The notes beneath the pieces are model-generated. The model saw only the letters and a list, made by a program, of their open reading frames with translations, was not told the DNA's origin and did no database searches. From an uncultured Nitrososphaerales archaeon (GTDB lineage: Archaea; Thermoproteota; Nitrososphaeria; Nitrososphaerales; Nitrososphaeraceae), in the NCBI GenBank assembly GCA_963709405.1, contig CAVPXM010000073.1:1-64000 (forward strand): a stretch of DNA of 64,000 nucleotides, in the 5' to 3' direction. Below, piece after piece: positions 1-64,000 of this stretch. Position numbers and translations under genes: made by a program. Every line of letters begins with the position of its first letter. Positions within the stretch are counted from its first letter, which is position 1.

Positions 1-410
1 AGGAGAAGAGAAGTATTTTTGAAAGAAAATGAAAATAGTCAAAAATCTGTACAAGTTCAAGTAGATTCAGATACGCAAATAAAACAAAATCAAAATCTCA
101 AACTCCTGTTCAATTTAAACGTTCATCTAACTTGAATGAACTAACAAATAAAAGAGTTAAAACAAGTGATTTGATTGATATAGGGGATGTGATTGCCATT
201 GATAATCAATCAATGACAGTATTGGGCTGTAATAAACAACAAGAGTATGTAATTCCTGATTATTATATCAGAGAATATGACGAAGACAACGTCTTGATAG
301 ACACATCAATTCAATATCTATATCATTACGAGACAAAAGGAAAACCACAAATTAGTATTTAATATGTTATTCATGTCTGTGATGTGCGCTTCATGTGTGA
401 ATAACTATAG
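1..410 (+). pseudogene. Partial diverged duplicate of the 2340..3032 gene, running off the left window edge
   Basis: nt 1-350 align closely with 2517-2862; ORF 132..362 is a near-copy of that protein's middle; the Cys-rich tail is degenerate. Confidence 0.85.
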
Positions 411-692
411 ACGTACTTTCTAACATAGGTAACAATGTAGCCTACACAAATAGATAGCACTTCCTGCTGTTAGTATACAATATTACTACTGATATTATAG
501 TGATTGTTGACCACTTACATATGCTTAGTGATCTCGTTGTCTTTTTCGCTAATACGTATATAAAAGAATAAGTTATCCGCCAAAATAAAGGATTCGAAAA
601 AATAAATAATAGAATAGTAGGACCAATTCTATACTAGTCAGACCTCAACCATTTTGGAGCTATGATTATAATAAATATTTTTGATAGTCTTG

Positions 693-945
693 CTATAAGC
701 CTATCACATTGACTGCGTTACCATCGCCTTGGATTTGGTTGGCTAAGTTCTGACACTTAATGTTCAATGGTAAATTTCCATTACCACATACGTTGGCTTG
801 AGCGATAGATTGAATTTGTTTGTTGCCGCTACTACTATGATACTTACACTTTGCTAATACATCTTGACTAACTGCCTGTTGCGGTTATTAATATGTCTGC
901 AATTACTGCTACTGCAATTGTAGTTACTATTATTTGACACCTCAT
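693..945 (-). pseudogene. Small secreted Cys-containing protein, frameshifted
   Basis: Manual translation: hydrophobic N-terminus MRCQIIVTTIAVAVIADILITA, then in another frame KQIQSIAQANVCGNGNLPLNIKCQNLANQIQGDGNAVNVIGL. Confidence 0.6.
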
Positions 946-1131
946 GTCTATTTGTGATTGTGGTGTATTAATATATCTCAATTAAGGACTTGAAATATAT
1001 GTCACTCTTGCGAGTAGAATCAAGGATTTAAAAGAATTGCTTTGCAGTAGCAATAATAATAATAATAAAGCCTTATCGGATGGTATCAACAGAACATCTT
1101 TAGTATCATTTAATGGATCTGGATCATTGAA

Positions 1132-1705
1132 TTGAAGTCAGGCGATACTGTTGTGAATCCTCAATCAATCGATGACATCAATCTCAAAATTATCGATATA
1201 TTAAAGAAAGATGCTTCAACACCATTTGTTGATATAGCAAAACGAATAGGTGTTTCAGATGCAACTGTGCATATTAGAGTTAGAAGAATGATCGCAGCAG
1301 GTATAATCAACAAATTTACAATATCTGTAGATAATGACCTTCTAGGATATGATCACCTGGCATTTATGGGAATAAATATTTCGCCCGGTTCGGCAGATCA
1401 GATCATATCAGATCTATTAAGAGTTGAGTTGAGGAAGTTTTAGAAATGCATGAATTGCATGGTAAATTTGATCTATTGCTAAAGATACGTGCCAAGAATC
1501 TAAATCAGATGGAGATATAGTAGAGAATAAGATCTGTAAAATACCTCATATTTTTAAAACAGAGTTAATGACAGTACTAAAAACAAAAAAGGAAGAACAA
1601 ATGATATCTCTTGAAAATGACATTGAATATAAAGAAATGCTATATCTAAATGAGGATCACTTAAGATCAACATCGTTTTCTAGCTTGTCACTTATCAGGG
1701 GTTAA
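1132..1705 (+). CDS. Lrp/AsnC family transcriptional regulator (frameshifted near 1430 and 1510)
   Basis: IDDINLKIIDILKKDASTPFVDIAKRIGVSDATVHIRVRRM HTH; RAM domain EMHELHGKFDLLLKIRAKNL continues in a shifted frame. Confidence 0.85.
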
Positions 1706-1710
1706 ATAAT

Positions 1711-2058
1711 TTGAATTTAGACAATCAAGAGCCTGTTAATGAATTCGATGTCTTAAAGAATGTCATTGGCCTATCAAAGGTGACAATAGATAGGGCAAAA
1801 TCTGTCGTCAGAGAAGCTAATAGAAGGAAGCTAATAAGAGGAAGGACTCCTTCAACACTAGTAGCTTCAGCAGTATATAATCCATGTAGAGAAACAAACA
1901 CACCACAGACTTTGCCTGATATTGCTGCAATACTTAATGTGAAGCGAAAGAGATTAGGAAAGTGCTCTAGAATGCTAATGAATAGTCTTGACCTTAAAGT
2001 TCCTACAATTGATCCATTTGAATATATGATGATGAGACTAGCTGACATGTTTGGCTAG
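1711..2058 (+). pseudogene. tfb: Transcription initiation factor TFB, single cyclin-repeat fragment
   Basis: RKLIRGRTPSTLVASAVYNPCRETNTPQTLPDIAAILNVKRKRLGKCSRML matches the TFIIB cyclin repeat; no Zn-ribbon or second repeat. Confidence 0.8.
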
Positions 2059-2339
2059 GCCGATCTAACACTTTTGTGGTACTCCTAAAACCTAGTCCTG
2101 GAAAGTATGCACAATGCATACATGATTAATCCTTTGGATGTTCTATTCCTTTGGAAATTAACATTAGAAGAGGGCGTTCACAACTTTAGCTGCATCTGCT
2201 TAACTTAACACAGCCGTAGACAATCACCGATGCTTAAATAATGGTTCCTGTTAAAGCAGGAAGATCAGTATTTAAATCTATTCAGTAATCTATATATCTT
2301 GGCATGCAATGTGCTAGTACACAATAATAAGGGACCTGA

Positions 2340-3032
2340 TTGGACACTACAATAATTATTGGTGTTATAATAGGTTCTGTCGTAACACTGGCACTAGTTT
2401 TTGGAAAAACGGTACTTCGTGTTGCATGGACAGAAAATGGTACAAGAGAGCTCGAAATGATTCAAACCAGAAATCGAAATGCAGCCGTACAAGAACATCT
2501 GCACTATGCCAATAATAGGAGAAGAGAAGTATTTTTGAAACAAAATGAAAATAGTCAAAAATCTGTACAAGTTCAAGTAGATTCAGATACACAAATAAAA
2601 ACAAAATCAAAATCTCAAACTCCTGTTCAATTTAAACGTTCATCTAACTTGAATGAACTAATAAATAAAAGAGTTAAAACAAGTGATTTGATTGACATTG
2701 GAAATGTGATTGGTATTGATAATCAATCAATGACAGTATTACACTATAATAAACAAGAGTATGTAATTCCTACTTATTACATCAGAGAATATGATGAAGA
2801 GAATGTCTTGATAGACACATCAATTCGATATCTATATCACTACGAGACAAAAGGAAAACCACATCCTTGGTTTCTAATATGTCAGTCATGTTTGTGGTGT
2901 GCTTCATGCATGACTAACATAGTTGAAACGAATAGTTTTCCTACAGGTTGTCCTGTTTGTGTGGGAGGAAATATAGAATCTATGTCGGTAGCAAGGAATG
3001 AAGGGCAGCTATTAGAGCCTGCCATAGAATAA
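2340..3032 (+). CDS. Hypothetical membrane-anchored protein with C-terminal Cys cluster
   Basis: N-terminal hydrophobic helix; CQSCLWCASC...CPVC at the C-terminus. Confidence 0.7.
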   Translation: MDTTIIIGVIIGSVVTLALVFGKTVLRVAWTENGTRELEMIQTRNRNAAVQEHLHYANNRRREVFLKQNENSQKSVQVQVDSDTQIKTKSKSQTPVQFKRSSNLNELINKRVKTSDLIDIGNVIGIDNQSMTVLHYNKQEYVIPTYYIREYDEENVLIDTSIRYLYHYETKGKPHPWFLICQSCLWCASCMTNIVETNSFPTGCPVCVGGNIESMSVARNEGQLLEPAIE

Positions 3033-3078
3033 GATCTATTGCGTAATTAGAAGTTTAGAGATATATTTTCCATCAAGT

Positions 3079-3316
3079 AGGGTGTTTATCCGAGATACTC
3101 TTTGTTGTCATATTGTAGATTATCCAAAAAGCCCTTGTTATTCAGATCATTTATTGGAGTAACTGTATCGGAATTTAATTTTATCTGTAAAGATATTGAA
3201 CGTAATTATACGGACCGCGAAAGAAGAAGGCTCATTTCAAGGAAGAAAAGAATACGAGATATAGGTGCTGAGTAGACCATTTAAGCTTAGTTAAAGAAAG
3301 GTTCGTTATGTTTCTA
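3079..3316 (+). mobile_element. 5' remnant of a DDE_Tnp_4-type (IS5-related) transposase
   Basis: LSYCRLSKKPLLFRSFIGVTVSEFNFICKDIE...RIRDIGA..RPFKL; ends abruptly at the next IS. Confidence 0.6.
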
Positions 3317-3317
3317 G

Positions 3318-3862
3318 CGCCCTGTTAACTTAGAGATAGCCCCGCCTCCTTAGATCATCAAATTTAGTACTAGATTTGATAATGCTATTGTGCATAAATA
3401 CGAATAAGATGAACCATTTGTGAACGTGTCTAACTAAGATTGCATAATCCAGCCCTCATACATGGATAGTAATCATCAAATGCCTCAGTTCTATCTATCC
3501 TTTAGATATTCTATCATTCTTTCAACTATACTCTTTTCGTATGGTGAATGCAATCTATGCTTTAGTTAGTCCTAATGATATACATGCTTCCGGATACGAT
3601 GTCCCGCCATCACTATAAACAACATTTTGCCATAAATCTTGATTAAAGAGAGATCTTAGGAATGATTCAGCTACAATCATATTATTCCTGTGTCTTGAGA
3701 TGTAAACTCGAATTTGTCTGTGTATTGGTTCTACGGCAACCCATAACCAAGCATGGTCAGGACCAATCTGCACCATGGTTTCATCAATTAGAAAAGCAGA
3801 TACTCTTTTACAACAATAAAGACGCCTTGGATTGAATCTCTGAACCCATTTCCATACAGCAA
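3318..3862 (-). mobile_element. IS6-family transposase remnant
   Basis: FLIDETMVQIGPDHAWLWVAVEP, YSDGGTSYPEAC and DDYYPC motifs; GCCCTGTTAACT IR-like end. Confidence 0.8.
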
Positions 3863-3870
3863 AGAGAAAT

Positions 3871-3929
3871 TAATGGTAGAGGAGATCTTTCTAAAAGCAA
3901 CTCTTTATAACATGTTCAATTGAATGACA
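3871..3929 (+). mobile_element. 3' tail of an IS5-family transposase gene
   Basis: Near-match to 52446-52503 (MVxEIFLKATLYNMFN), cut by the IS6 at 3930. Confidence 0.7.
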
Positions 3930-4609
3930 GGCTCTGTAAAGTTAAGATATCAACCCCTTGTTATGATGAGAAACGAATAGATTCAACCATCTCTGTATGT
4001 GTTGCAATTTACATTTATTTTTTCTACAAGGAAAATAATCGTCAAAACATTCGGTTCTGTCTTTGACGTATTGTATCGTTCTCTCGATTTTGCTTTTCTC
4101 AAATGCAGAAGGAAGACGATTATGTTTTATTTTTAAGAATTTACGGGACTGTGGATACCATCTACGATGGCCATCTGTTGAAATAGGATGTTCTCCACAT
4201 TTTCTAATCAGAGATTGTATAAAATGTTCTGCAACAAAGATATTTCTCTCTTTGGGTATGCTTATTTGAAGGATTTCTCAGTTATCGTTTTCAGTGACTA
4301 TTATCCATAACCAGACATATTGAGCCAACTTAATAATAGTTTCATCTATTATAAATTCGGGAATCCGTATCCCTTTGGAACCTAATATCTCAGATTTGTA
4401 TTTTTGAATCCAGTCTCGTATTGCAGTATAACACCTTTTAACAAATCTCGACACAGTCTTTGGAAGTATTTCTTAATGAAGAACTAAGGAATTAAAGATA
4501 GAGAGAATATGCTATATCCTCAGGTTCTGTTCTTCCCTTTCTTATCTGACATATCATAAGCTATATCGGAAACATAAAGTTATAGATTTTTCCTTATCTT
4601 TACAGAGCC
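3930..4609 (-). mobile_element. Decayed IS6-family element with terminal inverted repeats
   Basis: GGCTCTGTAAAG(T/A)TAAG at both ends; FIIDETIIK, YVWLWI, DGHRRWYPQS, IERTIQYVKDRTECFDDYFPC. Confidence 0.85.
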
Positions 4610-4655
4610 TGAAAATGTGATTATCACGACGCGCGCATCCTTATATCACCATATC

Positions 4656-5121
4656 CTACGTATGCTCAATTTTCATGGTATTTCCGTGATACGAATAACC
4701 AATTTTTTCGTAGAAAGGGATATTCTCATTTGAACATGAGTACTGTTCTTACGCATCGCATTGCCGGTGCTTGCTCGGTAGTATAGCTTACAAGTTTGAA
4801 TCCAATGCCTTTCCTCTGATATTCAACCCTCACTGCTACATCTTCTATATGTGCGACTCGCCCTCCGCCGAAGATGAATTTTGGTTCGACAAGAAGCGTT
4901 GTTGTGCCTATTGTCAAACCTCGGTCTATGCCCTCTTGAAGTACGGCAACAAATATCCTGTGCAGTGGATTTGATTTTATCTCTTTTAATATCGTTTTTC
5001 GGCAGGTTTAGTGAGACCTCCTACTGGAGGCTAAATTCTCTAGCACTTCTAACAATCCACCACTTTCGATATCATTTTCTTCTATTTCACGTATTGTGTA
5101 CTTTATAGAGGATTTAGACAT
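4656..5121 (-). pseudogene. GNAT glucosamine-phosphate N-acetyltransferase-like (frameshifted)
   Basis: LLVEPKFIFGGGRVAHIEDVAVRVEYQRKGIG and CSNENIPFYEKIGY motifs across frames. Confidence 0.8.
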
Positions 5122-6063
5122 GACTATTCTCTAGACATAACTATTCTCGGCATAAAAACAATCGTTTCAGTGCCATATCAAGACATGTGTCTTCACTATA
5201 TCGAATAATCATCAAAAGAGAAGTCGAACGATAATAACTGGAAAGGCGACAGTAGTTCAGATACAATAATTAGTTGTGTAGAATGTGCGAGTCACAGGAA
5301 GGAGGAATAATGGTGACTATATATACACGGGTCTTTAGGGACTTAATCAGCCTCCTCCTCTAATAAGTATTACATTTTATAATAATCATGATAACAAAAA
5401 CCGGTTACAACGAAGCACGATGATTCAGAGAGGTTAGATGATCATGACAATATACCCGGTCAATATTGATAACCATTTATTCAATTGGTTAACTTTACCT
5501 GATAACATGACTGATTTTGCAATAGGTCATGAAACGATAATATCATCTGCTCCAGCGATATTACCATTAGACAAAGGTCCATGAATATAGTCGTCAATCA
5601 GTCAGTTTAGCGGATTTTATTTAATCAGGTTCTTAAATATTTAGTATAGAATAGTTACCAAATTGGTATATATTTCAATCAGTCTAAATGAAAATTCCTG
5701 TTGATTAATCCGTATTTTCGATATCAAGCCAAGCGACTCATTAAGCATATATCATATATTATTATTTTATTTAAAGCCATCTTTGAACAGTCATCTTACA
5801 ATTCTAATATTCAAGAAGTAGACTATAGGACAATTTTATACTTGTAGCAATTGATATCATAGCAGCAATACAAAAGCTTTCTGGAACGCATCCTAATGTT
5901 GACAAGTTTGATGCGGGCCCGTCGGTGTATGAATCGAATTTGACCTAATTGAGGGCCCATCAATTGCCTGACTTGAAATGAAGCACAAAATTACGATTTA
6001 TACCAGTGGTCTGACCGCCTGTCAAGCTTGAGTTGAATATGTCTATATTTATTACGCCCAGGA

Positions 6064-6163
6064 CACCCGGGATAGTTTTGAATTCTATTATAATATTTCT
6101 TTTCATTTGTCTCAATATCTGATACAGTCTCTAGAGTTTAAAATATCCCGGGTATCCCGGGTG
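6064..6163. repeat. GC-rich inverted and tandem repeat CACCCGGGATA / TATCCCGGG-TATCCCGGGTG
   Basis: 11-bp perfect IR 6064-6074 vs 6153-6163, plus a 9-bp tandem copy 6144-6152. Confidence 0.6.
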
Positions 6164-6458
6164 CAATTAGATAAATGAACAGAGCGTCTACCAATACTAT
6201 AGATTTGGCCGTCTTCTCTTACGTTAGACCTCGGTGCTAGCCATAAAGAAATGGAGCAGAAATCTTCAGGGGGTGGCGGTTCTACGGGAGGCGGAGACGG
6301 CGGTAACTGGGCCTGCGGAACGTGCCGATGGAGTGTCATAACCACGGAGATCGGCATGAGGGAGCACATCCCCAGCCAAATGACAGTTTCGAATACAGTG
6401 GGACTTTCCTAATACCAACCGCGTCAACTAACACTGGAATTCGGCGGCTTACCGCACA

Positions 6459-6782
6459 ATGATAAGAATGACAGAAGCGGGTAAAAAATTGCGTTTAACG
6501 AAGGGAAAAGCAGGGGTGTTTATGTGGAAGCAACATGATACGGACTATGTTCAAATAAAATCAGCTATTGCTGGCATTACCAACTATCAAGCCATGATAG
6601 GCTCTAAAGTCAATATATTAATCCGAAAGCAAGACATAGGTCCAGCCGTCGGCTCCAATTGGTGTACAGATAAATGCTTTTGCAGATGGGCGGCTAGTAT
6701 GTCCTTGGAGGAACATGGCCTCACGTCCACTTGGATCAGATCTCCATACACGAGGCACCTTCACGGCTCCAAAGTGGGATAA
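6459..6782 (+). CDS. Hypothetical protein or remnant
   Basis: 107-aa ORF only, no recognisable motif. Confidence 0.25.
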   Translation: MIRMTEAGKKLRLTKGKAGVFMWKQHDTDYVQIKSAIAGITNYQAMIGSKVNILIRKQDIGPAVGSNWCTDKCFCRWAASMSLEEHGLTSTWIRSPYTRHLHGSKVG

Positions 6783-7350
6783 AGGAATGATGGACTACTA
6801 GGCTGCAATAATAAGTCATGGTGTCACAAGGGCGAGCCTGGGCCATCTGTTAAATGTGGATCGCTTTCGTATAGACCGTTGCCCAACCTCAGTGCTTAGC
6901 CTGGCTTAACATTCCTGAATACTATACTCTATGAAATTAACACTAATAATGTCCACCCAAATTATGGTCTGATACAAGTATGTCTAAATACTAAGATAGA
7001 TACACGCCATATAAGGAATGACGGCTTTAATCCTCCCCTCATTATAGAACATACAGGATGTGCTCCTCTTATCAATGTTGAAAAAGTATTAAAGACCTCT
7101 GGCGACTGCTAATATTCCACAACTAGTGTATTTTTGTATGCAGTGTGCATATGGTAATATGATAGATTATTACTCAGACCTAGGGCCTAATAGCGTCATT
7201 CCACTGTGAGGTCACGGACAAGAAGTGATGTCTGTTTTAGGTCCGGCCTTACACTCGATACAAGCATGTATTGCGTGTGCGAGTAATTTTGTTAGCATAG
7301 GTTCCAGAGTCGATGGACTGAAAGGAGGAGGAGATGTAAAATACGATCGT

Positions 7351-7825
7351 TTATCGGTAAGGGAGATTACACCACCGCGTTAGTGCCCAGCCAACCATGC
7401 GGCTTGAAGCTGTACCATCTCTACAATCAAATCCATATTCATCGAGGTCAAAGGCACCACCAAATTTCCAATGAGTTACAGTGCAAAAGCCAGTAATATA
7501 TCCTCTTATGAACTCTTCTGTAAGATGCTTAAATTCATGACCAGGTTGTCTTACATAAAAATGACATCCATCTGGATGGTTACAATCGTCATATACGTCT
7601 TTGTTCCCATGAATGGGAGCCCTTAACGAATTCCCATGTATGGAAGTGAAAGCCCTTGCCTGGCTGTAGAATATACCAATGGCATTCACCTTTTCCACCT
7701 CCACACTTCTTTCCTCCATCGCTTACGCCGTGGTTAAAGCCGGATTGAAAATCCGTCAATGCAAAGGCCGATGGTAGCACGACTAGCATTACCGCAATTG
7801 CAACTACACTTGTTAATATTTTCAT
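7351..7825 (-). CDS. Secreted Cys/aromatic small-protein family, two joined modules
   Basis: Signal peptide + FQSGFNHGVSDG..C..CHWYILQPGKGFHFHTWEFVKG; second module CHFYVRQPGHEFKHLTEEFIRGYITGFC in another frame. Confidence 0.7.
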
Positions 7826-7826
7826 T

Positions 7827-8225
7827 TTATTCTCCCCGATGCTTCTTCATGATTTCTAATAGTTTAGTCCATCCGTTATCTGGCCTGTTTAGCAGTGCCT
7901 GATCGTCTTTGTCAGATACCTTCTTAAATATAGTATCGAACCCACCTAATTCAGTCTTTGCCTGTTCATAATCAGGATTGCCCTTGTTGTCGATTTCTAA
8001 CTGCATTAGTGCCGTTCCGTTTGGTACTTCAATAATCCTCTGTTTGAATTAGTCAACCATTGCTCTATCTATTGGTGGTTGTGTTGGTGTCGGAGCCGGA
8101 GCTGTTGGAGCTAGTTCGAGAGGAAACGCCTTGACTGCTTGCGTTACCATTACTAGCATCATTATTACCAGTACTCTAAATATAAACGCCGTACTCTTCA
8201 CATTTATCTTGATCAACGATCCCAT
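7827..8225 (-). pseudogene. Secreted Pro-rich hypothetical protein with an internal stop at 8049
   Basis: Signal-like N-terminus; frame stays open after the stop (FKQRIIEVPNG...KHRGE) and ends 1 nt before the 7825 start. Confidence 0.55.
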
Positions 8226-9033
8226 CTTCAATTCCTCATTTGTCCGGCAAATTGCGCAAGACGAATCCAAATCTGCATTCTTTATTTCAGGAAGTAGTTT
8301 TCAGCGACTAAAGGATCTTCTTTTACATGGACTCGGTTTAATTACGATTTGGGAGCGTTACATATGGCATTATCGGATCATCATAAAAGAAGTATGTTAT
8401 CGAGTGAGATTGGTCTGTCAATCCAATTGATAATCAGCTAGCCAGCGCGAACCTATACAATATTCCTGTCATAGTATCAGGATTCAACAGGATTGCTATC
8501 GCTATTGCTATTGCTAGCGCTGTCACTGTCACCGCGAGAGCTGTCGCTATCTTTTGCCATGAGACTCAGGGGGTTAGCTGCAATGAATACAGTCAACGAT
8601 ATGGCTGCCAGCGAGGCTAGTAAAACGATCACGAATAGGCTTAGACTATTAATTGTCTCTACTTCATGGCCCTCCTTAAAAGTAAATTATTATCATGTTC
8701 AAAATTACTCAATCAATCAATCAAACAAACAGGCTTACAAGCACATTTGCTGACATCAAGGCCCGGGGTAAGATCACATTGTGGGATTTTATCGGACCAC
8801 GTTACACATCAAACGTACAAGGCATAAATATAATTGATCTGGTAACCCCAAACTCTATCATATGTTTTCATCAATTACAAATGTAAGAACTGGAAAAACA
8901 TGCCAATTGAGTTTTGTTTAGAATGTGGGTTTCATAAATTTATAGAGAAAGAACAGGAACACTATCACCTGAGAAGATACCACCAATATCCGAAAACAGG
9001 TCTATATTGAAAGCACTGCACAACTACGGTCGA

Positions 9034-10408
9034 TCAGTCCGCTGATGCAGATGCTCCATGGTGATGGCTCGTGGAATGGTTATTACTACTATGATTTGAG
9101 CTGCTGCTATGATCAGTACTGCCTTGATCATGATGATTGAGCTGGCTGCTGCTATGATCAGTACTGCCTTGATCATGATGATTTGAGCTGCTGTCGCTAT
9201 GATCAGTACTGCCTTGATCATGATGATTCGAGCTGCTGCTCGCTGATGATCAGTACTGCCTTGATCATGATGATTTGAGCTGCTGCTGCCTATGATCAGT
9301 ACTGCCTTGATCATGATGATTTGAGTCTGCTGCTATGATCAGTACTGCCTTGATCATGATGATTTGAGCTGCTGCTATGATCAGGTACTGCCTTGATCAT
9401 GATGATTTGAGCTGCTGCTGCTATGATCAGGTACTGCCTTGATCATGATGATTTGAGCTGCTGCTATGGCTAATGACCACATGATGGTGCGAAGTGGTAC
9501 TATCTGATGTAAGGCTGTTCACACTAAATACGGCTACACCAGGCTTCAGGTTATACAAAACAGGATCAACTGTAGAGGCATTCACTTTCACTTGATAGGT
9601 TTGTGATTTAATCGTACTAGGTATGATCCATGAATAGCTATAGATTCCATTTGAATTGCTAGTACCGTTAAACTTATTTTGAATTGAATTTCTTGTTGGA
9701 TCTAAGACTATACCACTTATTCGAGCATTTCCTATATTGTTATTTGAATCTGGATTGTGTATTGCAATACGGAATACTTCAGGCTCCCCTCTTGTAATAG
9801 GATTTTTAGTCACATTTACTGACACTATTAATTCCGGACTAGCTTGACTAGCGGGTCGTATTGGTAATTTTGTTATAGCTCTGGGCATAAGCAATGCTTC
9901 TTGCTGCAATTCATGAGTTTTTGATGTCAAGCTTGATGATAAAGGGGTGGGGACTATAGCGGGATAGTTTTTTGCCAGCTGCAGCTGTAGGTATTGGTAA
10001 TTTTGTTATAGCTCTGGGCATAAGCAATGCTTCTTGCTGCCAATTCATGAGTTTTTGATGTCAAGCTTGATGATAAAGGGGTGGGGACTATAGCGGGATA
10101 GTTTTTTGCAGCTGCAGCTGTAGGTATTGGTAATTTTGTTATAGCTCTGGGCATAAGCAATGCTTCTTGTCGCAATTCATGAGTTTTTGATGTCAAGCTT
10201 GATGATAAAGGGGTGGGGACTATAGCGGGATAGTTTTTTGCAGTGGAGCTGTAGGTATAGTTGTTGTCATTGGTCTGGAACTGGAATTGGTGTCTTGTCT
10301 TGTCTGCGCATAAGCAGTTGTACATAATAATAATAATGATGCCATAAGAACAATTGAGGAGAAGGTGATAAGTGTCTCCTTTGTCGAAATTACAGATAAA
10401 TGTGACAT
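9034..10408 (-). CDS. Secreted repeat protein: signal peptide, 3x44-aa repeats, beta-rich domain, His/Ser-rich tail (several indels)
   Basis: ORFs 10220..10408, 9954..10325 and 9427..9930 join by single-base shifts; tail ends HSTSHHHGASASAD-stop. Confidence 0.75.
9090..9467 (-). repeat. Coding tandem repeat, 8 copies of about 42-47 bp (S3-4-SNHHDQGSTDH)
   Basis: GTACTGCCTTGATCATGATGA at 9116, 9161, 9206, 9253, 9299, 9342, 9385, 9431. Confidence 0.95.
9859..10258 (-). repeat. Coding tandem repeat, 3 copies of about 132 bp
   Basis: TATTGGTAATTTTGTTATAGC at 9859, 9992, 10125; unit TAAAAKNYPAIVPTPLSSSLTSKTHELQQEALLMPRAITKLPIP. Confidence 0.95.
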
Positions 10409-10489
10409 AGTAAATATAATTAATAATGATCCATATATAAAAATCTATAAAGGAATTCTAATATTTTACTAGTTTATGGTGTCACTATA

Positions 10490-10965
10490 CATGGTGTCCT
10501 TGATTCAAATTATGAATGAGTACCACCATCAGTTGAAATGTCGTGCTTTCCTATTTTCTGATTGATGATTGTATGAATTGTTCAGCAACTAGGATGCTTC
10601 TCTCTGGTGAAATGCGAATATCAAGAATCATCTTATCCTTTGGCTCGATAGCAATCCATAACCATACATAATCACTACCTGCTTCTTTAATCAAAGTCTC
10701 ATCAATTATGAATTCAGAGATTCTCCTTCTAGACTGAAATATCCTCTTTGGCTTGTATCATTGAATCGACTTCCAGAGTGAGACATGATTTCTTCTGATA
10801 AGAACAAGATAATCGTTCAGATGTTTTCCTTAGTGACAGTCCTGACGAGTATAGATGCAATGCATAATAAACATACTTGGAAGTTCTGCTTCTTCTGACT
10901 TTGGATTTGGCCATTATCAGAAAATAGGATGTTCTTAGCTATAGCTCTACCATTAACTGAGAGCC
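10490..10965 (-). mobile_element. IS6-family remnant, related to the 53568 element
   Basis: YALHLYSSGLSLRKTSERLS, FIIDETLIK, YVWLWIAIEPKDK; IR GGCTCTCAGTTAA at 10965. Confidence 0.8.
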
Positions 10966-11398
10966 TTAAAAAAACCAGGGCCCGAAACATAGGAACGCAA
11001 TTCTACATGTGATTGAACATTTATGCAAAGAAAGACAAAGCAAATAAGAGCATTTGTTCATAATATCAAATTTCCTGATCGTGCCTTCGGCCAATATTCT
11101 CTTCAAAGCGTGTTTACTCCGAATGAATCCTTTCATGCTTGAAACAAAATAAAACAGTAAATCATATTTCGAATGGAAGTAGAAGTAATTCTCCTTCTCA
11201 TCATTCCTTGCTGTTGATAGACCATAACTACCTATATCCTTTCTGTCAGACAAATACACCACCTTTTTGGGATACGCTCTTATTCGCAGCTCTTAGATCT
11301 TTTTAAATTGATTCTGTACTATACAGGTCAGCATACGTATTCTAACTAGTGTAAAACCTTGCTTATATACTTGCTTTGTATTATTTTGTTTATCATCC

Positions 11399-13079
11399 TT
11401 GACATTCTCTTCTTCTAACAAAATCCCTGAAAGGACAGAGGTCGTATACGGTTCAGAAAATGTAATGAATACAATATTACGATTTTTATCTAAAGCAAAT
11501 ATGATAAGCTCTTGTGGTGATTATAAAGCTCCTTTACTAACTATTGAAGTGCTACTTAACTTTAAAAAAGAGGCATTAGATTAAGGTACATTACAGATAT
11601 TACTAAAGATAATATCAGTTACTGCAAAGAGCTGATGAAATTTGCTGACGATATTAGATATTTAGATGGAATAAAAGGAAATTTTATGTTAAGTGAATCA
11701 GAATACCTGGCTTCTGCGACTTTATTGCAAGAAGTACAGCAACCAATGAGACCAATACAACAAGTTATCTACAGCAATGTTAAAGATATTGTCGAACACC
11801 AAAAATATGTGTTTGAGAGCTTTTGGAATAAAGCAATTCCTACTGAACACAGAATCAAGGAGATAGAAGAAGGATTTGCTCTGGATAGTACAGAAATTAT
11901 TCAAATTCCATCAAGAACACAGGAATTATTCCTTGATTTAATAAAATCAGCTAAAGAAGAAGTATTGTTATTACTTCCCACAACTAACGCATTTCTTCGT
12001 GAACAGCGTATAGGAATAATACAGTCATTGAAGGAAGCAGCAGAACGTAGTGTAAATGTTAGGATTCTCACTCCAACTAATAATATTATCGAAGAAATTA
12101 GACAAAATATGGTGATGGCAGATCAAGGAAACAATTTTTTTGATATTCAATCTGTTGAAATACCAACTGGAGAAATCAAAGTAAATACAGTCACTATCCT
12201 TGTTGTTGATAGAAGAGTATCCCTAGTAATAGAAAAAACAGATGATTCAAAGGAGACTTTTATAGGTGCAATAGGATTAGCAACTTATTATACCAGTCAA
12301 CCAACCGTTTTATCATATGTTTCAATCTTTGAGAGTATATCAAATCAAGTAAAATTATATGAACGGCTAAAAACTCATGGTAAAATGCAAGACGAGTTTA
12401 TTAATATTGCAAGTCACGAGCTAAGAACACCTACCCAAGCTGTTCTAGCATGTTCTGAGCTATTACGACGACATCCTGAAAGAAGAGAAGAAATGATACA
12501 AGCAATATATAGAAATGCCGAAAGACTTCAAAGGCTTACAAATGATATTTTAGATGTTACAAGAATTGAAGGCAAGACATTAAAACTAAACAAAGAGAAA
12601 TTCAATCTAAGTGATTTGTTATCTAAACTTGTAGAAGACTATATAAATAATATTGAAAAGAACAATGGCAATGTTAGATTATCGTATAGTGAATCAAATA
12701 GAGAGGCTTTTTTGGTAGAAGCAGATAGAGAAAGAATTATTCAAGTTATCTCTAATCTTCTAAATAATGCTGTTAAATTTACTGAAGAAAAAAGAGGAGA
12801 AATATATGTTGCTGCTAGAAGAAAAGGAAAAGGCTGATCAAGAAGTTGTTGTTATTACTATAAAAGATACAGGTGTTGGTATAGATTCTGAAATATTACC
12901 TAGACTTTTTACTAAATTTGCTACAACGTCTCAAACAGGTACAGGACTTGGGTTATTTATTTGCAAGAGTATAATAGAAACACATGGTGGCAAAATATGG
13001 GCTATAAATAATGCTGATAGTAAAGGAGGAGCTGACATTTGCATTTAGCCTACCAATCAGCAAAAAGCAGAATCAGTAG
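11399..13079 (+). CDS. Cytoplasmic sensor histidine kinase (frameshifted near 11570, 12820 and 13035)
   Basis: H-box FINIASHELRTP, N-box NLLNNAVKFT, DTGVGI, GTGLGLFICKSII. Confidence 0.9.
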
Positions 13080-13105
13080 CCCATCTTATCAGATAATAAG
13101 GATAA

Positions 13106-13480
13106 ATGATGAAGAATAGAATATTGCTTGTAGATGATGAACCTGATATCGCTTTAGCTTTCAAGATTGGTTTAGAAGATAATGGCTTTAGAGTAGATGC
13201 TTTTGATAATCCTTTAAAAGCATTATCGAACTTTAAGGCTGACCTTTATGATTTATTGCTCCTTGATATTAAAATGCCGAAGATGAATGGCATTGAAGCT
13301 TATCATCAAATGAAAGAAATTGATAAAAAAGTAAAGGTCTGTTTTATTACTGCTTCTGAAATTCATTATTATGAGGATATAAGGAAAAAAATATTTCCAA
13401 TACTAGGGATAAAACGCATTATTAGAAAGCCAATCAGAATCGATGATTTAGTAAGAGTTCTAAGAGATGAATTACAATGA
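13106..13480 (+). CDS. Single-domain response regulator
   Basis: LLVDDEPD, LLDIKMPKMNG, FITA, RKP. Confidence 0.95.
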   Translation: MMKNRILLVDDEPDIALAFKIGLEDNGFRVDAFDNPLKALSNFKADLYDLLLLDIKMPKMNGIEAYHQMKEIDKKVKVCFITASEIHYYEDIRKKIFPILGIKRIIRKPIRIDDLVRVLRDELQ

Positions 13481-13842
13481 GTAGTAATACCAAGCAAAGA
13501 ATATTGCTTGTAGATGACGAACCTGATATTACATTTGCTCTGAGTATAGGCTTAGAAGATAATGGATTTGTAGTTAATGCTTTTAATGATCCGCTATTAG
13601 CATTACAATCTTTTAAGGACAAGAAGGAGAAGGAGTCATTTGCTTTAGCGCTTATTGATATTAAAATGCCGAAGATGAATGGGTTTGAATTGTATAATGA
13701 AATAAGAAAAATAGACGATAAAATCCCGGTCTGCTTTATTACAGCATTTGATATAGAAAAACAAGATGTGGAATGCCTTATCCGAAAACCTATTGACATA
13801 GGTGATTTGGTAAAAAGAGTAAGGGCAAAGATACAAGGTTAA
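13477..13842 (+). CDS. Single-domain response regulator, tandem paralog
   Basis: Same REC motifs; 4-nt overlap with the upstream RR. Confidence 0.95.
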   Translation: MSSNTKQRILLVDDEPDITFALSIGLEDNGFVVNAFNDPLLALQSFKDKKEKESFALALIDIKMPKMNGFELYNEIRKIDDKIPVCFITAFDIEKQDVECLIRKPIDIGDLVKRVRAKIQG

Positions 13843-14043
13843 ATTGATGACAAAATAGTTACAGGTTTTTGAAGGATTTTAATTAGTTAACAGCATTGTA
13901 ATATCATTGGTAATTACCTTGTAAAGTGAATATGATTATTATGACAAACTAATTTTATGGCTCCAACTTTCACTAACTCATAGCAAAATGACCAGAGATA
14001 CTTTACATAATGAACTTATCGTGCCATTTACATAACTGTTAAC

Positions 14044-15218
14044 TGAGGCTTGGGCATATTCCAGATCTATATTTTATGTCTATAATGAATTAGGATAAAG
14101 CTATCCTTTGAGTGTCTGAATTTGTGATGAAACATAATCAAACATTCCCAAAGGATAGCATATGGTAGTAAATGTGAATCTATTCTTTTTAGTATTCTGT
14201 ACTTGATAGGTTCGATACCGTGGTCAGAATCGCAAAAGGGAAGAAGGGGCAGACCATATGTCTATTCTCCTACTGTAATTCTGAGATGTTTCATAGTTAG
14301 GCTATGGTTTAGACTGGATTCTAACAATGCATTACATGAATTCCTAGAATTGGATTATCCTTACAATAAGAAGAAGATAATGAAAAGATGTGGTCTTACC
14401 CAAATACCAGACAGGCGAACATTTGACAGACGACTTAAGACCATATCCATAGACATCAAAAAAAGGATTACTATCATGACCTGCATGTTTGTATGCGAAA
14501 AGATAATAAATCCATACATTGTTGCAATAGATAGTACTTTACTGAAAGCCAAAGGACATGTTTGGCACAAATCATCTATGAACAAAGGTATAGTACCACG
14601 TTCTGGCATAGATACTGACGCAAGATGGGGATTCAGCCATGCTAAAGGATGGATATTTGGTTACAAACTACATATGATATCAAGCACTGGTTCCATTATA
14701 GTCCCATTAGGCAGCAGATTTTACAACTGCTAATGTACAAGATAATCAAATGTACAATCCGATGATATCATCATCATCTCTGTCTCCAGAAACATGTTTC
14801 ATGATAGGCGATTCTGGGTATGACGACCATAAACTATATGACTTGAGTACTAAAAGAGGATTTGAACTGGTATGTCCAGTACAAAGATATGAACATACCC
14901 CTACTGACAGACTTGAGCTGATACAATTCTATGAATCTGAGTTAGGACAGGCTATTTACTCTTGGAGAAGTAAATCGATAGAACCACTAATAGAACATAT
15001 TAAATCTGTTTTTAGAATAGACCCATTACCGGTAAGAGGCTACCAGAAGGCTGCTGGAATAGTACTTCTGTCAGTACCTACTATATCAGATCCTTGTCTA
15101 CTACAATTATAAAACCAAACGTAGTCAACGACCAAAATCAATCAAATACATGTTATGTAGTTAACATGTTACTAAATAATATATGAAAAACATAGAATTC
15201 AATTATGTCCAAGCCTCA
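14044..15218 (+). mobile_element. DDE_Tnp_1 (IS4/IS5-like) element with frameshifted transposase
   Basis: IR TGAGGCTTGG(G/A)CATA at both ends; AIDST, GYKLH, GDSGYD, IEPLIEHIK motifs in 14203..15112. Confidence 0.85.
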
Positions 15219-16344
15219 AATAATTAGTAGTTTTATCATATTTGAGATCTGCCATAGTCAGTACTCTATAACCGTTATTATGGAGGTACTGCATTTCCTG
15301 AGCAAATAGGGTTATAGTAGTATCGACTGGTCTATCACTGTAACTTACGTCAGGAAATGTTACTATTGTATGATATATGATTATGGGAATGGCCCTTACT
15401 GATCCATTATTATTATATTTATCCTGACTGCTGACAGCTGAAATGAATCTATCGAGCATCTGCGAGTTGTTATAATAGTTGCAGCGGCCAACACATGTAC
15501 GACTATCTGTAGAATAATCACCTTCAATGTGCCGATGACTCCAACCGTTGATGGAATATCTATTTGCAACGGTCAGTTTACCATCATTATTGTTCGCACT
15601 GTTCAAAAAAACTCTGCAATCAGTCTCGTTAGACGGATGGCCTCGCCAAATGTCGCAGTGCAAAAATGTAAGAGGATAGTCAGTATCAGTTCTAGCCAAA
15701 TCATAGTATTTGGATACTTGTTTGACAACCTTTGGACTATTTGACCCATCGCCATACGGATATGCAAATATAGTGGCATTTAACCCATGATCTTGTAAGC
15801 ATTGTCTGGACTGGCCTAATTCAAAGTTTAACTCCGATCGAGCTAATTTGTTAAGGTATGGATGGGTCATAGTGTGTGATTCTATGTCAAATCCTTCCTT
15901 TTGTAATTCCGCTATATCTTGCCAAGTCAGCTTTGTATTTTCCCCGGTGTCTGATGCTCCTATCCAATCGCAAACTGCAAAGAAGGTAGCTTTGAAACCA
16001 TATTTATCCAAAATCGGTTTTGCGTGAACATATTGACTCTTATATGAATCATCGAAATTTATGATCACAACACGGCCAATATTGGCCCCACTATTGCTAC
16101 TACCTGTATCGTTGCTTTTCGTGTCATTAGTATTAGTAACGTTAAATCGTGTTAAATCTGTTAAATCGTTTGAGGAAGAATTATAGTAATTATCCGATCC
16201 CCTAACTGTATCTAAGGATGAACTGGAGTTTTGCGGTTGTATTCGGATGAACGGAATTTGGCCAAGGATTACTCCCGACGATAATATGGGTTGCATTAAC
16301 CCCAGTATGAGTAAGAGCATAGTAACGATACTAGACATCAGCAT
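15199..16344 (-). CDS. Secreted polysaccharide deacetylase (NodB/CE4)
   Basis: INFDDS, IESHTMTH, FAYPYG motifs; signal peptide. Confidence 0.9.
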   Translation of the reverse strand: MLMSSIVTMLLLILGLMQPILSSGVILGQIPFIRIQPQNSSSSLDTVRGSDNYYNSSSNDLTDLTRFNVTNTNDTKSNDTGSSNSGANIGRVVIINFDDSYKSQYVHAKPILDKYGFKATFFAVCDWIGASDTGENTKLTWQDIAELQKEGFDIESHTMTHPYLNKLARSELNFELGQSRQCLQDHGLNATIFAYPYGDGSNSPKVVKQVSKYYDLARTDTDYPLTFLHCDIWRGHPSNETDCRVFLNSANNNDGKLTVANRYSINGWSHRHIEGDYSTDSRTCVGRCNYYNNSQMLDRFISAVSSQDKYNNNGSVRAIPIIIYHTIVTFPDVSYSDRPVDTTITLFAQEMQYLHNNGYRVLTMADLKYDKTTNYLRLGHN

Positions 16345-16576
16345 AATTCACTATCTTCGATCCGGCGAATCAAGTAGCGCGACATGCTCTTGACCAAACC
16401 TGCAGACCTAACCAGCATGTGTACGCGCTTTGCAGTCTGTGCTAAAAACACAGGCAGCCTGGCCCGCTGAGTTTCCTCCACCAATATAGCATCATTTTGT
16501 CCCACGGGTATTATTCGGCTACTCTACAATCAGAAATATGCAGCTTATTATGTTATCCATATCACAGAAGGAGAGA

Positions 16577-17014
16577 TCAGCCGTCTACCAAGTTGATATA
16601 AATAACAGTTAGGAGGAGATCATAAAAATGTGGTTTGAATTCTTTCAATACTGATAAAGGATCGTTATATGTGTATGCTTCAAATCTTTTCTTCTTGTCG
16701 CCATCACCATAATAATGGCCATCTAAGCCTGCTTTGAAAGTTAATGTAACATCAGGATCATCATCTATGAGAAGTATCCTTTTGATATAGGGTGGTTTTG
16801 GAACTGTCTTGATTTCAGTTTCTATGATAGTATCTGATTTTGATCCCTGATTTTGTAGGTAGTTAGGATCAGTAAAAGAGGGAGAAGAATTAGAATGATG
16901 GAGCTGATCATAGAGACCATCACCATTATTGCTATAAGAATGATAAAATGAACTAATCTCATTGTCCAAAATTAGACAAGAATATTGGTTTTTGGTTTTT
17001 GTAATTAGTAACAT
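16577..17014 (-). pseudogene. Truncated response regulator with N-terminal extension
   Basis: RILLIDDDPDVTLTFK...YDLLL, then ends before the phospho-Asp region. Confidence 0.75.
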
Positions 17015-17038
17015 TATCTCATATCTTCAATTTCGGCC

Positions 17039-17779
17039 TCATCCCACTATTAGGTTATATTTTATTGCTAATGTATGAGGAGGCTCGGGATTGGGCTTAA
17101 GTGGAGAAGGTGGAATAATTGGAGAACTTCCTGAAAATGTAAAGACATGCTTGCCACTTGACAGTGGTTTTAAGAAAATGAAATAAGTGTCAGCCGCCGA
17201 ACGAGTCGGCCCACCTTTCACGCCCCATATGTTGTGGGCTGGAAAATTAACATCAAAAGCATCTGACTTTACCCTATATTGGCTTAAGTTTTTCAAAGGT
17301 ACTCTATCAAGCGTTGCTTGCAAAGATGCCGGATCCCTGAATGTCTGCATGGCATCGGTAGCGCATTTTTTCAAGGCTGCATCTGTTTTCGCTTCTGGGT
17401 TCTCGATTGTGGAACACTCTATGCCATCTCCCAGGAAGATAGCTTTTCCAGCAGGAATATTGCACGTTCTTTCTGCACTGCCCGAAAGCGTGCCTGTCGT
17501 AAACCATACATTCTTCTCAGTTTGATTTATTGTGCAATGCGCACCGGTCGGATCGTTTGCAGGATTCTGATCTTGAGGAATTTGCATAAGCCATTTCCAC
17601 CATTTGATACTCCAGTCAGCGTTACTCACACCATAAGGAGACGAATCTTTTGAAAATTGACTAGGGTTAATATTATCAGAATAGGCTAATGGTAGTTGAG
17701 ATACTAGACATACCACGATAAGCAAAATAGATGCATATATAATCGAATTCTTAAATCTATTTATATGCAGACCATACAA
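17039..17779 (-). CDS. Conserved secreted hypothetical protein (WWxW / DPTGxxC family)
   Basis: Signal peptide; WSIKWWKWLMQIP..NP..DPTGAHC; RTCNIPAGKAIF; ADTYFIFLKPLSSGKH. Confidence 0.85.
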   Translation of the reverse strand: MYGLHINRFKNSIIYASILLIVVCLVSQLPLAYSDNINPSQFSKDSSPYGVSNADWSIKWWKWLMQIPQDQNPANDPTGAHCTINQTEKNVWFTTGTLSGSAERTCNIPAGKAIFLGDGIECSTIENPEAKTDAALKKCATDAMQTFRDPASLQATLDRVPLKNLSQYRVKSDAFDVNFPAHNIWGVKGGPTRSAADTYFIFLKPLSSGKHVFTFSGSSPIIPPSPLKPNPEPPHTLAIKYNLIVG

Positions 17780-17948
17780 AGTGGATGAACTACTAGTAAC
17801 GGATCATATAAATATATGTATAGAATTTTTTAGTCCCACATCCATTACTAATGCATAGTTTCACACTTTTCAGTCTTTGGACACTAACTTGGACGATACT
17901 TTCAAATATAATATACCGACATCATCTTCATAGTCCCTAGAAAAATCA

Positions 17949-19333
17949 ATGAAACTTCAGCTCGCTTTTGCATAGATTTTTTTCTTACACGCTCAGAACA
18001 AAAGCTATTTTTATTATCATGTGTATTACCATTGTTGTTCTAATTTTAGACACTTCTATTAATCAGAATCTATTATCTGAATATCAATCAATATGCTCTG
18101 TCTACAAAGGTGATACTCTTCATATCGATAGCCATAATCTCCTTGATTGGTCAGTATAGCTTTTTGCAGGTTGTTAAAAATAAGAGTATTGAAATCACAA
18201 AGGCAAACATACTTCATATTCGAACCTTATCAAGAGTTACATATGTTACCCAATCTATACTGACAGCACTATTTTTGGCTCTGTTACTTCAAATAATTAT
18301 CCAAACCCAATATAGTGTGTATATCCTGATGTCTTGTATAGGAATTAGCTCTCTACTTGGAATGTGTATTCTGATACTCCTTGCATCAAGATTATTATCG
18401 TGGTTCAGATCCGATAAAAATGTAGTTCTAGTTTTGTATGGCATATCATCTGCAATTATTGCATCAAATATTGCATTCGGGGTTGCAATAGTAACAAATT
18501 TGCTACTAACAAAGCCATATATGATACAACCCCATTTTGGATGGGAATATGGTTTTTCTGGCCTTGGACCATTAAATGATGTAATTCTGTATGGATATTC
18601 TATATCTTCGATCTGTGGATTTGTATTCGCATGGATTTCCACTATACGTACTTTTAAACCAATACTCAATCAGGTGGAAGGGCAAAGCGCACTGGTTTGT
18701 AGTGTCACTTCCTTTAGTATATTTCTTGATTCAGTTTCAGCCCATTTTTTTTGATTTATTCTCTCAGCTTTTTGGATCACAACCAATACTATATAATGTC
18801 ATTAGCACTCTCTTTATCACTTATAGCAAACCAATAGGTGGTCTTATATTTGGCTGGGCTTTTTTCGCGATTGCGAAGAGATTACGGATTAGCGGAATTA
18901 AGATGGATTACATCACTATCTCTGCTTTTGGTTTTATTCTTTTGTTTATCGCTAATCAGATTCTCCTACTGTCTTCGGCATCCTATCCACCATTTGGACT
19001 TGCAGCAGTTATTTTTCTTGGTTTATCCTGCTACATGGTACTAATTGGTATCTATTCATCTGCAATATCTATCTCCCAAAATGCAAAGTTACGCAATGCG
19101 ATTAAAAAGTTAATTGAAAAAAAATCAATTTATTAGATAGTATAGGAGCAACACAAATGTCACAATTTTTAGAGAAGGAGATTTTTGCTATCTACAATAA
19201 CGTAACAGACGAATTGAATAAAAAAAGTGGTATCACACCTTCACTGTCATCACTTGAAGCTAGAAATTATTGTGATGAGGTTATTGAGGAGATAGAAAAA
19301 TCCAGATCTGTAGGAACAAAGGATGAATCATAG
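17949..19333 (+). CDS. Multi-pass membrane protein with cytoplasmic helical tail (frameshifted)
   Basis: ORFs 17968, 18110 and 18591 join into about 10-12 hydrophobic segments; tail LDSIGATQMSQFLEKEI...SGITPSL. Confidence 0.75.
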
Positions 19334-19663
19334 GTGAATCCTTTATCAAGATCTTATATTTACTATCATTCAATTTTTCAAATATGTTTGATGCCATATA
19401 ACTTTGATTTACATCATTATGATGGATCAGGTATGTCTCCCATCCAGAACTATGTCTAATAAAATCTTAATTCTTCCAATTTTACTTCGTCTATAATATT
19501 CATAAAATAATTCAAGATTTTGTCCCTGTTATCTTTCTGTAATTGATTGAATTTAGGCTGTTAACTGATAAGGTCTATTCAATTCATATATTCTAATATA
19601 ATTTGAAACGCAAGTCAAATCACTTTTTTAGAAACCTTCGCGATAAATGAAATAGAAACAAAG

Positions 19664-20056
19664 ATGCATAAACTAATTGAGAGAAAAACATTTTCTAAAA
19701 TACTTGTAGCCATACATGAATCAAGGACATCTGTAGATACAGCAACAAATTATGCAATAAAAATTGCTCAAGACTATGACGCACAATTAGTTATTCTTCG
19801 TGTCATACGAACTGATGTTAATTTGCATAGTATAAATCTTCCAAGTTACGTAATGGAGATGATGAAACAGGCAAAAGATTATTTCAACAAAATAGCGGAA
19901 AAAATACATGAAGATAGCAATAAAGAAAATATTCTAAGAATGAAAACAGAAATAATTGCTTCTGTTAGAATTGCCGATGCTATTGTAACTCGCCTGCTTT
20001 TGATAATTGCAGTAATACTCATTTCTGAATCCGCTTTGTTTACATTATATCCTTGA
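19664..20056 (+). pseudogene. uspA: Universal stress protein, C-terminally truncated
   Basis: FSKILVAIHES...YAIKIAQDYDAQLVILRV; lacks the DLIVIG motif seen in 45236..45703. Confidence 0.75.
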
Positions 20057-20497
20057 AGATATTTATGGTTATTTATTATCTGCAAAGCATCGAAAATATA
20101 CCTAATCCGTTAATCACTTTCAACTCTACGGTTTATCCTATAGTATACAAATATACTTTTCAAAAAGGTAGATAATAGGCCTCTTGCGTAATTAGCAGTT
20201 ATGATCTATTAATGCTGCTATTTTCACTGTATTCTTAGGTTGAAATCCTGTTAGACTGCATCACTCTGAAGTTCAGTATACTGAACTTAGCACCCATTAT
20301 TCCAAACTTCTTGATCTTGCATATGGTGTGTTCTACTTATCTGACTTATCTAGATCAAACGGATTATCATAGTCTATGTGTGCACCTTGATTATTCCAAG
20401 AATAATTGAAAAACCATCTTTCTTTATTACTCATTTTTTGTAGCCTTAGTTAAGAATTAAAAATGAAAATTACTTTTTAAGTTAATTTAGAACCGGC

Positions 20498-20944
20498 TTG
20501 GCTCCTACTATGTCACTATATCTGATTCGTAGGATAGAGAATACTCCTACGATCATATTGCGACCACAAACAGAGATTGTTGACGTTGAAGGAGGCGATC
20601 ATCTTGATTCAGTTTACTGGCGAAACAATCAAACAGGACAGACTGAAAAACACGAAATCAGGCACATATTCGTCATGACTGGTGCCGATCCGAATACTGC
20701 TTGGCTCGACGGCTGCGTTACGCTTGACTCCAAAGGCTTCATAAAGGCTGGTCCCGATCTGTTACCAGAAAATCTGAGCGCTGCAGGTTGGCCTCTTGCG
20801 CGACAACCCTACTTGCTTGAAACCAGTTTGCCCGGTGTTTTCGCAGTGGGCGACGTGCGGGGTGGCGACATCAAACGAGTCGCATCTGCAGTGGGCGAAG
20901 GATCAATAGCAATCTCATTTGTTCATAAAGTACTCCAGGAATAG
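20498..20944 (+). pseudogene. Thioredoxin reductase-like FAD oxidoreductase, C-terminal fragment
   Basis: FVMTGADPNTAWL, ETSLPGVFAVGDVRGGDIKRVASAVGEG. Confidence 0.85.
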
Positions 20945-21208
20945 GAATAGGAAACAGAATAACTACTGTATATTTCTATTATCTGCCTTATCAGAAGTTT
21001 ATTAGTCTGTGGTCCAATCCTCGATGAAGCATTTGTCCAAATCGATCATGACGGTCATAGATGCAGATGTGACTGAGGATTTGATGATAAACAATAGAGG
21101 AAAGGAGGAATTATAATTTGACTGATATAATTGCGTTGATTTAATCAGTAACAGTTCCGTTTGGTAGGCTTTAACGTAGCCATTGCATTGCAAAAGCGGT
21201 CCTCTCGA

Positions 21209-21452
21209 CAAACCAGGAGGCCCAGTTCAAGATCGATCATCCACTAGATCCAGCTAACAATACCTTTGTCACTCCTTTGTCCAGTCGCCGCACATGAAGA
21301 ATGTCTATGATGGTGTGATTGAATTAGACAACAGAGGCGAAGCAAAGGTACAACTTCCAGAATGATTTAGTGCACTGAATAAGGATTATCGTTATCAGCT
21401 TACTGCTATATGTGCCCCTGGACCAAATGTCTACATTGCAGAGGAAATATCT
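21209..21452 (+). pseudogene. Remnant of the FKIDHPLDP C-terminal domain of fibre/adhesin-like proteins
   Basis: FKIDHPLDPAN/..HSFVQSPHMKNVYDGVIELDNRGEAKVQLPE*FSALNKDYRYQLTAICAPGPNVYIAEEI. Confidence 0.7.
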
Positions 21453-21499
21453 GAATCTAGTACAGACTACATCGATACTGCTAGCAATAACAATAATTG

Positions 21500-21690
21500 C
21501 CCTGCTTGCGGTAGCTGGTAACAATGCATATGTAGCATGGTGTGATAACACACCAGGAAATGCTGACATACTACTGAGAAAGAGCGATAATACAGGAGTC
21601 ACATTTGGCAGTACTATTAATGTTAGTCAGAATGCCGGATTCTCAGTTTCTAACGAGAATACTGCTGTCATTAGAAATAAAGTTCGATAG
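21500..21690 (+). pseudogene. BNR/sialidase-like beta-propeller repeat fragment
   Basis: AVAGNNAYVAWCDNTPGNADILLRKSDNTGVTFGSTINVSQNAGFS. Confidence 0.7.
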
Positions 21691-21800
21691 ATGGATAATG
21701 AAGGCACAAATTGCCTATAGTTCTGTAAAGCTGGTCAATATTACTCCGGCGTGATTATGCTAAACTTGGATGCACTCAATGCCGATCATTGAAGTACTAA

Positions 21801-21995
21801 TCAAAGTAGAGGCTGAAATACGAAATCATTCAATGTCTTAATTCTCTGTTGTGACAATATTCCATTAGCGAAAATTAATGCGCCACACGTATTACATCGT
21901 AGCATTATTCGTCCCGTTTTGGTCGGTTTCAATGTAGCCATAGATCTACAGAATAGGCAATGTACCGTGCGTTCCCATGAATCTAGAACAGTCAA
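21801..21995 (-). CDS. Small Zn-ribbon protein
   Basis: CLFC...CNTCG in 64 aa. Confidence 0.6.
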   Translation of the reverse strand: MTVLDSWERTVHCLFCRSMATLKPTKTGRIMLRCNTCGALIFANGILSQQRIKTLNDFVFQPLL

Positions 21996-22340
21996 GTTAT
22001 TAATAATATTATATCGTTACTCGCGGGCTATATATATAGCGGCAAGAGATCGAACAATTAGATACCCGATATTAGATATGTTAGATCTAATTATTCTGAA
22101 TAACTAATACATCACTAATAATAAGTTAACAATATTTCATTCCCACGACCTTTGCTTAGTGGACGAAGGAAAAAGACCGAATCACTGATTCATTGCACAG
22201 CTACAAGAAAAGAACTCTTAACACTCTGGAGAAAGAATAACAAACAAATGAATAGGTACTCTCGCCGGCTAAGACCCGAGTTATATGATGGTATTGTTCA
22301 GATGAGTGGGATGCAACCGAGTACCTTGATCAGCAGCAAC

Positions 22341-22902
22341 TCAGCCAGCTCCGCTACTTCCGGCTGGCGATGTTGTTGTTGTCGAATTCGAACTTGGTTT
22401 AGGCAAGACTTGCAGGGCCATGATATGACCATTAAAAGTCATGTAATAGAGGATGCCACCAAAACCTGGTGCTGGTGGAGCTCCGGCAGACATGCCGCTA
22501 AAATAGTCTGAGGGCAGCAAGTAACTTGCCTGTTGCTGCATCTCTCCACTGAACCTGTTCAGTGTAGGCAGGAGGAGGATTATTTGTCATTTGAGTCTGA
22601 AGGCCTGCCTTGCACATAGGAGCGATATAGCCGGAATTAAACTCCTGTGTATGAAATGCAAAGCTCTGTCCTGGTTGTAGAATATACCAGTGACTTGGGT
22701 CTGAGTGTGCATCATGAACACCGTGTTCATATCCTGATTTATACGCAGCTTGTGGATCTTTAGCATGTGGAAGGTCGCATCCTTCTGGAGGACAGTTGTC
22801 CTTAGCCGATGCAAGCTCAGTTTCGGCATATACAGATGGCACCATGGTCAGCGTTGCGCCTAGCGACGCAACTAGTAATACTAAGATTGCAACTGCACCC
22901 AA
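22341..22902 (-). CDS. Secreted Cys/aromatic family member joined to an unrelated beta-propeller-like C-terminal fragment
   Basis: YKSGYEHGVHDA..HWYILQPGQSFAFHTQEFNSGY, then WRDAATGKLLAA/SDYFSGMSAGA..GHIMALQVLP. Confidence 0.65.
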
Positions 22903-22914
22903 TAATTAACTAAG

Positions 22915-23307
22915 TTACCTCTGTAACTTGGGGTCACGATGAAAATCCACACCACCACTACGAATAGTAGGTCCTATCATCCAACCCGCAGAAGATGGCC
23001 CTTTATTACAATCAAAATCTGCTTCATCTTCATCCATTGATGTGTTCGGCCCGCTAATTTTACAGAATCCGGTCACATATCCATCGATCCATGAGTCTGT
23101 CTGATTGATAAAGCCATTGGGTGATTTCCATACATATGCAACACAGGGGATTCGTGGATCGTTGCACGGATTACTTGCATCAGCTACTCCATGATCATAT
23201 CCAGATTTAAAATCTGCTTGTGGATGTTTAGATAGGATATTTTGTGCATACACAGATGGCGCCCCTATCATCAGTGCCAAGAGTACAACCGCGCCCAAGA
23301 CTTTCAT
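22915..23307 (-). CDS. Secreted Cys/aromatic small-protein family member
   Basis: Signal peptide; FKSGYDHGVADA..C..CVAYVWKSPNGF..QTDSWIDGYVTGFC..DFDC..GPSSA. Confidence 0.8.
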   Translation of the reverse strand: MKVLGAVVLLALMIGAPSVYAQNILSKHPQADFKSGYDHGVADASNPCNDPRIPCVAYVWKSPNGFINQTDSWIDGYVTGFCKISGPNTSMDEDEADFDCNKGPSSAGWMIGPTIRSGGVDFHRDPKLQR

Positions 23308-23651
23308 TTACTACTTACCCAGCTTGCAGAACTTGGGCCCACCGTACAGTCCCACGCTGCTTCATCTGCATCACTTGAACTATGTAGACTTACGCTACAG
23401 AATCCATTTACATATCCTTTAACAAATTCCCATGTATGAAATTGAAAGCCCTTGCGTGGCTCTAAGATGTACCAATTAACGCCGTCCTTTTTCCCATCGC
23501 GCACCGTTGACCGTTGATATTTCCACTTTGGTTCTTTGTAGCCTATTCTTTTTAGTTTCTCGGTCTCTTTCTCATAATATTGTATATCCCTGAACAATGT
23601 TAAAGACACAAGCGCCGCACCATTCACGATTATCTTAACCAACGATCTCAT
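23304..23651 (-). CDS. Same family member with a non-family N-terminus
   Basis: NWYILEPRKGFQFHTWEFVKGYVNGFC...AWDCTVGPSSASW; 4-nt overlap with the next gene. Confidence 0.7.
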   Translation of the reverse strand: MRSLVKIIVNGAALVSLTLFRDIQYYEKETEKLKRIGYKEPKWKYQRSTVRDGKKDGVNWYILEPRKGFQFHTWEFVKGYVNGFCSVSLHSSSDADEAAWDCTVGPSSASWVSSK

Positions 23652-24164
23652 CTGATTGAGATCATATTTTACGATAACAATACATTTAGGCTTTTAAGAA
23701 GAAGATTCTAACTGTAGATATTTCCTACAGTATTGAGAGTTAAATAGAGTTAATATACCAATTTATTCGGTAAGTAACGATGCCCAAATCTCCTGTGAGT
23801 GTTTTAATCATTTTAGATCTCGTAATTTTAGATCTATCGGACAATTTCGGTTTTTTCTAATCGTTTTACACAATAATTTGTCACTTCGTACCACATCGAA
23901 AACCGCCAAAGAGATCGTGCTTAATCATCGCTCCAGCCATACATATAAGATTGTCAGTTTCGCCCCGCTGACGCTGCTGGACTTCATCACCTGCAAGACC
24001 AGCTACTGAATCTGTACCAGATCCTCCTATCAAATGGACAGAGCAGACTGAGCAAGATTATCATAATGCACTTAATGATATTTTCAAGATGTTTGACATA
24101 TTCAAATTCGGATTAAAAATAATGGAATCCGCGCAATGTGACCTATGGATGGAAATTATGAGGA

Positions 24165-24891
24165 ATGATGACTTTCCAATTCCTAAATCTAAACTTGGGT
24201 CTAAGACGTTGTATATTAGTATTATTTAGAGATGGATCACTAGGTTTGAGCGCTCATGACTTATTAGGAAAGGCAAAAGAATTCTGGTACAAATTTGATA
24301 ACCGATATGAAGGTAAGGAGTTTGGTGAGGAAGTTAAGGCAGCTATATCTTAATTGTTATCTTATGAAAAGCTTGGATCCATATATATATAATCTAGACT
24401 GGATGTTTTCTTTTTTAAGAGATGAAAATGAGGGCAGATCCACAAAATTATGAACAGTTATTCAGTACCGAAGTTCAAAAATACAAGGATGGAATTATGA
24501 AGTTAGCCAACGATCAAAGAGGAATAATCGATAACCATCTAAAAAGCTCATTGAAATTCAGCAAGCATTTGAGTTGTTTGGGCAGGGAGTGCTTTATGAT
24601 GAAAGACGTGGAACCGTTCATAAAATGGACGGCAGTGATCCATTTGTGGGTTACGCAAGATGGCATGGGTTCATAAGGGCCAGCGTTTCGGTAGGACAAG
24701 ACATTGATTATTGGTTAAAACTTGACAGGTATCTATTAGTTGCATACATGCTTCAATCAAAACTTAAGCCACTTGAAACTAAACAAGATAATCCGTATAT
24801 ACTTAAAAAAGATTTAAGTAACTATCAATCATCTTGCCTGTCACTCGATTTTAAGAAACTCGATGAAGAATTTATTCACTATTTTTCTTAG
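24165..24891 (+). pseudogene. Hypothetical protein broken into several ORFs
   Basis: Consecutive same-strand ORFs 24165, 24422, 24574 (FGQGVLYDERR..HKMD..GYARWHGFIRA). Confidence 0.5.
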
Positions 24892-24933
24892 TAGAGCATG
24901 TAATAAGTTCAACACATTGGGACTATACTTAAC

Positions 24934-25078
24934 TTTTTAACTCATCCGGATTAATCATCCCGGACATAACGTTATAATACGATATGGGGAGTGGCGTGTT
25001 ATAAATATTATCTGCATCCTAATGTAAACTGATGTCACAGGATGGTGATAAAATTTATGTATGCTGTTTATCATGAGG
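24934..25078 (+). repeat. Dispersed direct repeat, copy 1 (TATA box + 14-codon ORF 25032..25076)
   Basis: Aligns with 26063-26216. Confidence 0.75.
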
Positions 25079-25181
25079 CGGATCAAATATCGTATTCTAT
25101 GAATAAAACATTACCCTTAGTCGTATATATCCAATCGTGCTTAACCATGACTGAGAGACGAGCAGATGAGAGATCAAATGT

Positions 25182-25330
25182 TCATTTTACTGTTAAATGG
25201 TACGTTACCTCATTTACGTATCCTGTAGGGTTAACTTCTGATGGCGGAGTGCTCCCGCTAAAATGAACTGTATGAGATCCTGGAGATAAAATCTTTAACA
25301 TAACATACCATCCGTCAGCATAACAAAAAG
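25182..25330 (-). pseudogene. C-terminal fragment of a paralog of 17039..17779
   Basis: ADGWYVMLKILSPGSHTVHFSG...VTYHLTVK vs ADTYFIFLKPLSSGKHVFTFSG...IKYNLIVG. Confidence 0.75.
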
Positions 25331-25516
25331 AAACGATGAGAGCAACGATTACCGTCCGCAAGTTGTGCAATGAATCGAGGTGTTGTGTCCAATTCTCTAA
25401 CTTGCCCTCAGACGATAATGCAAGTGCTCTAGCTAGAGACCCATTGAGATTTTATCGTCTTTTGTAGACTTATCACTAAAGTCTATCCCATCGTCGTAAT
25501 CATATTATACTATGTC

Positions 25517-25790
25517 TTAGTAACGGTAGGAGTTTACTTCAAGTACGGCTTGTGGTATTCCCTTCTTTAAGTCATCAAGGCTCATTATAGGATGGAACTC
25601 TACATTAGCACCCATTCCACTAAACAGCGGTTCGGCCAAGACGGGTATCTGATCTGCACTCTGGATATCAACAATAAATGCGAGCCACCCTATTCCCATC
25701 ATCTTCAAAGAAATATGTTGCTTCGGCCTTGACTTTATTTATATATATTTCAAGTTTTCTCAAAAAGTTTGGGTCCTGAATGTGTGCCAT
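25517..25790 (-). pseudogene. DUF3303/GYD-like small protein, frameshifted
   Basis: KVKAEATYFFE/AFIVDIQSADQIPVLAEPLFSGMGANVEFHPIMSLDDLKKG. Confidence 0.6.
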
Positions 25791-26062
25791 ATTTTTATTA
25801 ACTGTTCAACCTCTGCCATTCCCCGATTTTAAATCATTGATAATCGTGATCAATTCTTTGGAACTCTCCATTATTAACCAAATTAGCTATACACGTACAT
25901 GACAAAACCAGTCTGAGCTCAATAAGGCTATCTATCAAGATTCGTGATGAACTTAATATCTCTGTCGACCCCCAATTGATGACATCTATAGATAGTAACA
26001 GCTATCGATGAGAATCAACATACTAATTCCGTTAATATGCAATAAGTTTGACCCTTCGGATT

Positions 26063-26216
26063 TTTTAACACATACTTCACAATCATCCAAGAAATAGCGT
26101 TATAATATGATATGTGGGATGCCAGGTTATAAATATTATCTAAAATACTGCATCATAGGTGTTGACTGATGTCCAAGGATGATGATAAAATCTATGTATG
26201 CTGTATATCATGATGC
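26063..26216 (+). repeat. Dispersed direct repeat, copy 2 (TATA box + 14-codon ORF 26169..26213)
   Basis: Aligns with 24934-25078. Confidence 0.75.
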
Positions 26217-27849
26217 ACCCAGTAATTACAGCTATCGGAAATATGGATGGCAAAAATAAGACGGAATTTGCCAAGCAGCTATATCAAAGTGGAGTCTATG
26301 AAACTGAAAATTAGGCACTACTAACATTTATACATTAAAAATATTAACACCTTTAGATGCACATAACATCAGTAGTAATCAAAAAGCAGGCCATGCCCGT
26401 GCGATGCCAGAGGTGTTAGCCAGTGCATTAGGTTATTTTGATTCAGCAGTTGATACGATTGCTTTTGCTGAATTCCGAAGTATCAGAATGTCAGTTTGCA
26501 TGATTATAAACTTACAAGTCACACTTTCTCAGATCATGCAGGAAATCACAATCACTCAACAACCACAATCAGTCACTCTTATTTGCTTCGCTTTAAGCAA
26601 GATATATTAGGTGAATTTTGTATATGAACTATGCAATCAGAAAATGATCGGCAACTTTTTAGTTTGTACTAGTTGCTATTTGTATCGCATCAATAGTTAA
26701 TTGTATTACTATTGCCTTAGCACAGTATAAACAAAATACACCATTCAATCCGTCTACCGGCCAGTCTCCGTCATCGTTGTCGCCACCATCACCATCAACT
26801 TTCATCACCACCCCCACCATTTCCGAGTGCAAGACATCCAGCTAATGCAGAAAATGGTACTGTTATTGCTAATCCAAGACCCAATACTGTCAGTCCTTCT
26901 AGCCTCACTGCTTCACCAATTACTAAATAGAATCGGTGAAATGTGAATGTGAATACTACATCAATTCCATCGTACTGATAATAGTGACGTGGTATTAGGT
27001 AGTGTTAGAAGGATTCGCCAAAAAATATCATTAAATCTCCTCTCTTCCATTCTACGCAAGGATAATAATTTGTCTTTGACTTTATGACTGACTCTGATAT
27101 AAGTAACGGCTGGATCATATCGTGCTCAGTTTGGCCTCGCCATTTTATAAATAATATTGACAACGTTGTCGTTATTTATTTTAACCTATATTAGAGATAA
27201 AGTGCATATAACTATTAACGACAGGGTGTTGAAACTAGATTAGTAGGAGATAAGCTTCGTATTTTAATAAATCGAATTATAACAGCACCTCCAAATGCAA
27301 CTTGTTACGATAAAGGATGGCAATGGCTTTTCAATTGCATATGGCAGTACTCCTCTTGTACCTGATGGCTTAGCACATTATTCTCGTTATTTACCAATAG
27401 CACAAAAGGCAATTGAATCTTTGAAAGTAAGATAACTCACATATGTCTATTTTAGTACCAGTAGAACACAAATATCACAACTACAGATCGGAGTTGGAGT
27501 CACTGGACGCAAAGATGAGTTAGCAAGACGGTTCGAAAATAACAGGACTGTTTTAGTAAGATTAGAAAAGCACTTGCAGAACAGAGTCACTATCATTTCT
27601 AGTGTGAAGAGTGCGATACATCATTTACCTCTCAGCAAGGACTAGAGCAGCATGAAAAGTATGCCAGTTATAGAAGGAAAGTTGCTGCTGGCAATAATAT
27701 ATGCAGATCTGATTTTAGATGGTATCTTATTAGTTCTGAACATCAGGGCATATTTAATAAATTTACAAATAAAATAAAATAAAATATAAAGTGGAATCCC
27801 AGTAGGCTATATCGTCAGAATTAGCCAGACAGCCAGTTATATCGCTCTA

Positions 27850-28113
27850 TTGAATGTTAACATAAATGCAATCAAGACCCCCGAGCTGCTAGAAGAAGCA
27901 AATAGGATTGCTACAAACCATGCAGAAGGCTGTCTTAAGGGAATTGAGAATGCACAAAGAAGACTTGAGCAACTTGCAGCAACCACACTCGAACAAGTAG
28001 AACAAAGCAGAAAACAACTCTCCGATTGGATAAGTTATAAAGTGCGTGTAATTTTGATGTTAAATAAGACATCCATAATCAAAATGGTTACGACCAAAAC
28101 CGTTACCAAATAA
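27850..28113 (+). CDS. Hypothetical coiled-coil protein or remnant
   Basis: Helical, charged 87-aa ORF. Confidence 0.35.
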   Translation: MNVNINAIKTPELLEEANRIATNHAEGCLKGIENAQRRLEQLAATTLEQVEQSRKQLSDWISYKVRVILMLNKTSIIKMVTTKTVTK

Positions 28114-28552
28114 AGAAGAAGATATACCATGAAGGATAAATGAAGAACATATCCGAATGGTGGGTGGAAATTTCATGTCAAGTATGTAATCTATTCATTT
28201 GTCACTTAATACGGTTTGTCCACATTTGCATATGAATCGTTTAGGAGTTTTATCTAATCTGCAGCGGTCAAGATCTTATGCTAGGCCAGAAGCCCAATTA
28301 GCAGGTTTAGTTTTGTTATATGGATCGTATTGATTCTAAATAATCAGTCCTTTTAGTTCGTTGAAGCGAAACAGGAAGTCTGGCACTGATAACTAAAAAT
28401 AATATGGGGTCATGCGCATATGATGCGCTCATCAGATAATGTTAACTTCCTAAGCATTATTGAAGCAATACCGTCATAGTCATCATCACAGTAATAATGC
28501 TCTAAGGTACAACTGTTAGACTAAACTGTCTTTACAATTATCTGTCAAAATT

Positions 28553-28921
28553 TTGTTTGTGGTGATAAGTATGGACTTGCTAGTAGAAATCGCCAATACT
28601 CGTAACCTGATGAACAAAATATTAATTGTTGGCAGATTGCTATCCGAAAACAAGGGAATAGATACGATGATAAAGTTCAGTATTAAAAATCCAAGCTTAC
28701 ATCATATAATAGTATGTGGTGCTGATGTAAAGGGTCATAGATCTGGCCAAGCGTTATTATCCTTGCACAAAAATGGGGTAAATAAGCAAGGTAGAATTTT
28801 GGGCGTAACTGCCCCTTATCCTCTCTTGTCCTGTTCTCGCATGGAGATTCAATTATTTAGAAGACAAACACTCGTTCATGTAATCCAAATATTCTACTCA
28901 TCTTCATGTAATATATTGTAG
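28553..28921 (+). pseudogene. MtrA/MtxA-like corrinoid-protein fragment
   Basis: GRLLSENKGID...NPSLHHIIVCGADVKGHRSGQALLSLHKNG. Confidence 0.8.
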
Positions 28922-29307
28922 ATTCGTTTCATCATTTCTTCATTTTTCATAGGTTTTAATATGAAGTATTTCTCGTCTAAATCGCGATTGTCTCTATATT
29001 CCTCGTAGAATAACTCACTTGCAGTAACAAAGCAGACTTTGACTTCATTATCGATTTCTTTCATCTTTTGGTACAATTCAAATCCGCCTATTTTAGGCAT
29101 CTTGATATCCAAGAGTAAAAGGTCAAATTTGCCAGGTTTAAAATTCTGTAATGCTAAAAGCGGATCGGTGTAAGCCTCTGTTTCAAATCCGTTCTCTTCT
29201 AAAAGGGTTCTTAGAGTCATATTGGCATCGGGTTCATCATCGACTACAAGGATCATATTGCTCTTATTTCTTCTCCTCCCCTTGCTATCCTTACTTTTGG
29301 AAGTCAT
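28894..29307 (-). CDS. Single-domain response regulator
   Basis: VVDDEPD, LLDIKMP, FVTA, LKP. Confidence 0.95.
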   Translation of the reverse strand: MTSKSKDSKGRRRNKSNMILVVDDEPDANMTLRTLLEENGFETEAYTDPLLALQNFKPGKFDLLLLDIKMPKIGGFELYQKMKEIDNEVKVCFVTASELFYEEYRDNRDLDEKYFILKPMKNEEMMKRIYNILHEDE

Positions 29308-29326
29308 AATGAATTTTCCTCATTTT

Positions 29327-31232
29327 TTATCGTCGCTCTTGCTGTTGCTCGATTTGGGATTTTTGCACTGGATAGTCCTGACTTGGAGTCTTCGAGTTAT
29401 TAGAAGTGGGGATTGTAAATGAGAAGACTGCCCCTCCTGAACCAGTAATATTATTCCTAGCCCATATCTTGCCACCATGTGCCTCGACAATATTCTTCGA
29501 AATGAACAAACCTAATCCTGTTCCATGATATGATTTTGAAACAAATTTTATAAATAGTTTGGAAAATACCTCGGGATCTATGCCTGGCCCGTTATCCTCA
29601 ACGGTTACGACAAGAATTCTGTCACTATCTCCTTCAATACCTTTACCTATTTTTTCTGTAGTTCCCTTAGCGCATATCGTGTGATGATTTAAAACGCCCA
29701 ATTTGATAATAATTCTACCTCCTTCTTCTGTGAATTTGATTGCATTGCTTATTAGGTTCCACAGCACTTGAGATATTCTGGTTTTGTCAGCATCAATAAA
29801 GACGGATCTATCCTTGTTATCACTTCCAAGTGATTCGTATATTATTTCTCTTGTTCTGTTGCCTGAATTCATATCCCTTGTTTGCGCTTCAAATTCCTGA
29901 ACAGTATTTACTATAATATCATCTAAATCAAATCTTTCTTTTTTTAGTCTCAGGGCTTGGCTCTCTATCTTTGTTACATCTAGTATATCTTCTGTAAGTC
30001 TACTTAACCGAATGGCGTTCCTGATAACAGTATCTAACATTTCTAGATAACGCTTTACATTGAATTTCATATCATCTTTATCTATAGAGTGAGTACAATC
30101 CTTTGATATTCTGGAGTATAGGATCTCAGACAGACCAAGGATTGGCACGATTGGAGTTCTTAGCTCATGAGCTGCTACATTAATGAAATCCTTTCGCATT
30201 TTATCATTAATCTTTAATTGTTCATAGACTTTTACTTGATTCCACAAGCTCTCAAATATTGTAACGTAGGACGCGACCGTTGGTTTGCTAGTGGAAAGAG
30301 TGGCCAATCCGATCGCTTCAACAAAACTTTCTTTAGAATCATCTAGCTTTTCAATTACCAGGCTTGATTTTCTGTCGACTACCAGAATCGTTACGGTGGT
30401 AACTGCAGTTCCAGCAAATTCACTATAATCGATACGCTGGATATTAAAATTGTAGCATTTCATATTTTTTATTTGCTCTATGATTGAATCAAGAACATTA
30501 CTGGTAGGAGCTATGATCCTCACATTAACCCCTTTCTCCCCTGCTGTAGCTAGCTTGGATCAATTGGTCGATTATCCCCACGTGTTGCTCACGTAGAAAT
30601 GCATTGGCAGTAGGACATAACAATAAAACTTCCTCTTTGGCGGACTTTACCATATCGACGAATGCTTCTTTTGTAATTTGTGCATCCTGAAGCACTTCTG
30701 TAGTACCCAGAACAATACCTTCTTCAATTTCTGTAATCTTTTGTTCAGCTGGAATGGACCGATTCCAGAAACTTTCAAATATATATTGCTGTTGCTCTAT
30801 TACTTCCTTAACGTTGCAATATATGAGTTGTGGAACAGCTTGTTTCTCTATTATATTGGCAACAGCCAGATATGCATTTCCATCGCAAATTCCGAAGTTG
30901 CCCTTAATTCCATCTATATGTCGCAGCTCGGTTACGATATCCAATAGCTCCTTACAGTAGTGCAAATTGAATGAGTTAATTTCAGTGATGAAGCGTATCT
31001 TTATTCCTCTTCTCTTAAAATCATGATATGCTCTCCTTAAAGGCTCAAAGCCCATACAAACTGATGGTGAGATAGAGTCTCCGCATGCATCAAATTTGTT
31101 CTTAATATTATAAAAAACATCCAAGGACTTGTTAGTGGCCTCTTCTCCATACAAAACTCGTGTAATACCTGTATCCAATTTTTTGTCGTCACCATCGTCT
31201 TCTCCCGAAGCCGTAGTGACCTGTGGAGACAT
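29327..31232 (-). CDS. Cytoplasmic sensor histidine kinase (one frameshift near 30525)
   Basis: FINVAAHELRTP, NLISNAIKF, DNGPGI, GTGLGL; N-terminal domains parallel those of 11399..13079. Confidence 0.92.
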
Positions 31233-31344
31233 TAGTTGTATAGTGATTTATATTCAAATCATTATATAAAAATATTTGAATAGTCTTTATAAAGACGAAC
31301 GGACAAAACTCACGCGACGACACTGGTAACATTCGCTTCGTTCC

Positions 31345-31836
31345 TCAGTCTAATTCTGCTTCTACGATCTTTATCAGATTATTTACCTTGATTGGCTTTT
31401 TAACGAAGCAACCCATGCTTATTTTCGGATATAGGTCTCTAAGGGCATATAGATTTACCTCACCAGTAGACATGAAACAAATCCTGATATTGAGGTCTAG
31501 TTCCAAAATCTTTTTACACAATTCGAAGCCATTCATAAATGGCATGTTAATATCAACAAGAAGCAAATCATAATAATTTGACTTGAACTCAGCTAGTAAT
31601 GTGATAGGATTATTATATGTATGAACCTTATATCTCTTATTATTATTTTCCAAGGCCAATTTCAAAGTATAAGTAATATCAGGTTCATCATCGACAATCA
31701 GAATAGTTTTGTAATGTTGTTTCTCTAAACCTGTACGATGTACTTCATCTTGTTTTTGCTTCTCTAAAATAGAGTCAATGTTTTTTGATTTTATTGTAGG
31801 ATTCTTTTGGTGAGTTCCTCGAGTTATATCGCTCAT
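31345..31836 (-). CDS. Response regulator (REC with short N-terminal extension)
   Basis: IVDDEPD, VDINMPFMNG, KKP. Confidence 0.92.
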   Translation of the reverse strand: MSDITRGTHQKNPTIKSKNIDSILEKQKQDEVHRTGLEKQHYKTILIVDDEPDITYTLKLALENNNKRYKVHTYNNPITLLAEFKSNYYDLLLVDINMPFMNGFELCKKILELDLNIRICFMSTGEVNLYALRDLYPKISMGCFVKKPIKVNNLIKIVEAELD

Positions 31837-32738
31837 TATTCGGTTATCCTGCTCGCTTATCCTGGCTTGTCATTTCGAAATGATAAAGTACGTTTGTGCG
31901 CCACAACACTATATTATAAATCTAGTATAATAATGCAATGGCCAGAAGGCTCGTCTAGGCGATATATACCTGAATTAGATAAAAGATTCAGATATGCAGT
32001 AGAAGTTAGAAACAACTCATGGTTTCAGGACCCTATCTTATAGTTTTTTTGCTAATAACAATATGTGTATGGGTCTGGAGTCTACTCGCGGATATAAAAA
32101 TTCCACCAGTAGTTACAACAGACTTTCTCTACATAAGGTTCATTGGAGATAGGACTATACAAGAAAAAGCTTTTGGCAAAATACATAAAGATAGAATTTC
32201 AGAGTATCAGCAAATAATCATTATGCTGGTTTTGGTCCTGGAACTGCTAGCACATTCAGGAAAATGTTGGACATGTCAGAAGTAACATGGAAGCATGTTA
32301 AGGTGCCTCATACAGTAGAAGAATTACATAATAACCCAAAACAAACTACTCTATCAGATTTTTTGAAATGAGATATTATTCATGATAATGATGGACAATT
32401 CATATATATTGATCTCAAAAGTAGAACTCATGTTAAAACGTTACCATGAGAGTTAGGTAAAATAAGAGATTACAGACATATGCCTAGAAAAGTAGTGTTT
32501 ATAATTAATATCCAATATCGTCGTTGTAACGCCAAAAGGTTCGTTCATACCCATTATATTCACATAAACTTTTCCAATCAAAGCAAATACTCCAAGCCCA
32601 ATAACTGCTCGCATTAATAACAAATGGCCCTCTCTATCAATTGAGCAGTTATTTATAACTTACCTACTTAGGTGCTAAATACCAACCAAGTTCTATCATA
32701 CTACTGAACTTAAATAATATATTATTTCTATATTACAC

Positions 32739-33415
32739 TTGAGAACAGGAAAAGAAACTAATCATCTGACTAACAAACAGGAACAAGATACTATTCACGT
32801 CTAGTTTCTCGTATTATAGATAGTATTGAGACAATAGAAGGTGGAGGCTTTATTGTACATGGGCCATTTCCAACTGATACTCTTTCCGATTTCGACCCAT
32901 TTCTTTTATTAGACGAAATGGGTCCTAAAAATTGGAAGCAAGGGGAAGCAAAAGGAGCACCCGACCATCCTCATCGTGGATTTGAAACAATAACATATAT
33001 GATTGAAGGTAAATTTGCTCATAAGGATTCTAGAGGAAATTCAGGCAAACTTGGACCAGGTGATATACAATGGATGACTGCGGGAGCAGGCGTTATTCAT
33101 TCTGAAATGCCAGACGAAGAATTTACTCGAGTAGGCGGAATATTACATGCATTTCAACTATGGGTTAACTTGCCACGACGTGATAAAATGATAAAACCTC
33201 GTTACCAAGATATTTCATCTTCGAAAATTCCTGTAGCACAAACTGAAGATGGTGCTGTGAAAGTTAAAGTTATTGCAGGTGAAGCATTAGGCGCACGTGC
33301 TATGATAGACACACGTACCCCAATCTTTTATCTTCATTTCACTCTACAACCAGGTGCCAAAGTGGTACAAGCAATTCCAAGAGAGTATAACGCTTTTGCA
33401 TACTCTTCAGCATAA
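32739..33415 (+). pseudogene. Pirin-family protein, C-terminally truncated
   Basis: DPFLLLDEMGP, HPHRGFETITY, QWMTAGAGVIHSE, QLWVNLP. Confidence 0.9.
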
Positions 33416-33788
33416 GTGATGAAGAATCAATTAATGGCTGTCTTTCTGCTAGTGTTCCTCGATCTGAGAACTTTGCTCGGTAAAGGAAACGGTACCTAAC
33501 TACGTGTTGGGACTCTATCGATATCCTCACTTACAGACATGCCTTCGTGTTCAGTCACCGGTTTTTAGTGATGCGGTGTCCTTGAAAATTTTAGCATCCA
33601 ATTAGAATCAATGTACTATGAGACCCTGTGGTTATAATTGTTACGGTACAAAGGCAAACAAAGTAACGTTATCCTCACCACTCAATGAGAAAATACATTG
33701 AAAAATATTTGAGGATAAATACTCCTCCTAAACAAATCAGCGTGTAAAGTTATTCCTGATTCAAAAACAAAAATTAGGATAAAGTAAC

Positions 33789-34076
33789 CTAATGCATTGT
33801 CATTACTAGCATAGATGAATACCAATCGGCTGTTAATTTATGGGCCATCGCACTCATTAAATCACCTGATTTTATATTCGAGTGTGCCTGTTCCTGTTCT
33901 TCTTTGATTTTCTGAATGAAATATTCACGTTGACGTATTTGTTTTTGCTTAAATATATCGGCGATTGTTTTTTGAAATTTGCTCAAGTCAGCCGAAATTT
34001 TTTCATTAAGTTTACGGGTTAATTCATCTTGCTGTGCCTGTATTTCACGCATCTCATCATTAGCGATGGAATGCAT
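33789..34076 (-). CDS. Hypothetical coiled-coil ORF
   Basis: 95-aa helical ORF abutting the truncated kinase. Confidence 0.35.
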   Translation of the reverse strand: MHSIANDEMREIQAQQDELTRKLNEKISADLSKFQKTIADIFKQKQIRQREYFIQKIKEEQEQAHSNIKSGDLMSAMAHKLTADWYSSMLVMTMH

Positions 34077-35128
34077 TGATCGAGGAAAAGATTCTTAACA
34101 CCTCCTCCTGCGCTGAATTTATTAAATCAAATGCTCGTTTTATAGAATACGAGGGATTTGGAATAATTTCTATAGTAGCTGGTTCAACACCTTCTTCAAT
34201 ATCTCTTATCCTATCTTTAGCCTCAATTCCATTTTTCCATAGTTCTTCAAATATTGTTTTAAAATGACTGACATATGCTGGTTCGCTACTAAGCAATAGA
34301 CTTTGAACATTTTCGCCGCCATCCATCTTTTCTATGGTAGCTGCTTATTTCCTTATCTGAAACTTCAAAGCTCATCGGTGGCAGATTTTTAAGGTATCTT
34401 ATTTCTATGCCTGCATTAAGAAGCGTTTTTACTAAATTCATGTTGTCTTTATTTATGTCACTTAGGTATCTAATGCCTCTGTGCTCGCCTTTCTTTTGTT
34501 TGTCGAATAGCTGTTTCTTTATATCAAAAAAATGATTGTAGCTATATTGCATTCCACCGCCTGTCAAACAAGTACATACTTCAGTCGAGCTGGCAGTTAA
34601 TCGACTGATTTCTTTGATAATCTCTTGAGCATCCTCAATTACCCTAGTTTCATAATGTACTGTTCCCTCTTCTATTTCCTTAATTTTCTTTTCTGCATGT
34701 ATTGATTTGTTCCACAAAGTCTCGAAAATGTTCTGTTGCTGTTCTACAATTTCTCTAATATTTGTATGGATAGCTTGTTGATGCGGCTCACTCATGGTTA
34801 TAAAGCCTAAATACTCCCTTTCGTTGAGTAAGAGGTTAGCTTCAATTTCATTCATATGCCGTACCTCCGCGATTTTCATTAAATCCTTGCAGTATTGGAG
34901 GTTTTGCTGTGTAATTTCAAAGATATATCTTTGAACAGTGTATTTTCTATTATTGATATCCATCATTGCTGTCCTAATCGATTCAAAAGAAAAGATGAAA
35001 GAAGGAAATCTAGAATTACCATAGACATCCATTCTGTGCTCTGCGTTATAGAACATGTCTGATAGCGCATTTATGACTTCAGCACGATGTAATACCTTAA
35101 TCTTCGCGTTCATGATAACGCATCTCAA
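34060..35128 (-). pseudogene. N-terminal sensory domains of a histidine kinase, no kinase core
   Basis: IVEQQQNIFETLWNKSIHAEKKIKEIEEG and FEELWKNGIEAKDRIRDIEEG resemble the other HK N-termini. Confidence 0.8.
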
Positions 35129-35362
35129 CTGATTGGTAAGCTGAATGCAAATGTTGCACCTCCTTTTCCATCTACATTATTCTCATGCTATATTCTACCT
35201 TCCCTAGTGTCTCAATTTTGACAACTAACGACGACGGCATAGTGTAATCTACACATGCATCAATTATATTATTTGCTTTAGAAGTTTATGCGGGCATCCC
35301 TTGTGCCACGTTCCCATATTGAGACGATTCCATTATTATCTCGTGGATTCGGTCCAGTCATA

Positions 35363-35779
35363 TCATAACACTATATATCGTAATAATCGCTCCTCTACAC
35401 GAGTCAATGCATTAGAAAGTCGTAATAGACCTTTTAGATCCACTGCAATAGGATTTAGAGAACAGGCAACGATGACACTAACAGTATCTGTATGATGTAT
35501 AGTAGTCTTAATGGTAAGGTCGTGAGTTTCTAGCGGTTCAAGAGATATATCTTTACTAACATCATTCGGTTTGAATTCTGGATGATTAGTGGTTATGATA
35601 GTCCAGATATTATCAACCTTGAATCTAAATCGTATATCATGTAAGGCATGTTTGTCTGCTGGTAGGCTATCGATAAATGACAGTGATGACAACGATGACA
35701 CTGAAGAGACCACTGCAAACTCTTGCCTACACACTTTATACCAGAAAGTCAGATACAAGGCGCGCAAAAACCTGATCAC
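35363..35779 (-). pseudogene. Second, partial copy of the candidate replication protein
   Basis: FIDSLPADKHALHDIRFRF...VSKDISL...HHTDTVSVIVACS...RLSNALTRVEERL parallels the 37696-35776 gene. Confidence 0.8.
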
Positions 35780-37696
35780 GTGCGTAACTTTTCATGTATA
35801 GCTCCATCTAACCTCACCCCTGGATACTCTTGACGCTCTTTTCTAATTCTAATTCCATTACCTTCCTTCAGATCCTTCGAGTAAATGCGAAGTAATGCAT
35901 GTTCTCCATCCTCCCATGTCATTTCGAATTTCTCGCCAGCATACTCACTTAAAGAATCTGTACCAAAGTGCCACATCGTTACAATCCAAGAGTTGTGGTT
36001 TGGGATATGAATTTGTGGCAATTGCGGTTGGGGTATTGTGTGTGGGCAGCCTGTTACTAATGCTAATAGCCTTTCCTCTACAGATGTCAGCAGATTTGAC
36101 AAGCGGATAAGACCTTCATGATCTACAACTACTGGTTTCATTGAACAGGCTACGATGACACTGACTGTGTCAGAATGGTGTACAACTGTCTTTGCCTCCA
36201 TATTATACATTTGAATAGGCAATAGAGAAACGTCTTTACTTACTTCATTAGGTGTTGTACTTACTGACATAGGTGACATTATAGCTTACAGACATGGGTT
36301 ACACTTCTGTCGGGAAGTGAATCCATATAGAAATCAGAATAAGGTTTAATCTAATACACGAAAAAGAATGGACTGGTGATACCATATGTAATATTTGTAA
36401 GAGATATGGTGTATCCAGAAAGACTTACTACAAGTGGAATAATAGATACAAGCAGAAAGGGATAGAAGGCCTATCAGATAACTCCAGAAGGCCTCATAAA
36501 ATCAACTACAGGAAGGTAACACCAGAAGTAGAAGAGACTATACTTGATCTACGATTAACTAAGAGATTTGGATGTAATAGGATCAAGTTTCGACTAAAAA
36601 GAATCATTGGAATCTCATTAAGCACCCGAACTATATACAAGATACTAAAGAGACATTGTCTTAATATCCTCATGTGTAAGGCCAAAGCAAGAACTTACAA
36701 ACGGTTTGTCATGAAGCATCCAAATGATATGGTGCAAGTGGATATCCTTGGCCCTTTCTATCTGAGTAATTCCAGTCAAAGGAATTACATCATTAGTTGC
36801 TTAGATGATTGTTCTAGGAAGGTAGCTAGCAAGTGGTCCGAAAGAAAGAGGTCAGTGGATGTTCTTAATGTATTAGAGGACTGGATAATGATTAATGGTA
36901 AGCCTAAGATGATGATGCATGATAACGGTAAACAGTTTACATCCAGAATATTCAGACATTTCCTTATACATAATCAGATAAAAGATAAGCAAATACCAAA
37001 ATCATATCCGCAGTTACAGGGCAAAGTAGAAGCATATAACAAGATTGTAAAGAATGAATTCATAGCATTAGAAGATATACCAAACATAGATGATGGTAAA
37101 CAAAGATACGACATGTTTGTTAAAGCATATAACGAAACCAGAGAACATGGAGGCATAAATGGTCTTACTCCATCGGAGATGTTCCTACAAAGGTTAATTA
37201 CATCCAGTACACATACGAGAACTAAACAGAAAAGGGTAACCCATGTAGGTAATTAAAAATGTAACCTATCCGTGCAAGTACAACAATTAGGTATCAGCTC
37301 TGGATGGGTATGACGTATTGTTGACCAAATTCCTACTGTGTTAAATCTAAGGCGTATGTCGTGTACCGAGTGTCTTTCAGATGGCAAGGTATCGATAAAT
37401 GACACAGATGACAGTTGGGGGACCACCGTACGGTTATCTGTCATTCCAAGCCTAGGTTTAGCAAAGTTAAATCCATTAAGACTGTAAAATGCAGGACCAG
37501 AATAGTATTCTAGTTGCGCGTAACCGTTTCTTACATATTGCGAAATCTTGTTCCTAAACGTTCCGTGTGTCATACTATATTTCTTGCCATCTACTTCAAA
37601 GTCTAAAAAATCGTGATAGCAAAACGGTTTTTTCTCGACTCGTACTATCCTTTGCATATGTACCTTCATTGCATAATCTAACTTTGCCTTAGGCAT
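35776..37696 (-). pseudogene. About 293-aa hypothetical protein, candidate replication initiator, interrupted by IS481
   Basis: Removing the IS and one TSD copy joins HPELIPN to EVSKDVSLL in frame. Confidence 0.8.
36253..37285 (+). mobile_element. IS481-family element, 1033 bp, 6-bp TSD ATTAGG
   Basis: TGTTGTACTT...AAGTACAACA ends; ATTAGG at 36247-36252 and 37286-37291; HTH YGVSRKTYYKW and DDE QVD/HDNGKQF/KVE. Confidence 0.95.
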
Positions 37697-37788
37697 CCCT
37701 TCATCAACCCAGATTGCTGAATACCAGTACGTGTCATTGTCATTGTTAATTTGTAGATTCTAGTCCGACAGCACCTACTATTTGAATT

Positions 37789-38583
37789 TCAGCTAGCTCT
37801 CTTTTTAGCAAGATCAACCTTTGCAGTGAATATGACTTCAGCGACCATCTTATTCTTACTATAGGACAAACTCATATGCCGACGTAGATATTCGAATGAA
37901 ACTTGAAACTCGACATCAAAGGATTTCTCCTCTTGATTATGAGGTAGGCGCGCTTCTTGCTCAGATTCCAGCTCTTTGATCCGTATGTATAACACCGAAT
38001 TATCGAGCTCAAGTTTTTCAATTTTGGTTTCGAGTTCGACTACTTTGGCTTGACTTGAAAATTGCTGGTCTGCACTGGTAAATGAAGTAGATTTTTTTAT
38101 TACATCTTCTAGTTCCTTGCGTACAGGACATGCATCTATGCACAGATTTTCTAGATTTGGAGACCCTTCACAATTTACAACATTATTTGGATTGGCATCT
38201 GAAGTTCCAGCTGGTTCAATTTCCGAATTTCCGTATGTGTCAACTAGCACTCGTGGGGTAGCCTTCTGATCTTCTCGAGAGATCGACAAATTTTCGTTCT
38301 TTTCCTTTTTAGGCCTGGTCTTTTTCTTCCATTCATCTCGACAATATAGTTCTATAACTCGAGTCGTAATGAGTCCTTGCGCTATTTCCTCTCGTAATGT
38401 CCCTTTAATTTCTCTACAGATACTATCGGGCTTTGAAACTATACGCTCGAATGCTTCACCTAATGTTATGATCAGTTGCTCATACTTAATCAGGAAATTT
38501 TTGAATTCTTGTTTGACATTTGCGATTATAGAATCTATATCTGAATTGTTGTGGTCAATGCTGCTTTGTTCATTGGAACTCAA
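37789..38583 (-). CDS. Hypothetical coiled-coil protein of the integrated element
   Basis: 264-aa ORF in an overlapping same-strand gene run. Confidence 0.7.
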   Translation of the reverse strand: MSSNEQSSIDHNNSDIDSIIANVKQEFKNFLIKYEQLIITLGEAFERIVSKPDSICREIKGTLREEIAQGLITTRVIELYCRDEWKKKTRPKKEKNENLSISREDQKATPRVLVDTYGNSEIEPAGTSDANPNNVVNCEGSPNLENLCIDACPVRKELEDVIKKSTSFTSADQQFSSQAKVVELETKIEKLELDNSVLYIRIKELESEQEARLPHNQEEKSFDVEFQVSFEYLRRHMSLSYSKNKMVAEVIFTAKVDLAKKRAS

Positions 38584-38815
38584 TCTTCATACCTCTTGTC
38601 AATTTTGATTTGGCAGCTGCCTTCATCGATGGATTAAATTGCGCCGTTTCGAATTCTAAAGTATCATCTTCATGTGACCTGTCCCAGTACGAATATTGAT
38701 CGTTGAACTCTGCTAAGGCTAGTTTTAGTTCTGCAGTCCCTTTCTGGCTTCGACTGCAATTGATGCAGTTTGATCCCGCGGTTTCAAGTGACTTGTTATT
38801 ACCTACGACTATCAC
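38570..38815 (-). CDS. Small hypothetical protein (CxxC)
   Basis: Overlaps both neighbours. Confidence 0.5.
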   Translation of the reverse strand: MIVVGNNKSLETAGSNCINCSRSQKGTAELKLALAEFNDQYSYWDRSHEDDTLEFETAQFNPSMKAAAKSKLTRGMKIEFQ

Positions 38816-38982
38816 GTTTGCTCGACCTCATGAAACTTAGGTACACAATTACTACAAAGCAATAGAGTAATAATTCCCAGGCTGCCAACTTTTATCGGAA
38901 TGTTATTAGTAGCTTTTTCAAAGCGACCAGTTGCTTCACATATAAGGTTATTAGCATCCGCGTCGGTGTAATTATCGTCCAT
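38812..38982 (-). CDS. 56-aa Zn-ribbon-like protein (not in the ORF track)
   Basis: MDDNYTDADANNLICEATGRFEKATNNIPIKVGSLGIITLLLCSNCVPKFHEVEQT; fills the gap between overlapping genes. Confidence 0.65.
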   Translation of the reverse strand: MDDNYTDADANNLICEATGRFEKATNNIPIKVGSLGIITLLLCSNCVPKFHEVEQT

Positions 38983-39193
38983 GGTTTAATCCACCTATGG
39001 TCGTGGGTTTGCTTGATTGGAGGGTCTCAATTCTACGATCAAGCGAACCAGTATCCTTTTTTGCTTCAAACGTGTACTGCTTTTCAAGTATTCTTAACAA
39101 ATACCTGCTGCGTGATATATCTCCGCGTTCTGAATCAATTTGCCGCATCAGTTCAATAGGTAGTGATAGACCGGTTGGAATTACCTTTTTCAA
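38972..39193 (-). CDS. Ribbon-helix-helix (CopG-like) DNA-binding protein
   Basis: TGLSLPIELMRQIDSERGDISRSRYLLRILE. Confidence 0.8.
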   Translation of the reverse strand: MKKVIPTGLSLPIELMRQIDSERGDISRSRYLLRILEKQYTFEAKKDTGSLDRRIETLQSSKPTTIGGLNHGR

Positions 39194-39243
39194 TACTGTA
39201 ATCTTGTAATACCAATAAATATCGTTTCACGGTAGTACTACCA

Positions 39244-40393
39244 TTGCAATCTAAATATAGAATAGACATCTTCAATACAATAGCAGAGAGTTTACTACAA
39301 TCAGAAACTGATCTTACTTACTCTGCATTATACCAGAGGGTTTTAGCCAACATAGATTGCACCTTGTCCCACAGAGATTTTGTGAGCTGTTTACAAGCTA
39401 TGGTGAATGAACATATAGTAAACAAGGTCGATAAGACTGGCAAGAGAGGTTCAAAAATATATTACTTCCTAAGCGAGAATGCAAGAAGCCAGCACCAATT
39501 ACGAATACTCAAAGTCGATAAGGATTATGAGACTAAGAGAAGTATATATCAAATATTACTTTATTTTCACAGCTTTAAGAGAGGTGAATTACTTACGCAA
39601 AGACAATTGAATAAAAAACTATTTGAATTTGGACTGAGATTTGAAGATTTGCAACAAGTAAACTATGAGCAAGACAAGGTAACCGCTCTAACTGGCAACA
39701 CAAAGTATACAGAAGTTAATGCTTTTACAGAATCCTATTGGGAATATTGCCGTCGTAGAGTATAAGGATAATGAAAATAGTCGCTTTGCAGAGAACAATA
39801 TTGTATATTATCTCTATATACCTGGATTTACTCTAATGGAATTTATAATATATATAAAAAAACTAAGAAGGTTGAGAGAACCACGTCCATTTTCACATTA
39901 TCCACCCCTTGTTCCATATGTCTTTTACAGGAATTTTACTGACACAGAAATAAAAGAAGCCATTGAATTATTTCATAAGGCAAGTTTGATTAAGATTATC
40001 CCTCCAGTCATTGCAGGAGAAACACGGTACTACCTTTCCGATGATTCGTTGATAGGTCTTATAACAATCATAAGACAAATTCAAGAAATAATGGTTTACA
40101 AGGTCATTACCAAACTTACATACATTGAAAAGCCTGATGATAACGACAGACAAATTCTCGGATACTACTTTGGGAAGAAAGCCGCTGATTTTACTATTGC
40201 CAAAGCACATGAAGTTAGAAAAGACTTAAAGAAACCCGATGCGAAGATCGAAAGTAAAAAAATAATGCAGGAATATGATAACAACATAGATAGTCTAATA
40301 AGTAGCCTAGATGAGATTTATGGAAGCAAATTCAAGTCAAGTGAGCTATTGATCGATCTAATTGTTGGTTTTCCAAAGATTGATCGGAATTAG
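39244..40393 (+). CDS. Winged-helix-containing protein, frameshifted near 39720
   Basis: LTYSALYQRV...RDFVSCLQAMVNEHIVNK...KIYYFLS; continues in ORF 39719. Confidence 0.6.
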
Positions 40394-40484
40394 AATAACT
40401 TATGGAATATAGCACGTCATTTATTGTTTTTAAGTAGATCTTCTTATTTATCATTTCATTTCACATTACTCTTAGATGAGATCA

Positions 40485-41261
40485 CTAATTGACATTTTTC
40501 TTTGCTAATGCCTCTGGTTTAACGTGTGCCAGCTTAGGATTATGTTGTATCATTGACATAATCTGATTAAATCGCTGATTAGTCTCATCGCGGATAGTCT
40601 GTATATCATGTTCATATTTTTGCTTCATGGCTTGCATTTCTAGATCCTTTTCAGATAATTTTGCCTCAATGCTCTTACCTCTAGCTTCCAGTGCAGTATA
40701 ATCTAAAAATGTAAGATACTTCATACACTTTGTGAGATATATCTCTCTTCTTTCAGACTCTTTTTTAGTATAATAGACGCTGCCATTATGACCCAAGAAC
40801 CATTCACTATAGTCTCCTCCAACTTCATCAGAAATCACTGTTTTAACAAAGCGTCTTAGCGAATGTAGTGTGATCTTCCTTCGTCTCATTCCTTCTTTCC
40901 TGTCGTCTAAACCAGCAACCTTTAGTACTTTAGTAAATTCTGTTTCTAACTTTATGTACAGAGTCTCGGGCTTTGATTCTACGTTAAATGTATTGAATAT
41001 CAGATCATCGGGATTTAAGCCTCTCTCACGATATTTCCAATCTAGCCATTGCTTAAGATATCGAGTTGTTTCATCTGAAATGTAAATATCTCGTGCAACT
41101 CTTGTTTTAGTATAGTCTGCGCGAATACGTATCATAGTGGGGTTGACCTTAAAATTGATATCCTTTATTCTTATTGCACATCCTTCAACCGCGCGCAGTC
41201 CTCCGGAGGTGAACAAGACCGGTCTGGTAATTCTTTCGAGTCCTTGTGCTATTGTTACCAA
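40485..41261 (-). CDS. Tyrosine recombinase/integrase, N-terminally truncated
   Basis: GLRAVE (R), TKT (K), HSLRR, LGH, VYY catalytic set. Confidence 0.9.
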   Translation of the reverse strand: MVTIAQGLERITRPVLFTSGGLRAVEGCAIRIKDINFKVNPTMIRIRADYTKTRVARDIYISDETTRYLKQWLDWKYRERGLNPDDLIFNTFNVESKPETLYIKLETEFTKVLKVAGLDDRKEGMRRRKITLHSLRRFVKTVISDEVGGDYSEWFLGHNGSVYYTKKESERREIYLTKCMKYLTFLDYTALEARGKSIEAKLSEKDLEMQAMKQKYEHDIQTIRDETNQRFNQIMSMIQHNPKLAHVKPEALAKKNVN

Positions 41262-41347
41262 TACTATCTAAAAACGCTCTTGGTCTTGGATAATCGTCAA
41301 TCTGCATGCGTATCGACTTTAGCAATAAAGCCTTTATGCTTAATTCC

Positions 41348-41374
41348 AAATATAAACTATTTTAGTTTATATTT
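41348..41374. repeat. Perfect 12-bp inverted repeat with 3-nt spacer
   Basis: AAATATAAACTA-TTT-TAGTTTATATTT. Confidence 0.8.
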
Positions 41375-41622
41375 AGTATAAAATATTTCTCAAAGGTTAA
41401 GGGTTGTATTGATTCTCTTAATTGTCTGAATCATAAATCGAATAAGATGAAAGTCTGAATATACAGAAAGATATAAAAATGCATTGAAGTGTACAAAGTC
41501 AAATCATAAACCTTGTATCAGTATCACAGTATCGATATAGGTTATCAATATGTTTCTCTCCTATCTCTAAGTATTTCAAATTCACTTCTACAGCATCTCA
41601 CTCGATCCAAACTTTCTAACGT

Positions 41623-42408
41623 TTACATAGAATTGAGAAATTTATCAATCCTATTTTGTAAATCCATATTAATTTCAGTGATAGATCTATTTCCATTAAT
41701 AGGAATTAGGCCATATTGTTTTCGCATCCTTAGGAATTCCTTAGCTATCATGCCTTGATACCTCAAAAAGGAATCCAACATATCTTCAGATAGACCAAGG
41801 TCGGCGCCTGATTCATAGTAATCCAAGGACAAATTCTTTTGAAATACTCTATGCATTAGTTCATTTGGATGTACATCAAGATAGAATACCAAGTCTGGCC
41901 TAACTGCAAATCCAAACAAATTGTGGGACCATCTTCTGTTTATCCCTCGTACAGCATCTCTCGCCATAAGTGTAAATATGTATCTGTCCGCAAGCACTAT
42001 ATAACCGGAGCGCAATGCAGGTACAATTTTATTTTCAAGTTGATCTGCAACATCTGCAGCGTAAAATAAACTTAATGTCCTTTTTCCCAGAACGAAATTC
42101 CTTTTTGCTTCAAGTATTCCAGCTCCGATGAGCTCTGATCGCCTGAGACCAGTATTTAACACCGCATGACCGTCTGCTTCCAATTTAGATGTAATCATCG
42201 TGATCTGCGTACTTCGTCCTGAGGAGTCAGGCCCTTCGATAACAACCAGGCGGCCTTTCGTTTCTTTATCCTCTAAATACGATATACCTTCTCCATAATA
42301 GGTTAATTGCTTGGGACCTATAGATTTTAAATGAGTAGAATTAATGATGATATGTCTTGTCTTCTGGGGCAAATGTTGTTCCTGCCTTCTCTTGGTTTGT
42401 CTACTCAA
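41623..42408 (-). CDS. Thymidylate-kinase-like protein with variant P-loop (probable polyP kinase subunit)
   Basis: IEGPDSSGRSTQ (Lys to Arg), LADRY. Confidence 0.85.
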   Translation of the reverse strand: MSRQTKRRQEQHLPQKTRHIIINSTHLKSIGPKQLTYYGEGISYLEDKETKGRLVVIEGPDSSGRSTQITMITSKLEADGHAVLNTGLRRSELIGAGILEAKRNFVLGKRTLSLFYAADVADQLENKIVPALRSGYIVLADRYIFTLMARDAVRGINRRWSHNLFGFAVRPDLVFYLDVHPNELMHRVFQKNLSLDYYESGADLGLSEDMLDSFLRYQGMIAKEFLRMRKQYGLIPINGNRSITEINMDLQNRIDKFLNSM

Positions 42409-42409
42409 T

Positions 42410-43141
42410 TCAAGTATTCATCCCTATATTTTTTTGCCCTAATTCTTTCAGTTGAACATGATTAAAGTGATTTCGATGAATTGTGGCCTTTAATTGATTT
42501 CGTACTATTTGTTGTTGTTCTTCTATTCCGGAAGTACCATCTATGATAATAAATCCTTCGCTTTCAATCATGGATTCGTACTGATCAATAATTCTACTTT
42601 GGAAAATCCTATAACTTTCATACGGATCGTTACTTAAATTCATATCCATTCCTGCTTCATAATATTTGAGTTTAGGTCTACCTGTCAATATCCTTTCAAT
42701 TGCAATATCTATAGGTACTCTAAAGTAAAAAGTCAAGTCAGGTTTTCTTGCATAGTCATAAACTTGTCGTATCCACTTAGAGCTACATCCCCTTACAATA
42801 TCTCTCGCATATGCAGTATACACATATCGATCTGCTAAGACAATGTAACCTGCGCGAAGTAGTGGAAAAATATTTCGTTCGTATCTATCAGCAAAATCAG
42901 TTGCATGTAATAGACTAAAAGTTGTTGGCGTCAGTTTACCTTTCTTTTTCCCCTTCGATGTGATTTCTTTGACCATTTCAGAAGAATTCCATTCAGTCAT
43001 AAATACTGGGAGACCTTCAAATCTTAGCCATTTTTCAAGTAAATGAATCTGAGTAGACTTACCAGAACCGTCAATACCTTCAACTACGATAAGCTTACCT
43101 TTAACTTCGAATTTGTTTTGCAATAGCGAATATTTTTTCAT
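42410..43141 (-). CDS. Thymidylate-kinase-like protein with intact P-loop (probable polyP kinase subunit)
   Basis: VEGIDGSGKSTQ, LADRY, LKYYEAGMD. Confidence 0.85.
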   Translation of the reverse strand: MKKYSLLQNKFEVKGKLIVVEGIDGSGKSTQIHLLEKWLRFEGLPVFMTEWNSSEMVKEITSKGKKKGKLTPTTFSLLHATDFADRYERNIFPLLRAGYIVLADRYVYTAYARDIVRGCSSKWIRQVYDYARKPDLTFYFRVPIDIAIERILTGRPKLKYYEAGMDMNLSNDPYESYRIFQSRIIDQYESMIESEGFIIIDGTSGIEEQQQIVRNQLKATIHRNHFNHVQLKELGQKNIGMNT

Positions 43142-43143
43142 AT

Positions 43144-44703
43144 TTACACCTGCCTTTTGTTCTCCCTCATTCTTATGAATGGAATGTTGATATTATGTGA
43201 ATCAGATACTCCAGTCTCGGTGGAAACTGAATAATCAATTGAAATGCCAAATGCATCCTCAATTTTCTTGATTGCATCATCTAACAATATATGTGGGAAA
43301 TGTTGTTTACTTGTTCCTATATCAATATCGACTGTAATCTTCTTTTTACTTAAGTTTTTTACATTAACCTTGCATCTATTCCTTTGTAGTATACTAATAA
43401 TTGTGATACAAGCAGCCACTTTTTCAATAGATTGTTTATTTTGAGGTTGCAGTATGGATTTATATGTTTCAAATAGCCAATTGGCAGTTTTTACTTTTCT
43501 AGTGTGAACTATTGACAGCGCAAGAACCAGCTGCTCGCTATGAGTAAGATGTTTATTATCATCATCAATAATTATATAAAACAGATTGTGTAAGTTTGTA
43601 GTATAGGGTAACTCAGATATTTGCTTTAATGCAATAACAAGTATCTCGTATTCTCTTTCCTTAATCAATCCTGTAGAAAGTAATGACAGCATAAAGTTTT
43701 TTCCAGATCTAGGTAGTTTTTCTAATTGGCAACTAGATTTGATTGAGTTTTGAATCTGATCTAAACGCTTCGAAAATTTCATAGAATTTAGAAATGACAA
43801 AAGAACTCCTTCTCTCAATCCTTGCGAACTGACAATAACCTGGTCAAATCGTAATTTTTGCATCAAAAGATGTATTATACATGAACCTGTCGAGATAGTT
43901 TCTGCTCTATCCTTACCAATTGCCTCAATATTCGCAAGTTCATATGGTGTCATTTTAGAAAATTGCTTAGTAATTAATTCAATTGATTTATTGTCAATAT
44001 GATAATTATGGATTTTATGAAGTGCATATTTACTAACTTCTTGTTCATATCTAGCTATAGCACGCAACGTGCCTCCAACACCAATGAGTGAGGTATCAGG
44101 ACTTAAATTAAGATCTTTTCTGCCTGGCAGATTTTTGATTACATAATTCTCCATCTTTTCATAACCCTTTTTACCAAGTATAGTATATTGGGAATTGGAT
44201 GTTCCGTATTTCTGCGACAATCTTAATACCCCAAATGGTAATGATACAAGTTTCTTGACATTAAAATTTTCTGTGTACACTATTTCTAAACTACCGCCAC
44301 CTAAATCAAAGAAGAGAGATGTCGGAATACAAGTAGAATTTAACGCCCCCATATAAGAGTACAATGCCTCTTCTTCTTCGGATAATACCCTGAATTGAAA
44401 TTCCGTTTCTTCTTTTATCTCTTTAAGAAATTTTTCTCTATTTCCAGCCTCTCTAACTGCACTCGTAGCTACTGGAATCACATGTTCAATCGATTCAAAC
44501 TTAATGATATCGCGAAACATTTTTAAAGCGTCGACTGTTCGTTGAATAGATTTTCTTGCAATATTGCCAGTAGTAACGAGATCATCTCCAGCTTTAACTT
44601 TTATACCCTCTTGAAAGTACGCCTTGTATATGAGGCCCCTTTTTACTTTATAATTCGCTAATTTTATTGAATTATAACCAAGATCTATTACAGATATTTT
44701 CAA
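43144..44703 (-). CDS. ppx: Ppx/GppA exopolyphosphatase
   Basis: VIDLGYNSIKL, ATSAVREA, EEEA, DLGGGSLE, GVGGT, GLREG. Confidence 0.92.
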   Translation of the reverse strand: MKISVIDLGYNSIKLANYKVKRGLIYKAYFQEGIKVKAGDDLVTTGNIARKSIQRTVDALKMFRDIIKFESIEHVIPVATSAVREAGNREKFLKEIKEETEFQFRVLSEEEEALYSYMGALNSTCIPTSLFFDLGGGSLEIVYTENFNVKKLVSLPFGVLRLSQKYGTSNSQYTILGKKGYEKMENYVIKNLPGRKDLNLSPDTSLIGVGGTLRAIARYEQEVSKYALHKIHNYHIDNKSIELITKQFSKMTPYELANIEAIGKDRAETISTGSCIIHLLMQKLRFDQVIVSSQGLREGVLLSFLNSMKFSKRLDQIQNSIKSSCQLEKLPRSGKNFMLSLLSTGLIKEREYEILVIALKQISELPYTTNLHNLFYIIIDDDNKHLTHSEQLVLALSIVHTRKVKTANWLFETYKSILQPQNKQSIEKVAACITIISILQRNRCKVNVKNLSKKKITVDIDIGTSKQHFPHILLDDAIKKIEDAFGISIDYSVSTETGVSDSHNINIPFIRMRENKRQV

Positions 44704-45235
44704 ATCTTAGCCACCGTCCCACATTGGAATAACAATAATAATAATAAAAAGATGTGAGGATCTCTAGCATCTTATAATAAAAATATTTTCTATTGATCTA
44801 GTATTTTAGTTAGTTGTATATAGATCATATAGATCATATTGCATTAAACATTAAAATATTAATAATCCTGTATTCATAAACTTGATTCTGTTTCACATTC
44901 GTACTTGAAATTAATGGAGGTTTAGCTTTGTTCCATTGGATGGATCTAAAAAGAGTTTATCTGTAAAATGACCATTAGTGAAATTGAACATATTCAGGAT
45001 TGAACCCGTGGTACCTTCATTGACCTCTAATATATGTGGAGAAAAGATATCCAGAGGAATCCTAATTTTGTTTAATTAACTCCTTTATGTTATGAGGGTG
45101 TTGTTGTTGAGTTAGTAGTAGTGTTCTGACCAGAGCTGACAACAATAAAAATATCGTTACAATAAATCTGTGCCTCTCCTGCTTCTTGTCATCAATGAGT
45201 GTAAAATTCGCATTCTAATAATATAATAATAATAA

Positions 45236-45703
45236 TCATTTTACAACTAACACAGGACAATGTGCATAAGTTACAATATGTGATGCAACACTTCCAAGTA
45301 ATAGTTTCTTAAATTCTGATCTTCCTCTTGTTCCAATTACAATTAAGTCAAAATTATTTTCTTCAGCATAATCTATTATGCCTCCAGATATATTCATGGT
45401 AGAAATAATTTCTGTTTTTATTTGAACATTTTTTTCATGTGCTTTAAGTTTAACTTTATCCAAATATTTTTCACCATCATTTCTCATTCTTGTCATAAAC
45501 TCTGAATTTTCAGGTGGTCCGAATATATCAACATCAGCACGTATAACATGCAAAGCGTAAAGTTCTGCATTATATTCTTTAGATATAGAGATAGCATAGT
45601 CTGCTGCATCCATTGACGAATCAGAGCCATCTATTGCAACTAACATTCTGGAGAATACTGCTTTTTGAATAGTAGTAGTATCACGTGTTGTTGTATTTGA
45701 CAT
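45236..45703 (-). CDS. uspA: Universal stress protein
   Basis: LVAIDGS, DLIVIGTRGRS..LLLGSVA..AHCPVLVV. Confidence 0.95.
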   Translation of the reverse strand: MSNTTTRDTTTIQKAVFSRMLVAIDGSDSSMDAADYAISISKEYNAELYALHVIRADVDIFGPPENSEFMTRMRNDGEKYLDKVKLKAHEKNVQIKTEIISTMNISGGIIDYAEENNFDLIVIGTRGRSEFKKLLLGSVASHIVTYAHCPVLVVK

Positions 45704-45863
45704 ACATAGGTTATTTGTTATGATCTCTAATTAAATTCATATCATAAAATGATCCTAAAGATGCTCTAGTATTGGATAATAAACAAAAGATTCTTGATAT
45801 GTTGGGCAAACAAAAATAATAATAACAATAATAGTAGCATCGGTAACAATAACTTATTTTGTG

Positions 45864-46425
45864 TCACTTGTTGGTGTCGCTGCTGTTGTCTCTTCCTTTT
45901 CTTATTCTTCTTATTCTATCCTTTATCAAAAATATTCCTCTAATAATCAGAACAATAATTCCAATTAATGATAATAATGGTCCAGCTATTGCCATGGCGC
46001 TCAGTAAGGTTTTAGGCTGGCCGCCGGCATCAAAGAATTCAATGTTGCCAAATATAGTATTTGCACTCAAATGTTTTGTCCCCAAATTTGTAATCAAAAT
46101 GTTATCCACACCATCATTGCCTGGTACAAAACTGGTAAATAGTCTGTGTGTAAAGTTAAGATGTAGTATTTTAGCTAGGCCTGGTTGTTGTATAACCTGA
46201 ATATTTAAACGCACATCTGGTGGTTGATAATTTACAGCAATTGCCATTTTTGGCTGCTTTGACTTCTGAAGTCTTGAAAATGGATTTACCAGGAGAAAGT
46301 GTTTCAATGCTTGAATTAATTGAGAATAGTTGTTGCTTTAATATGACAAATATTATTCCAATTAAAATTATCCCTCCACCAAGAATTGCACCGCCAGCAA
46401 TTAACAGCCTAGATCCTCGTTGCAT
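45864..46425 (-). CDS. Two-TM membrane protein, frameshifted
   Basis: ORFs 46171..46425 and 45864..46307 join; terminal hydrophobic helices. Confidence 0.6.
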
Positions 46426-46538
46426 GTAATTTAGCTCATCAACCTACCACGACTAATATTAAACCTACCAACAAGCATCACATAGCTTATGATGTGTTAC
46501 TCTTCGATAATTGGTTCTTTAATCTTTATTGATCTTAC

Positions 46539-46787
46539 TTATCGAAGTTTGTCTTTTCTTTTTGACTCGATATTCTTCAATAACTCTTGAGCTTTATCCT
46601 GACCCAAGATCTCCTTTAGTCTTTCTTCTGATTCTTTTCCTTTCCAAGAATCCAGCACTTTGATGACATTATCTTTAGTATCTGGAGTAAAATCCTTTAT
46701 TGCATTGTCTATTATCTTTCTGTGGCCTCTAGCGAGATCCTTGGGTCTAAATACAGCACCCATATAATGTCTTATGAAGATCATCAA
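46539..46787 (-). CDS. Small hypothetical protein
   Basis: Charged helical 82-aa ORF. Confidence 0.6.
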   Translation of the reverse strand: MMIFIRHYMGAVFRPKDLARGHRKIIDNAIKDFTPDTKDNVIKVLDSWKGKESEERLKEILGQDKAQELLKNIESKRKDKLR

Positions 46788-47180
46788 TAATAATATTATT
46801 TGGATTTGACATATTACCGCATTTATTTTTAATTTACTTTATTTTAGTTGAACTTTTCGGGGTATGGAATATGGACAACAATATACATTCGTTACTTTGT
46901 CGCCTAACCCTCAATATGTTTAGCTCAGATTGCGATATTAGCCTTTTCTATGCTGTTGAGCATGGCCATTCTTATAACAGTCATAAGTTAGGCTTGTGGT
47001 AATTAATAAAATCATTTTCTTGTATAATTTTTTGATATAGAAGAGGATTTTTTGGAGACGTGTCTTAGACAAATCTGCAACTACATAAAGCTTCTTTTGT
47101 TATCGTTCTTATCCCGTGTATTACTATAAACAGTATTTCCATGAGATGGAGAATTTAGAAGGAATTTCTACTACATAGTA

Positions 47181-47270
47181 ATAGAAGCGTTAGCATGTAA
47201 AGAAGTATGGAATTTAGATAATGGTATTTCTATACGTTGTAGATGTCATAAAGACTGCAGAATAAATTAA
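47181..47270 (+). pseudogene. Possible HNH-nuclease C-terminal remnant
   Basis: EVWNLDNGISIRCRCHK resembles WxxxNGxxLCxxCH. Confidence 0.35.
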
Positions 47271-47788
47271 GAAATATGTTTATGGTCTGGTATATGAGAA
47301 AAAGCTAAATAAGCAAAACAACCGATAACAGTGGTATCAATTTGAGGCATGTAACATAACTAATGTACCTTTGAAAGCTATCACTTTACAAGCTCTTTGG
47401 ACCATAACCGAGTTCGTCAAAATTCGGGACGTGCTGACAATACTTCAGTAGATGGGTTCTTAGATGGTAGGCATGTATTTCTACCATGGAACACTTAAGA
47501 ACTTCGATAAGACCAGCGGGAATAGCTAATAATTTAAGAGTTGAAGACAGTTTCACTAATGGAGAGTTTCATATTGAGACCAGATCACAATGCCTTCAAT
47601 TGATTGTGCTGTTGTTGGTATAACTGACATTGTGGTGAGAACGGGCAATAGCCGCGACAGAAGTTAGACCGATTGCTAAAAAGAACCATAGCATATCTAG
47701 AAAAACGATTTGGAGATTAGTGATTGTTTATCTAGATATAACCATGAGTTACATGAGTTTATATTATTTAAGTCAACTACTATAATAA

Positions 47789-49087
47789 ATGACTAATCAA
47801 ATAAAATCATTTAAGAAAAGAACCATAGTGATAGTAGTTCTTGCATCTTTGGCTGTTATAATTCCTGTTGTATATTTAATTCATAACCCCTCTACTGCTT
47901 TAGCAGCTCCTTCTATAACAAAAGATCCAAACCTGAAAGTTGAGACCGTAGTTACTGGATTATCTTCTCCTACTAGTCTAGCTTTTATTGATAATAACAA
48001 CATCTTGGTCTTAGAAAAAGGGGGTCAAGTACGTCTTGTGTCAAATGGGGTACTACAAAGCAGGCCAATCTTGCAAGTATCTGTTGCTACAGAAAGTGAG
48101 CGAGGTTTGCTTGGAATTGCTATTCTGAATAGTACAAAGACAGGTACTAGTCCCACTGCGGCCAATAACAACAAGTTCGTATTTCTATACTATACTGAAT
48201 CCAAAGGTGGAGATTTAAGAAATAGAGTTTATAGATATGAATGGAATGTGCAAAACCACAATCTTACCAATCCTACTTTGTTATTGGACCTTCCAGCACT
48301 TCCAGGTCCCAATCATGATGGAGGGAAACTGGTTATTGGTCCAGACCATTATCTTTATGCAGTAATAGGAGATCTTAACCATAGAGGTAAGCTCCAGAAT
48401 ATTAAGAATGGTCCTGATCCTGATAATACTTCCGTTATACTCAGAGTGAACCTTAATAACGGTTCAGCAGCCAAGGACAATCTTTTCATAAATGATGCCA
48501 ATATTGCGATGCACAAATACTATGCATACGGTGTAAGAAATAGCTTTGGAATTACATTTGATCCTATAACCCATAATTTATGGCAAACCGAAAATGGACC
48601 TGATATATATGATGAAATTAATGTAGTAAAACCAGGCTTTAATAGTGGATGGATTCAAGTTATGGGTCCACTATCAAGAACTGCAGGTGTTAGCACAGAT
48701 CAATTAGTTAATTTTCCTGGCTCTCATTATGCAGATCCTGTATTTAGCTGGAAAAATCCTGTCGCAGTTACAGATATAGAATTTATGAAATCATCGGTGC
48801 TGGGAGAGAAGTACAAAAACAATATTTTTGTTGGCGATTATAATAACGGTAATTTATATTATTTTAAAGTCAACAATACAAGAACAGGAATCAAACTTGA
48901 TATCAGTCAAGAGCAGGCTGGACTGTCTGGTTTGGTTGTAGACAATAGCAATCAGCTATCTGCAGTAACATTTGGTACTGGTTTTGATGGAATTACTGAT
49001 ATAAAGACTGGACCAACAGATGGCTTTCTATATATTTTATCAATCGGTGATGGAAATATCTACAAAATTGTACCATCAACCAAATGA
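47789..49087 (+). CDS. PQQ-dependent glucose/sorbosone dehydrogenase family
   Basis: ERGLLGIA, NHDGG, YGVRNSFG, ENGP..DEIN..PGFNSGW. Confidence 0.92.
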   Translation: MTNQIKSFKKRTIVIVVLASLAVIIPVVYLIHNPSTALAAPSITKDPNLKVETVVTGLSSPTSLAFIDNNNILVLEKGGQVRLVSNGVLQSRPILQVSVATESERGLLGIAILNSTKTGTSPTAANNNKFVFLYYTESKGGDLRNRVYRYEWNVQNHNLTNPTLLLDLPALPGPNHDGGKLVIGPDHYLYAVIGDLNHRGKLQNIKNGPDPDNTSVILRVNLNNGSAAKDNLFINDANIAMHKYYAYGVRNSFGITFDPITHNLWQTENGPDIYDEINVVKPGFNSGWIQVMGPLSRTAGVSTDQLVNFPGSHYADPVFSWKNPVAVTDIEFMKSSVLGEKYKNNIFVGDYNNGNLYYFKVNNTRTGIKLDISQEQAGLSGLVVDNSNQLSAVTFGTGFDGITDIKTGPTDGFLYILSIGDGNIYKIVPSTK

Positions 49088-50265
49088 TCTATATAATATC
49101 ATGTGCGCGAAGCAAGCGAAATCGTATAAGCTTTTGAAATTACATTCTATTTATCTCCTGTCTAGAACTTCGAGTTGTTTCGCCTGAATTTATTATTACG
49201 TAATTCTATTCGGCAAGCTCTTTTTTAGCAAAATCAATGAGGAAAAATAATACCTGTCTATGGTGGTAAAATACTTTCAACATGTTACAGAATATGATGG
49301 GTGTAAAGCTGGCACGCAATGAAAATTATCTGGACTCGGGCATGCGAGTTTTTTCAGTTTTGTTTCTGAATGAATGTATGTTTATCTATCAGTAAACTAC
49401 TAATAAAATATATAGTTTTATGCCAGGACTGGGGTGGTGGAAAGAGAAGAAACTAAAAGTCTAATATCTTGTGTGTGGGGCAAGGGGTTATAATTATAAA
49501 CAAATTCTATCCGTTGTAAATGATAACTTAAAGAAGCATAAACTAGTATCTCAGAAAAGGCCTCATTTAATATTTTAGCAAAGACAAAAAAAGATGCTCA
49601 GGAATGGCTGAAATATCTCTCCGTAGGTAAAGATGACTACATCGATGAATATAGACAGAGAATTATGGAATTAAAGGAACAACGTAGAGATTTATGTGAA
49701 CTCGTTAGAAAATACGTTAGCCAATCATTTGTTCAAATCTCAGCTCATAAAGAAATTCATGCTCTTACAAAATCTATTTTACAATTATATGAAACACTTC
49801 CACTATTGGTAACTAACAGCAATATACCCCAATGGCGATATATTTTGTGATTCTATCTACGAAGATACGACTGGTAAATATCCCGATCTTTCTGCATAAC
49901 ATAAAATAATGTATTCTTGCAATACTCCATTTTTTTAGGAATTTTTTCTGATCGGTAAGTCTCATCGAATCTTTTGAGCGTCGTTTCGTATTCATCAACG
50001 TATTCTTCAAGTCTATAATATTGTGTGAACCTTGTAAAGTTGGCAATCCTATGTCTAACTTTATCACGAAAGCGTTCAGTCAGAGGTACGAATGTTTTAT
50101 GCCAAAAAGTACACTAATTACATGTACATAGTCTTATATCGTATTATTCCCTTTGACCTAGAAAATTGTGATGTTGTCATATATTTTTGATGATGATTTC
50201 AAATAGTCTTCATTGCTATTAAGTGAAAGATATTCTTTAGTAAGTGAATACTGTCAATAAGGCTA

Positions 50266-50490
50266 TTGATTGGTAAACAATCATTGGGAATATCGGATAA
50301 ACACTCGTGGAGTATGTTTCGAGGAAGTTCGATGCGAACAGGAGTCTCTGCATCCAGGATACCCCGCAAACCTTCGCTTTTGTGGGTAACAGAAATTGGA
50401 CCAAGCGTGTCCTCTCCTGTATTCGATGACAATAAAATATACGTGGCAACTATGACTGGACGAATTTTTGCATTAAATCCATTTCAATGA
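50266..50490 (+). pseudogene. PQQ-like beta-propeller (BamB-type) N-terminal fragment
   Basis: WSMFRG..RTG..LLW...SSPV....IYVA...G.IFALN then stop. Confidence 0.7.
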
Positions 50491-50763
50491 TGGCCTTTTT
50501 AGTAGATTTGGATTCTTCTTTTTGTTGTTCTTCTTGCATAGATTGTAATATCTTTGCATTTATATCATCAGTATCCAAGTTCGCTTTTAAATATCTTGCA
50601 AAATCAGAAGGAGTAATTATGCTTTCAGATCACATTTTTGCTCCTCGTAAATATCAAATACTAATACCTGGACCTTGGTCTCACTGGGCTAAAATATTAT
50701 TTGAGAAATATTATCTGTGGAAAATGAAACATGGTGTTACATATTTGCCTTAAATAATAATAA

Positions 50764-51135
50764 ATGGTAAAGAGAAATAACATGACGACAATTGATTCAG
50801 AGCAGCTTACAAAATTTCTTAAAGATCCTATCATTGTAAGAATAGTCAGCATACTAGACATTGCAAGTTTATCTATACTAGAGTTACTGGAATATGATTT
50901 AACCAGAAAAGACATTAATCATGCATTATCAAGCGGAGTTATTACAATTGATAAGTCTGTATCCTCAGCTTCATCTTATGAATATGATCAAAGAAATATG
51001 CTTGTTAGCGGAGACTATTATTTTTACAATTTCCTAAATAGTAAAGTGAAATTAACTGAGATTGGGCTGTATATTTTAGAATCTATAAAGGGAGACAAAC
51101 AATCGAATGTGAATATTCCAAGGGAAGTAGAATAG
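50764..51135 (+). CDS. Hypothetical protein, wHTH-like
   Basis: IVRIVSILDIASLSILELLEY...KVKLTEIGLYIL. Confidence 0.65.
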   Translation: MVKRNNMTTIDSEQLTKFLKDPIIVRIVSILDIASLSILELLEYDLTRKDINHALSSGVITIDKSVSSASSYEYDQRNMLVSGDYYFYNFLNSKVKLTEIGLYILESIKGDKQSNVNIPREVE

Positions 51136-51284
51136 CAAAGATGACAACGTATCTGAGCTTTTCGTCTTATCCAGATTAATTTCGATAATTTCCCAATCGT
51201 ACACCTAAAAGCCTATAATCATTATTTTATAAAAATTTCTACTGATTTTGTATATTTATGAATTCATTTAACTTATCACTATGT

Positions 51285-51473
51285 TCATAGCGCATTATGG
51301 CAATAACATCTCGGTTTTGTTCTTAGTCCATGGCCACAACATGGACATTGCACACCTTTCCATTCTATGAAGATTGCATATACCTGATAACATTTCTGGC
51401 CTGCTGATCTCTGGCTTAAGGTAGATGCAGGTTTACTGACCCTATACTTTATGCATATGCCTTTACAAACCAT
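51285..51473 (-). CDS. Small Cys-rich Zn-finger protein
   Basis: CKGIC...CPCCGHGLRTKPR. Confidence 0.65.
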   Translation of the reverse strand: MVCKGICIKYRVSKPASTLSQRSAGQKCYQVYAIFIEWKGVQCPCCGHGLRTKPRCYCHNAL

Positions 51474-51554
51474 CGAAGTATGAGCCTCTAAAAGACGGAA
51501 ATCACAAAAAGTATGATATCTCAGTCTTAACTGAGTAGATATAATAACTCTCTG

Positions 51555-52554
51555 TGCTTTGTTGCATGATTCATTATGTTGTAAGTGATATTTATTTGAC
51601 CACTCCGCATTTAGCTTACTAATAGTAATTATTCTGATATGATTGACTGGCCTTCGTACAATGAATCACTAGTCAGACGTGGTCAAGTACTCTTGGATTT
51701 TGATGTCACTTGATGAATGGGATCATGAATTATCTCAAATGAATGAAGGTAAGGTTGGTGAGCCCTATGACTACCCAGATTCATTTATGCAGCTTCTAGG
51801 TTACATGAGAGCATATTTCCATCTACCATATAGACAAACACAGGGTGTAGTCATAGCTCATGCGAGTAAAAAAGTTCCAGGCATACCAGATTATAGTACT
51901 ATTAGTAGACGCATAAACAAACTGGAAATTAAAATCAATGAAAGATTGGGAAATGATATTGTCATTGCTTTAGACAGCACTGGCATTAAAGTAACTAATC
52001 GTGGAGAATGGATACGACACAAATGGCATGTTAGAAAAGGATATCTAAAGATACATGTGGCAGTTGACATCAAGAGGAAAAGAATCCTGTCTTTGGAGGT
52101 AACAAGTGAAGAGGTACATGATGGTAGGATACTAAAGAAGTTAGTAGATAATGCTTCTGAAAATAATAATCTGAAGGGTATATTAGCAGACGGTATGTAC
52201 GATAGCAATAACAATTTTAGATACCTATCAAAGAACCACATTAAACCTGGTATAAAGACAAGAAGTAATTCCAAGGTCAAGTCAACTAACTGTCATGCTA
52301 GGAATATGTCTGTAGTAAAACAACAAGCAAACTTCAAAAGATGGAAGCGAAGCATGAGCTATGGACATAGATGGATGGCAGAAACAGTATTCTCTTCTAT
52401 TAAAAGAATGTTCGGAGAACATGTAACAGCTAGAAAATTTTCTAACATGGTAAAGGAGATCTTCCTAAAGGCAACTCTGTATAACATGTTCAATCGAATG
52501 ACATAACCATCAGCATAAATGAACTAAAATCCTAATGGATCATGCAACAGAGCA
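51555..52554 (+). mobile_element. IS5-family element; transposase 51639..52506 with a shift near 51709
   Basis: 22-bp IR TGCTYTGTTGCATGATYCATTA; flanks ACTCTCTG/GCTCTCTG (near-perfect TSD); LDSTG, ADGMYD, RWMAETVFS. Confidence 0.92.
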
Positions 52555-52644
52555 GCTCTCTGCAATGCTAGTTCTATGAGGCGAATTGTGCATTAGGTTA
52601 TGTGCTCCGAAATGTAGTAATTCATATATGCTAACTAGAATCGA

Positions 52645-53223
52645 ATGTATATATCAATGAACAACCAACTACAAATGAAAGACACTACGCTTGAAATTAT
52701 ATTTTTCTTGTTAATTGTAATCTCTTTATTAGCGACTAGTACGGAATTTTCGCAAAGTGTTGTATTTGGAGCCGTCAATATGGCGATGCAGAATGAGAGT
52801 GGGATGAGGGGAATGACAATGCCTAATAACATGACGATGAAAAACATGATTGAACGTGGAAATATTGCCATGGGTTTTAACCAAAACAAAATAATGCATC
52901 ATTTCATTGCAACTACAACCGGTGGTGAAATTATGATAGTTGCTTTAAATAGCAGTGATAGTGACACAACAAAGCAAATTAGAAACCATGTTGCCGATAT
53001 TCAAAATGAATTCTCTAAAGGCAACTTTACAAAACCCTTCTTCATACATGCGCAACAGGTCCCAGGTACCAAGTTAATGACTGAGAAAAAAGACCTAATA
53101 AAATACAGTATAAGACAAATGAGTAATGGTTCTGCTTTATTACTTACAACAAATGATCAACAATTAATTGGAGCAATACATCAATTCATTGCTTTCCAAA
53201 CAGGCCAACATCGTGGACATTGA
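52645..53223 (+). CDS. Secreted Met/His-rich hypothetical protein
   Basis: Signal peptide, Met-rich linker, AMGFNQNKIMHHF...GGEI, C-terminal HRGH. Confidence 0.75.
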   Translation: MYISMNNQLQMKDTTLEIIFFLLIVISLLATSTEFSQSVVFGAVNMAMQNESGMRGMTMPNNMTMKNMIERGNIAMGFNQNKIMHHFIATTTGGEIMIVALNSSDSDTTKQIRNHVADIQNEFSKGNFTKPFFIHAQQVPGTKLMTEKKDLIKYSIRQMSNGSALLLTTNDQQLIGAIHQFIAFQTGQHRGH

Positions 53224-53567
53224 ACATCAGCTGTATGTTCTGGAAGATCTTTTTTGGCCATTATGAATAGAAACGATGCAAATGCAAGAAAAACATGGTA
53301 GTACAAAACGGGAACATTGACTGAATATCTCACAATTTGCAAATCGTATAGTGAGATGTACAACTTCGGATTTGCATTAATATTTTTCCTATGCATCTCT
53401 ACCACCTTCATTACTACCAAACTAAAAATAGTCGTTGTGACTAGTTAGATATTCTGTTTAGGTGTAAGGGAGGGTTGGTGTTACTCCTTTTAGTGCAGAT
53501 ATTATTTTGTCCAAGGTCATACCCATGTGAACTATTTTAAGGATTTCTGTTTTTTCGTAGTCCTACT

Positions 53568-54271
53568 GGCGCTGTTCAGTTAACGGATAGACCTATAGCT
53601 AAAAACATCCTACATTCTGATAATGTCCACATCCAAAGAAAGAAGTAGGACCTCTCCATAGTATGTTTATTATGCATTACAGCTATACTTCTCAGGTTTA
53701 TCACTTCGAAGAACATCACAAAGGCTATCTCGATTTATCAAGAGAAACCATGTTTCCATTTGGAACTGGATCCAGCGCTACAAGCCAAAGAAGATATTGC
53801 AAACAAAAGAGATGTAAACTATCAGAATTTATGATAGATGAAACGTTGATTAAAGTAGGTAGTGACTATGTATGATGGTTATGGGTTGCTATTGAGCCAA
53901 ACGAAAAGACAATTCTTGGTATACGTATCTCCATTGAAAGAAATATGCTTGTGGCTGAACAGTTTATAAAATCATTGATTAGAAAATATGGAAAACACAA
54001 TATTTCAACAGATGGTGGTATATGATATCCACAAGCATGTAGATAGATTTCTAAACATTCAACATCATCACAATCATTCCTAGATTGAAAAAAGCTTCAT
54101 TGAAAGAACGATCCAATACATAATAAAAGATAGAACTGAGTGTTTTGATGATTATTTCCCTTGTAGGAAAGACAGTGATTGTAAGCTACAGCATGTCATT
54201 AATTGGATGAGTTTATTTGTAGATATGCACAATAGAGAGAATATGGAAAAGAGTGTTAAGTGAACAGAGCC
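53568..54271 (+). mobile_element. IS6-family element, transposase inactivated
   Basis: IR GGC(G/T)CTGTTCA(G/C)TTAAC; MIDETLIK, STDGG, IERTIQY, CFDDYFPC with stops. Confidence 0.9.
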
Positions 54272-54296
54272 GCTGAGTAAGTGTGTACGTTTATGT

Positions 54297-55608
54297 ATGT
54301 GCAAAATAGAATCTCAAGCTTGGGATTCATATGGAATTGGAATGGACACCAAAGTAATTAATCCATTTGGTTGGCTGTCTAAAGATGGCAAACTACTTTT
54401 AGCTGCAAGAACGCTAAGAACATTTGCGTATGGTTTTCTAAGTGTAATTCTTGCAATCTATCTAAAGTTAGTTGGTTTCGAAGACTTTTATATTGGCCTA
54501 ATACTGACTACTACTTTAATAAATAGTGTAATCTTTACTCTAATAGCAAGTTTTTATGCGGATAGAATAGGTAGAAGAAAAATTCTAATCGTCTATGCAG
54601 CTCTGATGTCCTTATCTGGAGCAATATTTTTTGTAACAACTAACTATATAGCATTAATCGTATCTGCGTTAATAGGTACGATTAATGTAACTGGAACTGA
54701 GACTGGTGCTTTCCTTTCAATAGAACAAGCAGCGTTACCTCAGACAATCAATGATATAAAGAAAAGGAATACGGTTTACGCCCTTTACAATATGGTTGGA
54801 ACCTTTGCAATGTCTGCAGGTGTTCTGCTTTCAGGTTTACCGCAAATCATTGCACAGCAGTATGGAGTAAACCAAATTGAATCCATTAAACCGCTTTTTC
54901 TACTTTATAGCATCATTGGACTCGCAGTATTAGGCATTTACTATTTGATTTCAAATAAAGTGGAGGTTACGGTAAATATTAATGATAATAACAAACTATC
55001 AAAACCACTGAAACAAACTTTATCACCGAAATCAAAGCAAATCGTTGGTAAACTATCATGTCTCTTCGCTGTAGATTCTTTTGCTGGTGGTTTTGTTATT
55101 CAAAGCATAGTATCATTATGGTTTTTTACAAAATTTGGAGTTGAATTAACAACACTATCTTATATTTTCTCTATCGCTGGAGTTCTTACTGCATTCTCGT
55201 TCCTTGTAGCTGCAAAAATTGCTGACAGGATAGGTTTGATTAATACAATGGTCTTTACACACATTCCATCTAATATTTTGCTTATACTTGTTGCATTTGC
55301 TCCTACCCTTCCACTAGCAGTCGCATTCTATCTTGCCAGAATGACTCTATCGCAGATGGATGTGCCTACAAGACAATCATATCTAGTTGCAGTAGTTAGA
55401 GAAGATGAACGAACTCCAGGCAGCAGGGATAACCAATATTTCAAGAAATATCGCGCAAGCAGTATCACCATCATTAGCCGGCTATATATTGCAGTCGTTA
55501 TCATTTTTATCAGCCCCATTTGTAATAGGAGGAGTATTAAAAATTGTATATGATATTGTTTTATATTTTAATTTTAAAAGTATTAAACCTTCAGATGAAA
55601 GAAACTGA
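54297..55608 (+). CDS. MFS transporter (frameshift near 55415)
   Basis: ADRIGRRK, SQMDVPTRQSY, multiple TM helices. Confidence 0.9.
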
Positions 55609-55892
55609 GATACCTCAACTATCACGCCCTGAGGTTGCTTGTTCATCATACAAGACTGCATTTCATTCATATTTTGATCATTATTATTATTGCCAAATGC
55701 ATCAATTCTAAGCCCTAAAAGATTATTGCATGCATACTGACTCCTATAATCGCAGTAAATACCGTAGATGAACAGGTTTTATAGCGTTGAACAAATAAGG
55801 GAACAATGAACAATTTATTTGACATGAGTTAAGATGAAACGTATGTTGGATAACTTTATACTTTACCTTATGTCTATTTTGATTATTGATAT

Positions 55893-57128
55893 ATGGAAAT
55901 AGAGAGATTTTCAGCCAAGCGTGCTGAGATGACCCTTCTTATGATTGTACTTTCATTGATATTGGCGATGTCTTTTATTTTTATCAATCCTCTAGTATAT
56001 GGAAAAAACAATTTAAACAATAGTTCAAACCAATCTCCGCAAATAATATTAAGAGACAGATCACTTGTTGCTCAGCAATATATTTCAGGTCTTAAGATTC
56101 CTATGAATATGGCATTTTTAGGAAATGACATACTGGTTTTGGAGAAGAATACTGGAGATGTTAGATTAATTAGGGACGTAAAATTGCAACCTGATCCTGT
56201 CTTAGCATTGAATGTAAGTAGCAATACTTTTGAAGAAGGTCTTTTAGGAATAGCGACAAAGGACTCAACTGTTTATTTGCATTTTACTCAGAGAGATCTA
56301 CAAAACAAAGTTTCTAATTTGTTCTATAAATACACATGGGATGGTAACAGGCTTATCAATCCAATACTAGTCAAGGAAATACATGGAGGCAGTGGACTAC
56401 ACAATGGTGGGGTAATGGTGACCGATGCAAAAGGAACAGTAGTTTACGCAGTTATTGGAGATCTAAATAATCGAAAAGGTGTATTACAAAATCATCCAGA
56501 TGGTGCACCTGATGATACCAGCGTTATTTTTCCATTAGAATCAAAAAATCCTCATCCTCCTCATGATTACTATGCTATTGGAGTTAGAACGAGTTTCGGA
56601 CTTGCAATAGATCCAGTTACAGGTTATCTATGGGATACAGAGACTGGCGGCCAAGTTGGCTATGATGAAATTAACCTAGTGACACCAAAGTTTAACAGTG
56701 GCTGGGATGTACTTATGGGACCTGCAAATTCCTCGAAGCTATCTAGCATACCGCATTATGATGGATATGCATACCATGATCCAAAGTTTACTTGGCAAGA
56801 ACCAATTGGGGTAACTGCTGTATCATTTATTCGATCACCTATTTTTAAAGAGTACCAAAACTCAGTATTAGTTGGCGGTTTCCATAATGGAATACTTTAC
56901 GAATTAAAATTAAACAAAGATCGAACAGGATTTGCATTTGGAGAACCATTTCTTGCTGACTTAGTTTTAAATAAAAATGATAAATCTACGATAATTTTTG
57001 GAACTGGATTTGGTAGCATTACTGACATCAAGGAAGGTCCAGACGGTTTGATCTATGTTATATCTTTCAGTGATGGAACAATTTATCGAATCGTTCCCAA
57101 AAATATGCCTTCTGATGCAGGGAATTAA
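55893..57128 (+). CDS. PQQ-dependent glucose/sorbosone dehydrogenase family, second paralog
   Basis: EEGLLGIA, HNGG, GVRTSFG, DEINLV..FNSGW. Confidence 0.9.
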   Translation: MEIERFSAKRAEMTLLMIVLSLILAMSFIFINPLVYGKNNLNNSSNQSPQIILRDRSLVAQQYISGLKIPMNMAFLGNDILVLEKNTGDVRLIRDVKLQPDPVLALNVSSNTFEEGLLGIATKDSTVYLHFTQRDLQNKVSNLFYKYTWDGNRLINPILVKEIHGGSGLHNGGVMVTDAKGTVVYAVIGDLNNRKGVLQNHPDGAPDDTSVIFPLESKNPHPPHDYYAIGVRTSFGLAIDPVTGYLWDTETGGQVGYDEINLVTPKFNSGWDVLMGPANSSKLSSIPHYDGYAYHDPKFTWQEPIGVTAVSFIRSPIFKEYQNSVLVGGFHNGILYELKLNKDRTGFAFGEPFLADLVLNKNDKSTIIFGTGFGSITDIKEGPDGLIYVISFSDGTIYRIVPKNMPSDAGN

Positions 57129-57899
57129 GAAACACATTTACGCACTTGCTTATTGCGCTATCCAGTATTAGCAATAATTGATTCCTATAATGCTAATCTG
57201 CAACTGCCAAATATATCACATCGTGCTATAAAGTTGCGTCCTTCTCAAATGTTACTGCATATCAAGTGCAGTTCTTATGTAAATCTGTTATAAGTTTATC
57301 ACATCTACGGTTGATAGCAACAGTTCTTTCTCTAGTTTTATTTTATAAAAAGCAAACCATATCCTTATGTCATATTGAGAAAGAACAGGTTGACATCCAT
57401 AACGCTTCCAGTCCTTATCATTTTTTGGCTTTGTCACATTTTGCTTCTTCCTCACCTTAAATACATAACGAAATGGATAAAGCTAAGTGACTCCTATTAA
57501 TTGAGAAGTTGAAGAAGGGCTTGTATATGTATTAATAGGTACTAAAAAAAAGTAATAATGTCGACGCAACAACTATTGCGATCATAAATGAGGTTATGAA
57601 AAGACATTCTTTAGATGTGACCCAATTTTTAATCGACATGTAAAATAAAATGGATCGTATTACCAAATAAAATTCTAATGATTGAGGAGCTTGAAAATCT
57701 AAAAAGCCGCTTATTTTTGTCTTTTGTATTGAGTATGTACATTTTATGTATCAAACATACTTATGATGTTAAAATTGATTAGGCGAAACCATAGGACAAA
57801 TATTAGTTTAGTTTCTTTTGTTAAACAATTTTTATATATTTAGGTTTTATTAACATTTATATCCTATCCATCAGTATAGGATATAACGACTGGATAAAG

Positions 57900-58440
57900 A
57901 TGTCAGGGGCCTTTGAGTATAAACCTAACTATATAAAAAAGGAAGAAATTATTAAAGGATATGAAAAGAAAAGTGAAGAAAAGATAGAGATACTTAGATT
58001 AGCTGGAATAGCCATGGTGATGATATTTGTAACGTGGCTGCACATCTTACAGCCAAAATGGCTAGAAAATATCTCCATCATCATTACAGTAATAGTTTGT
58101 GGATACCCTCTGTATAGGGAATCATTATCTTCATTGAAGAAGGGTCGGGTCAACATGGAATTATCTATGGTTATAGCCATTGTTGCATCACTTATTTTAT
58201 TACAATTTCTTCTAGCAATTGCAATCACTTTTTTTGCATTGGTGTCGGAATTTATCGAAGGATTTATTGTAAGAAAAGGAAGGAAAAATATTGAAGGACT
58301 TTATAGGTATACTCCCAGAAAAGCAATTGTAAAAAGGCGGAATGATCACGAAGATGAACAAGAGAATCTAACCACTCAAGAAATACCAATCAGCAAGGTT
58401 ATCGTTGGGGATATCGTCATTGTAAGAGAAGGAGACATCC
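57900..58440 (+). pseudogene. N-terminal fragment of a heavy-metal P1B ATPase
   Basis: GYPLYRESL...NMELSM...EFIE...PRKAIV...VGDIVIVREGD, then breaks off. Confidence 0.8.
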
Positions 58441-58749
58441 TTATTTACCCACTCATATTTTGGCTGGGTTATAGGAATGTCTCTTCTTGGTATTGGAACG
58501 GCTCTCGTGTATCCTACACTACTTGCAGTAATAAGCGATATTGCTCATCCAAGATGGAGGGCAACGTCTTTAGGTGTTTATAGATTTTGGAGAGATTTAG
58601 GATTTGTAGTTGGTGCAGTGGGGATAGGCTTTATTGCAGATATATCGAATATCAGTATTGCAATTCAATTTGTTGCATGGATTGCATTAATATCAGGAAT
58701 TTTTGTCCTTATCGTAATGCGTGAACCTAATCATACATTCTATCGATGA
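58440..58749 (+). pseudogene. C-terminal fragment of an MFS transporter
   Basis: GIGTALVYPTLLAVISDIAHPRWRATSLGVYRFWRDLG. Confidence 0.8.
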
Positions 58750-58996
58750 GTTGAGTATACATGTGTTAAACCACGCATAGTCAATACTTTACTTTACAAC
58801 ATAACGTTGACAAGAAAAAGGGGATATTTTTTTCCCAGATTAGCCTGTGATCAGCCATATGAGAGTTATGCAATACAAAAGGATGAGATAATTAAAAAAC
58901 ACCAAATAATAATAAGATCCAAGGCAGTCATTGGATAAGCGTTAGTAACAGTTGCAAAAATATACTTATAAATCAGTCAACCCATAATATCAATTA

Positions 58997-59131
58997 TTAT
59001 ACGGACTCATCATAATGAATCATATACCAACAACAACATTTGTCTAAGGAACAAGTAGGGCAATCAAATGCTGATTTGCTAGCAATACATTCTCCTGGAT
59101 AACAACCACAATCCACACATTTAATTTTCAT
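58997..59131 (-). CDS. 44-aa Cys-rich metallothionein-like peptide (not in the ORF track)
   Basis: MKIKCVDCGCYPGECIASKSAFDCPTCSLDKCCCWYMIHYDESV; paralog at 62555. Confidence 0.75.
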   Translation of the reverse strand: MKIKCVDCGCYPGECIASKSAFDCPTCSLDKCCCWYMIHYDESV

Positions 59132-59402
59132 AGTTATATGTATGAGATACTAGACGATACGCTTAAGGTTTAATTAGCATCATAAGAGCTAGTTATAGAG
59201 ACTATTGAAGTTGCGCTCTTAACGATGTGACTATCAATTAATATTAGTTGATGTCGATGGTTGGATTTGCATCAACTGACTATGCTGTAAATGCTCGTGA
59301 AGGGGAAGTATTGTTACCTAATGCCACTTGAGGTCTATACTATAATGAAACGGAGACATTTAGAATGTTAGATAGGATAATACCAGACTTATACAAGGTA
59401 TT

Positions 59403-61601
59403 TCAACCATTTTCATTCTTATGAAGAGCAAATCTTCTAATTAATAGAGAATTGCCAAATACCGCGGAATCACTTATGACCCATCCTAATGCTGCTAATG
59501 CTGGAGTCAGTATTAGAGAATTTGTGAGACCGTATAGTAATCCAGCAGCAATTGATATCGTTATAACGTTATATGTAAAAGACATAGCTAAATTCTGTTT
59601 TATTTTCTTAAAGGAATACTGCCCTAACTTTAAGGCATAAAGAACATGCTTTAGGTCACTTTTCATAAGTATTATGTGTCCAGCTGACATGGCTATGTCT
59701 GTCCCAGAACCAATCGCTATCCCGACGTCAGCCTGTGTTAGTGCTGGAGCGTCATTTATTCCGTCTCCAATCATAATAACTTTTTTCCCTTGATTGATCT
59801 GTAATTTCTTTATCTCTAGGGCCTTTTCGGCGGGTGAGACTTGAAACAAAACCCTTTCAATACCAAGTTTCCTAGCAATAGCATCGACAGTTCTTTTGTT
59901 ATCTCCGCTGATCAGTATAATTTCTTTTTTCATCTTCTTTATTTCTTTAACAATATATTTTGCATCTTCTCTAAGTGTATCTGCGACAGCTATCAATCCG
60001 ACTAGTGCATCTTCTACAAATACTTCAACCACCGTTTTTCCTTCTAATTCTAGGTTTTCGATTTTTGACTGAATATCTTGGGAAATCAATCTAGTTCCAT
60101 GATTGTTATTTTTGTTGTCATCCCCATTTACTTTTCGTGTTGCTCCGTTACGACCAAGAAATATTCTTTTTCCCTGATATGACGCCAAAACACCTGAGCC
60201 AGATAACGAGTAGAATTCTGATACGTCCAGTTTCGGAATGGATTTTTCATTTGTTTTTTTTACTATAGCACTGGCTATGGGATGTTCTGATTTTGCTTCA
60301 ATAGATGATGCTATCTGCAATATACGGAGTTGATCATATTCATGATGATTTGAAATAACATCAGTTACTTCTGGTGTTCCTTTTGTCAATGTCCCAGTTT
60401 TATCAAACACTATTGTATCTATAGAAGATAATTTTTCAATATATCCTCCACCTTTAATTAATACCCCTTCTCTTGCCGCCTTATCTATTCCTAAAGATAT
60501 CACCATAGGAGTAGCTATACCCAATGCACAAGGACATGATACTACAAGCACCGTGGCAAACACAGTTATAGCAAATGAAATAGGTTCGTTTGCAACAAAT
60601 AACCAGTAAAGCGATGCACTGATTGCGATCATAAGAACGGTTGGTATGAAATACTGAACAGCTCGATCTGCGATTCTTTGCACAGGTGCTTTTGACATCC
60701 TAGCTTTCCTAACCATATCGATTATACTCGCAAGCACAGTATTGCTTCCCACATTGGTTGTCTTAAACTGAAGATAACCATTCTTGTTTAAGGTGCCACC
60801 TGTAACTCTATCGCCAATTTTTTTCTCAACAGGTATTGATTCTCCAGTAATCATAGATTCGTCTAGAGAGGATTCTCCGTCAATTACTTCTCCATCCGTA
60901 GCAATTTTTTCCCCAGGTTTTACAATAACTATATCACCAACAACAATTTCATCAGAATCGAGAATCTCTTCTTTTCCATTTCGAATAACCATTGCAGTCT
61001 TAGGTTTTAAAGCAAGCAGATTCTTTAATGATTCATTGGTTGTTTTCAGAACCCTGCTTTCAAGATATTCTCCTATTGTGAATATAGTTAAAACAGATGA
61101 GGAAGCCTCAAAAAATTGGATATGAGAAGATGTAAAGAGCAATGTAAATATACTATAAAGATATGCTACGGTAGTGCTTAGTACAACAAGAGTATCTGTG
61201 GTAAATCGCTTTCTGTATCTTATTGCTTGCAAGAACCTGTAATAAAATGGTCTTCCTAGAAGAACTTGAACAATTGTTGCTAACGCTAATATCACAAATT
61301 CAACCGTAATTGAACGATATTGCACAAATACTTCCAGCAGGACTATAGATATGGTTAAAGTGAGACCAATAATTATGAGTAATTTGTCGTTAAGCAGCAG
61401 ACGATTCTCATTCTTCTGGTGATCGCTTGTGTGCTCATGCTGCTGCATATTATCATGTTTTTCTTCATCACTTCTAGTAACTACTTGATTTAAGGCAGGT
61501 TCGTTACTGCTGCAACAATCGCAGTTAATATTAGCATCAACAGAAGAAAACTTAAGATGTTCTTGTTCTTTATCCTTTAATAACTTGTCAAATTTTTTCA
61601 T
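59403..61601 (-). CDS. Heavy-metal P1B-type ATPase (CopA-like, atypical last TM)
   Basis: [24 protein letters not shown]; N-terminal CDCC and His-rich segment. Confidence 0.93.
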
Positions 61602-61622
61602 ATATCTATAGTCCTCCCTATT

Positions 61623-61856
61623 TCACTTCTTCTTTGGTTCCTCGTTATAGTTTACACATTCAAATATTCCTCTTGCTATTTCTGATAGTATAGTATCGCC
61701 TTCTCGTAAAATGTTTGAAACCATCTTGTTGCGAATGCTGTAAAAAATATTCTTTCCTTCTCTTCTATTCTGAACAAGTCCACAGTCTAGCAGACACGCT
61801 CTGTAATTGTATTGACACATTATTAGTTGATGATATGATGAACTATTGATAGCCAT
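61623..61856 (-). pseudogene. ArsR/SmtB regulator, C-terminal half
   Basis: ACLLDCGLVQNRREGKNIFYSI; N-terminal helices missing. Confidence 0.7.
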
Positions 61857-62188
61857 CGCTATTTAAATTCATCTATTACATCTCCTAAATTGAGATTGGA
61901 TATCTATCTAGGTAAAACTGTTACTGGCTGTCAAAGACAAGGTAAAATTAGGAGAATTAAGAATTTACTAGTATATTTGCAGATATGGCTTAATTATTTC
62001 CTCTCTCATACCTTGTGTTTACAAGAGAAACTATTTAAGTTGTCGAGAGAAACTAGGTAAAGTAGTGCGGTTATGGAAACAAAAAGAAATGAAGCGCAAA
62101 AACAAGATCAGTAAAAACAAGAACAGCGTTACCACTTGTTCAAAATATTGAAAATTGAGATTTTCATGGATATGATACTGATACACTT

Positions 62189-62488
62189 ATGAAAGAGACT
62201 GCTAAACTACGTAAGATAATTACAAAGAGAGGAACTCTTGAAATCCTAATCCCATTATGTTGTACCACTACACCAGTTAGATATCTAAAATTCAGAAATA
62301 CACTGAAGGGTTTTAGTAGCAAGACTTTAGCGAAAAGGCTAAAGGAACTTGATAAAAGCGGAATTCTAGAAAGACAAGCATACAACGAAATCCCACGAAG
62401 AGTAGAATATAGATTAACAAATAAAGGACAAGAACTTGTTGAATCTATAGTCTACCTATCGCAGTGGATGAGACGATGGTCTTCCTAA
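62189..62488 (+). CDS. HxlR-family transcriptional regulator
   Basis: SSKTLAKRLKEL..GILER..YNEIPRRVEYRLTNKG. Confidence 0.92.
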   Translation: MKETAKLRKIITKRGTLEILIPLCCTTTPVRYLKFRNTLKGFSSKTLAKRLKELDKSGILERQAYNEIPRRVEYRLTNKGQELVESIVYLSQWMRRWSS

Positions 62489-62554
62489 AATTTTGATACG
62501 ATTCAATGTTTCTATTTTGAAAATCATTAATAGTAGTAATCGGAAGTGCTATGT

Positions 62555-62689
62555 GTGAATATCACGTGCTCGGAGTGCTTATGTGCACCTACCGATTGTA
62601 TTATTATTGATCGGAAAGATCCTCACATGTGCAAGTATTGCATAAAGGACATATGCTGCTGTATAAGTATTCATATAGAATCGGATTAA
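62555..62689 (+). CDS. 44-aa Cys-rich metallothionein-like peptide, GTG start (not in the ORF track)
   Basis: MNITCSECLCAPTDCIIIDRKDPHMCKYCIKDICCCISIHIESD; same Cys spacing as 58997..59131. Confidence 0.72.
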   Translation: MNITCSECLCAPTDCIIIDRKDPHMCKYCIKDICCCISIHIESD

Positions 62690-62803
62690 CAGCTATTCAT
62701 TAATTTTTGTCTTCTGGATTCAAGAATCAACAAGAAATGCTCTTAGAACTACAATCCTTCATCAGATTCTTATAATAGCAGGTTTTGTAACCCTTTATCA
62801 ACA

Positions 62804-63181
62804 TTGAATAGTAACGTAAAAAATATCTCAATTAGTTTATTCTTATTTTTTCTTGCTGGTTTATGTGAAATTGGTGGCGGATATCTAGTATGGTTATGGT
62901 TAAGAGAGGACATGAGCTGGGTTTTAGGAGTTATTGGTGGGTTTGTTTTGTTTGCTTATGGAATAATTCCTACCTATCAACCAGCTCATTTCCATCGTGT
63001 TTATGCAGCCTACGGTGGAATCTTTATTATCATGGCCCTAGCTTGGGGTTGGTTATTTGAAAGGATTGCTCCTGACATCTATGATATTTTGGGCTCAATC
63101 ATTGCAATTATTGGAGTTGTAGTAATATTTTATATGCCTAGAAAGAATGGTGGTGAGAAATCAATCTGGGCCAATCAATAA
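62804..63181 (+). CDS. ynfA: YnfA/UPF0060 small membrane protein
   Basis: AGLCEIGGGYLVWLW, RVYAAYGGIFI. Confidence 0.9.
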   Translation: MNSNVKNISISLFLFFLAGLCEIGGGYLVWLWLREDMSWVLGVIGGFVLFAYGIIPTYQPAHFHRVYAAYGGIFIIMALAWGWLFERIAPDIYDILGSIIAIIGVVVIFYMPRKNGGEKSIWANQ

Positions 63182-63513
63182 TAATAATAATAATCATAGT
63201 TACTCTGACATTATTCTTTACTGCAGCAATCGCAGAGATTGGTGGAGGATATCTGATTTGGTCGTGGATAAGGAAAAAGAAGCCGCTAATTCTCGGTTTA
63301 GTTGGTGGAATAATTTTATTTATTTATGGAACTCTTCCAACGCTCCAACCATCGAACTTTGGAAGAGTATATGCAGCCTACGGTGGAATCTTCGTAGTAT
63401 CTTCTATTATCTGGGGATTATTGATAGACAAAAAGAAGCCAGACAGATATGACGTCATTGGGTCATTTATTGTGTTATCAGGTGCAGCAGTAATATTTTA
63501 CAGTCCTCGCTAG
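63166..63513 (+). CDS. ynfA: Second YnfA/UPF0060 protein, probable CTG start (not in the ORF track)
   Basis: AAIAEIGGGYLIWSW...FGRVYAAYGGIFV...PDRYD; open frame from CTG 63166 to TAG 63513. Confidence 0.88.
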   Translation: MGQSIIIIIIIVTLTLFFTAAIAEIGGGYLIWSWIRKKKPLILGLVGGIILFIYGTLPTLQPSNFGRVYAAYGGIFVVSSIIWGLLIDKKKPDRYDVIGSFIVLSGAAVIFYSPR

Positions 63514-63646
63514 CTAGCTGCCATAGCGAACATCTGTTAATCTTCATGACCATATAAGCGCTATCTATTATTGGATTATTGGACTACTAAATTTGCTTAT
63601 ATATGCTCCAAGTTTAACTTGATTCAAATCAGGGAGAAGAAAAATC

Positions 63647-64000
63647 ATGTTCTCGGGAGGAAAGAAAAATGAGAAGCATAAGAACAAGAAGAATCGCTTC
63701 TCATCAGAATATACAATGCTTTCAATCCTCGAATATCTTTATACAAATACACAAAAGATACCTGTAAGTAAATATAATATTGTGACAAATACTCCTGGTA
63801 TTAAGCAACAGAGACCAGATAGAGTGAATATCATGATAGATTCACTCGAGAAGAATGGATACATTACATCGGTAAATACCTCTCCCAATCTCATATTCTA
63901 TAAGATAACTCAAAATGGTATAGACGCTTATGAGAAATGGATTAAGGATTTTCTAGACTTTGCAAGAAATACAAATATTACTACTACACATGCAAGATCT
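63647..64000 (+). CDS. Winged-helix protein, runs off the right window edge
   Basis: SILEYLY...IDSLEKNGYI...FYKITQNGIDAYEKW; no stop before 64000. Confidence 0.7.
   Translation, partial: MFSGGKKNEKHKNKKNRFSSEYTMLSILEYLYTNTQKIPVSKYNIVTNTPGIKQQRPDRVNIMIDSLEKNGYITSVNTSPNLIFYKITQNGIDAYEKWIKDFLDFARNTNITTTHARS

Follow-up and report, generated by a model that had tools for sequence, protein, structure and literature searches.

We analysed a 64,000-nt stretch of DNA, here called the window, from contig CAVPXM010000073.1 of an uncultured Nitrososphaerales archaeon. Table 1 covers what we read as a small integrative element of Nitrososphaeria in inactivated form, laid out as integrase, divergent regulator, small regulators, a gene that we call rep, and cargo; this copy is inactive because an insertion sequence lies in rep and part of the integrase is deleted. 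All parts listed in an initial annotation, made from the letters alone, were found in the window. The coupled minus-strand run that it described stands as far as the RHH, Zn-ribbon, small and coiled-coil reading frames, which overlap one another, but the coiled-coil gene and rep lie 92 nt apart. The 73-aa and 56-aa reading frames are present, but neither protein has a Pfam or PHROG match, and the names RHH and Zn-ribbon are presumptive, given on sequence pattern. The tyrosine integrase and the divergent wHTH gene are both in place, but the former lacks a stretch found in an intact copy on contig C49, and the latter is split relative to locus L148, possibly by a read error. What had been called a second partial copy of rep exists too, but instead of a duplicate it is a catalytic half from another subfamily (61% identical), starting at 35713/35712.

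Table 1. Features of the integrative element in the window
Feature	Positions	Strand	Remarks
Remnant of a type B (second-subfamily) rep, catalytic half	35371..35713	-	From right half of linker motif to near residue 205
62-nt spacer 3' of the rep stop, with GCGCGC	35714..35775	-	Other tandem loci have homologous spacers before their truncated second copy
rep 3' part, residues 136-293: remaining TBP-fold domain	35776..36252	-	Has His232, Asp236, Arg259, Tyr261, Lys263, Arg272, Glu274
IS481-family element within rep	36253..37285	+	ATTAGG duplicated at 36247-36252 and 37286-37291
rep 5' part, residues 1-135: wHTH, disordered linker, first TBP-fold strand with His116	37292..37696	-	
Two TGTCA repeats (the motif's TGACA, reverse complement)	37400..37413	-	Candidate wHTH binding sites
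DNA motif conserved in the linker; candidate double-strand origin	37421..37443	-	Inferred nick 37426/37425 (+/- 1-2 nt)
264-aa coiled-coil protein, no known family	37789..38583	-	Also upstream of rep in close relatives
81-aa small ORF	38570..38815	-	Frequently broken in relatives
56-aa Cys-motif (Zn-ribbon-like) protein	38812..38982	-	Second Cys changed to Arg in window copy
73-aa RHH-like protein	38972..39193	-	Named on sequence pattern; no library match
Divergent wHTH-like regulator gene	39244..40393	+	One-base shift near 39733 splits gene; weak MCM4_WHD, E 0.09
Tyrosine integrase	40485..41388	-	PF00589, E 3e-9; about 355 nt missing internally at 41207

The insertion in rep is an IS481-family element with inverted ends of 54 nt (TGT...ACA, 76% identical) and a 6-bp target duplication, ATTAGG, and the genome holds 14 copies of it (at least 95% identity over at least 1000 nt). 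As had been proposed, its excision restores a protein of about 293 aa: the rebuilt gene runs to 882 nt (293 aa plus stop), with the motifs HDIRLRF, WHFGTD, LRIYSK and IRKERQE at residues 112, 229, 256 and 271. An intact 293-aa paralogue on contig C7 (L003) is 80% and 87% identical to the two halves of rep in the window. In three of four soil runs contigs join across the position of the insertion; these runs, which consist of contigs only, hold at most 26% of the words and represent relatives, not the window element itself. An in-frame stop near the 5' end of the IS481 element was considered as a lesion and rejected, since the same stop occurs in 13 of 14 near-identical copies (it is offset in the fourteenth).

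The AlphaFold model of Rep consists of a wHTH (residues 7-80), where a wHTH-like part had been expected, and a TBP-fold domain (109-293; pLDDT 91). This domain is alignable with RepDE, a Rep_trans protein (4cwc; Z 6.3, rmsd 4.4 over 145 residues, model 5-189 against chain 39-228), and 4cij scored Z 4.2; all scores are middling, and TBPs rank above RepDE (Z 7-8.4). In a whole-protein VIA structure search wHTH matches filled the list and RepDE was not on it. The earlier description of a highly divergent Rep_trans-like initiator is supported by fold, tyrosine and context, but the protein lies outside PF02486, and among its structural matches TBPs outscore RepDE.

The tyrosine of RIYSK, Tyr261, is conserved in all 131 sequences, as predicted, and forms an R-x-Y-x-K pattern with Arg259 (99/131) and Lys263 (128/131). 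Arg272 (122/124) and Glu274 (119/124) make up R-x-E, and His116 (127/128), His232 (128/131) and Asp236 (130/131) are equally well kept; all these residues lie on strands of the model, the Tyr and R-x-E region on strands 152-161 and 164-173. Conservation of acidic residues had also been expected, which is true of Glu274 and Asp236, but the metal ligands, which we infer to be His116, His232 and Glu274, are apparently His-His-Glu instead of Asp-Asp-Glu. The register to RepD comes from motif spacing and aligned ranges and would put Met230 at the position of Arg140; equivalents of Arg140 and Glu196 are not conserved among the aligned Rep homologues. A sister family of 361 aa (HHalign 98%, E 1e-14) has the same conserved positions, with Asp at 232, which gives D-x3-D like D142/D146 of RepD (PMC4797284) and the ligands His/Asp/Glu.

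Pfam, with its models PF02486 (Rep_trans) and PF25227, matched none of 47 A1 members and neither half of rep in the window. No match was obtained for Rep among PHROGs or, at E 1, among INPHARED phages and PLSDB plasmids; the best PDB sequence match was unrelated (E 0.09), and two scans of IMG/VR gave no confirmed relative. HHalign was not significant against pT181 RepC (C-terminal 263 aa only) or the Rep proteins of HRPV-3 and HGPV-1, and Rep-Arvir against RepC was equally blank. An Atlas feature search with a distant member returned DUF7845, Phage_CRI and Rep_trans clusters (0.79-0.82), as leads only.

Homologues of rep do occur in mobile contexts, as had been foreseen. In 38 of 42 rep loci a tyrosine integrase is encoded upstream in the same orientation (about 30-91% identity among loci), and two elements, L060 and L065 among 11 tRNA-bearing loci, are bounded by tRNA-end direct repeats of 17 and 19 bp that lie 12.3 and 10.9 kb apart. 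No tRNA gene was found in the window, and neither its copy of the element nor 13 other loci had convincing att repeats. The cargo is defence- and island-like. Pfam detected no conjugation or coupling-protein family in 125 proteins from 14 loci, where about half of the proteins have no family and most element ends are undefined. The search for circular forms that the initial annotation suggested gave none: no terminal repeat of at least 20 nt was seen in 107 whole contigs, 54 of them at least 5 kb long, which is weak evidence, as most were fragments. The rep profile matched 1093 representatives (50% clustering, E at most 0.001), the gene family is present in 59 of 150 other genomes of the archaeal family, and all named homologues belong to Nitrososphaeria. 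One homologue, P0287, is labelled Nitrosopumilus maritimus by its source, and a cultured species may therefore carry a copy.

The stretch of rep that encodes the linker between the two domains carries a conserved DNA motif, TGACA-N4-ACCATACGG(T/G)GGT, which was found in 81 of 82 distinct linkers in a single codon phase. Among 58 genes with a median identity of 45%, this motif is conserved at synonymous sites far more strongly than other parts of rep: of 62 four-fold columns, the three with the least variation fall in its codons (0.37, 0.50 and 0.85 bits, against 1.4-1.95 for most others), and the C of the motif codon AAC is kept in 52 of 54, while none of the 38 remaining two-fold columns exceeds 62%. 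The core A(C/T)GG-KGGT is also kept in six of seven proteins of another family at 17-26% identity (L058-L064, in which L059 and L060 match L058 and these three are mutually close), and in the sister rep gene. The short inverted arms of the motif are gone in the distant family while the core stays, and a hairpin at the motif is no better than in shuffles (z 0.02 and -0.29). The motif within rep is probably the spot cut by Rep, with ACGG/TGGT as the candidate nick site (the slash marks the cut), and the conserved motif is what is new here. The TGACA/TGTCA repeats are possibly binding sites for the wHTH.

Copies truncated at their 5' end, including the second copy in the window, begin within a few bases of ACGG/TGGT. 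Nine of 35 context clusters of such copies begin within 8 nt of the candidate site, by a crude clustering of breakpoints in loci chosen by a C-terminal motif; of the wHTH-only copies collected from 10 genomes, none ended there. The linker motif is also where wHTH halves have exchanged their catalytic halves: in four type-A proteins the catalytic halves are 87-91% alike and the wHTH halves 67-74%, each being closest to a different type-B protein, and the junction partners have TCATGA..GCGCGC in common. In the window, the N-terminal half and the remnant are both near L158. It appears that a type-A catalytic half and a further 62 nt entered a type-B rep here at its nick site, so that the older catalytic half now lies downstream. 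Only in the window do the remnant and the wHTH half share their nearest type-B relative; in five other tandem loci the picture is mixed. We also considered the tandem arrangement as one inherited event, but the differing wHTH halves argue for several. A tentative and somewhat doubtful explanation is a homing half-gene, in which the enzyme would move its own catalytic half, from the intragenic nick to a fixed site past the stop, into the nick sites of related elements by rolling-circle chemistry, fusing it in frame to the resident wHTH and displacing the old half downstream. The upstream junction would then be invisible because the insertion rebuilds the origin.

Our preferred reading, to which we give a probability of about three in four, is that Rep is a minimal Rep_trans-like endonuclease and the rolling-circle initiator of the integrative element, nicking through Tyr261 at an origin inside rep. 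The integrase would first excise the element, after which the wHTH would bind close to the linker motif, perhaps on the TGACA/TGTCA repeats. Holding a metal by His116, His232 and Glu274, the TBP-fold domain would nick the coding strand at ACCATACGG/TGGT, and Tyr261 would remain joined to the 5' end while the free 3'-OH primed rolling-circle synthesis. The origin would lie within the rep gene, as in pT181, and misdirected joining of the Tyr-bound 5' end could account both for the many copies beginning at TGGT and for the swapping of catalytic halves.

Best placed among the other explanations, although we think it unlikely, is a MOBT-like relaxase for which the motif would be an origin of transfer, in mobilisable islands that borrow the secretion system of another element and replicate secondarily or not at all. 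MOBT proteins have an HTH followed by Rep_trans, an architecture reported from ICEs only (PMC6499999), and thaumarchaeal ICEs are reported to have no recognised relaxase (PMC6563490); the type of cargo and the lack of a free circle would suit this role as well. It implies the same chemistry and nick site, however, so that only the biological role differs, and no conjugation or coupling-protein family accompanies the gene in the 14 loci. Rather less probable still is that Rep is mainly a rolling-circle transposase, copying into nick-like targets the segment that runs from the nick to a site some 60 nt beyond the stop, or to a repeat with GCGCGC. The junctions are indeed one-sided, near-identical type-A halves recur on different wHTH halves and the junction partners share their TCATGA..GCGCGC, but where there is room upstream, copies are mostly full-length (101 of 177 begin in the first 10 profile positions) and sit within integrase cassettes, and the moved half has no DNA-binding domain of its own.

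Two further accounts seem very improbable to us. The linker motif might be the core site of the tyrosine integrase, with ACC/GGT arms around 7 nt, and not a Rep nick site; inverted arms, clustered junctions and the frequent presence of an integrase nearby would fit a recombination core. Against this, the att sites that could be located are tRNA-end repeats away from rep, the arms span only 3-4 bp and are lost in distant members, the motif is far less variable than the integrases, and its core is kept in the sister rep family. That Rep is a non-catalytic, TBP-like DNA-binding factor regulating the element, as its best structural matches might imply, is hardly more credible, since Tyr, Lys, Arg, Glu, His and Asp are conserved in Rep_trans spacing in two sister families, and both RepDE (PMC4797284) and RepSNJ2 (PMC13107129) are themselves reported to match TBPs best.

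Many integrated elements of ammonia-oxidising archaea had no identifiable replication protein (PMC6563490), and this rep family is common there. If correct, the rolling-circle reading would add an archaeal TBP-fold initiator lineage beside Rep-Arvir, one whose domains come in another order and whose metal ligands are apparently His. With a nick site predicted, a guess from the fold becomes a single-oligonucleotide experiment, which makes replication directly testable. A rep of about 0.9 kb with its own candidate origin is also an obvious start for a shuttle vector, and we know of none for ammonia-oxidising archaea.

We did not find this Rep lineage described in the open-access literature. The cryptic integrated elements of Thaumarchaeota (PMC6563490) resemble the present ones in their integrase, often tRNA-targeting, their size of about 10-20 kb and their defence cargo; that report mentions a single HUH-type rolling-circle protein but no family resembling Rep_trans, and 'Rep_trans' has no match in its four supplements. 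The MOBT relaxases RelSt3, NicK and Orf20 (PMC6499999) have the same N-terminal HTH before a Rep_trans-type domain, at the level of fold only, and likewise lie on integrative elements with a tyrosine integrase, but they have three acidic ligands, a PF02486 match and a conjugation module alongside, which is not seen here. With Rep_trans (RepC, RepD and RepDE of the pT181-family plasmids, and RepSTK1; PMC4797284) Rep has in common the TBP-like sheet over 145 aligned residues, R-x-Y-x-K and R-x-E on strands and the second Asp of D-x3-D, and the pT181 origin is inside rep (PMC5703833) as the candidate origin is here. The Rep_trans metal ligands, by contrast, are the acidic D46, D142 and E214 (PMC4797284), whereas Rep apparently has His in place of D46 and D142, lacks R140 and does not match PF02486; its catalytic domain is about 185 aa long, it is found in archaeal integrative elements without a stable hairpin, where the pT181-type origin is nicked in a hairpin loop, and it begins with a wHTH and ends with the TBP-fold domain, where the pT181 type has a C-terminal helical DNA-binding domain. 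Among named families, Rep-Arvir (PF25227/DUF7845; RepSNJ2, HRPV-3 ORF9 and HGPV-1 ORF14; PMC13107129) comes closest in the Atlas feature search (0.80-0.82, a lead only), and it too is an archaeal tyrosine initiator with a TBP fold and a wHTH, found on integrative elements. Rep has no PF25227 match and no HHalign similarity to it, however, and Rep-Arvir is about 545 aa long with an N-terminal catalytic domain, a central wHTH and a further C-terminal domain, acidic ligands and an origin downstream of the gene (PMC13107129), unlike the wHTH-first protein of about 295 aa with apparent His ligands and an intragenic candidate origin. Nitrososphaeria are not mentioned in the text and one supplement of that 2026 report. 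Since it has already described archaeal TBP-fold initiators (PMC13107129), Rep would add one more lineage to a known kind without being its first.

The region at 35300-41374 of the window is a real, decayed element. The initial annotation's minus-strand run was present as described: the RHH-like, Cys-motif, 81-aa and coiled-coil ORFs overlap one another, and a 92-nt gap precedes the Rep candidate. Excision of the IS481, proposed to restore a protein of about 293 aa, gave 293 codons encoding all four motifs attributed to that protein. This reconstruction is backed by an uninterrupted 293-aa paralogue on contig C7 of the same genome and by joins across the IS481 site in contigs from three of four soil sequencing runs. 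The element module was found again on C7 and on two further contigs, C12 and C49. Since rep is interrupted and the integrase is short of about 355 nt, the window copy is inactive as it stands; its Zn ribbon has also lost one Cys. The one-base shift in the regulator at about 39733, where the extra base falls within what is a GATC word in the related locus L148, may be a systematic long-read error and not decay. There are 14 near-identical copies of the IS481, and 13 share an in-frame stop soon after the first ATG, which may reflect a true start elsewhere or a recoding event. A two-component gene cluster (histidine kinase, receivers; window 28894-35128) flanks the element and includes duplicated, partly broken sensor-like ORFs; two loci with relatives, L069 and L071, are flanked by the same gene types.

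Features of the window element and of related loci (L-numbers)
Feature	Location	Strand	Remarks
73-aa RHH-like ORF		minus	First in run
56-aa Cys-motif ORF (Zn ribbon)		minus	After RHH-like ORF
81-aa ORF		minus	After Cys-motif ORF
264-aa coiled-coil ORF		minus	After 81-aa ORF
IS481	window 36253-37285		Pfam rve, LZ_Tnp_IS481; 6-bp target duplication
Dispersed repeat copies, ~60 nt	window 25023-25079; 26160-26216
Defence-like cargo near rep	L060:2298-5206; L062:2903-8798; L066:8031-14663
MPRQLVNREE-like gene directly after type-B rep	L079, L081, L156, L158 and others

Rep was recognised by none of the sequence libraries searched. The full model consists of a wHTH (7-80), a disordered linker (85-105) and a sheet domain (109-293), the last of which, modelled separately, reached a pLDDT of 91 and a pTM of 0.85. 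In keeping with the suggested kinship to Rep_trans, this domain matched RepDE (4cwc, chain 39-228; Z 6.3, rmsd 4.4 over 145 residues). It also matched RepSTK1 (score 4.2) and, at the top rank and ahead of RepDE, TBPs (Z up to 8.4), all these scores being middling. The first rank of TBPs is expected, because they are also the best structural match of RepDE (PMC4797284) and the first matches of RepSNJ2 (PMC13107129). The Tyr of RIYSK is conserved as proposed: Tyr261 is invariant in 131 sequences. Lys263 (128/131), Arg272 (122/124), Glu274 (119/124), His232 (128/131), Asp236 (130/131) and His116 (127/128) are near-invariant, and the model places all of these residues on strands. The key residues of RepD are D46, R140, D142, A144, D146, R189, Y191, K193, R212 and E214 (PMC4797284). 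By spacing, R259-x-Y261-x-K263 and R272-x-E274 fit RepD directly and H232-x-G234-x-D236 fits D142-x-A144-x-D146; in the aligned range, model residue 5 equals chain residue 39, which puts His116 at 46 if ungapped. From this register, inferred by spacing and aligned range, the metal triad would be His-His-Glu, two of its ligands probably being His.

A 361-aa sister of Rep is encoded on the same contig as the window (L278:5860-6945, about 104.9-105.9 kb). Its family, with 215 homologues, matches Rep by HHalign at 98% with 16% identity and keeps all key positions except for an Asp at 232 in 110/110 members, giving His/Asp/Glu ligands; this Asp bridges Rep to the Rep_trans motif. An integrase gene lies upstream of the sister gene, with a transposase-like gene in between; the sister carries the linker DNA core as ACGG-AGGT.

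With the intact paralogue as query, 517 proteins matched, and the Rep profile matched 1093 representatives at 50% clustering. Of the 150 further genomes searched from the archaeon's family, 59 encode Rep (G035, one of these genomes, is unpublished). A phylum-wide sample added 7 carriers among the 43 genomes that represent a second family within this order; the remaining 257 genomes searched had none. All 70 titled GTDB loci with Rep belong to Nitrososphaeria or unclassified Thermoproteota/Thaumarchaeota; one homologue, P0287, has the source label Nitrosopumilus maritimus, and another family member, P0258, differs from the rest by some 150 extra aa at its C terminus. Homologues do lie in mobile contexts: where a distinct full-length rep copy had 4 kb or more of upstream sequence, 38/42 loci encode a tyrosine integrase on the same strand, the gene ending 0.4-3.0 kb ahead of rep. 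In several loci a tRNA immediately precedes the integrase on its upstream side; two of the 11 loci with a tRNA contain a second copy of its 3' end, at distances of 10.9 and 12.3 kb, with rep lying between the repeats. A search for circular forms gave 0/107 circular contigs, and no plasmid or virus record matching the element was found. Across 125 proteins from 14 loci, Pfam identified cargo of the restriction-modification, HEPN, double-GTPase, HNH and metal-related kinds; no family of virion or conjugation proteins was hit. Among the cargo close to rep are a GAP1-N2/double-GTPase pair, a type I restriction-modification system and an ApeA HEPN, which suggests that Rep-bearing elements carry defence systems. 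A conserved gene with an MPRQLVNREE-like start overlaps type-B rep downstream and is absent after type-A rep.

The linker DNA of rep is under unusual constraint. The motif TGACA-N4-ACCATACGG(T/G)GGT occurs in 81 of 82 distinct full-length linkers, in a single codon phase throughout, where the anchor is our own consensus and TGACA lies outside it. In 58 intact genes of less than 90% identity (median 45%), variability among 62 four-fold columns is lowest at three motif codons (0.37, 0.50 and 0.85 bits, versus 1.4-1.95 bits in most others), and the motif's AAC is C-ending in 52/54, versus at most 62% in the other 38 two-fold columns. Different amino acids are encoded here (Gly/Val; Thr/Met/Ala), yet the bases stay constant. 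The core A(C/T)GG-KGGT recurs at equal spacing in a second family with 17-26% protein identity. In the window the motif occurs once (37423-37443), versus no occurrence in 100 shuffles, and no significant hairpin was found at it.

A subset of truncated copies breaks near this motif. There are 204 Rep copies in 170 loci, 177 of them with upstream room; 76 of these start beyond the first 10 profile positions, 25 of the 76 at positions 80-99. In the DNA, the start falls no more than 8 nt from the T of ACGG/TGGT (slash, candidate break) in 9 of 35 context clusters. Two of these nine probably represent a single kind of context, the precise cases are all close relatives, related copies are not independent and the loci were picked by C-terminal motif. 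About six further clusters, judged by eye, have the right half-motif just upstream. Full copies have a G before TGGT in 78 of 81 cases, whereas in truncated copies the preceding base may be G, A or C; this places the break between ACCATACGG and TGGT, to within one or two bases. The second copy in the window begins at this candidate break (35713/35712). No wHTH half ending at the motif was found in a wHTH-half search of 10 genomes. By analogy with the pT181 mechanism, a one-sided, strand-specific junction would be expected from a tyrosine-linked 5' end (PMC5703833).

Catalytic halves of close relatives fall into types A and B, which are 51-66% identical across types. Four type-A proteins, the window's included, are 87-91% alike in the catalytic half; their wHTH halves, 67-74% alike, each have a different type-B protein as nearest relative. 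In the wHTH tree, which has only one strongly supported branch, there were four label changes across the 5-95% bootstrap range and type A grouped in none of the bootstrap trees; only this wHTH result is informative, because type assignment itself relied on the catalytic half. For the window, L158 is the closest type-B locus to the wHTH half, at 89%, and ties for closest to the displaced remnant, at 86%; in two runs, contigs link a wHTH half like the window's straight to a half resembling the remnant. This pattern fits insertion, at the putative nick site of a type-B gene, of a catalytic half of type A together with 62 nt; for five further tandem loci the shared-nearest-relative test gave mixed results. 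In several junction partners, TCATGA..GCGCGC lies 11-25 nt ahead of the junction. It forms the 3' end of a dispersed repeat with at least six copies in the genome and resembles sequence joined to truncated rep halves in four loci (L130, L202, L078 and L187).

The fold, the conserved residues, the link to integrases, the constraint on the linker DNA and the clustering of breakpoints are established computationally. We favour, with a probability of about 0.74, a reading in which the element would be excised as a circle, the wHTH would bind DNA, and Rep would use its predicted metal site to nick the intragenic motif and start rolling-circle replication, junctions and catalytic-half swaps arising as by-products. 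Rep might instead act as a MOBT-like relaxase, which we consider unlikely, and a role mainly as a transposase is less likely still. It is very improbable that the linker motif is an integrase core, and just as improbable that Rep is a non-catalytic TBP-like factor.

TBP-fold initiators have already been shown in archaea, as Rep-Arvir (PMC13107129); the text and one supplement of that study make no mention of Nitrososphaeria. Many thaumarchaeal elements have been reported without a replication protein (PMC6563490). We found no description of the Rep family in the open-access literature, subscription journals and bioRxiv supplements being beyond reach. Rep fails the Pfam model and the domain order of Rep-Arvir, and direct profile comparisons of Rep with RepC or Rep-Arvir were blank, as was that of Rep-Arvir with RepC. 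The initial proposal of a Rep_trans-like initiator is supported, though Rep falls outside Rep_trans itself: the fold and the Tyr/Lys/Arg/Glu spacing agree, whereas the Pfam model, acidic ligands and domain order do not. Rep is probably an undescribed wHTH-first, His-liganded TBP-fold initiator, which comes with a specific, testable nick-site prediction and may be likened to Rep_trans in its way of working.
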